A stretch of 63,976 nucleotides of DNA, the filler included, from Dugesia japonica (lineage: Eukaryota): NCBI GenBank assembly GCA_001938525.1. It is 6 parts of 6 records of this genome, joined end to end, with 100 filler letters (N's around TTAATTAATTAA, not from the genome) between each part and the next. Parts side by side here need not be neighbours in the genome. Positions count along the whole stretch, not along the records: positions 1 to 13,658 come from MQRL01241695.1; 5 more parts are not named here. One strand, 5' to 3'. Positions 1 through 63,976 of the stretch are shown here, in pieces. The translations under genes were made by a program, and so were the position numbers. The notes below the pieces were generated by a model. The model searched no databases and was not told where the DNA came from. It was given only the letters and a program-made list of their open reading frames with translations. Each line of letters begins with the position of its first letter. Within the stretch, counting starts at the first letter, position 1.

Positions 1-38
<38 letters not shown>

Positions 39-65
39 TTAATAATAATAATAATAATAATAATA
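1..65. repeat. (TAA)n microsatellite
   Basis: Near-perfect TAA run at the window start; similar runs at 42291-42343 (TTA) and 56978-57008. Confidence 0.95.
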
Positions 66-3014
66 AAAATAATTCATATATAACTCTTATATGAATTTTA
101 AAATGATTTGTAATTTCAATTTCAAATCCAAAAAGAGAAAAAAGAATATAAATAATAATAAATAAAAGAAAATTAATACATAAAGAAAAACATCAAATAA
201 AATAAAATGAAATTTAATAAAATATTTTATATCACAGAATTTATGTATCGTAATTAAAGATGACATTTTCCACCGATTAGTTGACTGGAAATTTTTTTAT
301 TAGTTTAACTCATAGGAAAATAATGAAATCCAAATTAGGCGACTTCTTTTCATCGAAAAAAAATTAGAAATAAAAATTTAAAATTAATTTTTGAAATCCA
401 TAAATAATTGTAAAAAATTTAATTTATTTAAAGTTGATTAATTTATTTTATATGGTTTGTTGAATGAAAATTTTTTGCAAGAAAATTAAAAAAATATATT
501 AATTAATATACAATTAATAAATATATGTAATTAAATATTTTAAATTGGTGAGAAACCTTGTTCTTGCTCTGCCGTCAGTAACGATAAAACAAGACAATTC
601 TTTAAAATTTTCACATTAATCATCNATGTTTATTTTCAATAATCTTTTTTTAATTAGGGCAAAAAGAGAGATAGTTCAAGTTATTTTATCTAAGAATTAA
701 TTGTGAACGTTCTGCAGTTCTAAAAATTATGTCAATCTGTTAAAGTCAGGCCAGAAAATGTAGTAGGCGAAGAATAACATTCAACTCTAGGTTTGGACGT
801 TTGAGATTGAAGTTGGTGTTGTCACGAAGAAAATCAAATAGGCAATTCCCGGTTTTTTTTACCAAAGTTTGTCGACAATTATTGAAAGTACTACTGGACG
901 TTGAAAAACTAATTGCTTTCGCTATTTATCACTCTCCTCACATCTCACTAAACATAAAATTATGAACATATTTTTATACAGTTAGGTCTTTTTTTTATTT
1001 AGATGTAATCTTTTTAGCAGCTAAAAAATTTTGAAAAATAAAATACAAACCTAATCAAAAACATGAAAATATATTAACATTTCAAAAATTAAAAAATATT
1101 GTATATTTAAAATATTTTAATCATTTTAGTCAAAAGCCCTGTCTGTAAGTTAATGCTTGGATTATAAAATCTAAATATTAACGCTTCATAAATTACTCTC
1201 TCAGTAATTTTCATTTGCTTAGACAAAATTTTTTTTTAATAATTCATTTTTCATTTTTATGTGACGGTTGATCCAACAAATAAGTGTGTGTGTGTGTGTG
1301 CGCGCAGTTGTATAAAATTAAAAATCTCNGAATTGTTTTGAAATAACCTTATAACGGAAGTGTGTGTTTTTATAAGGTAGAGTCCAAAAACATGGGTTTC
1401 AAAAGATACGTTTAAAGAGGTAATATCAATGCTTAATTAAAATTATTTGATATCATCAAATCATTTTAAAATAAAAAAACACAAATATTATTTTGGCATA
1501 ATTTAAATATTGATAAATCACAATATAGATTGTCATTATAATTCATAACTAAATAAGTAGTTTGGAGAGACCTTTATTGTGGAAATCTAATAGATGATTT
1601 GGAGTTAATTATTCTAATAGTTTTTCAATGTAAATAAATCTGTGCATATTAATTAAATGTATAAATTATCCATAAATATGAATATATGTTAATATATAAA
1701 ATAAATAAAGTCAATTCCTGACGAACACAAAGTCGAAATATCTAATCAATCTCAAAAAAACAATAAAAAACTTTTTGATCGAAGCTTTTATTTTAAATGA
1801 ATTCTAAAAAACGATTAATGGCTATGTCCAACAATTATTACGCAATAATTGCCATTGTAAAATATGTTAATATTATTGTTATTATTTATTATCTAAAACA
1901 GGCAATTTTTTCAATGTTTATATTTCTATTTTTTATTAATTATAATTGAAGTAAAAATTAAATAAAATTTAATTTGTCTAAATAGTATAAAATTAAATTC
2001 AGTTTTTATTAATTTTAAAGTAACATTTACTAAATTTTGTCATTTAACATTCTCTTCGATTGGTAATAAAAGCAATTGTTATTCTGTATTGAACTATTTT
2101 TGTGTAGCTATTTATTACATTTGCTGTGATAGTAATAAAGTCATTCTGTAATTGTTAATTTAGTAAGGTTAACTTNTAAAAAAGTTAATTATTGTGATGA
2201 ATGTATAATTATTTAATCTGTTATTATTATATCTTACCAAAATTCTTTATTAATAGTGGATTCAATTTTATGTAAATTACTATTCACATTATCAAATAAG
2301 TAATTTAAGTGAAAACTCTGAGAATGAAAATGACACCACTAACATTATTTTTATTTCTTATATTAATAATAAAATTAATAATTAAAATTCTATCATTAAT
2401 AATAAAATTTAAAATTCTAATATTAAACAAAGGTTGAAATTTTTTAATTTTAATGTTGATCTTTTTGTACTTGTTAGTAAANNNNATTTTAAAGCGATAT
2501 CGGATTTTATAAATTTAGATTTTTCAATTAAAATCTTCCCTTTTCAAAATGAAAATTGCAGATTTTAATAAAGCCAGAAATTATGAAATGAAAATTAAAA
2601 CATGTTAGATTTTATATTTTAATACGAAATTACAAATCTTTCCTATATTCATTTTCAATCTATTTTGCTAATTAACTAGACTTTATAATCCGATTTTCTA
2701 TTTAAAACTCTCATCGAAAAAAGAAACGTCAATATGACAAAAATTTATTTTTATTTATCCACATGTAAATTTAAAGATTTTTAAAATTAAAATATTATTT
2801 CATTATATAATAATTTATTCAATATATAATTAATTTTTTATTATAACATTAAATCAATAATTTTTCTATTTATTTTTCATGATTTATAAAACCAAAATTT
2901 GTAATTAACAATAACATGTAAAATTTATAGAATTTTTATTCTTTTTGATTTTGCAGGAACAAATAATATTATAGAAATAAGCACAAATATTTCGTATAAA
3001 CAAATATTAATTTA

Positions 3015-3236
3015 CTAATTTTGGTATGTACAAGTGATAGCAATTAACTTTTTATGGTTTTTCAATGCTTGTTTTCTAACTTTCCTTATAAATACATTAC
3101 CACAAACTATGTTTACAATAATCTCTGGTAAATCGTCAACAACAAATTATGGAAATGATTGCAGCAGTTTTGCTCTAGAATCTTTGGAAACCATTAGTAA
3201 TATATTTAAATATGAAAGGCTTTGTTGAAATTCCAT
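3015..3236 (-). pseudogene. Decayed small basic Polinton/Maverick protein (PW-like conserved ORF)
   Basis: Manual translation MEFQQSLSYLNILLMVSKDSRAKLLQSFP*FVVDDLPEIIVNIVCGNVFIRKVRKQALKNHKKLIAI resembles the conserved small Polinton protein pattern R.xLL...I.E...N...GNV......L..HK. One internal stop; lies just downstream of the ATPase. Confidence 0.5.
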
Positions 3237-3419
3237 AATTTTTTATTAAATATCACACTAAGGTATTTGTTTATAACATCATCCATTCTTTGTTGACTTC
3301 TTTGTTGTCTTCTTTAATATTTTGATATCATTTATTGTGGTATCTTGTTTAATCTTTTGAATTGATCAACTATAACTTTAGTAAATTTTGACATTTGTAA
3401 ATAAAATAAGAAATTACGT

Positions 3420-3520
3420 ATATTGTTTAAATATGGTAAACCGTTTGGATTGAAAATATCAGTTCTCCCTCTAAGTTCATTTATATACTGTTGTGAAATA
3501 CATAAAAAGATAATCATGTG
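3420..3520 (-). pseudogene. Polinton packaging ATPase, C-terminal part (separated by insertion)
   Basis: PHDYLF...SQQYINELRGRTDIFNP matches the Polinton ATPase C-terminal PYGYLF...ELRLRTNIFP pattern, and continues the reading from 6754 across the insertion. The left boundary is approximate. Confidence 0.75.
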
Positions 3521-6500
3521 AGTAGTAGGATAGTAGCGCGCTGGCTTACCCCCTACCCCACTCTGTGTAAAAAATGAGTTACTATTTTCCAATGTAAAAA
3601 GGCGGCGAAACACAATAATATTAAAAAAATATATATATATTAAAATTTGAAACTAAAAGACTAAACTTTCTAAGACATCATAATAAATAGAAAACGAATA
3701 TACTAAACTTTAAAGCCAACGCTTTAAAATTCAAAATCAATAGATAAAAATCTAAATCAATAAATAAATTCCAAACTAATACTCTAAAAGTTTAAAACAA
3801 CACATCAAGATTCAAAATCAATATATGAAAATCTAAACTAATGCATAATAATTTCAAACTAATTCACTAAACCTTTATACCAACTTCAAAAAAAATGAAA
3901 CACATTACATAAAAATTATAAACCAATACGCAGAATTTGCATTCAAAATTATAAAATTTTAACCTGTAATACAAATATTTTAAACCAACACAACAAAAAT
4001 TGTAACATATTACATAACAAATTATAAACCAATACCCAAAATTTACAATCAAACTTATAAATTGTAAACAATTATACAAAAAATCTAAACTAATACATTA
4101 AAATTCAAACCCATTACACAGAATTTACAACCAATCATGCAGATAATTAAAACTAACACAATAAATTTATAACCCTTCATACAAAACTTTTAACCAATAT
4201 ATAAAAATTCAAAACCAATACACTAAAATTGTAATAAAACACATAAAAATTCAATAATTAGAATTCATAACAAAGTATTGTAATCTAACATAGAGAAATA
4301 CAACATCTAACATAGAAAATGTTCAAAAATTAGAATCCATCACACAAAATTGAAATCTTACTTAAAAATTTGAAATCCATCATAGAAAATATTAACCAAA
4401 CATATAAAAGTTATATAAGGTGCATGGCAATTATAATCTAACATAAAGTTTCGAAACCAATCTATTAAAAATAACTTAATACATTCAATAAAATTAATAA
4501 ATACAATTATTTGATACAATTAAGACCCATAATATACTCAATCTATTTAATATATTCAATATAATCTACCAATTCATCAAATTTAATAAAAGCATTCAAT
4601 ACATTTGACTTACTTATTTCATCGAGATTTCTTTATTACTCTTTTTAATACGGTTAAAAAGCCAATGATCACTGCAAGCATGAAACATCTTATAAATTAA
4701 GTTAAATATACTTAATCAACTAAAAAACATTCAACAATATAAATAAAACATATAGTATAATAAACTCATAAAGCTAATACAATGTATCTACTAATCTAAT
4801 CACCATAGTTACTTAATTTAATGTTTACTTCTTTTAACCTACTTCATTCATAAATTAATTAAATAATAAATTAAATCAATCAGATCCTATACCAATTATA
4901 TTGAACCTTAATGTAACAAATGAACTCAAAAATTTCAATAGATATATTAACATGAAAAAAATATTAACCGAGTCAAAACTTTAAAATATCACTAGTGACA
5001 AAGTTTGAATATAAACATGGATAAAACTCGAATAAATCACAAGGGGTAAAAATTTTAAGAACAACCTTGTAAACATTAACTATTAACCTAAGTAAAATTT
5101 AAATACCTCCAGGATAATTAACCGATAAAAATTAATCAAATAAAAATTAAATACCATCAGGGAAAATTTATTAACAAAAGAAAAGGTCCAAAAAAATGCT
5201 AACCTGAGACAAAACTTTTAAGAACATGAGAGCAAAATTAAATATAAACCAGAGAAAATTCTTAAAAAACAACCTGGAAAAAATTAATCTATGTAAAAAT
5301 TCTATAATAAAACCATGAAAAATCTTATATAAAATACTGTTGAAAATCTATAGATAAAAAATTTAAATATCATCGGCGAAAAATTGAAAAATACGAACAG
5401 AGTCAAAAATACCACTGTAAAATCTATACATAAAAAAATTAAATACTACTGAGGAAAAATAAATTGATCTAAAAATATTATATAAGAAATTATATACCAC
5501 CGAGAAAAAATTCTTATATAAAAAATTTAATTACTTAAAAATTAACTATTAAAAAAAATACTTAAACTTAACGAATTAAAATACTACTGGTGAAAATTTT
5601 ATATAAAATATTTTTTTTCTAAAATTAACTTCTAAAAATCAACTACCTAAAAATACTACCGGTGAAAGTCTATAATGAAAAATTTGATTCTAAATTTAAC
5701 TGCTGAAAATATTTTAACATACCAACAGAGTCAAAAATATCACTGTTTAAAATCTATAAATGAAATACCGCTGAGAAAACTTCTAAAATAAGCCGGTGAA
5801 AATCTTATATAAAATACTTAACTACTTCAAAAATAACGGCATAAACTTAACAGATTAAAATATTACTGGTAAAGTGTTATATAAAAAATTTGATTCTATT
5901 AAAAATTGCTCAATTTAAAAACTAACCAATATAAACTTATTCTATGTTAAAATCTTTTAAAAAAAATTATAGAGTAAAACTTAACTACTTAAAATTTTTT
6001 TTAAAATTCAACTACTTGAAAATTAACCTATTAAAAATATAGAGGGATAATTACTATCTTAAAATTCTAAAATAAACTACTAAAATTTTATTTAAAAAAT
6101 TAAATACCCTGGAAGAATAAACTGTAAAACTTAACTTAAAATTTACCTGTTAAACTTATCGTAGAAAACATTATAGAATTAAAAATTATTCGAGTAAAAT
6201 TCTTATATAATACTTTTTTGGAATTTCTTATTTATTATTATTGTATTATTAGTATTATTATTGATTATATGTGTTGTGTTATATGTATAGTTTGTAATGT
6301 GTTTCTAATTGTGTTATAATTTATAATGTATTTATAATTTGTATTTATAGTTTATAATTATTATTTTCAATTTATAAAAATTTTTATAAGATTTAAAATA
6401 ATTTAAAGTGAAATATTTAAACAAGAAAAAATTCCCTATATAAATTTAAATAATTTTACAATAATTTTAAAATAAAAAATTTGCGCAAAATTTGAAATTT

Positions 6501-6753
6501 GAAAAAATTTGAAAAAATCCAAATATTTTGAAAATATTTCCAAAAAATTCGAACTAGTCGCACAAAAAGTACGAACAAAAGTTATGTAATCGCACATAAA
6601 TTTTGTTCGTCGCCTATTTACATTGAGAATTTTCCAACTCACTTACGTAATCACACACAAATGTGTTTCGCCGCCTTTTTACATTAGAAAATAGTAACTC
6701 ACTTTTTACACACAGGGGGAAAGTGTGAGCCAGTGCGCTACTATGCTTCTACT
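3521..6753. mobile_element. Non-autonomous Polinton/Maverick-like element (3.2 kb, ~93-bp TIRs, 6-bp TSD)
   Basis: Left end AGTAGTAGGATAGTAGCGCGCTGG...AATGTAAAAAGGCGGCGAAACACA (3521-3614) is inverted against the right end (6662-6753). Flanks are CATGTG (3515-3520) and TATGTG (6754-6759). It splits an ATPase ORF; the interior is non-coding periodic A-rich repeats. Confidence 0.85.
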
Positions 6754-7251
6754 TATGTGGATTTACGTTTGCATTAATCTAAAAGAAATTGTCTATTGTT
6801 TGGATATGCTTGGCTTTCGAGAAATCAACAAATGTTTGATCTCTTGTATTTTTAAATAGAACTAAGTATTGTACCTTTGAATTACGAGTTCTCAGTCCAC
6901 CTCTTTGTTGGAATAGATTCTGAGTAATTAATATTATTGTCACATTACAGTGTTTTGATATCTTGGTGAATAAATTTTAAAGTCTTTTTTCCTTGTTTAT
7001 TTCCTGGTATAAATCATCAACAACAATCACATCAACGTTAGTTAATCTCTTGCTCTAATTCTCATCAAAACCATTTATAATTTTCATTTTTATATCACAG
7101 AATTTGGATTGAGTTAATCCATGTTCCTCATCAGTTTCTCTTTGCCAATATATTTAGTTGAATTTTGATTTTAATAATTTACATACAAATAGAGTTTTTC
7201 CACTTCCACTTGGACGAAAATTTTGTAAACAGTATCATTTCTTAATTCCAT
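6754..7251 (-). pseudogene. Polinton packaging (FtsK/A32-like) ATPase, N-terminal part
   Basis: ATG at 7251. Walker A (x)PSGSGKTLFVCKLL, Walker B NVDVIVVDDL, then YLVLFKNTRDQ and QAYPNNRQFLLD. Frameshifts and stops present. Confidence 0.85.
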
Positions 7252-7331
7252 TATTGTTTTTTTATTTTTCCAATTAAATTATTGTTTATTTATATGTATA
7301 TATTCACTTTTAAAAATTTATTGACATAATT

Positions 7332-7760
7332 ATGATTGCAAATATTACTTATAGAGGTAACGTTTCACAAAAGGTTACAAGTAAAATGAATTTTCCCGTT
7401 GTCAAGCCATCACAAGTTGCCGAAAAAACTAGAAAATATACGTTAGTATTCTTCAAATTTGGAAGATGAAGAATCATGGAATGTAAGAAACTCTTGGAAA
7501 GAAAACATTTACAATATGATATCAACAAATGTTCAACTACAGTCACTTGCAATCGTTATTTATATGATTTAGCAAGAAAAACTAAATGCATGTATGAACC
7601 TGAGATATTTCTTGGGTTATAATTAATAAAAAATAATCCAGTTTGTGTAAATGTGTTTTCATCTAGAAAAATAGTCTTTGTGGGAATCAAAATATTAGGT
7701 TATCAACCTCGAGTAAATGTTGTGATATCTAATTTAAATAATTTAAATAGAAAAATCTAA
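7332..7760 (+). pseudogene. Intronless, divergent TATA-binding-protein-like gene inside a Polinton remnant
   Basis: Single frame of 143 codons with two internal stops. It contains TLVFFKFGR*RIMECK and MYEPEIFLGL*LIKNNPVCVNVFSSRKIVFVGIK, matching the two TBP repeats (TALIFSSGKMVCTGAK; YEPELFPGL...LIFVSGKVVLTGAK). Confidence 0.75.
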
Positions 7761-7936
7761 ATCAATGCTGAATACATGATCAACACATGCACGAAATATG
7801 TACAATACATGCATGAAGCATGTGCAATACATGAAGGAAGCTTGCATTTTGCAAAACATGAACAAAGAAGATGACTCATAAATATTTGTTTGATAGAAAT
7901 GTATAAAAAAATGACTAAAAATCAAATTGATAAATA

Positions 7937-8315
7937 TGAGTTACAGATTTTAACGATGATAATGAATTTTCAGAATTTGATGAATTTGGTATATATACAA
8001 GACCTAGACAAGATAAATATCATATGCATGAAATCAATAGAGTAAAATATTAGTTTATTTATTAACATTGATTAATTAATTAATTTGTATTTAGAAATTG
8101 ATAAAGACATTTTAGAAGAATAATTCTATAATTTAAGAGGTGATTCTGTATACTCGGGTCCTGAATTATATTGGCATCGTGTTAAAATGTATACCAGAGT
8201 TGACATAGTAGAAACCATCAAAATCTACTTTCATGAGCCAATCAGTTGCCTTTATTCTCGCACATATTGTCAACTAACAAAACTCAGAAAAATTATAAAA
8301 CAAGTTATTAAATAA
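7937..8315 (+). pseudogene. Decayed small spliced accessory gene of the Polinton remnant, unknown product
   Basis: ATG, then GTAAAA...TATTTAG (~50-nt intron), a second segment (...GDSVYSGPELYWHRVKMYTRVDIVETIKIYFHEPISCLYSRTYCQLTKLRKIIKQVIK*) and AATAAA. Frames are disrupted. Confidence 0.35.
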
Positions 8316-8899
8316 ATCTTAGTTAATAAATCTTGTTTTTTCATTGTGTTTATACTATTTATTGTTTTTTATATAAAATTATAAGACAACAGTGATAAAA
8401 TACATTAGTAATAACTAAATGATATGTTCAAATTAAATTATTTATTAACATAACAAATCTAATATATCTTTTGCATGCTTTTAACTTTCCCTATAGGATC
8501 CATGAGATATTAACATCGGGGAGAATCTAATGTTAATATTAATATTGAAGGAAAAAGCCTCAAATATTTTATGTCAATATTGCCCGGCGATAATTACTGC
8601 AATTATTGCCCGACTCGGCTAATGATAATATTACCGAAGCGCGTCTAAGTGCTTGAGAATAATTTTGTTTAACTACTTACAAATTTGAATATTTTCATTA
8701 ATTAAAACAAAAAATTAAATTTCCGGTGATTACGTAATGGCTACGTTTATTAATTATTAAAAAAAAGAAAAATACGGGCAAATATAACATAATCATATCG
8801 TTCCCACTAAATATATGTAAAATTTATACACTGCTATTACGTAATCACATGCACACCTCTTATCTATTTTATCGTCCCACTAAATACACGTAAAATTCT

Positions 8900-8968
8900 T
8901 ACACGGCTAAACATTTTCTATTCCGGGTTGGAGGGGTTTGTTGTGTTATGCGCTACTATCTCACTACT
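8900..8968 (-). mobile_element. Polinton-like terminus (right end of the ATPase/TBP-bearing remnant)
   Basis: Reverse complement reads AGTAGTGAGATAGTAGCGCATAAC followed by a C-rich tract; same consensus as the 3521 and 6753 ends. Confidence 0.7.
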
Positions 8969-10030
8969 GGTATTAAAGTGTGCTGTTGTTTGCCAAAAAA
9001 ATGACTAGTATTTTACTAATAAAACTTGGGAAATAAATTTTAATTGAAATTTCCTATAACAAACAACTCTCATTTTTTATATGACACCAAAATAAATAAA
9101 ATTATAATAAATTCTTTTAATTATAAAAAACAAGTAATTAAATAAAGTATTTGAATAAATAAATAATAAATTTTAAAAAATTTCAATATTTTCCAAATTT
9201 GTTAACATGTTTTCTTGTAAATATCGAAGGAAAACTAAATGAAAACATGAACATTTGTAGTTCTGCTCAAATGAACAAACTAATGTAAAAAACACGTGCA
9301 AATGCAATGATTATTTGAAACAAAGAAAAAAATTAACCAATAATTATTTTTAATTATTTACTATTTGAAATAATTTCTAAAATTTTGGATTAAGTATTTT
9401 GAAAATTCAAATAAATTATTGTAAATTAATTTATTTACAATCATTCTTATGTAATAATATTAATTAGAAAATTAAAACAAATAATAATTTACTCGGATTT
9501 AGATATTGCAATTAAAATAAAACTAAAATTTGTCAACGTTAAATATAATACTAAATTGAAGTAATTTATCGAAATAATTGAAATTCATAGTCTTGGAAAA
9601 TAATTTTAGAAATTATTTAAACTATAAAAGTATACATTTAAAGGAATTTTAAAATAACAAATTTTTCAAAAAGCATATCTCCAATAATGCATTATGTACA
9701 CTTTACAAATATGACTCTACCTTCTAAAAAGATTCCGATAAAAATAGTGCTGGAATCTTGTAAGTATTTGTAAAATTAAACATCATGTAATAAATATTAA
9801 CACGTGACATTCGTTTAAGTCTGTACTATTTAAATCTTTATTGATTAAATAATACATCAATTCCAAATGTCTGCAAATATTCCAGAAAGGCAACATTTTC
9901 AGGAAGTCATACTTCATATTATTTCTTTCAACAAAAATTATATAAATCGTCAAATAACAATGAAATAATTTTTAAAAAATAAATATGAATCAACTAAAAC
10001 TAATAAAATCTATAATTTAGCCTATAATTA

Positions 10031-11460
10031 CACTGCCCAGGATCCAAATTTTTATCACAGAAAAATTTTATTATGCATCTCGACTCGCTGATCACAAAAA
10101 TGTATACTTTTAATAGTCCATTAGTCTGGTTTTTGAGATAATTATGTTTTAAGGATTTTTTGTATTTATGGTAATTTAAACTAATTTATATTAATTAAAA
10201 ATCATATCATGTCAAAATTATTTAAATAATCGCATATTTGAGGTATTTTAAATTAAATGACACACCGGTGATGCATCAATAACCCATACCATTTCTGTTA
10301 CATCTGTGGGGAATATGTTTTCAAAGATTACAGAATGAGCATTGTACCAGTCATAAAGAATAGATTTACAACATATTTCAAAATGAAATTAGGCGACCAG
10401 GATAAGTCTTTTGCTCCTCATACTGTATGTAGAAAATGTTCTTCATACTTGTCCATGTTTTTAGCAGGTAAGATAAGTAACTTACCGTTTAGTACACCGA
10501 TGGCTTGAAGTGAGCAAAAAACTATTATGAGGATTGCTATTTTTCTCAAACCAGGGTGTCTAGTTTTAACAAGATATCAGCAGAGCATATTTAATATCAA
10601 GATTTGATATCAGCAATAAGATTGATACCATATAATAAGGATGAATATACAATGGTTCTTTATCCAAACAGTGATATATCTGACATAACTAGTGATTTTT
10701 TAGCGCATGATGATAACAATGATGAATGGAAAAATGATAATTGCAATCAAATCAGGTAACATCAATCAAATGTCTTTGTTCGTGGATTAGGGTTATCAAA
10801 GAAANNNNNNNNNNNNNNNNNNNNNNNNNNNNNNNNNNNNNNNNNNNNNNNNNNNNNNNNNNNNNNNNNNNNNNNNNNNNNNNNNNNNNNNNNNNNNNNN
10901 NNNNNNNNNNNNNNNNNNNNNNNNNNNNNNNNNNNNNNNNNNNNNNNNNNGGTTTGCTGAATAAGCTTAACATAAAATCTAATGTCATCACGGATTGGTG
11001 GCTTTTTATTGATGACAGCACAACATAGTATAAAGTTTGTTCTCCTACGAATTTCCTGCCATTCCGATTGCGTATTCAGGGGGAGCCAGAGGAAAAATAT
11101 GACATTATAAAATATTTTATGGATATGCATTACGATAACTTTCGATGGAATACTGGCGTAGATCTAAAGTGAATTGGCATCTTGACAGGATTGCAAGGTG
11201 GTTACACCAAATACTGCCGCTTCCTATGCTTATGGGATAGTAGGGCACGTGATCAGCACTATATAATTAATGAATGGCCAAGTCGTGTGAACCGCATACC
11301 TAGGCAAGGTAATATCAAGCATAAAACACTTATTGACGTACAGAATATCTTATTGCCTGCTCTTCATATTTTGTTAGACCTTTTTAAGAACTTCATCAAA
11401 ACTTTAAAGCCTGAAAGCTAAGCAATGCAAGCAATGAAAAAACATTTTGCGCAGTTACCA
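10031..11460 (+). mobile_element. Chapaev3-type (CMC) DNA transposon, decayed, 3'-truncated
   Basis: TTA|CACTGCCCAGGATCCAAATTT 5' end. Transposase motifs FCYICGEY, LGDQDKSFAPHTVCRKC, WWLFIDDS, GLQGGYTKYCRFLCLWDSRARDQHY, LLPALHILL. Confidence 0.8.
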
Positions 11461-11785
11461 TGAAACAAGCTGAGATTATTAATTTTTAAATCTGGAGATA
11501 AAGCCGGCTGGTTCGTAAGAGTTACTGTTGGAATTAAACTGTCCTGAAAATCATTAAATCTTTGTACGTTGTTTTTACCAATATGTGGACGAGCATTATT
11601 CAGTTGAATAAAAACGTTTTTGCACCAGTACATTTGTTTGAGATTGCAGACATGATTTTATTACACATTAGCTTGTAAAAGATGGTAGAAGTCATTGTTC
11701 AATAGACTTTGTAAACATCATCTTTTGCGTGGTTTTTTTTAAGATCGCTGGGCTACGTGATCTTCTTGAATCCTTGCAAATAATT
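11460..11785 (-). mobile_element. Tc1/mariner transposase fragment, DD39D-like
   Basis: AQRS*KN..., VFIQLNNARPH...QPALSPDLKINNLSLF resemble IFIQQDNARPH...QPPNSPDLNVLDLGFF; about 40 residues between the 2nd and 3rd catalytic positions. Confidence 0.65.
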
Positions 11786-12695
11786 TACAATTGTTAATTA
11801 AATAAATTTTACCAAGAATAATTTTCAATAATCAATTAATTTAGTCTTCCAACGAAACTATCTGATAATTAATTATTTCAAATATCCAACAGTTTTATAG
11901 TTTATAAATAATACATAATTTTGTAACTTACTAAATAAACTCAATTTCTAAACAAACTGTTTTCGTTAAATAAAAGCTAATTTCAATAAAAAAATAAAAA
12001 TAATTGAAACTATATATTTACAAAAAACACTTAAAACATTCTAAAATACATTCACGCCTTAAAGTCATAATAATAATGTATTATTTCGCTTACTAATACA
12101 GAGTTTCTCATATAAATGAACTATTTTGTCAACTATAAAAAACTATTAAAATAAAATACCTCTTGTTATTAAAACTATTTTGAGTCAATTTTAAATTTAA
12201 ATTGCATCTGGACGTCATCATACAACATAAGAAGCAACTGCCTGATGAAACTAAGAATGAAATTATACCAAACTACTAATCAGGAAAATTACATATAGAT
12301 ATTAGCACGGACCTCTAAGTAAAATATGAAAATAGTACCTATGCAAGTATGAAGGATAAATTCTAGCACGACAGGTCATAGAAAATTACAGCAGATATTA
12401 TGAACTTTATAAAAACAAAGATCAGTGAAGATGTTTCCGTTACTCTAAAATCAACCAAAAGTTTATTGTACGCTTAAAAAGAAATCAGTGTTTTTATATC
12501 GACAATCAAACTGGCAATACAGACCTCTATTTATATAGTTATCTATTTTGTTTGATAAAATTGTTTTTTTACTTGTCAAAATAGTTAATTTATGTATTGA
12601 TAGAAATGTATTAATATCACTATTTTGTAAATTCAAGATCATTATAAACCATTTTAAAATAAAAATACCAATATTGGTAATAATAAATTTAATTA

Positions 12696-13314
12696 TTAGG
12701 TTGTAAAGAAATAAATGGTGGCTTTTAATTATCAACTTTAAATTAACATATCTTATTTCAAACAAACTTTTATTAATGAAAATAAAACTCATTAATATGT
12801 ACAATGTTTCCCAATACGATTTATTTATTCCAATAGAATAGATATTTGGCTTTCTGAATGCAACGAAATCTTTAGGCAATAGTGACAGCGTCTCGGCTTT
12901 TGAAGGATTTTACGTCTAAGAACTTTTCCAAATGTTAGAAGAAATGGTAATCAGTAATCGAGTGGTCTGGTGAGTATGCAGAGAAAGACAAACTTTCAAA
13001 GCCATACTGGTTTAATTTTTATAGCATAGATGGTCTGACGTGTGGTTAGGGCGTTGTCATAGAGAATCAGTGACTTCTTTCTGTTGAAAAAGGCCATATG
13101 GCTTAAGTTGATTTNNNNNNNNNNNNNNNNNNNNNNNNNNNNNNNNNNNNNNNNNNNNNNNNNNNNNNNNNNNNNNNNNNNNNNNNNNNNNNNNNNNNNN
13201 NNNNNNNNNNNNNNNNNNNNNNNNNNNNNNNNNNNNNNNNNNNNNNNNNNNNNNAAAAAAACCATCAAAACAAACAAAACATTGAAAAACCACAATTTAT
13301 TTTTTTATAATCAA
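12696..13314 (-). mobile_element. Internally deleted mariner (DD34D-like) element
   Basis: TA|TTAGGTTGTAAAGAAATAAATGGTGGC left TIR and an inverted counterpart ending AATCAA|TA. C-terminal transposase LILYDNA...AYSPDHSITDYHFF...YSIGINK. Confidence 0.7.
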
Positions 13315-13759
13315 TACATGAGACTGCGGTAATTCAAAGGTTAATCGAAAATTAAAAATATTTGTATAATTAACTATAAATTTATTAATGAAAATATATC
13401 AATTTTAAAATATTATTTTTAAAAGAATTGCATACTTAATTCTGTTTGTACGCGATAGATACGTTCTGCGGCAACTCGCATAAAAACAGATACCTTATCC
13501 ATAAAAAAATGTGGTTCTACATTTTAAATATCAGCTAAAATAAGGTGAATAAAATATAATGTAAATTCATGTTTTTTATGTGCTTTATACACACATTTTA
13601 TTTAAGCAAATAGTAAATTGAAAAAGAATAATTCATTTAATATTATTTTGTAAAAAAANNNNNNNNNNNNNNNNNNNNNNNNNNNNNNNNNNNNNNNNNN
13701 NNTTAATTAATTAANNNNNNNNNNNNNNNNNNNNNNNNNNNNNNNNNNNNNNNNNNNNA

Positions 13760-15547
13760 GATATTGAAGCTGTTCTTGTACCAGAAGAAGATAGTAGTCT
13801 AGTAAAACATGTTCTTATAGCTGTAAAGCTTTTATTAATTCCATTACTGGATCAAACAATAAAATGCAAGTACTATTCGTTTTCTGGTACCAACTGTTTG
13901 GTTGAGTTTCTACAATGCATTGATTAATTGGTTAATAACGTAATAACCCTTTGGTATAAGAAAAATATGTATGTGTAAATGAACTTGACAACATCAGATC
14001 AAGAAGCCTTTACGAAAACACAAGAAGCAATAAAAACAAGTTGGTTTGTGATCATGATCACTATATTAGAAAATATCTCGGAGTTGCATGCAATAAGTGC
14101 AATTTATCACGCAAGGTTAGAATAAAGTTACCTGTTGTGTTTCATAAATTTAAAGGTTATGATTCACATCACATTATCTAATATGCGCTCAACAAACTNN
14201 NNNNNNNNNNNNNNNNNNNNNNNNNNNNNNNNNNNNNNNNNNNNNNNNNNNNNNNNNNNNNNNNNNNNNNNNNNNNNNNNNNNNNNNNNNNNNNNNNNNN
14301 NNNNNNNNNNNNNNNNNNNNNNNNNNNNNNNNNNNNNNNNNNNNNNNNNNNNNNNNNNNNNNNNNNNNNNNNNNNNNNNNNNNNNNNNNNNNNNAAAACA
14401 AGGGTATATTCCCAGACAAATTTGCAATTTCATATGAAATGCTCGAAAATCAAACCGAATTACCAGCACAATGGTCAGAAATAACAAGTGAAGAATATGA
14501 AATCGCAAATTCGGCATGGATAGAATCAAAAAGCAATAACTTGGTGGAAAATATAATGTATTATATAAAGCTAGATATATACTTGTTGGAAGACGTCTTT
14601 CAAAAATTTCGCAAAAAAGCACTTGAAGAGCATGGATTAAAGCCATTACGATTTGTTTCATTGCAAGGATTGAGTTGGTCAAGTGCTCTCAAGTCGATGT
14701 ATAGTTCCATAGAACTAATCTAAGATGCGTAAATTCATTGACTATTTGAATTGGGAAATTGTGGAGGAATAACGTTTGTGAAAAAATATTATGTTCAGGC
14801 AGATAAGAATACATCACTGCTTTACATTGATATTACTAATTTATATGGTTGGACCATAACACAGCCTTTACCATATAAAGATTTTGAATTTATATCAGAA
14901 AATCAGAAGAAGAAACATACCAGAAGATGTTCGCAAATACCAATAATGAGATTGAGTACCTGCTTGAAATTGATCTTGAAATACCTATCTCAAACATTTA
15001 ATAGATGTCAATGAAAATGATCAAATATTTACTAGAAGTATATAAAATTATCTACAAATTACTAGAATGTCTGGATATTACATTAACCAAGTGGTTATAA
15101 ATTTGAGTAAAGTGCGGATGTATACGCTTCAAGATGAAGAGCTGGAAAAATATCGTCAACAATTGCTTTGTAAAATTTATATTATTGCTGGAGATACAGA
15201 TAGTTTTTTCATATCATGTACTGGAGTAAAAAGAAACTGAATGGATATTCCTAAGGCTAAAATGTTATAGTTTGAAGAAAGCAGATGCTAGTATGACAAT
15301 GAAGGCAAAAGCAATCATTTTAAAACAAACGAACAATTATCATAAAAATTATTTAAATGCATATAACAATGATGGAGACGTAGAAGAACAACCAAACAAG
15401 GTTATGCAGACTAGGCTCCAATCAATAAATCAGCAGATTTACACAATAAAGAGTAANAAACGCGTGTTGTCTTGCCTCGATGATATGCGCTTTTGGAGCG
15501 AAATAAATACTAGTAATGCATATGGTCATAATAAAATTAATAATTAA
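13760..15547 (+). pseudogene. Polinton/Maverick protein-primed DNA polymerase B, decayed
   Basis: VCDHDHYIRKYLGVACNKCNL (endonuclease VII-like), PVVFHKFKGYDSH, DIYLLEDVFQKFR, LQGLSWSSALK, CGGITF, YIDITNLYGW...QPLP, IAGDTDSFF, KRVLSCLDDMRF...AYGH. Confidence 0.9.
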
Positions 15548-16899
15548 ATAATACGTATTCAGTTTCTGTTTTAATGACTTTTGATTATCAAAAAAGAAGA
15601 CGAAGACAAAGAAAAAGATAAAGAAGAAGAAGAAAAAACTATGATTATTTGTTAATGTATTGTGATTTTGTATTTATATGCTGAAATAAATGTTATCTAT
15701 TTGTTATTTGGTTTTTATTGATTATATGCATGTTAATAATAAGTAAAGAAATATTTATTATTGTTGTTTTTACAAAAGTATAATGACTCTTTAGATCTAT
15801 TTATATGAATAATAATAAGAAGAAGAAAAAGAAGAAATAAGCATTTGTGGTTTTGAAATATTTAACAGGTAATATGCATCTCATAGTTATTACAAATTGT
15901 AAAAGTTCATATAATAAGATTAATAATGATTATAACAATATTTATTATGCAATATAGCAATTCTGTATTTTAATGCTAAATGCCATCAAACTTATTACGT
16001 AATATGTCAAAGGTCATGCTAATTATGTGTGCATTAATTGTGTAATATATATTTATTCTTCATCATTATCTGGTTACCTCTTTGCTTGATCCTTCTTCTA
16101 NTTATTTCTCTTGTGCTTGCTTCTCTGCTATCTGTGTTCCTTCTTATTTTTGGATACTTAATAATCAGTTTTATGTTTAGTAAAATCAATATACTTTTGT
16201 ATGTTTTCAAATTTTGACAATAACTTACACATTATTTTATGGTTTTCTCGGTATTCTTTAGCTTTTGTATGATAAAGTAATATAGTTTTAGTTATAATTT
16301 AATTTTGTAGTTGTTGATTTTTATAAGAAATAATACGATATGTTCTAAAGGAACAATTAATAAAGGATGTATTTGTATACTGGGCTACTGAAATTCATTG
16401 AGACAAGATTTAAAATAAAGTATATGATTCTAAATTGATACCGTAATCAAAATATATCTTTTATGTTTATTTTTATGTGCTTATTTATGTAATCTGTGTA
16501 AAGAATACATTCTGGGGCAAAGTATTGAAGAATACCTTGAAGATATAAATAATGTACTCGAATAAAACCTGATAAAATTTCTAGTGTATTTTATATCCAT
16601 GTACAAAAATCATAAATATACGATAGTTTCGTACAAATATAACCAATTAACCATTATACATATAATTTATTTAATAATTATACCATCCAAATGAATTAAA
16701 CCCTATAAAACTAAATAAAATCAATAAAACTATTGTTGAAAATTATAAGTAAAGTATGCCCTGGGCATTAGGATTCTATTCATATTAGTCATAGAAGCAT
16801 GGAAATGAAGGAAAAATTTCTACAAATTACTAAAAGTTTTTGCTTTTAATTTTTAGAGGAAAGAAGAAATGAATAAAGCACAGGTGTAAGCAAATGGGC

Positions 16900-17780
16900 A
16901 AATAAGTTGTAGGCAAAGATGCAAGCAGAAATGCAGGCAGATAGTAGTAATGTAAGATAAATAATTATATTATTTAAAAGTGTTGGAAAATGGTATATAG
17001 TTTCCAGGAAGTGTTGAAATATTATACAGAATTTCAGAGATGCATTGGAAAATTCTCAACAATTATGTAAAACACTAGGAAAATAATTCAAATATTTATG
17101 AGATGTGTTCGAAATTTACACGAAATTTCAAAGTAGTTATGGAAGTATATTCAAAATTCAGAGAAGTCATGGAGATCCATCCGAAATTTCCAAGTAGTAT
17201 GTGAAATTTAATCCAAATTTCACAGACGTTATGAGTTGTTATACGTTGAAAAAAAAAAATTTTATAATCATTTATTTGTCTTTCTTTGGATTAATAAAAG
17301 GTTTTGCACATATTTGTTTGATGGATACAAGTCATCCATACTTGAAAATAGAGGACGTAAAACTTAAATGTTATTTAGTCATGTTTCAGAAATAAACGTA
17401 CTATAGATACACTTATTTAATTAATTTTAATTAAAATTATTAATTAATTGTGTTAAAATCATAAATATGTCTTGTTTAAATTAATTGTTTGTATGAATGT
17501 ATGCTTTTCAAATTTCCAAAATTTGTTATTCGTATATACAAGTCAAATCTCTCAGTAATTCTTCAATTTTTACATGGGAAAATATGACAGCACTTGTATA
17601 CATTCTGGGTCAATACAAATTATTAACCCAATGCAGCTAATAAACCTACTACATTTAATGTATCCGATACATTTATTAAAACTATACATTCAATTCATTT
17701 ACGTATTTGACTTACATATTGTATTCAATGGTTTCATTTATCTTAATCTAATCAATCAAGTTAATCAATACAGTCCATTG
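16900..17780. repeat. Dispersed repeat family, copy A (copy B at 62860-63750)
   Basis: 17220-17770 aligns directly with 63160-63750; 16915-17010 aligns in inverted orientation with 62975-63075. Confidence 0.75.
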
Positions 17781-17989
17781 AATATGATTAATTTGTTCAA
17801 TTAAACAGAAATCCATAAGCAATAGTTACTATTTTCATGAAAATAAACACTAAACTGATTCTAATGTTTACTGAGGGTTAACTTGATTTTATAGTCGAAC
17901 ATGATAATCCATTTCATCTTAAAACTTATGACATCGTTAATTAATTTATATAGTTATTAAGTCATATAATAATCTTGTCAAAACAAATA

Positions 17990-19310
17990 CAGTTACTTAA
18001 TCTATTAATCAATCAACACAGTAAAGCTAATGGATAGAAATAACAAATAAGTATAATAAACCAATGTGTTAGAGTGAAACCAATGGGATACAGTAAAACT
18101 AATTGATCGAGTAAGCAGATTAGTACAGAAACCCAAAGTGATAGAGTAGAACCCATGAGATACTATAAAGCTCATATGATTCAATAGAACCAGCGTAATC
18201 TAGTAAAGTCAATGAATACCACATATAGTACCTGATCAAATCAGATTGTTTAAGTAACTTATTTGACTTATTACTAATTTATCAATTGAACATACATCAA
18301 ATACAATCATCTATACACTAATTTCATTAACTCATGAATATATTGTAGTCATCTACCAGGAAATTATTACCACTTATGTAGGAAATACGATCATTGATGT
18401 GTAATTTACTGACACTATGCACAAGCAAATTATCATCACTTATGTGTAAAATATAGTACACTATGTGCTCATTATTGCAAGTTATAAGTAAATTATAAGC
18501 ACTNNNNNNNNNNNNNNNNNNNNNNNNNNNNNNNNNNNNNNNNNNNNNNNNNNNNNNNNNNNNNNNNNNNNNNNNNNNNNNNNNNNNNNNNNNNNNNNNN
18601 NNNNNNNNNNNNNNNNNNNNNNNNNNNNNNNNNNNNNNNNNNNNNNNNNNNNNNNNNNNNNNNNNNNNNNNNNNNNNNNNNNNNNNNNNNNNNNNNNNNN
18701 NNNNNNNNNNNNNNNNNNNNNNNNNNNNNNNNNNNNNNNNNNNNNNNNNAAATTTCCATTAATTGCCTTAATTTTCCTAAGTTTCATAAATATCATTAAT
18801 CTATCTATCTATCTAATAATCTATCTAAAGCTAATGAAAATTAATTTACAAAAGTTATTTAAATTTCAAAAGTTTCCCTAAATTGCTTTAATTTCACTAA
18901 AGTTTATCGAATATAATAGGTTTAATANNNNNNNNNNNNNNNNNNNNNNNNNNNNNNNNNNNNNNNNNNNNNNNNNNNNNNNNNNNNNNNNNNNNNNNNN
19001 NNNNNNNNNNNNNNNNNNNNNNNNNNNNNNNNNNNNNNNNNNNNNNNNNNNNNNNNNNNNNNNNNNNNNNNNNNNNNNNNNNNNNNNNNNNNNNNNNNNN
19101 NNNNNNNNNNNNNNNNNNNNNNNNNNNNNNNNNNNNNNNNNNNNNNNNNNNNNNGTTAATGGATACAGAAAGACAGTAAATACAATAAATAGGTGGATAC
19201 ATCGAACTAATAGGTACAGAAAACCAATGTGGCACAGTAAGTCCATGTGTTTCAGTAAAACTATTATGTGTTAGAGCAAATACGTAAGCACAGTAAAGCT
19301 AATGAACCAC
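17990..19310. repeat. Degenerate ~20-nt minisatellite (CACAGTAAAGCTAATGG-like), interrupted by gaps
   Basis: Recurrent CAGTAAAGCTAATG/AAACCAATG units; a reverse-complement version occurs at 39170-39630. Confidence 0.6.
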
Positions 19311-20404
19311 ACACATTATATAACATGTAGTATTTTATCACAATACCTGATCGAATCAGTCAACTAAAGTAAATTATTGTATTATTTTTAAACTACTTAT
19401 AGAATCCAGACCAATATGATTTGAAATAAAGCTTGTCATCTAAATTATATTTAGGTTTTTAGTATTATTTTAATATAAATTGAATTACTTTTTTGTTTCA
19501 AAATTTTATGATTTAATTAGTAAAATAGATTCACCAATAGCATTAATTTTAAATAATTGTCAATATAATGAAGCAAAAGATGCTTTAAAAAAGAAAATAA
19601 ATTTGGAAATAAATTTTATAATTCTAATAATGTTTTTATTTTGTATTTCACTATATTTTTATTATTACTATTTTAAAAAAAATTTGAAAAGTTAAAGTTT
19701 TGAATTTTGCATGTTTTTGTTACTAATAGTAATATTTATATATTTTTTCAATATAATTTTATTATTTTTAATTTTTTTCTGTTAAACTAGTTTCAACATT
19801 TATAACTCTAATTTTTAAATGTAAATCAAAATTTATATTACAAAATTCATCAAAATTTAAAATTTACTCGAAAAATCATGAATTTGCATTAAATTTTTCA
19901 TTATAAGTCCTTCAATCAATGTATAGGTTTTATTTTATTCTGATTTTAATGATGTAAAAATAATATTATGTCGTAATTATAATTATAAATATAACTAATA
20001 ATTAATTATTACTTCTAGAACCATAAATTTTTTAGTAGTAATTTATTTAGCAATGTATAAGTAGTTGTTGTTTTTTTAATTCTGAATCGAATGACAATAA
20101 TTTCAAATTCATACGATCACTGCAAGGTGATAAATTTATAACATATTGTTTGACTGTGCTGTGTTATATAAACTATATACTGTGTCTGTACTTGTATACT
20201 GTCTATAGCATAGCCTATATACAAGTACTATTATGCTATAATGATCATAAAAAAAATAATAATGCATGAAAACCATAAATAATGTGTTAATTAATAAATT
20301 TTGTTAATTTGAATGTCCTTTTATTTATACCATTAAATAAAATTAACAAAGTAGTGTATAACTAAATGAAAACAAAATAAAAAAAATAGGGTTTAAAACA
20401 TTTA

Positions 20405-20641
20405 TTAATAAAAATCTTGAACAGTTTTTATCTTGCAAACAGGGCTAATTATATTGTTATATCTTTTGAATCCTTTGAATATTACCGTTATCAAGTACTT
20501 TTTATCACTCGTATAGCTATTTTCATCCGATTTCTTATAATTTATAAATGGTGTATCATCTACTTTTAACATATTATCAATTCTTGATAAAAGATTGATG
20601 ATTATTGTCTTGTCCTTTGGACTGATTTCCAATATTTGCAT
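20405..20641 (-). CDS. Orphan 78-aa ORF, probably Polinton accessory; paralog of 20690-21061
   Basis: Intact ORF preceded by a TTTAG|GAAC acceptor (AG 20653-20652), with AATAAA overlapping the stop. Confidence 0.45.
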   Translation of the reverse strand: MQILEISPKDKTIIINLLSRIDNMLKVDDTPFINYKKSDENSYTSDKKYLITVIFKGFKRYNNIISPVCKIKTVQDFY

Positions 20642-20689
20642 TAACTAGTTCCTAAATTATAATAATAACAGTAATAATAGTTACAAATT

Positions 20690-21061
20690 TTATTGGAATG
20701 CATAAATAATCGGCTTTAGGAAGAAATTTATCTTAAACTGATAATAATATCTAAGCAATTCAGAATCAATTACAATTGTCATGATATTGTCTTCGGTAAG
20801 GATAACTTGTTGCATCCATATTTCTGCATTTTTCAACTCCCAAATAGGTTTTGTAACATTACCTATTTTCTTTTATCCTAGTATGTTCACTATGATCATA
20901 CATTTGTTGATGATTATTTTCTTTGAATCAATGAAAGTATTATCTTTTATTAACTTGATATTGTCAAATTTTGATAAAATATCATAGATAGCCGTTTGAT
21001 CAGCCTTGCTTATGTTTGTTAATTGCAAGCTATATTAGGATTTGAGTACATTTACTTGTTC
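20690..21061 (-). pseudogene. Decayed tandem paralog of the 20405-20641 ORF
   Basis: LQLTNISKADQTAIYDILSKFDNIKLIKDNTFIDSKK...CMIIVNILG*KKIGNVTKPIWELK aligns with MQILEISPKDKTIIINLLSRIDNMLKVDDTPFINYKK...YLITVIFKGFKRYNNIISPVCKIK. Same TTTAG|GAAC acceptor. Confidence 0.5.
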
Positions 21062-21889
21062 CTAAATGAAAATTAATATTTATAATGATGAAATTGNATG
21101 TTACTTGAAATGAATAAATGATTGGTTTTTTCGAAGTAGGTCATCTTAGATTCGAAACCAATGGTTGTTGAACTATCTTTCGATTTTTGCATTTTCATTA
21201 ATGAAATAATGTATATTGACTTGGTTTATATAGTAACTATTTATGTGTGTACATGATTTGTAATGCTTTTGATTATATAATATGTATGATTAATTACCTT
21301 TTGTATAAACTTTGTATAAAGTATGATGTCATGAAATTATTTTATTTTTATGTATGTGTGTATGATTAATAAATTTTGATTTTAAATGATATAGAAGAAA
21401 AATAAATTGATCAACTTATTGACAATGAATATTGATAAAATTATAGATAGTATGGTAGAGTATATCGATATTAATTATTCAGNTGCCAAGGAACCAGCTA
21501 AAGTAGGGAATGAAGTTGACTTGTCTGATATTTTACTTGAAAAATTAACGATTCGTGATAAAACCATTGATAAAAGCAAAAACATTAAAGATTTTTTTAA
21601 ATTATTATTTCAATAATTAAATACATTTATTTTTAGTGTCAATACAAACCAGTACAATATAAACTAGCTCAAATGTGTCCAATAAAGATTAACTATTTAT
21701 TGAAATAAATCTTGTTATATCAATAATGTCTTTATTTTTCATTATAATAAAAAATGTTTTAAGAAAAGTAAAATTTTAATCTTATATAGTTTTTTATTCT
21801 GAGATTAATTGTTTAAAAATACTTTAAAATTTATTATTATTTTGATTATAATTATAATTAATTATATAATTATATATTGTTTCTTGATG

Positions 21890-22500
21890 GAAACATTTTC
21901 ATACAGCAAAGCTTATATGATATATATTCAAATTAGTTTTGATTTCAACGATATCAAATTTGTTTGACTATCATAAGTATTTCCAGAGTAAATACTTTCT
22001 TTTATTTCTATCTTTTAANNNNNNNNNNNNNNNNNNNNNNNNNNNNNNNNNNNNNNNNNNNNNNNNNNNNNNNNNNNNNNNNNNNNNNNNNNNNNNNNNN
22101 NNNNNNNNNNNNNNNNNNNNNNNNNNNNNNNNNNNNNNNNNNNNNNNNNAGTGCGCCACTACCTATATCTTGGAAAATAAAAATATTTCTATAGCAAACC
22201 CTATGTAAACAATGACAAAAATTTTATTTTGAGTTCAGCGATATCAAATTTGTTTGATTATCATAAGTATTTTCAGAGTAAATAATTTTTGTCTCAGGTG
22301 GGACATGGCACCTGACAATTTTCTATCTTTCGAACCAAGCACAATTATACAGCAAACTCTATACAAATTATGTTCATAATTTTATTTTGAATCGAATACT
22401 ATCATTTTCAAAGAAATACAATAATTATTGATCGAGAAATTTATAAAACAAGTCAAAGTGTTCCAGTGCGCCACTACTCTTGTTTTGAAAAAAATAAAAT
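21890..22500. repeat. Local tandem duplication (~290-bp unit)
   Basis: CGATATCAAATTTGTTTGAYTATCATAAGTATTTYCAGAGTAAATA occurs at ~21949 and ~22239; AGTGCGCCACTAC occurs at 22150 and 22465. Confidence 0.6.
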
Positions 22501-23744
22501 TTTATTCGTATACAGAATTTAATTCCGAGTTAAAGCATACCAAATTTGAAAACATACGATAAAAAATCGCTAAAAATTTCATTCCAAAAATTCAAATTTT
22601 CAAACTTCTCGACCAAAAATTCAGCAAACCAAAATCGAAATCGAAAATTTTTTCATGTATTTTTATCGACGAATCAAAATTCTCAAATTTTCAGCAGTTT
22701 TTTCAGCATATTATAGTATAGATGATTACGNNNNNNNNNNNNNNNNNNNNNNNNNNNNNNNNNNNNNNNNNNNNNNNNNNNNNNNNNNNNNNNNNNNNNN
22801 NNNNNNNNNNNNNNNNNNNTATATTTAATTGTCTGTAGTCATTACAAAGTATTCTCGATCCATATTCTTTTTTCACAACAAGGGCTGTTTGAAATTATTC
22901 TACCTTTTGCTAGGCAATCGAATTCTCTTTGTACTGGATCAAATCATTCTCCAAATAATTGAAGAGATCTGTAAGAAACTGAATGACATTTGGTGTTGAT
23001 GTTCATCTGAAGATTAGAATTAGCATTTTGTGATATTTTATTTGCAATCGTCACATCTTATTGCCTAGATGATCCGGGTATAATTTTGGTCAGTAAAACT
23101 TTTCGCCGATTTTAAGAATAATAAATTAATAATNNNNNNNNNNNNNNNNNNNNNNNNNNNNNNNNNNNNNNNNNNNNNNNNNNNNNNNNNNNNNNNNNNN
23201 NNNNNNNNNNNNNNNNNNNNNNNNNNNNNNNNNNNNNNNNNNNNNNNNNNNNNNNNNNNNNNNNNNNNNNNNNNNNNNNNNNNNNNNNNNNNNNNNNNNN
23301 NNNNNNNNNNNNNNNNNNNNNNNNNNNNNNNNNNNNNNNNNNNNNNNNNNNNNNNNNNNNNNNNNNNNNNNNNNNNATATTCATTACATTATGTTACATT
23401 TTCAATTAACATTCTCTATATTTATAATAAAAAACACAAATTCTTTTCAATAGATTTCTTTCTAAAATAGCATTGATTTTCCATGAAATAAAACTTTCTA
23501 TTATTCACATGTAAAAAATGTACAAGTGTAAAATAATCATTTAAAATATTAATTTTAGAGATTCAATTTATTTTTATTTATTTACAAAAATTTGTTTATG
23601 TACTTTTCTATTACTCATTGTATATTAATTAAAAAATTAGTAATAATAATTAATTAAATCAATTATTAGTAAATTTTAAATTTTAGTGATTTCGAAAGAA
23701 AAACAATACACTACAGCATTAACCAAGACAGAATTTTTGTGGTC

Positions 23745-24045
23745 CCAAATGCATATGTGAGGGTAGAAATATATGCAATAAAAAATATCACTTACAAAAT
23801 ACATGCACCTTATGTAAGGATACATATATAGGAGAATCATTCAGAACCATCAGCACAAGAATTAAAGAACATCTCAAACAGAAAAAAAGTGAAGTCTTCA
23901 AACACTTTCAAAACAAACATAATGTTTTACTAGAAAATAATCATATTACCTGGAAAACATTAGGAACAGGCTACATTTCTACACTTCACAGAAAAAAAAA
24001 TGAACAAATATTAATTAAAGAGAAGAAACCTGAGATTAACGTGAT
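23745..24045 (+). mobile_element. Penelope-like retroelement GIY-YIG endonuclease fragment
   Basis: Frameshifted translation KCICEGRNIC.KNITYKI...CKDTYIGESFRTISTRIKEHL...EVFKHFQNKH...EQILIKEKKPEIN. Confidence 0.75.
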
Positions 24046-24689
24046 TTTTAACAATTACAATAATTAAAAATTTTCAGAAAAATTCTCTCAATAATTATAA
24101 TAATTAAAAAATGTTTTTTTTCAAATATTTAAAAAAATCTTTTTCAAAAATTAACATTTTCAAAGATTTTAAATAACCACAATAATTAAAAGTTAAAAAT
24201 CAAAATAAAAAATTAAAATAATTTAAAAAATAAATAATTTAAAAAAATAAATAAACCTTTTTTCAAAGATTCTTGATAATTAAAATAACTTAAAAAATAT
24301 AAATAAAAAAAATTAGTAAAATAATTAGAGTAAAAATTTTAATATTAATAAAATACATATCTAAATATTTTAATACTTTAATGCATTAAATTTTTTACAA
24401 AAAACATTTAGGAAAATTTTTAATCAAACTTAATTAAAGAGAATTTTCAGACTTAATTTTAAAAAAAATGTTAATTTCATAGACCAATAAAATCTCAATA
24501 AAAGATTAAGAATTTGTAGCAATGATCGATTTTCAATATGAATATATCAAAAAGTCAACATTCCTGAAGAAGACAAGTGTCGAAAATTTGAATTTCTTCC
24601 ATTGCGAATTACACTTCGAATTTTTTACCGGTCCAACCCTAATTCGAATTTTTTTTCATTTTAGTAACGACCAATCAAAATTCTACATA

Positions 24690-24747
24690 ACTGGATCACT
24701 TCATCGGTGGGGGGGTTACTGATCCAGTGCGCTACTGTATATCTACT
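24690..24747 (-). mobile_element. Polinton-like terminus
   Basis: Reverse complement AGTAGATATACAGTAGCGCACTGGATCAGTAACCCCCC matches the terminal consensus. Confidence 0.7.
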
Positions 24748-25281
24748 GAATACATAATCATCTAGTCTTTTTGATGTTTGTATAACATTCTTTCTCTGAG
24801 TCTAGATTTCCTACATCTTCTTTAATATGAATGGGTGGACTACTTGGTTTGAATGTAAAGAGAATGGACTACGCAAGCAGATTATGTAAATTTAATGTAN
24901 NNNNNNNNNNNNATGAGTTAGTTAAATTGAATGAAATGTTATATTTAAGTGTATTTAAATTCTTTGTAATTTATAATTTACTATTTTTTTTGTAACAGTT
25001 AAAATAAACTTAGCTAATAAAATTTAATTTAAATATCTAAAATTCAAAATTATGCTATTAAATTATTAATAGGATTAATATGATTAAGCAAAAATAATGA
25101 ATTTATAAGAATTTATAATAATATCGGGAAAATATTCAAATAAAAAATGTAAAATCTGCTCACAAATTTTAAGAGTAAATANNNNNNNNNNNNNNNNNNN
25201 NNNNNNNNNNNNNNNNNNNNNNNNNTTAATTAATTAANNNNNNNNNNNNNNNNNNNNNNNNNNNNNNNNNNNNNNNNNNNN

Positions 25282-27976
25282 TTCTATAACTTTTTTTGCT
25301 TTCATTCGTAAATTTATATCATATGCATCAGATAATGGAATAAATCTTTCTCCAAAACTATTATTATAAGCAAAAAATTAAAATTATTATGCTGAAAAAT
25401 ATACCTATTCTCATTATGGCCTACAAGTGGATTTAAGCCACATAATCCTGGAAAGTTGATGTGATCTTTGATTATCATCAAATCACCAACTTTATAAGAA
25501 GGATTCAGCCCACCAGCAGCATTAGTAAGTAATAAATATTTCACTCCAATCAAATGCATCACTCTCATTGGTATTGTGCACTTTAGTTAATTGAATTACT
25601 CTTTTTAATTAAACAATATTTTAAGTCTTACAGTTTGAGTAGTATAGCCTTCATAAGGATGAAATCTCCCTTGCATAAGCACCACTTCTTTATCTCTTAA
25701 GTTTCCAAAAATCAAATTTCCTGCATGCCCAGTAACTATAAAAAGTAAATTCATTGTAATATATTTTAAAGCTCCTTTCATTGTTTCGACATTGAATAGA
25801 TAACTTTTGTGATATTATCGTTTGTATGTATGTTTTATTGTATTTTATTTGTTTTTTCTTATGTTTACGTTGAATGCTGTTTACGTTTTCTTGCTATCGA
25901 ATTAAGTAACTGAGAATGTGACTATTAGTGCTAGTTGTTGTGTTTTTTGAGACTCAAAATATAAATGACGTAATATTCCCAGAACAAAAATAAATAAAAA
26001 TAATTGACTGTGAATGTGGAAAACAACTTCACCAACACACGCCACACTATCATAGGTCAGATGAAGAAATTGCTAAATATGTATCCGGAATAGTTATTGC
26101 AATCTAATCTAGTCTAATTTTATCTAATCTAGAAAATCTATCGAATTTTAATAATGAAGAACTTAATATTCACTACAATGTTTATTTTACAATTGCAATT
26201 ATTGCGAGAATAATTGTTGGACTTAACCATTGATCGTTTTATAGAATTCATTTAATATAAAAGCTTAAATCAAAATTTAAATTTTGATCTAAGCTTTTAT
26301 ATTAAATGAATACAATGTTTATAATTGTATTTTAAAGATGAATAAAATAGAGATATAATATCTACAGAATTATTTAATGAATAAATTTATTTTGAAGACG
26401 CATTTCTCTCCGAATTAAATACATTGAAGACACATCTGATTACTTATATTTATAAAAATTAATTTTGAATCCTTGTGGGTTAACTTAAGTATTTTATTAA
26501 CATAACTGATAAAAGTTGCAAACATGGAGCAGTATTTATCGCAGTTGAAAATCGAAAAACTTAATCGTTAAAGGAAAACAATCAAAATTTCATTAATTGC
26601 AAGCGAAAATGACATTTGCGATAAGATTAACGGAAAATAATAACTGATTTAGAATGATAGAACAATGATTGCAAAGTTGTAACATGCTATGATAACATTG
26701 TCAAACCAGAAAGTGCAGTAACAATTTTGATTTGATTCATAATTATAAATAATTATATAAAATATTTTAAATATTATAAACATAATTGGTTATTACCTTT
26801 TGTCTTTTAGTTGTTGCTAATATTTTTATGTTACTTCTATGTTGTGTACTTTTATATTTTGGAATTTTACGATAAATTATTCATTTGTGTTTTGCACATA
26901 TCTATGTATCTAAAACAATTTGCATAATGTATAAAAAGTTTTATTTTCTTTATATCTTACGAGCAAAATGTTACAATCATGCAGTTTTAAAATGTAAAAA
27001 AAATTCGTTAGGTTTATGCAATATTTTACGGATCTACTAAAAACAACGCCTCCAAATTTACACTATTTAAAACTAATCAAAGTTTTAATTAGATCCTTTT
27101 TTACAACGTAAATTTGGAAGGGTCCAGATTTTGAAGTTTGGTTAGAAAAACTATAGAAGGTAGCACCGATACTTCATGTCAACATAATTCATTTTAACAG
27201 TCCAAACGTTACTTCTAGGTATTCAAAAATATGATACTTAATACCGTATAAATAATAAACATTTAAAAATAAATTTGAAATATACACATCATATGTTATT
27301 CCGTCATCTGTATTCAGATAAAACATGTCATTCCTTCTATTATACGCAATAAAACAAGGTAGCATAATAANNNNNNNNNNNNNNNNNNNNNNNNNNNNNN
27401 NNNNNNNNNNNNNNNNNNNNNNNNNNNNNNNNNNNNNNNNNNNNNNNNNNNNNNNNNNNNNNNNNNNNNNNNNNNNNNNNNNNNNNNNNNNNNNNNNNNN
27501 NNNNNNNNNNNNNNNNNNNNNNNNNNNNNNNNNNNNNNNNNNNNNNNNNNNNNNNNNNNNNNNNNNNNNNAATAAATAGCAATAATAAATAAATAACAAA
27601 CGATGTATTCAATAAAGAAACAGTACTATTATATTTAATAAAAATTTACTATAATTTTCTATTAACAATTTACCATTGTATAATAATATTAATATAAATC
27701 AATATAAATGTGACTATTAAAAATAGTTTTTAAATTTTAATTATCTAATTTGTTTTTATTCATATACACATTATTTAAAACATCGTAAATACAATTTTAT
27801 TAACCTGTACTCTTAGGAAATCCATCTATTTCAGAATAAGGAATTATTTGAGAATTTTTAAGAATGTCTGCTAATCCACCCAAACCAGAACCACAAATTA
27901 TAGCAATTCTAGGTCGAAATTTAGTTTTATTATTAATAAATGAAGCTATTTCGTTTAGTTTTTCAAATGAAACCAT
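25282..27976 (-). CDS. PNP: Purine nucleoside phosphorylase (trimeric type), partial: exons 27976-27805, 25735-25632, 25580-25405, 25357-25282 (runs into gap)
   Basis: Spliced translation MVSFEKL...[14 protein letters not shown]...[14 protein letters not shown]|[10 protein letters not shown]...[11 protein letters not shown]|[13 protein letters not shown]...TNAAGGLN...DHIN.PG..G.NPLVG.NE.S|[13 protein letters not shown]. All introns are GT-AG with consistent phases. Confidence 0.97.
26246..26311. repeat. 66-bp near-perfect palindrome in PNP intron 1
   Basis: ATTCATTTAATATAAAAGCTTAAATCAAAATTT|AAATTTTGATCTAAGCTTTTATATTAAATGAAT, with one mismatch. Confidence 0.9.
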
Positions 27977-28609
27977 TTTAAATCTAAATTTTACAGTGAA
28001 ATTAAGTACAACAAATATCTGGTATAAATCAGGTATTAAATAAGCTGCATATATTTAGTAAAATATATTTCGTATAGGTGTTTAAATAGAGGCACAAAAA
28101 CCCAGAGGCGTATTGATTGCTTTAAACAAACATGATAAAAACTTTATTTTTAACAATTACAGCATATTTTTTCTTGTAAGTAGTGGAAAATTAATTTCTA
28201 AGAAAAGAATGAAATTTATTAAACTTTTCTATACATTATCATTTAGTGTCTTGCCACCTGGTACACTTCTTTAGAAAGTAGTCCTAAAAATACTTGGCGG
28301 TTGATCAGTCCAAATTAACTGCATCACAATAGTGTATTTTATATGACTTTGTTGATAAAGGCGGTGCACTTTTTTAAACTGTTAAATGTAATATCTTTCT
28401 GTTGTTAGATTTGAAATTTACATTAGAACAGTTTTAATAAGATGTTAAATGCTAATTTATAATTGTAGTATTACATTCAAAAAATAATTAATTAAATATA
28501 TTAAATATTTAATTAATTTTGTTTATATCCTTTATTTTATTGAAATATATACTTTTCAAATTACTTGGATTCCTTTGATTTCAATTATGTCATTCGAAAT
28601 TGATTACAA

Positions 28610-31600
28610 TGGTGTCAGAAGCAAAGAAGAAAATCACGTTCAGGTGAAAATACCAAATTATTTCCCAAATCCGATTCAAGTGTAGATTCAGCATTCGAAC
28701 TTTCCAACATTCAAATTTCCAAAACAAAGTATTTTCATCTGTTCACCAGTTTGGCTCCAGATATTTTGGAAATCGTGTCCAATAATTTGAATAAACAGTC
28801 CAATGATCCTTATAAAAATCTAAAGCAAGCCATATTAGCAAAAAAATCAATGTCAATGACTCAGGCAATCGATCGGCTGACAAATTCAAAAATGGAATAA
28901 TTATAAGCGTCCATCTCAAATTTTATCGGAGCTTACACATTGCTTCAATGTATGCAGCCTGGTGAAAATCCAGAAACGTCAAATCTTCCCAGACACAGAT
29001 TTATGCAGCTAGTGTCAATCAATATTCAACATCATTTGGTACAATGCCAAACTAAAACTCTGGATGAGTTAGACACGCTAGACGACTGTCATTTTGAAAT
29101 AGAGTCCATTCTCTCAACTCTATTATCAAAAATCATTAAGAAAAGAATTCAACTCAAGAAAATCTTAATTCCAGTAAAGCAAGAAGTAATCAGAATAATG
29201 ATAAAGATTTCAAAGAACTTTGTTTTTATCATAGAAAATTTTCGAAGTATGTTGTTAAATGCCAAGAATCGTGCTCTTGGTCCACAAGAAACTTTTCCGG
29301 AAAAGCCAACGGATCTCAGTAGAGCCTACAACTGAGATCCAAATCTAAACAAAGTCATCGCAATCTATTAACGCAATCTTCACAGTTCAGTTTGTCAGAG
29401 AAGGTAAAATATGAATTTTTAGGGAACTCAGGTGCTGACATTAGCATTGTTCCTAAACAGCTATTTCAGTCAGATAATACGAAAATCAGACATTCTTTAA
29501 ATTACGACCAACAATGGAGAAATAGAAGTTTATGGTGAGAAAAAATTAACAGTTTTCAGTCCAAGCATTCTAGGAACATTCACATGGCTATTTATGATTA
29601 ATGATGTACGCCGACCAAATTTCAGATTATTGGTAAATTGTCATAACAATTGCATTTTTAGGGCACAGAAGAATACTATGAACACGGAAAATCAAACTTG
29701 CCTAATAATAGAAACTTCCAGAGCACCAGTAAAGCAAAGAGTTCGCAGATTAGGAAGAATCATTCTCAGTCAAATAAAAAAAAAGTTCGATTGCATGCTC
29801 ACTCAGGATATTATTCAACCAAGTAACAGCAAATGGGCTTCTCCACTTGTAATTGTCAAAAAGAAAGATGGAACTTTTCGTCCATGTGGAGATTATCGAA
29901 TGCTTAATGCAATCACAAAACCAGACCGATACCAATTACCCAGAATGAGCGGCATTTTGGACAGAGTTACAGGTTGTTCATTTTTTTCTACTTTATATCT
30001 TTAGAAAGCGTATCATCAAATCTTAATCAATGAGGAGGGCTGACATAAAACAGCTATTCTAACTTTATTTGAATTATTTGAATAGAAAAGTATGCCATTT
30101 GGACTGAAAAATGCTTCACAAACATTCTAACGACACATCACAAATGTTTGCAAGACTGTTGCGCATTTACTTCAGTATATTTTGATGACAAATTAATTTA
30201 TTCGAAGAGCTCAGACGAGCATCAGAATCATATAAAGCTAATAAAGGAAGTTTTACGTAAGAACAATCTGCAGATTAACACAGAGAAATATCAGTTCAAC
30301 AAATCTGAGGTAGAATTCCTTGGTTTTACAATTTCTTCAAAAGGTGTAAAGTCAATACAATCCAAGATTGAAGCCATCAGCAATATGCATGTTCCAAAAA
30401 CATTCAAAGCGTGAAAAAGATTTATTGGAACAATGGCCTTTTATAAATGGATGATTCCAAACTTATTCTAAACAATGTCTCCATTCATGATTTAATCACA
30501 GGCTCAAGTAAAAACCGAGCTATTCAATGGTTACTAAGTCATGAAAAAGCATTTAGAATTTCTATAAAGAAACTTAACAAAACTTTTGATATGGCAACAC
30601 CAAACTACCTGAAAACATTTGTTTTATGTACTGATGCATCTAGTACGGCAATCGGTGGCAGTTTGAACCACAAAACAAATTACTGAAATTTGTGTCCTAT
30701 TTCATTTTTCTGAAGAAAGTTAAACCATGCAGAACAAAGATATTCAACATTTGAAACAGAACCTTGACTTTAATTCTCTTAATCAAGCATTTCAATCACT
30801 ACATCGCAGCAAATTGATTATCCGAACAGATCATAAGCCATTACTTTATATATTGCAGATGAAAAATCAATCTGCAATACAGTGGAGATGAACAAACTTT
30901 CTGAGTGAGTTTGATATGCAAATTCAGTATATCAAAGGTTCTGACAATATAGTAGCTGACTTTCTATCTAGGAAAGACACAAACGATGAAATATTAAAAG
31001 AAATTGAACATATTTCACTCAGACCTAGTCAAAAGCCAGAAAGACGATCAATATCTTAAAGATGTACAAAGTCACTCTCTGAAACTGAAAATATCTATGG
31101 AAGGTCTTCTGATTGACACTTTGAGGTCTAACTCGAGAATTGTTCTACCACGGTGTTTTTGTTTTAATGAATTTGAAAGACTCCATAATCTGTGTCATCA
31201 AGGATCAAATGCAACAATTAGACTATTGACAAGTCGTTATGTTTGGCCAGGTATGAAATTCCAAATTCCTAAATGGTGTAGATTTTGTCAGATATGTCAA
31301 GCTAATGAAATTACTAGGTACTCAAAATCTAGGGAAATTCAAAGTATTGCACATAGATTTGGTTGGTGCATTACCAATTCTTAAAAACAAAAGGTTTATA
31401 CTAATAATGATTGATCGTGATACTTCATGGACAGAAGTAGTGGCTCTGAATGAAATTACATCCGAACCTGCGCTAAAAACCTTAAATAAAGAATGGATAT
31501 CTCGCTTCGGAGTACCAGAGATAAAAGTAAGCGACAATGGTAGACAATTTATATCTGAAAGATTTAACGATTTCTGCCATTACTTTAGAATTGAACATAG

Positions 31601-31800
31601 GCATATAACACCATACCACCCACAGTGCAACGGAAAAATAGAAAGATTTCACAGGTCTCTAGAAAATGCTCTGATGACTCAAGGAACTAATGCTGAACGT
31701 AGTTGGTTAGAAAATCTTCCATTAACAATGTTAGGAATCCGTAAAGAGGCGGTATAAGATTCAGAACTGTCTCAGATCACATGGAATCACAAAAACGTTC
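28610..31800 (+). mobile_element. Ty3/Gypsy LTR retrotransposon, decayed gag-pol
   Basis: PBS TGGTGTCAGAAG after ...TTACA. Gag, protease (NSGADISIVP), RT (WASPLVIVKKKDG.FRPCGDYR.LN, YFDD), RNase H (TDAS), integrase (HHCC region, HIDLVG, SDNGRQF, PYHPQCNGKIERFHR). Confidence 0.95.
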
Positions 31801-32045
31801 ATGTGAAAAGGAATTGATAAATGTAAATTTGTATGGATCAAACATGAATTCAAAAGACCATTACAGCCAGTATATGGAAGCTTATATCTGGTAACTTTTA
31901 TTCATTTAATTTTATATTTTAAAAATCCTTAAATTTTAGTAATTTATTTTATAAATTATTTTTTCTTGATACAATTTTAAATAAACTTTTGATTTTAATA
32001 AATTCCATTTTCAAAAATAAAAAATTTAAATGTTTTTTTAAAAAA

Positions 32046-33095
32046 CTATCTTATATCCCCCTTTTTAAGAAATTCTTTGATTTTCTCTACGTTTCTTTCA
32101 AGACTTTTTCCGTTTGTATCTCGCAGAATGTAGTATCTGTCGTGAACTTTTGTCTTGATCTTATAGGGTCCTTCATAACGATTTTGGCTCTTGTTTCTTG
32201 TTCCAACTTTCACTAAGATTTCATTACCATCCTTGAATTGTCTTTTGGTCAATATCTCATTATCTTGATCTTTTTGCTCTTTTTGAGAATCAGTTTCGTA
32301 CCATTTTTCTCTGCTTACTCTCTTCCAAAATAAGATTTCAGCTGGGGTTTTCCCGATAGTTTTCTGTTTTGTAGCATTCAAGGTAAATTCTATCTCTGGC
32401 AATATATCAGCTTAATTTGAGGTTTTCCTTTTTTTAAGTATCACATTTATAATATCTCGCATTGTCCTAAATTGCCTCTCTATTCGACCATTTGTGTTAT
32501 GATGAAATGAACTTGAAAACCTGAGGGTAATTCCATGTTCAGCTGCGAAATCTTTCATTGATTTTGACTCAAATGCTCTTCCACAATCAACTCTAATTTC
32601 TCTTTGACACCCGAACTTTAATATCCACTTTTCCAATATTGCTCTCTGTATGGTATCTTCATCTTGTCTTGTTATTGCTATCAAGGCTACATACTTACTG
32701 CATTAATCTATTATACTGAGAACAGATTTTTTCGGCCTCTTATATCCGGCAGTGGTCCACAAACATCTTTAAATAACAGGTTCTATAAATAGGTCCTCTT
32801 CTTTCTATTCTTTCAACCAAGGATAGCGTTTCTTTTATATCTTCTACTTTCTCCAATTTTTGCATGATAATCTTTTCTTCTGCCTTTTTACTATCTGCAC
32901 AAATTATTAGCATTTTTTATAAGATTTTTTCTTTCGTCAGCTCTCCATATGCTGGAATTTATCGACCAAGTCTTCCACTTTTTTAAAGAACACATCAAGT
33001 TCTTCACCACTACGACGATAACTTACAAGATTCTGTAAATCTTTTATTATGTCTCTCTTGCTCTCAAAAGCTTATCGCAATCTCTCTCGATATAC
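32046..33095 (-). mobile_element. Ty3/Gypsy remnant (integrase C-half + gag piece), same family as 37176-38812
   Basis: WILKFGCQREIRVDCGRAFES...HHNTNGRIERQFRT, GPY motif, and PPT AAAAAGGGGGA at the ORF end. Confidence 0.9.
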
Positions 33096-33510
33096 AGTAG
33101 GGGGTTAGGTGGACACTGAATCGGAAGTGACGCAATCATCAAGGTGTGAATTTAATTTAATTGTGTGATAAAATTAATGAAGCGTGAGCGGTACTATTTG
33201 TAGTTAATTAAATTAATGATGTGTGAAGCAAGAGATTAATAAAATCATTAAAGCATAAACGGTTAGCCCAACAAAATATGACTATTGATGTATTTTATTA
33301 TACATACATATATATATATACAAGTGTCACTTCCGGATAAGTGTTTATTAAAAATAAAATTAATAAAGCTCTGGTTTCAAGATTAATTAAATCATTCAAG
33401 CATAAACGCTTAGCGCAACAAAATATGATTATCAATGCATAATAAAACATAAGTGACACTTTCGGATAAGTGTTTATTAAAAAATAAAAAATAATAAAGC
33501 TCTGGTTTCA
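33096..33510 (+). mobile_element. AGTAG-type terminus with subterminal direct duplication, abutting the Gypsy remnant
   Basis: AGTAGGGGGTTAGGTGGACACTG start; duplicated block AGATTAAT..AATCATT.AAGCATAAACG...GGATAAGTGTTTATTAAAAA...AGCTCTGGTTTCA at ~33232 and ~33380. Confidence 0.5.
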
Positions 33511-34152
33511 TACATAATTATCGAGTTCATGAAAATATCTTTTAGCGTTNNNNNNNNNNNNNNNNNNNNNNNNNNNNNNNNNNNNNNNNNNNNNNNNNNN
33601 NNNNNNNNNNNNNNNNNNNNNNNNNNNNNNNNNNNNNNNNNNNNNNNNNNNNNNNNNNNNNNNNNNNNNNNNNNNNNNNNNNNNNNNNNNNNNNNNNNNN
33701 NNNNNNNNNNNNNNNNNNNNNNNNNNNNNNNNNNNNNNNNNNNNNNNNNNNNNNNNNNNNNNNNNNNNNNNNNNNNNNNNNNNNNNNNNNNNNNNNNNNN
33801 NNNNNNNNNNNNNNNNNNNNNNNNNNNAATATCGATAAAGAATAATTTTATTTACAATATTCACAATATCACAATGTCAAAATTGTTCTCTTTCCTTCTT
33901 TTTGTTCATGTNNNNNNNNNNNNNNNNNNNNNNNNNNNNNNNNNNNNNNNNNNNNTTAATTAATTAANNNNNNNNNNNNNNNNNNNNNNNNNNNNNNNNN
34001 NNNNNNNNNNNGGTGTTCAGAGATAATAAATACAAAAGCAATACATAAAAATCTCTATTAAATCTACATGTTTATGTGATTCATTTTGTTTTAAAATAAA
34101 ACAGCATTTTTCTATTTTCTAGTCTACTTTATTATTACCAACAAAATTGTAA

Positions 34153-36028
34153 GGACAGTTAGTAAATCGTCCCTTATTTTAGTAAGTTTTCCCTAAATAT
34201 AGTATTATTTCCCTTAATTTAGTAAAGTTTTACTTATTTTAGTAATTTTTCCCATAATTTTAGTAAATTTTCCCTTAGTTTATTAAGATTTCCTTTATTT
34301 TAATAAACTAAACTAAGAAAAAATTTCTCTTTTTTTTAGTAAATTAAGGGAAATTTTACTAAATTTAGGGAAAAATTTCTAAAATAAGGGACAATTTACT
34401 AACTGTCCGTGAGTTTCGCCTTATTTGTGAAACTTTACAAACAATTAAGAAAATAAGATTATATTATATTATTTTACATAAAATATAATATATTGATCTT
34501 AACCATAAGTTAATATTATTAATAATTGTGATATTAACTTGAATAACAACGAACCTTTAATTTACGACAAAATATCTATTTTATTGAACTAAGAATATAT
34601 ACAAGTGTTAATAAATTAGACATGTAACACATTTTTCCAATTTTATTAATCCAACATTTTTAATTATTTTTTTTCTCCGTAATAATAAGACTCTGCATGA
34701 TTAGTTATGTTTTATGTCTTCCTAATCTTTTCATTTTAGTAATTGGCATATCGATTAACTCTAATCTATCTTCGATTCTTAAAAGATAAAAAACATGTTC
34801 ACATTGTTTCTCAAAAAATTTCAGTTACAAAATGCGTCGTCAATTGTTTTAATTTCATTTGCCAAAAACACAGTTGTATTCCATGGAAATATTTCTCCAG
34901 TCATTAAATGTTTTAACTCTAGTTGCTAATAAATTTAAATACTTTTGTTTTCTATTAACTACAACATTTTTATTCGTAAAAAAGTATTTTCCAAATGTTT
35001 AAAACCGTTAACTGTTCTAACGAAATTCACCACATTTACTTACGTTTTGTAACAATATTAAATTATAATCTGCATATAATGATTTTAGTGAAAGGGCCTT
35101 TCTATTGTATTTAATAAAAATATCATTAAAAACGTCTACAATTCGATACATAGAAACAATGTGTTGATTTAATAACATATCTTTTAATTTTCCATTGAAA
35201 AATTCGATACCATTATTAGTAGAAGGCGCATATGGAACAAATCCTTCATACCAGTTGTTATTATTATCTAATCTTAATCATTCAAAATCTCTTAGCAACA
35301 TTTTAGATTGGTCAAATTCTTCATATTTCTTTTTAAAAAGTTTCAATAAATATTAAAAAACCTTTTTCGAGTTTTTTGAAGCAAACAGAAATCCTTATAA
35401 ATACTCTGAGAAAGTTCTTTAATACCTGAAAGATCTCCTTTTATTAATTTACTTACATGAAATCTACAGTTAATATGTTCAGTCATGGAATACAACAATT
35501 TCAATTAACACTCAAAGACCTTCGCATTATCTGATATTAAGTAATCTAATTTAAAAGAAATCTTAAACTCTTCACAATTCTTTTCAAAAGATTTAAATAT
35601 TTGAATTAAAATTTCTTTAGTTTCATCAGACAGTAGAGCAACAAAAATGGGATGGAATCTTCGATTGTAGTCTGGCACTACAAAGATCAAACATGGAAAA
35701 TCCGGATATCTGAAGTATCTTTTTGCTTACATAGATGACAATTAAAACTTTTCTGTTAGGTAATCAACCTTAATCCAAAGCCGAAATTTTCTATTTGTCT
35801 TTTGATCTGGCATTGAGAATAAATAGTTTTTAAAATTCTGTTATTATTTGTAAATTTGTTAAGTTAAACAAAGTATTTTAAATCTAATAATAATATATAT
35901 CATTGTAAATAATTGAATTTTAATTTGTGTGATCACTATTAAAATAATTATAATTTTACTAAATTAAGGGAAAACTTACTAAGTTAAAGGAAAGTTTACT
36001 AAAATAAGGGAAAGTTTACGATTTATCC
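34153..36028 (-). mobile_element. Mutator-like (MULE) transposon remnant with ~21-bp subterminal repeats
   Basis: Transposase motifs LDYLISDNA, HINCRFH, APSTNNGIEFFNGKLK and a SWIM-like C-terminus. Arms of TTTAGTAAATTTTCCCTTA repeats at 34153-34310, inverted at 34340-34408 and 35955-36028. Confidence 0.8.
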
Positions 36029-37175
36029 TCCTATATTTTATTTTTTAATCTTATTGAAGAAAAAAAGAGAAACGTAGAAGGGTTTCCACAGTAACTAAAT
36101 TTCTGTAATAGCAATTTTATTAAAAATGTTTTGATGTTTTCCCTTAAGGAAATAAATGAGCCTAAAAAAGTTTCGTATAAATTACAAATTTATTTATTCT
36201 TTTAAAACTACTCAATTATTCTTATCGATCTCAAGTTTCTGAATTTCATGAAATCTATCATGCATAATATTCAAAAAAAAATACTTAGAGTTTTCACCGC
36301 ATTCAAATGCATAATTAATTATTACGTCATTATTAACATATTAATATTTACGTGTTTAGGTGGCACATTGTTCCTCGAGACTATTCATTCTTCAATGTCT
36401 TACCTAAACCTCTTGCTCATGTCAAGATCTTAGCATTTAGAAAATGTTGTTGAAACAAAGTAACACATTCACAAACCCTATAGTGGCGTATATTTTTACT
36501 TGTTTTGTATTGATTCAACATTTGTATTTTTGTTAAATCTTTTAGGTGTACAAATTTCATTAATAAATTATTAATTTTATAGGCAAATAAATTTTTACAA
36601 TATTTTCACAATTAAAAGAATTTAGGATTAAAGAAACCTTTGCATCAATTAACTTATTTTCATCATGTTTAAAAGTATCATGATTGGAAAGGCGATGAAT
36701 CGATTCAGTAACAAGCAACTGAATACCAATAAATAACATCAAATTCATAAGGGATAAAACATCAGTAAATTAAACAACTTATGAGTAAATAAATGGTGGT
36801 AAATGGGAACCTCCTCCGCTCCTGCTGACGCAATCACATAGAGTCTTTTGGTTTTTAACATACAGTTGATTACATTTATTTATTACAATTACATAACAGT
36901 TACACAATCGCTCACAGGAAAATTAAATAACCAATATTACATAATAATTACATCATCCAAAACGTATTCACTAGGGAATTCAATTTTTTTCATGGAAATT
37001 CCGCGGAAAATTCAATTTTTTAAATTTTATAAGAATAATTTTTGTTTTCATGTAAACATATATACCAGTCCACTAAAAATTTGTTTGGGATCAATTTTAG
37101 AATGAATGTGCGGACTAAGTAAATGGACTAATGAGAACGCTGGTTTGCATTAAAACAATATTAAATGCATAAAGT

Positions 37176-38812
37176 TTGTTGAATGTTTTTGGCTTAATAA
37201 TCGGAAAAATAAAAGGAGCGATGGTTTATCTAGATGATATTCTCATATTTACTCAAACAAAGGAGCAACATTATGAAATAATCAATAAAGTATTAACAGA
37301 AATTAAGAAGACTAGTCTTAGAGTTAATCCGGAGAAATTTCAATTCATGCGAAAGGTGATCAAATTTTTGGGACACGTTATCAGTAAAGAAGGTGTCAAA
37401 ACAGATCCAACTAAAATAGAAGCAATTAAGAACTTTGTTAAACCAAATTGCGTTAAGAAAATTTGCAATTACTATCGCAAGTTTATTAAAGATTATTCAA
37501 AGAAAGCTAGATTGCTGGAACAGCTGTATAGTGGGTCAAGTAACAAGAAAATTGAATGGGTAAATGAATTAAAAGAAGTTTTTAATGGATTGAAAGAAGC
37601 ACTTATAATGTCTCTAATATTATGTTTTCCAGATATAAATAGAAGATTTATTTTGGACACGGATGCGAGTTTCGATATAATTGGGGCAGTACTATCTTAA
37701 AAGGACAACAATGGGCAAGAAAAAGTAATTGCATATGGATCACACGCAATGATGAGTCATGAGAAAGGATATTATACTACGCGGAAAGAAGATCCCAAAA
37801 GTGGAAAATTAAAAACAAGAATGTTAAATACAGTAGATATTCAAGAAAAACAAGGCAATTTTTGTAAGAATGATGAAGGAACATGGATACCCGATGATGA
37901 AGTAGAAGAGGTTATAATGAGGATACATCATCTTTTGTGTCATGCTAGAGCAGAACAAGTAGCAGCGTATATGACATAAATATAACGCGAAACATTTGTG
38001 GAGCAAAGTACAAGAGGTTGTGCAAAGCCGTATAACATGCCAGAAAGCTAAAGTGTTGACAACCAAAACGAAGGAAAACACAAAAAAGACGCAGCCAGCC
38101 GAAATGTTTGAACTGTTATTTATAGATGTGCGTAAACCACTGCCAGAGACCAGAGGTCAAGAAAATATGTTCTCGTTATAATAGACTAATGCAGTAAGCA
38201 TATAGCCTTGATAGCGATGACAAGACAAGATGAAGATACCATACGGAAAGCAATATTGGAGAAGTAGATATTTAAGGTTGGGTGTCCGAGAGAAGTTTGA
38301 GTTGATTGTGGAAGAGCTTTTGAGTCTAAATCAATGAAAGATTTTGCAGCTGAACATGACATTACCCTCAGGTTTTCGAGTCCATATCATCATAACACAA
38401 ATGGGCAAATCAAGAGACAATTTAGAACTATGCGGGATCTCATTAATTTCATTAAAGAAAGGAAAACCTCAGATTGAGCAAATGTATTGCCAGAGATAGA
38501 ATTTACCATAAACGCTACAAAACAGAAACTATCGGAAAAAGCCCTGCTGAAATCGTATTTGGGAAGAGAATAAGTGGAGAAAAAAGGTATGAAACCAATA
38601 CTCATAGAGTGCACAAAGAACAAGGTGAAGAAATATTAATCAAAAGACAATTCGAGATCGATGATGAGGTCTTAGCGAAAGCTGAAACAAGAAACAAGAA
38701 CCAAGATCGTTATGAAGAAGATTCATGACAGACGTTAGATCCTGGAAGATAAAAACGGAAAAAGTCTTGAAAGAAACATAGAGAAGATCAAAAAATTTCT
38801 TAAAAAGAGGGA
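37176..38812 (+). mobile_element. Ty3/Gypsy pol remnant (RT-RNaseH-integrase) followed by PPT
   Basis: VYLDDILIF, KFLGHVIS, LDTDAS, HHLLCH..CQK, integrase core; AAAAGAGGGA|TGTGAG gives a putative 3' LTR start at 38813. Confidence 0.92.
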
Positions 38813-39169
38813 TGTGAGTATGTTTTAAGCAAGTTGAAATTTTTGTGTGGTTGATGATCGTTTTTCTTGAAATTTTTTTTGAAAAAGATTTAAATTTAAA
38901 TGCAAAATTAAATAACGAATAAGTAATTGTTTTTAAATTTTAGTAAGTAAACAGAAAATTTATTTTAAAAATCTTAATAAAAAATGAATGAATAATGAAT
39001 TTAAATAAATTTTAAAAAAATCTTAAGAAACGATCACCAATTTAAAACAGGAATTTAATTTGTTTAAAAACACAATTAGTGTTGTTATAGTTTTTTTATA
39101 ATAATAAATCGTTGTAATGAATTGGAATTCTGATGTTAATGATTCAATGAGTTTTCAAAACCCAACTAA

Positions 39170-39630
39170 CAATGTCCATTAGCTTACTGCATTTACTAGT
39201 TTACTGTGTCTATAAGCTTACTTTGTTCATTAACATACTGGGTCTCTTAGCCCAGTGTCACCATCGGCTTACCATACCTATAAGCTTACTGTTTTTATTG
39301 TTTATTGTATCTACTAGCTTACTGTGTCCTTTAGTTTTCCAAGTCTATTTGCTTATGTGTCTATTTTCTTACTGTACTAATTGGTATGCTATCTACCAAC
39401 AACTTATTACGTCCATTGGTTTACCATATCTATTAGCTCATTTTGTCAATTGTTTAACTATGTTTAATGGCTTACTATACTCATTGATTTACTGTGTCTT
39501 TTAGTTCATGGCGTCTAATAGTCTACTGTGTCTATTGGCTTACTGTACCTTTCAGCTTGCTTTATTTAGTAGCTTACAGTAACCAATAGCTTACTTTGAT
39601 CTAATGTGCCGATTAGCTTACTGTAACTGG
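39170..39630. repeat. Degenerate ~20-nt minisatellite (AGCTTACTGTGTC-like)
   Basis: Repeated GCTTACTGT units; explains spurious ORF 39172-39504. Confidence 0.7.
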
Positions 39631-42290
39631 ATCTTGAAATTTACCTTGGCATTGATTGGCGGGAAAGTCTTTGTCCTGTAGGACCCACTTCTACCTACTC
39701 ATAAGATGTTAGATTTTGATACATACAAGTGCTCTCATTAAGCCATTAACTGCGCCCAAACGTTGTGCAAATTTGATTATTTTAAAAATTAATGTCTTTT
39801 TTTATCTATTTTATCAGGAATAAGGTTTGGTGATTGAGTATGATTATGATATTCGTACTCAGAGTAAAATTATCTATCAAACAAATACTTTGATTTTAAA
39901 AGTTGTGAAGAACAATCATTATCGGAAAAATAAAATTATCCGAAAAACGATCCTCAGTAAATTATCAATAGACTGGTGTAAAAATTTCATGTTTTAAACA
40001 CAAAAATTGTTTTTATACAATTTAAAAATTTGATTAATTTAAACAAAAATGGATTTTTCCACCAAAGTGCTTTAAAAAATTTAAATTCTCGAGTGAATAC
40101 GTTTTAGTTGACATAGTTATGATGTAATATCAATTAATACACAATCTCGGGTAATGTCGTTATTACGCAATGAGTATGCAACACACACACACATATATAT
40201 ATCATGACGGATTTATATATTAATTACATAAAAACTGCTAATTAAAACCCATAATCTCAACGAGGAAGTGTTCCCTTGTATCATTATCCATCTACTAACA
40301 AGAATGATTTGACTCAGAACCTCTCAAACTGAACAGTTCTTGAGACTAACGAAGCTGGTTGCATGGGATCGTGGGGATTAGATAATAAGACTGTATTCAA
40401 ATAAGCAAGTTTGAAGGTTAAAATGATCAGAAAATTTGTACTTACTAGTGTTAGAAAGTGCAATGTTTGGTCTGTCAAAAACTGGCGATTACATATTGGA
40501 CTTACTGTCTCTTATATTGATACTAGAGTTGATTGTCATTGAGAGTAGGGCTGATATGAAAGAGCTAACTTATGGTTTCTAATTTCTGCAGCCATCCCCT
40601 TGCGCATGTTCTTCTAAATATTTTCTCTCTTTGTTCTTTTCTTAGATAATTAGAATAATTATAATATACTCTAAAGTAGGTAGTTAGTAGAACACAAGAC
40701 CTACTTCCATCGACAAGAAATATTTTCCGGCCGATATTTATCAATATTATAATTCATATTGCAAGATACATGTGCTACTTCAATATCATAAGAAGATGAA
40801 TTCATATCCCAAGATTTATTAGTAATACAAAATTGAATTCTTATTATTTAATTTTACAATTAAAACTATTGCGCGAATAATTATTGGACTTAATCATTGA
40901 TCGTATATTTGACATAAAATTAAATTAAAAGCTTCAATCAAAATAGTGTTTCATTTTTTTTATAAATATTGCATTTTAGTTCCTGATAGTATTTCGAATT
41001 TTCGACTTTTTCCTCTACTCACAATTTAATTTCATAACTGAATGCAAAAACCTCAAACATGGATAGATATTATAATTTAATGTAATAATTAACAGAAATT
41101 ATAAACAACTATAATATTAAATCAGTATAAGAATAACGAATAAATAACATACTGAAATTGACAATGTAACAATCTTAGAACTACAATAAATTACTTATTT
41201 AAAATTATAAAGTTCCACTAATTAAATTGACAATTCAAAATTTATTAAAACAATAAATACAATTTAACAGTCTTACTGATTAATTTCAACAGTCCAGAAA
41301 AATTCTGAATATTTAAAAACCTATTTATTCTTATTTAAAAATTGTTTCATCTAATTAGAAATTAAAAAAAGTTATTGCTTACTATTTAAACATACACTCA
41401 GACATATATTACATCAAATAAAATTTATAGTCCAAAATTATTATTGTTTTGATAAGAAAAACAAATATAGACAATTTTAATAAAATTTATTAGTAATAGC
41501 TTACATGCTGAGATTAGCAGTATGTTTATTTCGTCTCTAATAGAAAATCTCAACATTTTTAATCATTAATTAATATTTTTAAATTAATATTTTTTTAATA
41601 ATATTATAACTTAATTATTATATATTATATTAATATTAATGTTAATAGTATTATTATATTATTAATGTTAATATAACATACTTTTTATTATTCAAATAAT
41701 AATTATAATAATCACAGTATTTTAACAGATATTTACAGTCTTCATGATCATTCATAAATTCATCATCATGCTTGTTTACAGCTAATTAAATGAACTGAAC
41801 TATTTAACAACTATTAATACATTGATAAAGCAGTTTCATTTGCTAATTGGAAATGACTATCAAATATAACTTGAAAAATAAATTCCAAAACACTAGATTA
41901 TATTATTAATAAATAAATATTATTTACCTTGACAAACCCAATTATAACCTCAAAATCAGGACATCTCATTCAACTTATTCAAAAAAATAAAAAACNATTT
42001 TTTATTATTATTGTTAATATTATTATTATTACTATTATTATTGTTGTTAATATTATTATTATTATGATTATTATTATTGTTATACTTGAAAAACGAATTA
42101 AGCATAAAATATATATTCTAAACAAAATGGCACTGTAACAAATATATAGCTATTTAGGAAACAGTTATGCAATAATGTCTAAAATCACACACACACACAT
42201 TCAAGCAGTCAATTACGTATTCACCTATTATCACACATATCAATAAAGGTCAATATGAAAATATTATATTACTTTTAGTCATATCTCACA

Positions 42291-42343
<53 letters not shown>

Positions 42344-42444
42344 NNNNNNNNNNNNNNNNNNNNNNNNNNNNNNNNNNNNNNNNNNNNTTAATTAATTAAN
42401 NNNNNNNNNNNNNNNNNNNNNNNNNNNNNNNNNNNNNNNNNNNT

Positions 42445-42710
42445 TGTGTTCTTGTAAAATTAAGCATTGTACTGATTTTAATGTAGAATCTAATTGTTCT
42501 AATGAAGATGTGAGTGATCTAAAAGAATCTAGAAATCTTATATATTCCCACCTGATGCGAAATATATTCTTCATCAGTTTTTGCTAATGGTTTTATATCT
42601 AATTTTTGAACTTTATTATTTTTAAAAAGTTCCAAGAAAATTGAATACTTGGCATATTTGCTATTATTGGGAAAATATACTGGTACAAACATATTTTTTA
42701 TATACATATA
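42445..42710 (-). pseudogene. Second Polinton pPolB fragment (exonuclease domain)
   Basis: VPVYFPNNSKY, IKPLAKTDEEYIS, IRFLDSFRSLTSSLEQL. Confidence 0.75.
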
Positions 42711-42957
42711 AATAGTACATGTTTATTGATTTACATAAGTAGAATAAGATAATATTTACTTGAATAATTGTGTTTGTCTATTTTATAATTGCTGATGAAT
42801 CCGAAACATGAAAGAAATGTAATTGTATTNTCACTNAGTTTTAGAGCAAATAATAAATTTTATTTATTCGCAAATATTACCGGAACTGTATTAGCTGAAT
42901 TAGAAACGAATACAATATTGAAATCTCATAAAATTATGTATTATTTTAACATTTTAG

Positions 42958-44642
42958 AATAATCCACTTCTGTATGAGGAATTCAAAAATCAAAAAAATG
43001 GATTCTCTATGAAGCCATCAATTGATTTGAAAATTGGTCGGCAATTATTCAAAGATAAATTAAGAGTCAATTTCAGAATGTCTCGATGTTTTGATAGAGA
43101 TAACCGAATGCGTCTCGCAGTTAAATGCCTCACCAAAGGTGAATTAAAAAATCATTTAACTGAATTCTTTAAAAGTCCAAATTTGGATTTATTGAAAAGA
43201 AAATATGTTCATAGAAATTTTGGTAATATTCAGAATGTAATAGATAAGATATCGAAATCGCCTTCCTCGAATAAATTGAGCATAAATGAAATTATAAATT
43301 TAAAAAATTCTAGGTAAAATTTGTATTGATTATTCTAAATTGGAATTTCATGTCAAATTTAGAGCAGTAAATATCAGTTCTGAGAAACCGGTCAGTTCGG
43401 ACCACATACGACCGGTCACTGGTAATGATATTCGTTTTTAATAGTGTTGTATTGCATTTTTTTACAATAAATATTGTTGTTACTATATGTTTTAAATTTT
43501 TTTTAATGTGATTAATTTTTGAACTTTGGTTGTGACTGTCGTATAATAATAATAAATAATAATAATAATAATAGATTTATAATGTGGTGCAGTGTTTTTA
43601 GGGATTTGAATGGTGTTTGTTCTTTACAAGCTTTGCAATGCTAATTTTTAGAAATTTTTTTTTACAAAATTTAGCTGTAAATATTTTTATAATTTACTTT
43701 TCAAATATTCGCTTACTTGAAAATATTCCAATTTTTTCTTTGTATAGTCCAACATTTTTTGTTTTTNATGAAATATTGGATATTATTAATTTAATTAAAT
43801 TTCATAATTTAAATTGTGATTCTTTTTATATTATCTTTGGAAATTTTATGTCATTAAAACTAATATTTACAATTCATTTTAAATATATTGATATTAAAAA
43901 ATATGATCAATATATTTTAAAAAGCAATACAATTTAATGAAGGTTATGTAATATTAAATTTTTCTTAAAATTTTAAGCATGAATACATTTCAAAGAGAAT
44001 ATGCAATTTAAAAATTTTTTTGGCAGCCTGGTCCTTGAAAATTTTATTTTTTAAGTTAGTTTATCTTTTAACTGTTAAATAATATTTGTCGAATGTGTTT
44101 AAAGTCAATTGTTGTATATGTGATAATATTTTAATGAAATGTTCTTCTATGGAATTTATTTAATCCACGAAATGGTTTTATTTTCCAGTAATCAGTTTCA
44201 ATTTAAAAATAATATACACATTGAATAACTACTTTTCAACTTTTTTACGAATTTTCTAAATATGTTAAATCAATTCTTTTTTATTATTAGTTTCTGGATA
44301 TTAGCGAAATATAAATTGAAAAATTTGCAAGTTTTTTAGATATAGAAAGATGACAGAAAGAATCAAATTCATTCTTTCTGATGGTTTACATTTTAGTTTA
44401 TATTATTCAGAAACTGACAAGCGATTGTACGTTAATACTGGACTGTCTATACCAAAAAGAAATACAATATCTAATGAAGCCTTATGTTTGGTTCCTACTT
44501 TTCAAGTTTCTAAAGAAATTAGGTTGGCAATATTAATGAGAATACTTGAGTTCTATTGAAATATTGATTTAGGAATCTCAGATTAAAATTTGGAGCAAAA
44601 TTTCTGAAGAAATTGAGTCGAAAGCCCTTTCATCAGAGTTAA
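42958..44642 (+). CDS. Candidate exons of an unidentified host gene (42958-43313, 43363-43421, 44340-44522, 44573-44642 stop)
   Basis: Open frames bounded by AG/GT with 49- and 50-nt introns in matching phase; stop followed by AATAAA at ~44682. Linkage between 43421 and 44340 is unresolved; no recognisable domain. Confidence 0.45.
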
Positions 44643-46209
44643 TGATAAATGTGCTCTTTACACTTTTTACCGTTTTATATAAATAAAATAAATAATATTT
44701 TGACATTGATATTTACAAATAAATTCTCAAGTATTTAGATGTCAAGTTTGAATTTTTTTAATAAGTTGCTGCAATTAAGTTATTTGTGTAAATTATCAGA
44801 AAATATTATTTCTTCACTTTAATAATTAGTTAACTTTTTTTTATAAATTTACTCTTGATTCTTAGATAATTCAAAAAGTATTACTTATAAAATTAGAAAT
44901 TACCTTGATATTAAATAAATACTTTAAATTGTATTGTTTTACTGAAAATATAAAATCACCAATAGTAAAATGTCTGTAAAATGTTTGTAGATTGTTTCAA
45001 TTTTTAACTGGGAATTACATTCAAAATAATATCTTATCAGTTTTTATATCTGTAATTTTGAGATATATTTTGAATTCAAAGTTTTTTTTAATAATTATAA
45101 AGAAAATTAAGAATTTGTTAAAGACGATTTTAATACTGGGTAACTTTATTCATTTTGGGATTGATCCTATTTATCAATGTCAAGTGACAAAAAATTGAAA
45201 AAGAAAATCTTTTGATGAATTCATAATAGATATCATATGGTCATAAAATGATGAGATACTAATTTGATCACCAAATTAATGTTTTTCATCATGTTTCGTA
45301 GATCGTACCGAATGCCGTAATATTTCGCCCTAATGTCAAAATACAATTCTTCAAGTTTCAGTAAGCTGGTAAATACATTTTTAATATGCTTATTGAATAA
45401 ATTTACTTATAAATCCTGATCTGTAAAATTTCGCATTTCCTATATTGCATATTTAAGTGAAAATACTTTTATCAAAAGTGTATTGCAGAAAATTAAAGAG
45501 ACCACTGATAACTATATTCCAATTACTTATTTAATGACCCATTCCTTCACAACTTACACGAACTAATTGTACGACATTTATGGTTTTTCGTTTTATGCAA
45601 GTAGAAAAAGTAATTTGTGATTATCAGCATTTACCATTTCTTTAGCGTAAACTTGTCAAGTACTTATAATTTTTAGTGGTACAGCGAAATCTGCAGTGTG
45701 TTTTTGCCTCTTCAAATANNNNNNNNNNNNNNNNNNNNNNNNNNNNNNNNNNNNNNNNNNNNNNNNNCGTTTCTTTTCCCGAAAGTCGTTTTTTGCAAGA
45801 TGTTGTTTCTCGAGTATAAGAGTCTCGTACTAAAATTTTCGAGAAATTTTTAAAAGTCTATAAAATAAAAGTGGTGATTAAAAATCATCCAAAAGAAAAA
45901 TATTCTGAAGTATAGAAAATATGATTGAGCCGACAAGTGTGCCAGCGTTTAGAGCTTTAAATATAATAGAAGTAAATTTAAAAGAAAATCCTGTGATGAT
46001 GCGAAATATGAAGTCTCCACTAGTAACTAAATAGAGTTCTTCCTAAGAATCAAGGACTCTTAACCACGTTGAGCTTGACCAGTTATTNNNNNNNNNNNNN
46101 NNNNNNNNNNNNNNNNNNNNNNNNNNNNNNNNNNNNNNNNNNNNNNNNNNNNNNNNNNNNNNNNNNNNNNNNNNNNNNNNNNNNNNNNNNTAAAAATAAG
46201 AATAAAATA

Positions 46210-47260
46210 TAATATACTTTTATTGTTTGAAAAATAAAATTTTCTGAAACGAGTATCAATTGCTCTATCATTTAAGTGAATACATTTTGTGGTAATTAAA
46301 ATAACTGCAGCAGAAAAGTTTTTTTCTTTTGAGTTCATGCCAGTCTAAACACGAGGCCAGTTGGCCGCCTTGAACATTTTCCGTCCGACGAGATAAAATA
46401 AATTGGAATTAGCGGAAAAATCATAAAATCTTTAGGTAAAAATTTATTGAATTTATTTTTGAAACTTTTAATAGTTAAAGTAAATTACTAGTGTTATATA
46501 TTTCTTTACAATATGCGTTTAATATCATTATTATTATATTATCTATGTTTACATGTAAGAATAATAGTAAAGACAATAATAATAACTCATTATGTTACAA
46601 TTTTTTACTAAAAAATGTCTATAGTGGTTCTAAATCTAATATGGGGTTATAATTTTATATGCGGCTTGTGGATTTATGACGCATTTCCAAAGTGGCCCTT
46701 AAAATCATTTGGATTGGTCTAATACAATGTAACCAGTGTTTAATATTTTTAATTTTGGAGAAAGTTGTTCATTTGTTTCATGCAAATTAATTTCTTTTGA
46801 CAATAAATTTACAATTCTTTTAATTTCAGGTGTTGCCGAATATAAAATCTTGTAATTCTTTAAATGTTTTATTACTTTTATCAAATATTACAACAGAACT
46901 ATAAATACTGTTGCTACCGTTGAGAACAATCTGTTTCTCATAATTTTATGCTATTTCTTATAAATTCAGATTTTTTTGTATTGGAATATTGTCAAACGCT
47001 GCTAATTTTGAAATAATTTCTCTCAAACTTTCGTTATATTTTTTTAAAAATTATCAGTATTTTGATTACCATTTGCGCTTGTCGAGGTATTCCTTCTCCT
47101 GCATTTTAGACTTCAATTTTTAGATGGACCAAAATTTTTATTCCATGTTTTCATGTTAAATTCAGACCTAAACCAGTTGCGGTTGACCATTTACACGCAA
47201 TCTGACTTTGAAAGTATTTACATATATCAACATTTTCTGTCTATAATTCTTATAAATTCA
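46210..47260 (-). mobile_element. hAT transposase remnants (BED-like N-terminus, dimerisation C-terminus)
   Basis: EKNFSAAVILITTKCIHLNDRAIDT resembles the hAT C-terminus ERAFSAAG..TK.R..L.D..ID; STATGLGLNLT*KHGI and KLAAFDNIP lie upstream. Confidence 0.5.
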
Positions 47261-47678
47261 AGCCATCAGCTCATATAATCTTGTTTAAGTAGATAAATGC
47301 ATGCGCATAACACCAATGCCTTCTCGATGCAAATGGTTTTCCAACCGACTTTTTAAATAATGTTTGAATTCTCAAACTTATCATTATTATTAAATAAAGA
47401 AGATTCATTTAATAAAAATTATAGTATTAATCATTTCAGTATTTTTAAATAAAGAAGTGTTGGGATCGGATATAAATATACACACACAAATATACATACC
47501 TATACAAAGATGTAAATAATAATCATCAATCAATCAATCTAGCCAATTCCCAAATTCACAATCAATCCTCAATGAAGCATTGTACAAATCTCCAAAGCAG
47601 ACATTTTAATATGATTAATTGACCTGACAATTGAATTTTAGTCATTATTTATTGATCAATTTATTAATTTTATATTTT

Positions 47679-49351
47679 TGTTGGGGTTTTATCTAGGTTG
47701 GCTGATTTTTTAAATTAAGTCTAGTCTAGGAGATTCAAATTTTATTTATGTCTGGTCTAGCCTAGTGAAACCCCGCGAAGAATTTAATCTGGTGTCCCCA
47801 AAAATCCAGATCTGTGGAGTAGAGCCGTTGACTCGTAACTAGTAGTTCAAGTGCGTGCTCGCATTCCTTTGGTTAGGGTTCATATTTCATGATACTTGCT
47901 TGATTTGTAAGACATATTTAACTCTTACTAGTTATTCTCTTATTAGTTCATACTTCATTAGTTTCCAATTTGTGTATCGTTTATTAGTATTTATTTTATT
48001 ATCTAGTTCAATCTTAATTAATTACAATTTTTACTGGTTTGTTGTTACTAACAGGAGGAATTAATCAATAGTTATCATGTTTGGAAAAAATTCTTAATCA
48101 CTATTAACCCTTAATAATTTAATTACGAAACAAATACTTCCTAGAATTTTAAAAGTTATGCAGCTAATTAATAATTCAAAACTGGTTAATGAAATATATA
48201 TATTGCTAAGATAGGATACAGCAAAAATTTAAAATTACATAAATAATCAGAACTTACATGAGCCGTGAATCGATCCGAAGCAAGCACGGGTTAAATTGAA
48301 TTATCGCGATCACCAATTATAATGACGTGGCGTATTCCACTTCATCATTAACTCAGGGTCTTCTTACGCCTAACAAAGATTATCATTCCGGGTCATAGAT
48401 CTTCCATGATTTTCGAAGTCGGAAACCATTGCAAAACATTAATTTTAAAACCAGTAATTACCTTTGAGATAAATTTTGATCCAAAATTTGATTGTGTGAA
48501 AATTTGATTGAATTTCTTCTGAAATTGAAACGGTATTTATACTAATTTTTTCTTACATCCCGTTCTTTCTACTGGTTACGGGGCGTCGTACGATTCTTCT
48601 AACGTTCTTATTGGCTTGATTTTCACACGAGTTCTTTTTTTGGGTTGAATTTTTGGAATTCCAAAATTATTGGAGTTCCATAGGTTAATCTTTAAACGCT
48701 GATGTCTTCTTTCTTAGTCTTGTTATGATTTTTTAACTTGGATTTTCGAAATCTCTGATTTTATCTGGTCTATAATTGTCTCAATTGCTAATTTTAATTC
48801 TATAGGAAACTTTCATTTTCCTAACTTTTGTAGAAAATTTAAATTTCTTTTTTAAAATAAATCATTTTAATTCATATGATTTATTTTATTTAAATAAATA
48901 ATTTATTTTAAAATATTAATTTGATGTTTATTTTTCTTTTCTGGTCTGGAATTAATTTAACTTCATTCTTTTCTTCCTCTAATTAATTCATTTAATTTAT
49001 TTTCTCTTTCTTTGATTATTCATGCAATATGATTTCCTTATTTTCGCCTAATGAACTAATTACTTGGATAACACTTATTATTTTCTTTGTTCTGATAACC
49101 GCTTTTATAACTTCTTTTCTTCATTGGCTTTTTATTTCTGCTCTGTTTCCTGCTGTAATTCTGGATTTTCATAGTTATCTCATATGTTTTAGGTTCCTAA
49201 TTCGGTTTTCTCTTTCATTATTTATTTCTTCAATTAAATTCTGTCTTTCTTGGGTCTGAATTCTTCGTTTTCTTTTCTTATGTCAATCTTTTAAATATCG
49301 AGTTCACTTATCACCATTTTTATTTTCGGTACCAGGTGTTTAACCTCAACA
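47679..49351 (-). mobile_element. TG...CA solo-LTR-like element, short relative of 49380-53639
   Basis: Ends TGTTGGGG / GGTGTTTAACCTCAACA, with TTTT on both flanks (weak TSD). Minus-strand CCAAT (48614-48610), TATAAAT (~48541) and splice donors. Confidence 0.6.
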
Positions 49352-49621
49352 TTTTTATTAATTTTATAATTTGTACATTTGTTGGGGTCCCATCTGAGTT
49401 CAATGCAAAAAAAATATCGCGGCGGGGGAAAACAGCCCTCATAGGAACCCGTTCAAGAATTTAACCTACCGCCCCTAGGGTAGGTATTCAGTTCATGGTG
49501 GTTGACCTCACTCTTAATGGGTGGTGCACGCCCACAAACCTTTATATTTGGGTTCAACTATTTCCCTTACATTACACAAAATTTAAACCAATACTCATTG
49601 GAACATTTATTAATATAACAT

Positions 49622-50004
49622 TTATGGGTCGCTTAGCACACTAGGGTCTAACCATTGATCGGGGTCGTCTATTGTAAAATTGAATGTGGCGACATCGTCG
49701 TCGGCGTTCAAATGAATCCTAGCTGGATTCTTAATCTGTCGGGAAAGGTCAGAGATGTACTGTTTTAGGAAGTCTATTTTTCTCAACAGTAACTTCCTGT
49801 TCTCTGCCTTTAGGGCTTTGGTTTGGATTGCCAAGTCGTTTTGCTTACGGACTAGCAAATCCAATTTTTTTATGAGCTGATTTCTCTGGTCAAGGTGCTT
49901 AAGAAGAGTCTGTTCTGATTTGCGTTTTAAGTGTCGCTCTAATAATACACGGCGCAGGGTACGGTGGCACCTCTTCAAACTAGTAGGAAACACAATTCGA
50001 GTCA
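49622..50004 (-). CDS. Cassette ORF4: basic + coiled-coil (bZIP-like) protein with acidic tail; terminal exon without its own Met
   Basis: Acceptor TTTTTCTTTAG|TG (AG 50006-50005), 127 open codons, AATAAA at 49611-49606. Confidence 0.65.
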
Positions 50005-50124
50005 CTAAAGAAAAAGTATAATTAACTTAGAGAATAATTAATCTACAACTCGGAAAAAATAAGTGACAAAAGAGTTTTACACAATTAAATAATTTATTAA
50101 TTCAAATAATGATGCAATATCAAG

Positions 50125-50483
50125 TTAGGAGCGGCTCGTCTGAGTACTTTTGTCGACCATTAGTGGCTCGAGGGGGATTTTCTCTCGGTGAAGCAAAATA
50201 TCGTTAACCAGTTTATTTTCTCGGTCATGGCTGGACCGGATAATTTCTGAAAAAGATTCCACTTGTTTTTTCCTAGTGCGCTCCTGTAAATGGGAAGCCT
50301 CCGCTTCCCTTTTAAAAAGAACACATTTTCTCTTGTAACGGAGGACTTTACTATTCGCGGTGGCCATTTCCGCCTCCCACCGTCGTTTGGCGAGTCGGTA
50401 GAGGTACCACGTCATTTCGCGGTCCTCGCTAGGGTCTCGGATTTTTTTGGTAGGAGCTGGCTGGCGGTTTAACGAACTATGCA
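50125..50483 (-). CDS. Cassette ORF3: coiled-coil protein ending in DKSTQT; terminal exon
   Basis: Acceptor TTTCTTTGTTTTTCAG|TG (AG 50485-50484), 119 open codons, AATAAA at 50098-50093. Confidence 0.65.
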
Positions 50484-50705
50484 CTGAAAAACAAAGAAAA
50501 TAGTTATCAAAATTGGAATTTATATCGTGATGGTTCAAAATGACATAGTGGTTACGAATCCAATTACTACACTCTAACTTAGCTAAATCGACCTGTAACT
50601 TATAGAACCAATCTGAAATCAAAACACACAAAAATCTATTACGAATTACAACACACCTAACACGTAATTTAGTTAAGCCAATTTTATTATAGATCACCCT
50701 ATACG

Positions 50706-51062
50706 TCACAGGGGAGGAACTGATAAATCCGGCACTGTTGCAGTGTTCTCGGAGTCTTCACTGCCCGTGGGCTCTCTTATCCCCCAAAGCAGGTTATTAA
50801 TGAAAGCCTGTACTGCGGGAGCTGGAGTTGATGTGAAAGGCTGGTAACGGAAAGGAGTTACCAAGTTACGATCCTGGCCTGACCACGACTGGTATTGCTG
50901 TCGCTCACCAAAGTCCCTGATGCGCTCTACGATCGATTCAATAGGAGGTAAATTTGACCGATCCACTAGGATCCCGGCATCACGTTCGTGGGGGTTGTAG
51001 TGCCTACGGAAGACGATTCGACGACTCCTCCGGTCTATGACTCTCTCCCAGATAGATTCCAT
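50706..51062 (-). CDS. Cassette ORF2: 118-aa orphan, Arg-rich N-terminus
   Basis: Acceptor TTGTTATTATTAG|AT ATG (AG 51066-51065), AATAAA at 50688-50683, GC-rich versus background. Confidence 0.65.
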   Translation of the reverse strand: MESIWERVIDRRSRRIVFRRHYNPHERDAGILVDRSNLPPIESIVERIRDFGERQQYQSWSGQDRNLVTPFRYQPFTSTPAPAVQAFINNLLWGIREPTGSEDSENTATVPDLSVPPL

Positions 51063-51177
51063 ATCTAATAATAACAAGGAAAATATTAACTCACATAACA
51101 CAGTATCAAGTGTAGTAAATAATTTATTTAAATTGTCGATATACAACAAAAGAACTTAGATCAACAAAAAAATGAAA

Positions 51178-51360
51178 TCAATCCTCGTCTAGATCTACTT
51201 TCCCTTTGGACGGAAACATTTCCGCGAGACAACGAAGGTCTGTCTCGTTGGGATGTTCATTTTTTCCTTTCGTCAATAGATGGGCGACGAGTTGTTTTAA
51301 TCGAGTAGATTGGCGTTGTCGTCTTATCCATCGGAGGATATGATTCAACTCGGCTGACAT
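51178..51360 (-). CDS. Cassette ORF1: 60-aa basic orphan
   Basis: Acceptor TTTTTTCTATTCAG|TC ATG (AG 51364-51363), AATAAA at 51128-51123. Confidence 0.6.
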   Translation of the reverse strand: MSAELNHILRWIRRQRQSTRLKQLVAHLLTKGKNEHPNETDLRCLAEMFPSKGKVDLDED

Positions 51361-52979
51361 GACTGAATAGAAAAAATGGAGCTTTAAATCATAAACCGGG
51401 GTTTATTTCTAAATTAGATAAATAACGTTTTACTGGAAATCGTTGATAGGGTGATTCGCTCCAACAATCGTGATATTAATTCATGGAATAAATTCAACTT
51501 AGTCCCCGAGGTCAACTTAAGATGGTAGCCATATTTCTAACATTCGTCATGTTGATAGTAAAATAACACGCTATTTATTTTTCTAACAATGTTAATAGTA
51601 ATTGTAGGANNNNNNNNNNNNNNNNNNNNNNNNTTGACGCTACCCATACTGTAACTGGTAATGATAACATTAGAAGTTGATGATCGATTTACTTCGGGAT
51701 TTACTGATATTTAAAATGATACTATTTCCCAGTACGAATTGTTTTCCCGGAACCCCAAGAGAGGTACTTCTAAAAATAATATCGAAAATTTTTTATAACA
51801 CTGGTAGTGATAATATTAGAATTACTCAAAATAATAATCATTTTATTTATAATAAAATTAAATATTCTCGGGTTTTATGGAGTTTAATTTTCTGCGCGTT
51901 GTGGCTACTTAGGAACCTGCCTGTATGTATCTCACTATGGCGATTTTCATTAAATGATGTGTGTGTGCCAGCTCATTCAGTTGTAGGTGTGTTTAGTTGA
52001 GAGATAGTTGGGACTATCAGCATAAAATCAATATGATGATTCACTATCGATAATAATTATTGCGCCCTTATGTTAACTACTATTCATGGTTCTAGGGTGA
52101 CAGTTTTTTTCCTGATGAATTCATGATAATTAATTTTACACTGGATAGAATTATCAAATCGTTATTAGTGGATTTTAACCAATATCAGCATAAGTCGCTT
52201 CCTCACGGACATTCCTGGAATTACTGACAAGCGGGATTACTCTAGGTAATTTATCATTTTCTAATGAAATAAATATTTGGAATTCTCGTGGTTTTATCTT
52301 TAGTTCTAATAATTGATTTGATTTATATATTAATTTTAAATGTATGATCACAAGCTAAGAAAAACAGCCTGATCTAACTTTCGGTTTAAATGTGAATCTT
52401 CGTATATTACTTAAAAGGAATTGGGTCGGATCACACTATTTTCCAGTAGATAGCTTATTTAATGCAATGAGGGATTAAAAAGGACAAATATCCCTATTTT
52501 TAAATCGTGTATAAGATTACCATCTAAAAACCAATTTTATACTAAATGTTCACTGTTCATCAACTGCGTTAATTATTTTCAGAGATAAAATAATAGTTAA
52601 GATATAAATTTTATTCGCTATTAAAATAGATTATATTCAACCTTTCATAGATTAACATTTAGCATAAAATAATATTTTACTTTTTTAGTCAAATTAAAGG
52701 TTTTCTGCAACGGGTTTCTTTCCTTTGAATAGTTAATACCGAGTTGGCGATTCCGAATCTGAGACTCAGATTTGGAATTTATTATATTTTGTTCCTTATA
52801 TTTTACTCACAAGGTGGATAGACATTTAATTTACTATAATTCTTCGGAATTTCGATTGAGTTGTACGGTTTACACAGAGAATTTTACAGAATTTTCTTCT
52901 TATGAATATGCAACAGTCAGTGCTTAGTTGGAAGTTTTAATTTTTTGTGTTGTTGTTCATTCTGCTAAAACTAAGTGTC

Positions 52980-53180
52980 CTTTTATAGGATTTTCCGATG
53001 CAACTCGGCATCATTCTTATTGGGGGGTATTTTTGTTTNAAAATACTGGTATCTCATTGGCGCTAGCGTTACAATTGCAGAATTTTCACAGAGTTTTAGA
53101 GCTCTGATTGGTAAGTATTTTTAAAGGGCCATATGATGGCTTTTTCTTTGTGTTATTTTTATTTTTAGGCCTCCTATTGG
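52980..53180 (-). promoter_or_regulatory. Pol II promoter of the cassette element: four CCAAT boxes + TATAAAAG
   Basis: Minus-strand CCAAT at 53180, 53111, 53060 and 53023, and TATAAAAG at 52987-52980, all pointing toward the four ORFs. Confidence 0.65.
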
Positions 53181-53854
53181 TTCAATCTTGTGGAACCTGC
53201 AGCAGCTTTCTGGATGAGGGTAAGTTTTTCCTTCTTAGCAGTTTTAATGCATCTTGTTGTTCTCTTTCCATATTTTCTTCTCCGGGTTCCTTCCGATTTC
53301 CTTGTGNNNNNNNNNNNNNNNNNNNNNNNNNNNNNNNNNNNNNNNNNNNNNNNNNNGAAGTTATTCGGGTAAAACGGATTTTGTCTTAATTATAATTAAT
53401 TTTTTTGTTTAATTAATTATTATTTTTTTCATATTCATTCCTTCTTTTGCTGTCTATTTTCTTTAATAATTTTATTAATTTTGTGATTATTATAATTAAT
53501 CGTATTTGATTTGGTCTTCTGAGTTTCCATCTAATATCATTGTCTGGATTTTTCTTCCGGTAATCTCTATTTTAATACTGGGTCATTCCTGGCCCCCTTC
53601 GACTTTGCTTCTCATTCCTCTGGGTGTTTCGCCCCAACACATTTATTGTTATAATTATTTTTATATTTTATCCATTTATTGACAATTGAATTTAGAGTTT
53701 GTTATGTTAGTAGAGTTATTAACTTTGTACATTGTGTTGCGTCAAAAATATCATTTGTTTGAATCAACTATTTGTAATAATAAAAAAACTTTTGAAATTC
53801 AAATCTTGTTGATTACCATATTGTTAAAATGCAAAATAATTGGGAACACAGAAT

Positions 53855-54820
53855 TGGTGTCAGAAGTGGGATATCAGAAAACAATCATGTTTCAATCAAC
53901 TTTCCAAATTATTTTGAAAATCCTTCAGTATGGTTTATGCAGTTCGAAGCCATTTTTTAGCTATCCAATATCACAAGGCCAAAAACAATGTTCCTTCACT
54001 TAATATAAAATTTGCCATCAAATGTTCTCGACGAATTTCAAGAATATCTGAACTTCAACTCTAAAATGGCATATGAAAATTTAAAAGAAGCCATAATTCA
54101 AACCAAAAGAAAATCCATGTCATACCACATGTAGCAAATCTTTGAGAAATNAAGGCACAACAGTGATCGACAACCATCAGAGATTCTGAGGCAAATGTCG
54201 AGGCATTTCAAACAGATCGATCCACAAACAGATATCAATAACAATCTATGCTCCATTGCGCATTCATCCAATCGCTTCCAAAACCAATCGCGCAGTATCT
54301 AATTTTAAAAGACTCTAAATCCAAAAAAGATCAGGGACTTATGGCAGAAAAAATTAATGAACGTCAAGGCTGATTTCGAGGTTCAACAAATTTCTCAATC
54401 CTCGAACAACCACACAGAAATCATATCAATGATGAATGATTTAAAGACTGAAATTTCAGCGATTCGAATCAAATCAAATGAAGCAGCCAAGACAGTAAGC
54501 TCAGATGATATATGTTATTTTCACAGACGATTTTGAATAAAGGCATGAAAATGCCAACATAAATGCAAATTTTCTTCAAAGAAAGATCAGGGATCTCAAT
54601 GATGCCGATAGCTGCGATCCCAAACCTCAAATCGGTAACACCGATATTCACAGTGTTTTTTAAAACTTCTAGTGAAAACTTCGCTTTTCTCAAAGACATA
54701 GGAGCAGACATCAGCGTTCTTCCATAAAAAATATTTAATGCCGATACAAAACCAGCTGTACCAAATTCAATTGCAGCAAACAACGTTCCGATCAGCTCTT
54801 TTGGAACAAGAAAATTGGCA
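53855..54820 (+). mobile_element. Ty3/Gypsy gag-protease fragment related to 28610, cut by a Polinton-like end
   Basis: 18-nt PBS TGGTGTCAGAAGTGGGAT (complementary to a tRNA-Leu 3' end), gag motifs, protease LKDIGADISVLP. Confidence 0.85.
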
Positions 54821-55501
54821 AGTAGGGGGATAGTAGCACCCGGTAACAATATTTTAAGCAGTTATCGAGGGGACCCACCGGGGGGGGGGCTCGGAAACAC
54901 ATTACGCTTGATCTGCGTTTTTATAACTATGATTTTTGTGATGGTTTTTTTCCAAGATTTTTGGGATCAAAAATTTTTTGATCGGATCAAATTTTTTTTG
55001 ATCGGATCAATTTTTTTAATCTTTATTTTTATCTTTTTTTTACCTTTTTTTTTTAGAGGGAATTTTTGTTTTAATTAATGGACTTTTTGTTTTAATAATT
55101 AACTTTTTTTTGTTTTAATTAATGGAAATGGTTTGTTTTAATTAATGAACTTTTTTTTTGTTTTAATTAATGAATTTTTTTTGTTGTAATTAAAGCTGGA
55201 ATTTTGTTGGTAATTAAAATTTTAATATTTTTTTTTTGACGGGAAATTCAAAAAAAAATCATTTTGGTGAGAAATACAAAAAAAATCTTTTTGCCGGGAA
55301 ATTCAAAAAAATATTTTTGGCGAATAATTTAATATTTTTTGAAAGGAAATCTAAAGTTTTTCATTTTAATCGGGGGAAATCCTTTTAATATAATTAAATT
55401 TAATTAAATTAATTGATTTATTTAATGAATTATGCATGGTATGGGCAGTCTCTATATTTATGCATGGTATGGGCAGTCTCTATATTTATGCATGGTATGG
55501 G
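54821..55501 (+). mobile_element. Polinton-like left terminus with subterminal tandem repeats
   Basis: AGTAGGGGGATAGTAGCACC start, then short tandem arrays (TTTTGATCGGATCAA; TTTTGTTTTAATTAATG; 28-bp TATGCATGGTATGGGCAGTCTCTATATT). Confidence 0.7.
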
Positions 55502-55999
55502 NNNNNNNNNNNNNNNNNNNNNNNNNNNNNNNNNNNNNNNNNNNNTTAATTAATTAANNNNNNNNNNNNNNNNNNNNNNNNNNNNNNNNNNNNNNNNNNN
55601 NTTTATCGTGGCGCATGGAATTTATGAGACATTGTACTGTAAGATTTGTATACTTATAAATAAATGATATCAATCATGGTATTTTTTAAACGCTTTTTTA
55701 ACTCCCTTAATTTATTTTAACTGATAATGTTACTTAATAATTTGATGCTATAACAATTTTAGTAAATACGCAAGATACGGAATAACAGATGGAAACATAA
55801 GAACATAACCGTATTAGTTTTATAGAAAATGATGGGGAGTGATTTTTAAAGTTACAAACTATATGTGTTAACGGATCACCTTTACAGCATTTATTAGAAC
55901 TTTTATATCAACTTAAATTGTCGAATTAAATGATAAATACCAATATTAACAAAAGAAAAATTTTTTATGATCAAGTTTATTAATGATAATGTAAGGAAA

Positions 56000-56972
56000 A
56001 CAAAATTTTACATCACATATAATTATCCGAAAGAAAATTTTTACTTGAATTCAATTTTTGTTGAGTAAAAGTATTGATTTCCGCAACGGGGTTTTTTGTT
56101 AACACTGCACCAGTCATGTTTTGATCCTGACCAACTGAAATTTCCTCGGCTTCTCAAATTTCTTAAAATTTATAACTGATTCAAAATTCTTAAACAACTT
56201 CGCAAATTACGCTATGAGTAAATCGGAGAACACTGATGGGTGATATTTACGCAGGTATAAGTGGCAAGATAATAGTTCCGAATATCCAAGTATGAAATGA
56301 GAGTTAAATGTAGTTTTTCTAACTTCGGTTGATAAATTACAATTAATGGTTTTTTCTGTTAAATTTGAAAATCCNNNNNNNNNNNNNNNNNNNNNNNNNN
56401 NNNNNNNNNNNNNNNNNNNNNNNNNNNNNNNNNNNNNNNNNNNNNNNNNNNNNNNNNNNNNNNNNNNNNNNNNNNNNNNNNNNNNNNNNNNNNNNNNNNN
56501 NNNNNNNTATTTTTAGAGAAACACCTGACATCGGTGTCTTTGTTTTATTTTTATTTTCTGGACGCTCATTGGCTAGATTTTTGAATCCTTACCATACCCC
56601 TCTGGAAGGTGGTACGTTTTTTCTTTTTTGGATTCTAATTGCACCGATTTGTTATCTGTGCAGTTTTTCTTGTTTGAACTTTCTCCGACGTTTGGGACCG
56701 GAGTTATCAGCAAAAAACATATTTTTAACTAATTTNNNNNNNNNNNNNNNGTTCGAAATTAATTAATTTTTCCATATTAATTAATTATTTTCTATAATAT
56801 TTTTTCTTGTTAATTCTTTTCATTTTTTAATTTTTTCTTAATTATTGATCATACGGGGCTTCTATTTTCCCCGCATCTTCTTTATTTTAACTTCATTCCT
56901 TTTCATGGTGCTTTTGTGCTTTATTTCTTTCCTTGTAAATTCCGATATTTTAGTGGGTGTTTCACCCAAACA
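56000..56972 (-). mobile_element. Third TG...CA family member, only one end visible
   Basis: Ends GGGTGTTTCACCCAAACA like 53639; shares GCAACGGG and CTCATTGG blocks with 52700-53060. The left boundary is approximate. Confidence 0.55.
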
Positions 56973-56974
56973 AT

Positions 56975-57011
<37 letters not shown>

Positions 57012-57133
57012 TATATATATTTAATATTAACAAATATTCCATCATTATTCCAAATGTGTTGACCGTTTGAGTATGAAAGAATATTATAGAATAAAATTAT
57101 TATTATTAAATTAAATTTCTAACATTTTTTTAG

Positions 57134-57523
57134 GATTTTCAAATAGAAGTAAGAACAGAACTGATAAAAATTTTCAAATTTTCATTATAAATATTCAGAC
57201 AAACATGGAAATTATAACCGTTAGCTTTTTTATTATTATTTTGAAATTTTTTTTCTATAAATTATTATTTTCATAATTTTATTTTAGTACCCAAAATCTA
57301 AAACGGCTGTTAAAGTTTTATCTTTTATACCACTTGTTGGTTTTGCGGTGGGTTCATTAAAATAAACTTTTCCAATAAATAAAAAAACATTTTAAATGTT
57401 ATTCAGGCAACAAATATTCTTTTGAAACGAATAGATTATGCTGATGAACATCATTCAAATAAAACGAGTTTAGTTTCATTGGAAAGCGAGATTCATGATA
57501 AAGACGACGAAAAAATAATAATT
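57134..57523 (+). CDS. Three internal exons of an unidentified host gene (57134-57219, 57288-57347, 57407-57523)
   Basis: GT-AG introns of 68 and 59 nt give a continuous frame FSNRSKNRTDKNFQIFIINIQTNMEIIT|YPKSKTAVKVLSFIPLVGFA|ATNILLKRIDYADEHHSNK... Confidence 0.6.
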
Positions 57524-57789
57524 GTAAAATATATATCCCCTTCTAAAAAAATTATTTATTTAATAAAAATAAAAGAATGCCATTTAATAAAATATTTATT
57601 TGTAATTAATTTCGAAGGAATAACCGTCATCATCAGGAAATTAATGATTATTAAAGCAAACTATTTATAAAGTTTAAATGACTTTATAATTTCAATTATG
57701 CAATCTCAATTANNCAATCTCAATTAATAGTAAATGAAATAATTTTAAGAGCGATGTTGAATCCATCAACTAAACATTAATGTTACGAT

Positions 57790-58375
57790 TATCAACAAAA
57801 TTTGATTAAAGAAAATAGAATCAATTGTTGATAAAAATTCTCGGCAAACGACTCGCGATTTGGCTATTGAAATGAACGTTGATCAAGCCACAATTGTTCG
57901 ACATTCATGAATCCCTCATATTATAAATAAATACTATTAGCACATCTTTGCTTTCCCGTCATCACTCTGCGCTGCAACGTCATCAAGCTTTCCTATCACT
58001 CATTATAACCGGTGATGAAAAATGGTGCATGTACGTTAATTTTAATCAAAAAAAAATAATGGTTGAATCAAGATCAGTAAGCAACCCCGAGGACAAAATC
58101 GGACCTTCTTCCCGAAAAACAATGGGTCCAAAAAGGAAATATTCATAATGAGTTGCTTAAGAGAAACCAGGCAATAACATTGAAATTTATTTCAAACAAA
58201 TGGTTTGCTTAGAAGCAGCAATTTGTGAAAACGACCTAAAGTCGACATAACATTGCCCGTCCACATACAGCTATATAGACAAAATCAGTCATTGACAAAC
58301 TCAATTGGGAGATTCTACCTAATCCTACATATTCACTGGACCTATCCCCAACAGATTTTCATCTGGTTCATATTC
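57790..58375 (+). mobile_element. Mariner transposase remnant
   Basis: RQTTRDLAIEMNVDQATIVRH, IITGDEKWCMY, NIARPHTA, PTYSLDLSPTDFHL. Confidence 0.85.
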
Positions 58376-58744
58376 ACTGTGAAACCTAACATCAACTAAC
58401 AACTCTGGCTGACATATGAACAAAGTGTTGCTCTATGTACAAAAAACTACCAGGTGAAATATTGCAGTTGCTACAAAAGAACGCGAATTTGCGCGAAAGA
58501 AACGTTAAGCTCAAACAAAGGGATCTCACTGAGTTGTGTTGAATGATGGCTGATATCATCAAAACGTATGTAGATCGAGAAAGTGTCCTCAACAATTTTC
58601 AGTATCTTTTATATAAATAAAATTTGATTTGTTTTAATACTCAGTTTTGTCTTTGAGTAACAGAAATAGATAAGGACATTAAATCCTAAAATTAATGTTT
58701 AGTTAACGTGTTCAACATCGCTCTTAAAATTATTTCATTCATTA

Positions 58745-59975
58745 CATTGCTCGGGGTCCAAATTTCTTCAGAGGTCGCATAAACATTTTATTATGCATCT
58801 CAACACGCTGATCACAAAAATGTATACTTTTAATAGTCCACCGTGTCTGGTTTTTAAGATAATCATGTTTTAAGGTTTTTTGGTATTTATGGCAATTTAA
58901 ATTAATCAATGTTAATTAAAAATCATATCATTTAAAAATTGTTTAAATAATCGCATATTTGAGGTATTTTAAATGAAATGGCAAATCGGTGATGCATTAA
59001 TGACCCAAACCATTTCTGTTATATCTGTGGGGAATATGTTTACAAAGATTACAGTATGAGTATTACACCAGTCATAAAGCATAGATTTAGAATAAGCTTA
59101 GCATAATATCTAGTGTCATCACGGACTGGTGGCTATTTATTGATGGCAGTACAACTAGTGTAAAAGTTGTTCTCCTACACAAGGAAAACGAATTTCCTGC
59201 CATTCCGATTGCATATTCCAGGAAGGCAGTCGAATTTTATGACATCATGAAATATCTTATGGATATATTGTATTACGCTGACGTTTGATGGAATAATAGC
59301 GGAGATCTTAAGTTAATTGACATCTTGACAGGATTACAAGGTGGTTACATTAAATACTGTTGCTTCTTTTGCTTATGGAATAGTAGGGCACCTGATCAGC
59401 ATTATATAATTAATGAATGATCAAGCCGTGTGAACCGCACATCTGGGTTAGCCAATATCAAGCATGAACCGCTTGTCGACGTAGAGAACATATTTTGCCT
59501 GTTCTTCATATTAAGTTAAGCCTTTTCAAGAACTTAATCAAAGCTTTAAAGCCTGAAAGCCATAGTCAAAAATTAAAGAATATATTTTGGTTGAACCACA
59601 AGTACGGAAATTAATGAGAAATAAGCATTTCAGATATGGCGTAAATCAAATTGAATTCCGAGCGTGGGAAGCAATGTTAGATACTATCAATAACTTTTTT
59701 GGTTAGTATTCTTGTTACCATATCTAAATAAAGCCATATCTATTTTTAACAGGTAAAAACCGTTCCCTGTAATACCAAAATACTGTGGCTAAATTAATGG
59801 ATACGTTAAAAGAAATTGGTGTTAATATGTCGCTAAAAATAGTGTTACCTCAGCTTTTTCCCTAAATATTTACGGAAAATTAGTGAAGAGAATGGTGAAA
59901 GATTTCACCAGACGATAAGTACCATCAAAAGGCGATACCAAAACCGTGCTGATGAGTGCCTGATGGCGGATTTTA
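58745..59975 (+). mobile_element. Chapaev3-type transposon, second copy, internally deleted
   Basis: TTA|CATTGCTCGGGGTCCAAATTT end; high nucleotide similarity to 10031-11420; adds C-terminal SEENGERFHQTI. Confidence 0.85.
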
Positions 59976-60871
59976 ATTATGTCATTTTATCTTTATAAAT
60001 AGTTGGTTTTAATAATCACTAATTGCCTGATGATGACGGTTTTTTAAATGGTGTTCTTTTATTATTATGGAAAAGTTGTCAAAGTTTTTAGATTTTTAAA
60101 TTTATTATTAATTGAATAAATTTAGGTAAAAGAATGCATTGGTAGAATTAAAACGCATTTCATAGATAAAATTAGTGAAATNGCTGATAAAATTAATACG
60201 AAAACGAAATGCATGAAATATTTGATGGATATTTTAAAACCTTGTACAAATATTGGTAATTAACTAAAATTGTTTGTTCTTTATTTATATTTATTTATTT
60301 TTGTTATGAAACTTTGTTCATATAATAAATATATCAAATATTTTTTTTTATTATTAGTGAAATTTAGATTAAGAATAGTTTCATGTGGAGCGAGTCTAGA
60401 TTGATTGATGTTACCTTTTTGTAAACGATTGCATTTTTGCATTAAAAGGAAAAAAGAACACAATTACGATTGACTTCCTGTATAACTTTTCCAGACTCCC
60501 GCAAGAATTAAAAAAAATATCCTCGCTTTTCGGGAGTAAGAAGTTGACCAATTTCAACACCATCTTTCTCTCGCTGTGTATAAATTTATTTTTAACTTTT
60601 TCACTGTTAACCTTACTGTCGATACGAAAACGACATTCTTTTATAGCCATTCTGAATATCCGTAATTATATTTGGCCAGAAGAAATAATCAGATACATAT
60701 TTTGTGGTTTTCTTTATTCCAACATGGCATAAATCTTTATGAACTTTGTTCTTCACAAAATTAGTTACGCATCTTTTCGGAAACACAATCTTTTACTTAT
60801 CATCCGACTTAATTAACAGCATATTAAAGTCTTCAATTAAAAACATTCAAATATTTAAAATACTGTGAGAT

Positions 60872-61035
60872 AGTAGATAGATAGTGGCGCACATAAACAC
60901 CCCCTCCCCCAAGGTCAAAGTGTTTATGTATACTTGATTCTGATTGGTGGAAAATTTTTACGCATCTTTTGGGAAACACAATTAACAATATCGTCTTCAA
61001 TTAAAAACATTCAAATAATTAAAATACTGGGAGAT
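60872..61035 (+). mobile_element. Polinton-like left terminus
   Basis: AGTAGATAGATAGTGGCGCACATAAACACCCCCTCCCCC. Confidence 0.65.
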
Positions 61036-61299
61036 TTTTACCGTTTCTGATAATTTAACAGTTTTTTCCATCAAATGAATTTTGATTTCCTTAAATAACT
61101 CATCTTTTTTAAATTCTTAAATTTAATTGTGTGAATCACTTTTGAAAACGATCATAACATTTAAATATTTTACCTTAGACGATTTAGATTTGGCATTTTC
61201 ACATTCAGTCTTGGCCTACCATCAGTATTGGAATGATGTTCTTCTTTCCTATAATTCAATACAAAATATATATATTAATAACTCGTTGATCCATGCCTA

Positions 61300-62850
61300 A
61301 AACGGCGGCGTAATTGGATTTTTCTAATTCTTTATAAACTCTAAAGCTTTGTGATCGGTTCTCGCGGCAAAACTTTTCCCATAAAGATAATGCAGAAAAT
61401 GTAGAAAAAATTCNTTCCTGGTTACGTAAAATCCCTTTTCATATGTTATAACGGCTTTCATACCGTTTTGGGATTGGCTCAGTACAGCACCAATTCCCAA
61501 ATAACTGGCATCAGTATCCAGAATTAATTGACATTCTGAATTAGGATACCCCAATACTCGAGAGTTACAACGGGCTTTATTGATTTGTCAGAAACTCGCC
61601 TCGTATTCATTTGTCTGAATTATCTCGTGCTTCTGACCTTTGGTAACAACGTGACTCAATTTGCAAAAAATTCTTTATAAATATTTTGTAATAATTTGCC
61701 ATTTCTTGAAAAGATCGCAACTGTTTTGTATATTTTGAAATTCCAGCATTAACAATTTTCTTGACTTTCTCCAAATTCGGCTTTAATCCAAATTTGGTTA
61801 TTGTTTGACCCAAAAATACGAGCTCCTCGTGACACAATTTACATTTGCCTGGATTTACTTTAAGACCAGATACTTGAATACAATCATTTTCCTTCTAATT
61901 TTTTTTGCAAAAATTAGAATACCATCGATATAAACTACAACGCCTTAAAATAGAATATCCAACAAAATTGTATACATTAAATTTTAAAACGTTGACGGAA
62001 CGGTTGATAGGCCGAATTTCATGTGATTATAACAATACTCGCCTTTCTTTGTAAAAAGCGGTTTTAATTTTATCCTTCTCTTTTAATTCGACTTGATAAT
62101 ACGCTTGTTCTCTATCTAGTGTTAAGAAGATTATACACTCACTGAGATGATTGAATAGCATTTGAGGATCTGACATAGGAAACNNNNNNNNNNNNNNNNN
62201 NNNNTTCAATAATCTGAAATTCTGACACATACGAATAGCTCCATTCTTTCTGTTAACATTCACAATAGGTGAGTTCTGCATTTTTTTATAATGCCGATTC
62301 TGACAAGTGTTTCAATTATCTTATCAATCTTACCTTCTAGATGCATCGGTTACCATGTTAACTGTTGTAAGATAAGATTTCCCGTTGTTTTAATAGGATG
62401 TTTAAATATATTTGTTTTAACCAAGTCAAAGGTATGCTCCATGAATATCGAGCGAAACTTGTTAACAATTGTTTCAATTCTTGGTTTGAAAACTTCCATA
62501 GTGAGTCTTAAATGATCATCGTCAGAAACATGACACATTAAATTATCTGACTCGATTAATCCAATCATATTTATTTGGATATTAAAATCTTTGAATATGT
62601 CCATTTCCTCAATGAACTCCGGGCTTATACTCTCAACAGTTATCAAATTGACAGTTTCGTTCATATTATGGTACGTAATTTTCACTTTTCCAATGCCTAA
62701 CAATTTAACGGCTTCCTTTAAAAATGCTCTACTCAATTTTATCTCTGAATTTTCCAATGGAAACGAACCAAAACTTTTTCAAGCGTTCCAATTCATTATT
62801 GAAATCGGTGCTCCTGTGTTCCATCTCAACATCTCTACCATTCACTTTAA
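61300..62850 (-). mobile_element. Ty3/Gypsy pol remnant (protease-RT-RNaseH)
   Basis: WNTGAPISI, SPIVNVNRKNGAIRMC, AYYQVEL...KTAF, FLGQTI, LDTDASYLGIGAVLSQ, RTDHKAL. Confidence 0.88.
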
Positions 62851-63976
62851 CTAGATTCCAAATTTATACAGAATGTTGGAGAAGTCTTGGAAAATTCTCA
62901 AAACATATGTAAAATAATGGGAAAATAAATCAATTATTTCCGAGATGTGTTGAAAAATTATTCAAAATTTCCAAGACTTCTCTTAAATTCTATATAATAT
63001 TCCGACACTTCTAAAATAATATAGGCATTTATCCTTCATTATCACCATCTGCCTGAATTTCTGCGTGCACCTTTGCTGACCTTATTTAAGCTGTTTTTAC
63101 CATATTTTTTTACCATCATGGAAGTTTATTCAAAGTTTCCAAGTGAAAATTAATAAAAATTTCACAGAAATNATGAATTGTTATACATTGATAGAATATT
63201 TCATACTCCTTTTAACTATGTTCAAGGATCTCCATTGCAATCATGAGTTTGTCTTTCTTTAGAATAACAAAAATTTGTTGCATATATTTGTTTGATTGAT
63301 ATAAACCATTGAGTCTTAACATTAGAATACTTAAAACTTGAATGTTATTTAGTCATATTTCAAAACATAAGTCTACTATAGATTTTAAATAATTTATATT
63401 TTAATTATTAATTAATTAAATTTTCATTTTAAATATATTTTATTTAAATTCATTGTTTGCAATAAATGTAATCTTTTCAAATTTCGAAATTTTTTTATTC
63501 ATATATACAAGTCAAATTTTTCAGGAATTGTTCAATATTACAAAGGAAAATGTGTCAATCTTATATCTAAACCAATAAAAATCATTAAATCCGATGCATT
63601 CATTAAACCCAATACAATCAATAAACCTAGTACATTCAATGCACCCGATAAATTCATTAAACCTATACATTCAATTCATTTACATATTTGACTTACATAT
63701 TGTAATCAATGCTTTCATTTATCTTAATCTAATCATTCAAGTTAATCAATGAAATGATTCTATGAAATATTATTGAATATATATTATGAAATTAAATCCA
63801 TTAGTGATGTTTGATCTTTCTATTTCAACGTTGTTATGAAGTCTTCGTAAACATATTTAATGTTAGGATATTTTGTCTTTACAAATTGCATTTTTCTATT
63901 TAAAAGACTATTCTATTCACTTAATTTTTTTATAATAATTTTGATTACTAGTTTCTAATTATGTAGGAATAAAATA

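Follow-up and report, generated by a model that had tools for sequence, protein, structure and literature searches.

TBPs encoded by viruses are already known in herpesviruses and in giant viruses, which mostly carry their own RNA polymerase. The beta- and gamma-herpesvirus factor (vTBP; ORF24, BcRF1, UL87) works with TATT late promoters and binds RNA polymerase II directly within a six-protein complex, as set out in PMC6541308. A self-encoded TBP paired with a late box would explain, in a form open to testing, how capsid and packaging genes are expressed in animal Polintons and bear on their need for a helper virus; it would also mark the late genes at the sequence level. Starrett et al. 2021 (PMC8502044) give adintovirus-type genes as restricted to animals, and a "TBP" label stands in a MELD-virus figure legend (Fig. 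5) of the section on non-animal datasets and may denote this family; beyond that legend, neither the available text of the paper nor that of its supplement discusses "TBP". Searches of the open-licence literature and bioRxiv (including TATAAACA, promoter and late genes) returned no study of the TBP-like family or box described here. The copy through which we reached the Polinton family and its box is dead, and the interest lies in the family that it revealed.

That copy lies in a window of 63,976 nt from the Dugesia japonica assembly GCA_001938525.1, whose pieces are joined by identical N44-TTAATTAATTAA-N44 linkers (13659–13758, 25182–25281, 33912–34011, 42344–42443, and 55502–55601); genes across a linker are therefore not true neighbours. 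The host is AT-rich, and its transposon content, taken with the animal restriction of adintovirus-type genes, fits an animal. The TBP-like frame at 7332–7760 (+) comprises 142 codons plus a terminal stop, is decayed by internal stops at codons 46 and 97 and by probable small indels, and shows no intron-sized gap, in agreement with the intronless gene of the initial annotation. The two stops recorded there are present, and the damage extends further: The copy is ~8 residues shorter than its nearest relative and matches poorly around residues 65–77. Pfam TBP (PF00352), searched as that annotation had proposed against the stop-read-through translation (X at stops), scored above the cut-off (E 2.1e-5; 24.7 bits against 22.9), and the PDB matches with E ≤10, 34 in number, were without exception TBP-containing chains (best E 1.7e-4). 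The annotated TBP fold is thus borne out, although repeat 1 is shortened and not a full copy; the PF00352 match is confined to the second repeat. The nearest relative is protein P0017 (56% identity, E 5e-53); the match to canonical eukaryotic-type TBP, to which a processed pseudogene would be closest, covers 35 residues only (E 0.004).

The gene sits in a truncated Polinton remnant. Read from the terminus, the order is a decayed frame, the TBP-like gene, the 5' part of an ATPase, a nested element, the 3' part of the ATPase, and a pX-like gene. The outer terminus is Polinton-type (AGTAGT...; 8950–8968, −), read on the minus strand from 8968 and located 1,208 nt past the TBP-like gene, with no partner end within 1–13658. 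The frame between them (7761–8315, +) is repeated in host DNA runs; it has no significant Pfam hit and no match to the ORFs of the 50 loci described below. On the other side, an A32-type packaging ATPase typical of Polintons starts with an ATG at 7251 (−), leaving 80 nt between the two gene starts, so both annotated distances (80 bp between ATGs, ~1.2 kb inside a terminus) are accurate. The 5' part of the ATPase (6755–7251, −) carries a frameshift near its start as well as stops; its identity to the ATPases of relatives reaches 63% (lowest E 1e-49), and its Pfam Pox_A32 hit (E 0.0018) falls short of the curated cut-off. The 3' part beyond the nested element (3332–3514, −) matches the C terminus of the L005 ATPase weakly (E 6e-4) and has no Pfam hit. 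It is followed by the decayed pX-like gene (3027–3236, −), which matches at E 2e-12 a family that comes after the ATPase in relatives and that has weak Adeno_PX matches in two of them. Within 1–13658, nothing matched an integrase, a capsid, a protease, or a polymerase.

Polintons are recognized by terminal inverted repeats with AG-rich ends and by a 6-bp target duplication. The 3.2-kb element inserted in the ATPase gene (3521–6753) is bounded by terminal inverted repeats of ~92 bp (86% alike) with AGTAG ends; the flanking 6-bp target duplication agrees at 5/6 positions (3515–3520 and 6754–6759). Degenerate AT-rich repeats fill the element, host DNA runs contain it many times over, and no Polinton genes were found inside it; it is likely a non-autonomous derivative of a Polinton whose insertion hit a Polinton ATPase gene.

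Host DNA runs contain many related copies of the gene region, some extending across both gene starts, and most contigs over the two stop codons differ there from the window copy, which is one decayed member of a repeated family. The window gene is a dead copy from a large Polinton-borne family of intact proteins. RNA reads on the stretch are sparse and mostly <90% alike, coming from other copies, and say nothing firm on expression; no strand switch between the divergent TBP-like gene and ATPase appears in them.

A decayed gene for a protein-primed DNA polymerase B that includes an endonuclease VII-like domain (13969–15529, +) lies on a separate piece; this pPolB (~13.97–15.53 kb) was considered as part of the same Polinton and rejected because the linker at 13659–13758 intervenes. 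Two fragments (11421–11800, −, and 12880–13110, −) resemble mariner/Tc1 transposases by their motifs, and a 79-aa piece has no Pfam hit. A decayed transposon-like repeat whose start is rich in Cys and His occurs in two copies, 82–86% alike, at 10027–11418 and 58741–59560. Pieces of a host purine nucleoside phosphorylase gene, apparently split by introns, lie at 25317–25586 and 27803–28054 (−), the former with a Pfam PNP_UDP_1 match, and LTR-retrotransposon-like frames were noted by eye at ~28.6–38.9 kb and ~61–63 kb.

The family search, proceeding from the window copy to one intact relative and on to 35 close hits, yielded 99 proteins at E up to 1e-10 (50%-identity representatives, the weak end including some canonical TBPs). 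A profile search at E up to 1e-10 returned 541 proteins, canonical TBPs among them; the 120 matches listed are 139–213 aa long and derive from metagenome or raw-read assemblies. The family proteins found in this way are ~150 aa and consist entirely of the TBP fold, and an Atlas search returned TBP clusters only, with thin taxon records. A quick maximum-likelihood tree of 79 rows (46 of the 106 family proteins selected by motif, 14 ORFs from the loci described below, 19 TBPs of canonical type, and the window copy) places the window copy as sister to P0017 (SH-aLRT 99) within a short-form clade (SH-aLRT 99). Phylogeny against TBP, another check proposed at the outset, sets the family apart across a long branch (SH-aLRT 99) from the 19 canonical-type rows, which are unlabelled database proteins sorted by motif and include no TRF2/TLF. 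A longer family form (L043:9995–10501, L045, L049) keeps more of repeat 1, which the short clade has lost.

Intact relatives reside beside Polinton genes. A metagenome scan with the TBP-like gene recovered 50 loci, corresponding to about 34 elements at 85% nucleotide identity; all were selected for carrying the gene and they share ancestry, so the tallies below are counts over non-independent loci, not probabilities. A Polinton core or hallmark gene is present in 24/50 loci (18/34 elements). Among the remaining 26, 16 share another gene family with the 24 and 10 share none, nine of these being <2 kb and one 3 kb. L011 has all of pPolB, integrase, capsid, and protease; L038 and L043 each have three of these. 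A Pfam run on 112 hand-chosen ORFs of 270 identified A32 ATPases, rve integrases with chromodomains, adenain-type proteases, pPolB, PLA2, and pX, and no RNA polymerase or TFIIB-like gene among those scanned; a conserved ~410-aa ORF has no sequence hit but folds as a double jelly-roll capsid. Scans of viral contigs with P0002, with an L043 member, and with alignments of the family, the ATPase, the capsid, and the integrase returned 0 loci, and hence no TBP-less Polintons as controls. The TBP-like gene and ATPase are co-oriented in 14/15 loci holding both; the head-to-head arrangement reported for the window is real there and therefore local. With intact copies next to Polinton genes, these loci support a Polinton-borne gene, as judged from gene content, over a host retrocopy.

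Several loci carry accessory genes—ubiquitin-conjugating enzyme, LRR, RING, and KilA-N proteins in L011:225–719, L022:1918–3327, L037:1710–2168, and L043:7145–8002. Often, directly upstream of the TBP-like gene and behind a late box, there is a conserved gene of ~165 aa (L022:156–674 and 12 related ORFs) whose product contains acidic and Cys/His residues; by eye it resembles a DEDD/Maelstrom-like nuclease, and it has no Pfam hit.

The predicted P0017 model (pLDDT 96.8) aligns with yeast and human TBP over 146–147 residues (Z 13.7, rmsd 2.5). Cellular TBPs are its best matches, at about 21–27% identity in structure alignments, and both this model and the Pfam hit of the window copy indicate the TBP fold of two alpha/beta repeats arranged as a saddle. 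The model shows the whole of repeat 2, whereas repeat 1 has a short first helix and is predicted without its second strand, long second helix, and stirrup, with ~10 residues fewer than canonical TBP before strand 5 and ~13 fewer after it. The family is thus predicted to form a full saddle minus the second helix and stirrup of repeat 1.

Residue usage was counted over the 99 new hits, chosen by E-value only and not by motif. The yeast residue numbers and the list of DNA-contact positions are anchored by the positions in PMC1636458 and by structure alignment. Three intercalating Phe residues are kept in 99/99, not the four of canonical TBP; the Phe99 column is empty in 99/99, within a loop of uncertain alignment. 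The C-terminal stirrup is retained (E186 in 95/99, P187 and E188 in 99/99), and PMC10005294 assigns TFIIB binding to this stirrup in TBP. The canonical TATA contacts are not: Eight concave-face positions are replaced in 90–99 of the 99 hits (V71N 96, V122R 98, T124M 99, N159S 94, V161T 90, I194R 97, V203C 99, and L205N 99). Mutation at yeast TBP positions 194, 203, and 205 alters specificity (PMC1636458). Replacements this close to invariant suggest selection for a new binding surface on the DNA face; DNA binding and bending by family proteins are putative. By TBP symmetry, the repeat 1 changes would face the downstream half of a bound box.

The genes of these elements fall into two promoter classes. 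The putative late set comprises 39 ATPase, integrase, capsid, protease, and pX genes, assembled solely on the basis of protein family. ATAAAC ranks first among the 6-mers in their upstream regions (sense 35/39, reversed 0/39), with each of its single-base variants in ≤7/39. As (C/T)ATAAAC on the sense strand ≤130 nt upstream, the box precedes 35/39 late-set genes, leaving 4/39 without it, vs. 2/40 TBP-like genes. All 12 ATPase genes carry it (12/12; shuffle mean 0.7), ten of the sites lying 32–37 nt before the ATG, as do 7/7 capsid genes. The box is retained even where it falls inside the coding end of an upstream ORF, which happens in two reading frames, and Ile-Asn is written ATAAAC in 27/58 cases in the last 150 nt of ORFs vs. 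13/174 elsewhere; the constraint therefore acts on DNA. Elements with the longer family form (L043, L045, L049) carry the same box, so the trimming of repeat 1 is not needed for it. In the window remnant, an exact (C/T)ATAAAC box lies at 3269–3275 (−), 39 nt before the pX-like ATG, and a one-mismatch box at 7284–7290 (−), 39 nt before the ATPase ATG, against a background of 0.27 per kb per strand elsewhere in the window. Ten loci (L001, L005, L011, L016, L021, L037, L038, L041, L043, and L045) have a conserved "YKQ/HKR" near the C-terminal end of the ATPase; in several, this apparent protein motif may be the late box of the next gene within the coding strand.

The TBP-like genes belong to the other class. 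Canonical TATA precedes 17/40 (shuffles 5.9) and is absent from the upstream 150 nt in 23/40, and a CCAAT box precedes 10/40 (shuffles 0.8). TATA followed 20–31 nt on by a TCA(C/T)T-type initiator occurs in 17 upstream regions, belonging to the TBP-like gene and to three further gene families, vs. 0/30 late-box sites; in c7b, one of these TATA-initiator families, two of three genes also have the late box.

We consider it fairly probable that the protein is an early viral TBP that reads the (C/T)ATAAAC late box and recruits host TFIIB and Pol II. Host TBP would transcribe the early genes, the TBP-like gene included, from ordinary TATA promoters; the Polinton TBP-fold protein would then bind the non-standard box, dock host TFIIB through its stirrup, and recruit RNA polymerase II, so that the packaging, integrase, capsid, protease, and pX genes would be switched on late. 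Family members would accordingly be expected to prefer (C/T)ATAAAC DNA over TATAAAAG or random AT-rich DNA. The steps that we infer are early/late timing, direct box binding, the recruitment of TFIIB, and an escape from those host regulators that act through the lost surface. The broader proposition—that a widespread lineage of animal Polintons runs an early-to-late programme with a minimal TBP of its own, that the remodelled saddle of this TBP reads a C-containing box disfavoured by host TBP, and that it docks host TFIIB and has shed the surface for TFIIA, NC2, and other regulators—seems to us evenly balanced between right and wrong.

The strongest competitor, which we hold to be possible yet doubtful, is that the protein acts as a decoy or repressor through TFIIB or through host or early viral TATA, the late box being read by host TBP or by a forkhead factor. 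In its favour, the family conserves the stirrup and has lost one intercalating Phe, and the short clade lacks helix 2 of repeat 1. That helix is reported to be the TFIIA/NC2 surface of TBP (PMC2577341). Host TBP, moreover, tolerates some TATA variants, to go by PDB titles. We take the C of the late box to be the same base as C(−25) of PDB 1qn3. According to the title of that entry, a host-type TBP was crystallised on this C(−25) TATA variant, and the late box may therefore be a weak host TATA. Against this, yeast TBPm3 selections disfavour C in the downstream TATA half (PMC1636458), and the box occurs in the sense orientation only, at a TATA-like distance. ATAAACA fits the forkhead consensus, but the common forkhead form GTAAACA is found in just 3/39 late-set regions. 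Nor would a pure protein decoy need near-invariant new residues on its DNA face. The initial annotation had left open whether the gene encodes a virus-borne transcription factor or a decoy; the promoter data (35/39 vs. 2/40) favour the transcription factor.

Less likely still is a role outside transcription, with the protein binding the box or terminal DNA to bend it during replication or packaging. Replication initiators do contain TBP-fold domains (Z about 7, weak fold matches), and the gene is near a terminus in the window; the boxes, however, stand before gene starts in sense orientation and not at ends, and the TFIIB stirrup is conserved. That the gene is a processed pseudogene of host TBP or a TBP paralogue landed in a Polinton by chance is highly improbable despite the intronless, stop-broken window copy, given its 56% identity to an intact family member and bare match to canonical TBP, the hundreds of intact relatives, many beside Polinton genes, the separation from the 19 canonical-type TBPs of the tree, and the many related copies in host DNA runs, where most contigs covering the two stops differ; the initial argument against a host retrocopy stands.

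If the broader proposition above is correct, the family would provide the smallest natural altered-specificity TBP, with a trimmed regulatory surface that could be useful in studies of how Pol II initiation is redirected, and it would be evidence that these Polintons are helper-independent nuclear viruses.

Compared with known systems, the loci share with adintoviruses and animal Polintons, as presented in PMC8502044, a pPolB with endonuclease VII domain, an integrase with chromodomain, and an A32/FtsK ATPase, together with an adenain-type protease, double jelly-roll capsid, PLA2, and pX. With cellular TBP (PF00352), the family has in common the two-repeat saddle, three of the four intercalating Phe, N69, and the C-terminal YEPE(L/I)F stirrup; cellular TBP differs in possessing Phe99 and a full repeat 1, whereas the family lacks Phe99, has a shortened repeat 1, and replaces eight DNA-face positions. 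Giant-virus (Nucleocytoviricota) TBPs and poxvirus VITF-3 are likewise virus-borne and diverged within the TBP fold (PMC12917281), and the P0017 model matches viral TBPs in BFVD more weakly than cellular ones (best E 1.6e-8 to 1e-6, 13–22% identity). Herpesvirus vTBPs are long (BcRF1 model 577 aa), with a Pol II-binding region and five required partners, whereas the Polinton proteins are ~150 aa and no such partners were identified for them here; the family retains the TFIIB stirrup, and its box is (C/T)ATAAAC, not TATT. What the two systems would have in common, by analogy, is a virus-encoded TBP-like protein matched to a modified TATA box before structural genes.

What the first reader, a model, noticed from the sequence alone, without database searches (positions are those of the whole stretch)
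49380..53639. LTR-like unit carrying a virus-style cassette of four alternative terminal exons
Seen: TGTTGGGG...CCCCAACA ends, a CATT TSD, a CCAAT x4 + TATAAAAG promoter, and four intact GC-rich orphan ORFs on the same strand, in a window where other transposon genes are mostly decayed. Each ORF is preceded by a pyrimidine tract + AG placed exactly 2 nt before an in-frame codon (AG|TC ATG, AG|AT ATG, AG|TG CAT, AG|TG ACT; all phase 1). Each is followed within ~10-50 nt by its own AATAAA. ORF4 has no Met and so needs a spliced-in start. Known: TG...CA ends with a 4-bp TSD are the retroviral-integrase signature. Inference: one promoter and a shared leader exon are spliced to four mutually exclusive last exons, as in adenoviral or complex-retroviral transcription units, inside a giant solo LTR or a non-autonomous integrase-mobilised element.
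Basis: partly seen in the sequence, partly recalled or inferred. Interest (0 to 1): 0.88.

Follow-up and report, generated by a model that had tools for sequence, protein, structure and literature searches.

The report
Giant LTR carrying four spliced genes
A 4.3-kb repeat with retroelement-type ends holds one promoter-like region and four small unknown reading frames, each with its own splice-entry and stop signals; it is likely the lone terminal repeat of a giant retrotransposon that would pick one gene per message by splicing, as some viruses do, but no spliced RNA has been seen yet.

Summary
Window 49380-53639 (minus strand) has LTR-type ends, a CATT duplication and CCAATx4+TATA. It holds four cassettes (acceptor, GC-rich ORF, AATAAA, GT-rich tract), the only four in the 64-kb window; 0 of 2000 shuffles gave even two.

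New points: both ORFs that lack a start codon begin with TG right after the acceptor, so a leader ending in A would build the ATG by splicing. A published planarian GLT2 transposon probe, read by eye, shows the same AG|TG plus open frame. Two related units lie nearby, and one contig set shows a diverged multicopy family whose listed indels avoid the ORFs.

Against or open: three RNA runs show no read at 99% identity and no junction. The donor is unidentified. This copy's listed ORF differences are all non-synonymous. No genome is held, so no parent gag-pol was seen. The proteins have no homologues.

Best reading (0.6): solo LTR of a giant gypsy-type (Burro/GLT-like) element that works as an alternative-last-exon unit. 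New variant of a known kind. Interest 0.62.

The parts
49380..53639 (-). LTR-like unit U1, 4260 bp (likely solo LTR)
   Evidence: multicopy diverged family in contig set X2, all 30 bins covered
53632..53639 (-). 5' short inverted repeat TGTTGGGG; fits TGTTRNR; first 18 nt can form a small hairpin
   Evidence: consensus from PMC3601003
49380..49387 (-). 3' short inverted repeat CCCCAACA; fits YNYAACA
49376..49379 (.). target-site duplication CATT (left)
53640..53643 (.). target-site duplication CATT (right)
52981..53180 (-). Promoter-like region: four CCAAT boxes and TATAAAA; start of transcription inferred near 52957
   Evidence: RNA reads of diverged relatives fit only about 52981-53038 (table 7 places)
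52675..52834 (-). Candidate leader donors: 52834, 52806, 52680 follow an A (fit phase 1); best-consensus site 52810 follows a T (does not fit). Not resolved
   Evidence: the 52680 site aligns with the same motif in U3 within a weak alignment
51449..51466 (-). Internal copy of the terminal 18-mer (2 mismatches), 104 nt before the first acceptor; unexplained
   Evidence: 0 such matches in 200 shuffles of the unit
51178..51362 (-). Cassette 1: acceptor + ORF1 (60 aa, own Met); AATAAA at 51128
50706..51064 (-). Cassette 2: acceptor + ORF2 (118 aa, own Met); AATAAA at 50688
   Evidence: no homologue
50125..50483 (-). Cassette 3: acceptor, TG, ORF3 (118 aa, basic); AATAAA at 50098; a ~70-nt part is shared by many diverged contigs and some RNA reads
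   Evidence: no homologue
49622..50004 (-). Cassette 4: acceptor, TG, ORF4 (126 aa, no Met, basic N-terminus, one 85-residue helix, acidic tail); AATAAA at 49611
   Evidence: no homologue
49541..49601 (-). Second promoter-like set near the 3' end (CCAAT, reverse CCAAT, TATAAA); weak, TATA not kept in U2
47679..49351 (-). Sibling unit U2, 1673 bp, TGTTGAGG...CCCCAACA, AAAA on both flanks, CCAAT/TATA and a GTAAGT donor, no cassettes
   Evidence: 3' region aligns to U1, score 43 vs best of 100 shuffles 35
55610..56972 (-). Sibling unit U3, 5' part of an older related copy, running towards a scaffold gap

Best explanation
The unit has retroelement-type ends and four complete last-exon cassettes behind one promoter-like region, and it is likely the solo LTR of a giant gypsy-type retrotransposon that would make four separate mRNAs by splicing one leader to one of four acceptors. 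SHOWN: ends, duplication, promoter motifs, four acceptor-ORF-AATAAA-GT cassettes in one phase, multicopy family. INFERRED: (1) Pol II starts near 52957. (2) A leader exon ending in A joins one acceptor, and the RNA is cut at that cassette's poly(A) site. (3) For ORF3 and ORF4, which begin with TG, the junction itself would create the ATG, so these proteins could only come from spliced RNA; ORF1 and ORF2 carry their own Met two bases in. (4) The small basic and coiled-coil products are likely accessory regulators of the element or of the host nucleus. (5) Full-length genomic RNA would have to read through four poly(A) sites in one LTR, so splicing versus read-through would act as an accessory-gene/genome switch. 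(6) Recombination between paired LTRs left this copy, which has since drifted and looks silent in the samples tested. The host is likely a planarian (inferred, not shown).
For: Cassette statistics. All four acceptors are followed by TG or by NN-ATG; window frequencies are 5.1% and 1.7%, joint 2e-5, a post-hoc test. The published Schmidtea mediterranea GLT2 transposon probe (PMC8532177 supplement row 29), read by eye on its opposite strand, shows an AT-rich stretch, a T-tract, AG|TG and a GC-rich frame open for at least 78 codons in the same phase. Ends match the Metaviridae consensus. No PBS or PPT at the flanks and no terminal direct repeat, as expected of a solo LTR. Two sibling units within 8 kb, same strand. 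Contig set X2: 5612 contigs laid, 413 at 99%+ identity and 3977 under 95%; 0 of 12 listed indels fall in the ORFs, which are 30% of the unit (p about 0.014; 5 more not shown). Gypsy RT and integrase debris in the window. Giant gypsy elements with accessory ORFs are known from planarians (PMC6431247).
Against: No splice junction, no RNA read at 99% identity, and zero RNA depth over ORF1, ORF2 and nearly all of ORF4 in three runs (114 reads laid of about 35.7 million read, 110 only partly). The best-consensus donor near the promoter is out of phase. All 8 listed substitution rows inside ORFs change the amino acid (40 rows shown, 325 not), so this copy shows no sign of purifying selection. All 5 donor-like sites inside ORF2-4 are in phase 1, so consecutive splicing is frame-compatible (phase 2 is excluded by stops). 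An 8-bp inverted end with a 4-bp duplication arises 19 times in the window. AT-rich spacers gain indels more easily than ORFs, which weakens the indel test. Parent element not seen. One GLT2 primer and one GLT primer do not match the window at up to 3 mismatches.
Confidence: 0.6

Rival explanations
1. The unit is a complete non-autonomous element that moves in this form, using an integrase or Ginger-like transposase supplied in trans; it never flanks a gag-pol. The spliced cassette would work as in the best explanation.
For: Three related units of different length within 10 kb, none beside a PBS, PPT or gag-pol in register. Ginger transposons also have TGT ends and 4-bp duplications (PMC2836005). 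An internal copy of the terminal motif.
Against: Inverted ends are only 8 bp (terminal 330 nt score 22 vs shuffle mean 22), against 40-270 bp for Ginger. No terminal direct repeats for a TRIM/LARD-type RNA route. Purine-rich 5' part, promoter, poly(A) and GT tract follow LTR order.
Confidence: 0.15
2. The ORFs are real but are expressed unspliced from separate internal starts; the acceptor-like tracts are by-products of AT-rich spacers.
For: ORF1 and ORF2 have their own Met. A TATAAA lies 41 nt before the ORF3 acceptor. Acceptor-like sites are as common on the opposite strand.
Against: ORF4 has no Met at all. All four acceptors share one phase and the TG/NN-ATG pattern. The same pattern is seen in the GLT2 probe (by eye).
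Confidence: 0.1
3. The cassettes are captured host exons or pieces that splice consecutively into one message, or are passengers without function.
For: Donor-like sites in matching phase inside ORF2-4. Non-synonymous differences in this copy. An earlier unchecked note describes a solo LTR with captured gene fragments.
Against: Each cassette ends in a stop plus AATAAA plus GT tract; ORF1 has no donor-like site. No host homologue in searches of 5.8 billion (ORF2, ORF4) and 1.84 billion (ORF3) proteins. GC 43-52% against a 27% genome window.
Confidence: 0.08
4. The locus is a full-length element collapsed by the assembler to a single LTR, so the solo state is an artefact.
For: Gappy assembly with 47 N-runs, three inside the unit. 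No contig spans the stretch.
Against: A matching duplication on both flanks is equally what a true solo LTR gives; the cassette architecture is unaffected either way.
Confidence: 0.07

Closest known systems
Burro / GYPSM1 giant gypsy-like LTR retrotransposons of planarians (PMC6431247 section 7, read in full; primary paper Grohme 2018 not held)
   Same: Giant gypsy-type elements in an AT-rich genome, total over 30 kb with up to 25 kb internal, so multi-kb LTRs; accessory ORFs; proposed to be proviruses.
   Different: The section describes accessory ORFs and domains of the internal region; it mentions no genes inside the LTR and no alternative last exons. No sequence link was testable here.
GLT2 / GLT transposon families of Schmidtea mediterranea (probes in PMC8532177 supplement; families taken from Repbase by that paper)
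   Same: The GLT2 probe shows T-tract, AG|TG and a GC-rich open frame in the same phase (by eye). GLT2 is silenced by SMEDWI-2 and expressed on its knockdown, which would fit silence in ordinary RNA runs.
   Different: One primer of each family does not match the window. The passages read give no structure for GLT2. That GLT denotes an LTR family is my recall, unverified.
LTR-borne or spliced accessory genes of retroelements (MMTV sag, HIV nef, foamy-virus accessory genes: recalled; spliced ORF3 of LTR retrotransposons: PMC5408684 passages)
   Same: Small accessory proteins made from spliced RNA; ORFs in or overlapping an LTR.
   Different: Usually one LTR ORF and one shared poly(A) site. Here four non-overlapping cassettes each have their own poly(A) signal inside the LTR.
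Adenovirus major late unit (recalled) and EBV EBNA-LP (bioRxiv 10.1101/176099 passages)
   Same: One promoter and leader joined to alternative acceptor/poly(A) pairs; EBNA-LP's initiating Met is created by alternative splicing.
   Different: Analogy of mechanism only; no homology, and these are DNA viruses.
Ginger1/Ginger2 DNA transposons (PMC2836005 passages)
   Same: TGT...ACA ends, 4-bp duplication, 2.6-7 kb, may contain introns.
   Different: They have 40-270-bp TIRs, a gypsy-like transposase and target preferences; none is present here.

Membership tests
LTR of Metaviridae (gypsy) type | Short inverted ends TGTTRNR...YNYAACA | tested here: met
LTR of Metaviridae (gypsy) type | Short target-site duplication | tested here: met
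   CATT both sides; weak alone, 19 chance-level pairs in window
LTR of Metaviridae (gypsy) type | TATA, AATAAA and downstream GT-rich tract in order | tested here: met
   but four poly(A) sets rather than one
LTR of Metaviridae (gypsy) type | Dispersed multicopy family | tested here: met
LTR of Metaviridae (gypsy) type | Paired copies flanking PBS-gag-pol-PPT somewhere in the genome | not testable with these tools
   no genome held; no PBS/PPT at this locus
Burro/GYPSM1 | Sequence identity to Burro LTRs; giant polyprotein between the LTRs | not testable with these tools
   no Burro sequence or genome available; primary paper not held
Burro/GYPSM1 | Dugesiid planarian host | tested here: inconclusive
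   27% GC, CpG o/e 0.89, gypsy debris; run labels are coded
GLT2/GLT of S. mediterranea | Sequence match to published primers | tested here: not met
   1 primer of each family, 0 matches at up to 3 mismatches; tests two 20-nt spots only
Ginger DNA transposons | TIRs of 40-270 bp and a gypsy-like DDE transposase | tested here: not met
   PMC2836005
TRIM/LARD non-autonomous retroelements | Terminal direct repeats with PBS and PPT inside | tested here: not met
   end-versus-end direct score 23 vs shuffle mean 22.9; no end-to-end hit in blastn
Alternative-last-exon transcription unit (works-like claim) | Junction reads from one leader to several acceptors, with separate poly(A) sites | tested here: inconclusive
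   no junctions, but next to no coverage

The most novel reading that the evidence does not exclude
A family of giant LTRs that are themselves self-contained multi-gene transcription units of adenovirus-late type: one promoter and a leader that supplies the first base of the start codon, joined to interchangeable last-exon modules that are swapped between families. Every solo LTR would stay a working cassette for small nuclear regulators, and the parent element would switch between accessory mRNAs and genomic RNA by splicing versus read-through of four poly(A) sites. The pattern would be shared with the GLT2 family and undescribed.
Probability: 0.38. Interest if true: 0.83.

Novelty: new variant of a known kind. 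Interest (0 to 1): 0.62.

Why it matters
LTRs are treated as non-coding control elements and solo LTRs as inert promoters. An LTR that carries four alternatively spliced genes, two of them startable only by splicing, would extend complex-virus gene expression to an invertebrate retrotransposon. It would also turn many solo LTRs into potential sources of orphan proteins. If the host is a planarian, it offers testable content for the transposon transcripts released by PIWI knockdown, and a concrete question: how does an element read through four poly(A) sites in its own LTR?

Tried and rejected
GENOME: own-genome search and file not available.

PROTEIN SEARCHES, all without a relative:
- Pfam, 4 of 4 ORFs below cut-offs; PHROGs, 0 of 4.
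- 5.8-billion set, ORF4 and ORF2, near lengths only.
- 1.84-billion HMMER scan, ORF3.
- PDB sequences, ORF3 and ORF4.
- Viral contigs, ORF3 and ORF2; metagenome contigs, ORF3 and ORF4.
- ORF1 was searched only in Pfam and PHROGs.
- ESM Atlas: ORF4 best 0.80; ORF2 best 0.89 to phage portal clusters with only about 90 shared features and low recognition, rejected as noise.

STRUCTURE: ORF2 model unusable (pLDDT 43). ORF4 is one long helix (pLDDT 82) with no viral fold match. A bZIP label was considered and is not supported by Pfam.

DNA AND RNA: two viral contigs with the terminal 18-mer share only those 18 bases. No Rfam match. The 3' end does not fold better than shuffles (z 0.49; U2 z -1.62). 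No RNA holder was listed as such in the run index. Cassettes are not clear duplicates of each other (one of six pairs, ORF2/ORF3, reached by only 1 of 300 shuffles).

READINGS DROPPED: I first read the downstream flank as PBS + decayed gag and dropped that when it proved to be the start of sibling U2. A search with a window ORF to place the host gave two unnamed hits. Earlier-findings look-ups by place, sequence and two word sets were empty.
Full report
SETTING. The window is a gappy, 27%-GC eukaryotic scaffold with gypsy-type RT, RNase H and integrase remnants (3 of 17 pieces tested hit Pfam). No genome is held. The host is not established. Composition, the lack of CpG depletion (o/e 0.89) and the parallels below make a planarian likely; this is inference.

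OBSERVATION. The unit spans 49380-53639 on the minus strand, with TGTTGGGG...CCCCAACA ends and CATT on both sides. The ends fit the Metaviridae integrase consensus TGTTRNR...YNYAACA (PMC3601003, abstract and passages). That signature alone is weak, since 19 such pairs occur in the window. Homology fixes the boundary: a related unit (U3) begins at 56972 with 16 of 18 identical terminal bases and aligns over its 5' part far above shuffles. A third unit (U2, 47679-49351) has nearly the same ends and a related 3' region. There are no long inverted repeats, no terminal direct repeats and no flanking PBS or PPT.

CASSETTES. Four CCAAT boxes precede a TATA box; 1 of 196 TATA-like sites in the window has this. 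Downstream lie four cassettes: pyrimidine tract and AG, a GC-rich frame starting 2 nt later (60, 118, 118, 126 codons), a stop, AATAAA within 10-49 nt and a GT-rich tract. They are the only complete cassettes on either strand of 64 kb, and 0 of 2000 shuffles give two (post-hoc criteria). Acceptor scores alone are not decisive.

THE SPLIT START. ORF1 and ORF2 have an ATG two bases after the acceptor. ORF3 and ORF4, which lack it, both begin with TG. A leader ending in A would complete ATG across the junction. The chance that all four show one of these two patterns is about 2e-5 (post hoc). Donor-like sites after an A exist at 52834, 52806 and 52680, but the best-consensus site (52810) follows a T and is out of phase, so the donor is unknown. 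A start codon made by splicing has a precedent in EBV EBNA-LP (bioRxiv 10.1101/176099, passages). An independent parallel: the S. mediterranea GLT2 transposon probe (PMC8532177 supplement, first 400 of 485 characters shown), read by eye on the strand of its forward primer, runs AT-rich, T-tract, AG|TG, then a GC-rich frame open for at least 78 codons. GLT2 is expressed when SMEDWI-2 is knocked down (passages). One primer each of GLT2 and GLT does not match the window, so this is a likeness of design, not membership.

FAMILY. One contig set of unrecorded kind (X2) gave 5612 contigs over all 30 bins, most 85-95% alike. Summed depth is no copy number, but it is highest over part of ORF3, the 3' end and the promoter. 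Many contigs share only about 70 nt of ORF3 (loose ends at 50194, 50195 and 50265 in 21, 21 and 34 contigs), and one contig skips 49522-50672, which holds cassettes 3 and 4. This suggests modules shared unevenly among subfamilies. None of 12 listed indels lies in an ORF (5 more not shown; p about 0.014, weakened by indel-prone spacers). Against function in this copy, all 8 listed substitution rows in ORFs are non-synonymous (40 of 365 rows shown). dN/dS across copies was not computed.

RNA. Three raw RNA runs with the same species label (about 6, 25 and 25 in 100 of each read; 35.7 million records) gave 114 laid reads: none at 99%, four at 95-99%, and 110 fitting only in part. There is no junction at any acceptor and no depth over ORF1 or ORF2. 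Partial reads cluster at the promoter, in ORF3 and near the 3' end, so distant relatives are transcribed. The splicing test is therefore inconclusive: this subfamily is not detectably expressed in these samples.

PROTEINS. No homologue or fold was found. ORF3 and ORF4 are basic (27 and 26 K+R). ORF4 models as one 85-residue helix with a basic start and acidic tail. A role as nuclear accessory regulators is inference from these features only.

MECHANISM. Most likely (0.6) this is a solo LTR of a giant gypsy-type element whose LTR is itself a multi-gene unit: promoter, leader, choice of one acceptor, cleavage at that cassette's poly(A) site. With the upstream promoter, R would be about 3.4 kb and U5 about 200 nt. 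A weaker promoter-like set at 49546-49601 would instead put all cassettes in U3. Either way genomic RNA must read through four poly(A) signals once. Rivals: complete non-autonomous element (0.15), separate unspliced genes (0.10), captured exons (0.08), assembly collapse (0.07).

COMPARISON AND NOVELTY. Giant gypsy elements with accessory ORFs are known in planarians (PMC6431247, section 7 read whole), and spliced extra ORFs are known in LTR retrotransposons (PMC5408684, passages). Ginger transposons (PMC2836005, passages) and TRIM/LARD elements fail their defining tests. Ten literature searches (listings and abstract starts) showed no description of four alternative last exons inside an LTR. 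The primary Burro paper and its supplements were not held and Repbase is not searchable here; either may already report LTR ORFs or LTR transcripts. PMC11410931, PMC6884822, PMC10954484 and PMC13309565 (passages) add nothing on LTR structure. MMTV sag, nef, foamy-virus accessory genes and the adenovirus late unit are recalled, not checked.

VERDICT. Observation confirmed; interpretation partly supported and sharpened by the split ATG; splicing and parent unproven. New variant of a known kind; interest 0.62.

Noticed in passing
window 47679-49351 (-): Second LTR-like unit with nearly the same ends, CCAAT/TATA at 48541 and a strong GTAAGT donor at 48257 that follows AT, but no cassettes; it starts 29 nt past the main unit. 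The bin covering its 5' end has very high summed contig depth.
   Followed up: partly
window 55610-56972 (-): 5' part of an older related LTR; its terminal motif forms a perfect small hairpin (GGGTG-AAA-CACCC) that is partly kept in the other two units.
   Followed up: partly
window 51449-51466 (-): Internal copy of the terminal 18-mer just before the first cassette; could mark a recombination joint or a protein-binding site.
   Followed up: partly
window 49444-49478: Subterminal motif shared by many contigs, by RNA reads of relatives and partly by U2; no stable fold detected.
   Followed up: partly
window 53796-54900 (+): Decayed gag-protease-like frames (recalled resemblance, no Pfam hit); the unit and U2 appear to sit in AT-rich sequence upstream of them, suggesting nested insertion.
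   Followed up: partly
window 47458-48376 (-): Another possible TG...CA segment ending CCCAACA at 47458, overlapping U2; no clean duplication.
   Followed up: no
window 39173-39595: Array of 17-nt periodic repeats, 17 copies listed.
   Followed up: no
window 32020-32779 and 38113-38844: Two 81%-identical inverted copies next to gypsy pol remnants, likely ordinary LTR ends.
   Followed up: no
window 14163-15547 and 23723-24067 (+): Frames resembling Polinton DNA polymerase and GIY-YIG endonuclease pieces (recalled; no Pfam hit).
   Followed up: partly
window 42958-43317 (+): Orphan 119-aa frame with two unnamed homologues at 64-74% identity.
   Followed up: partly
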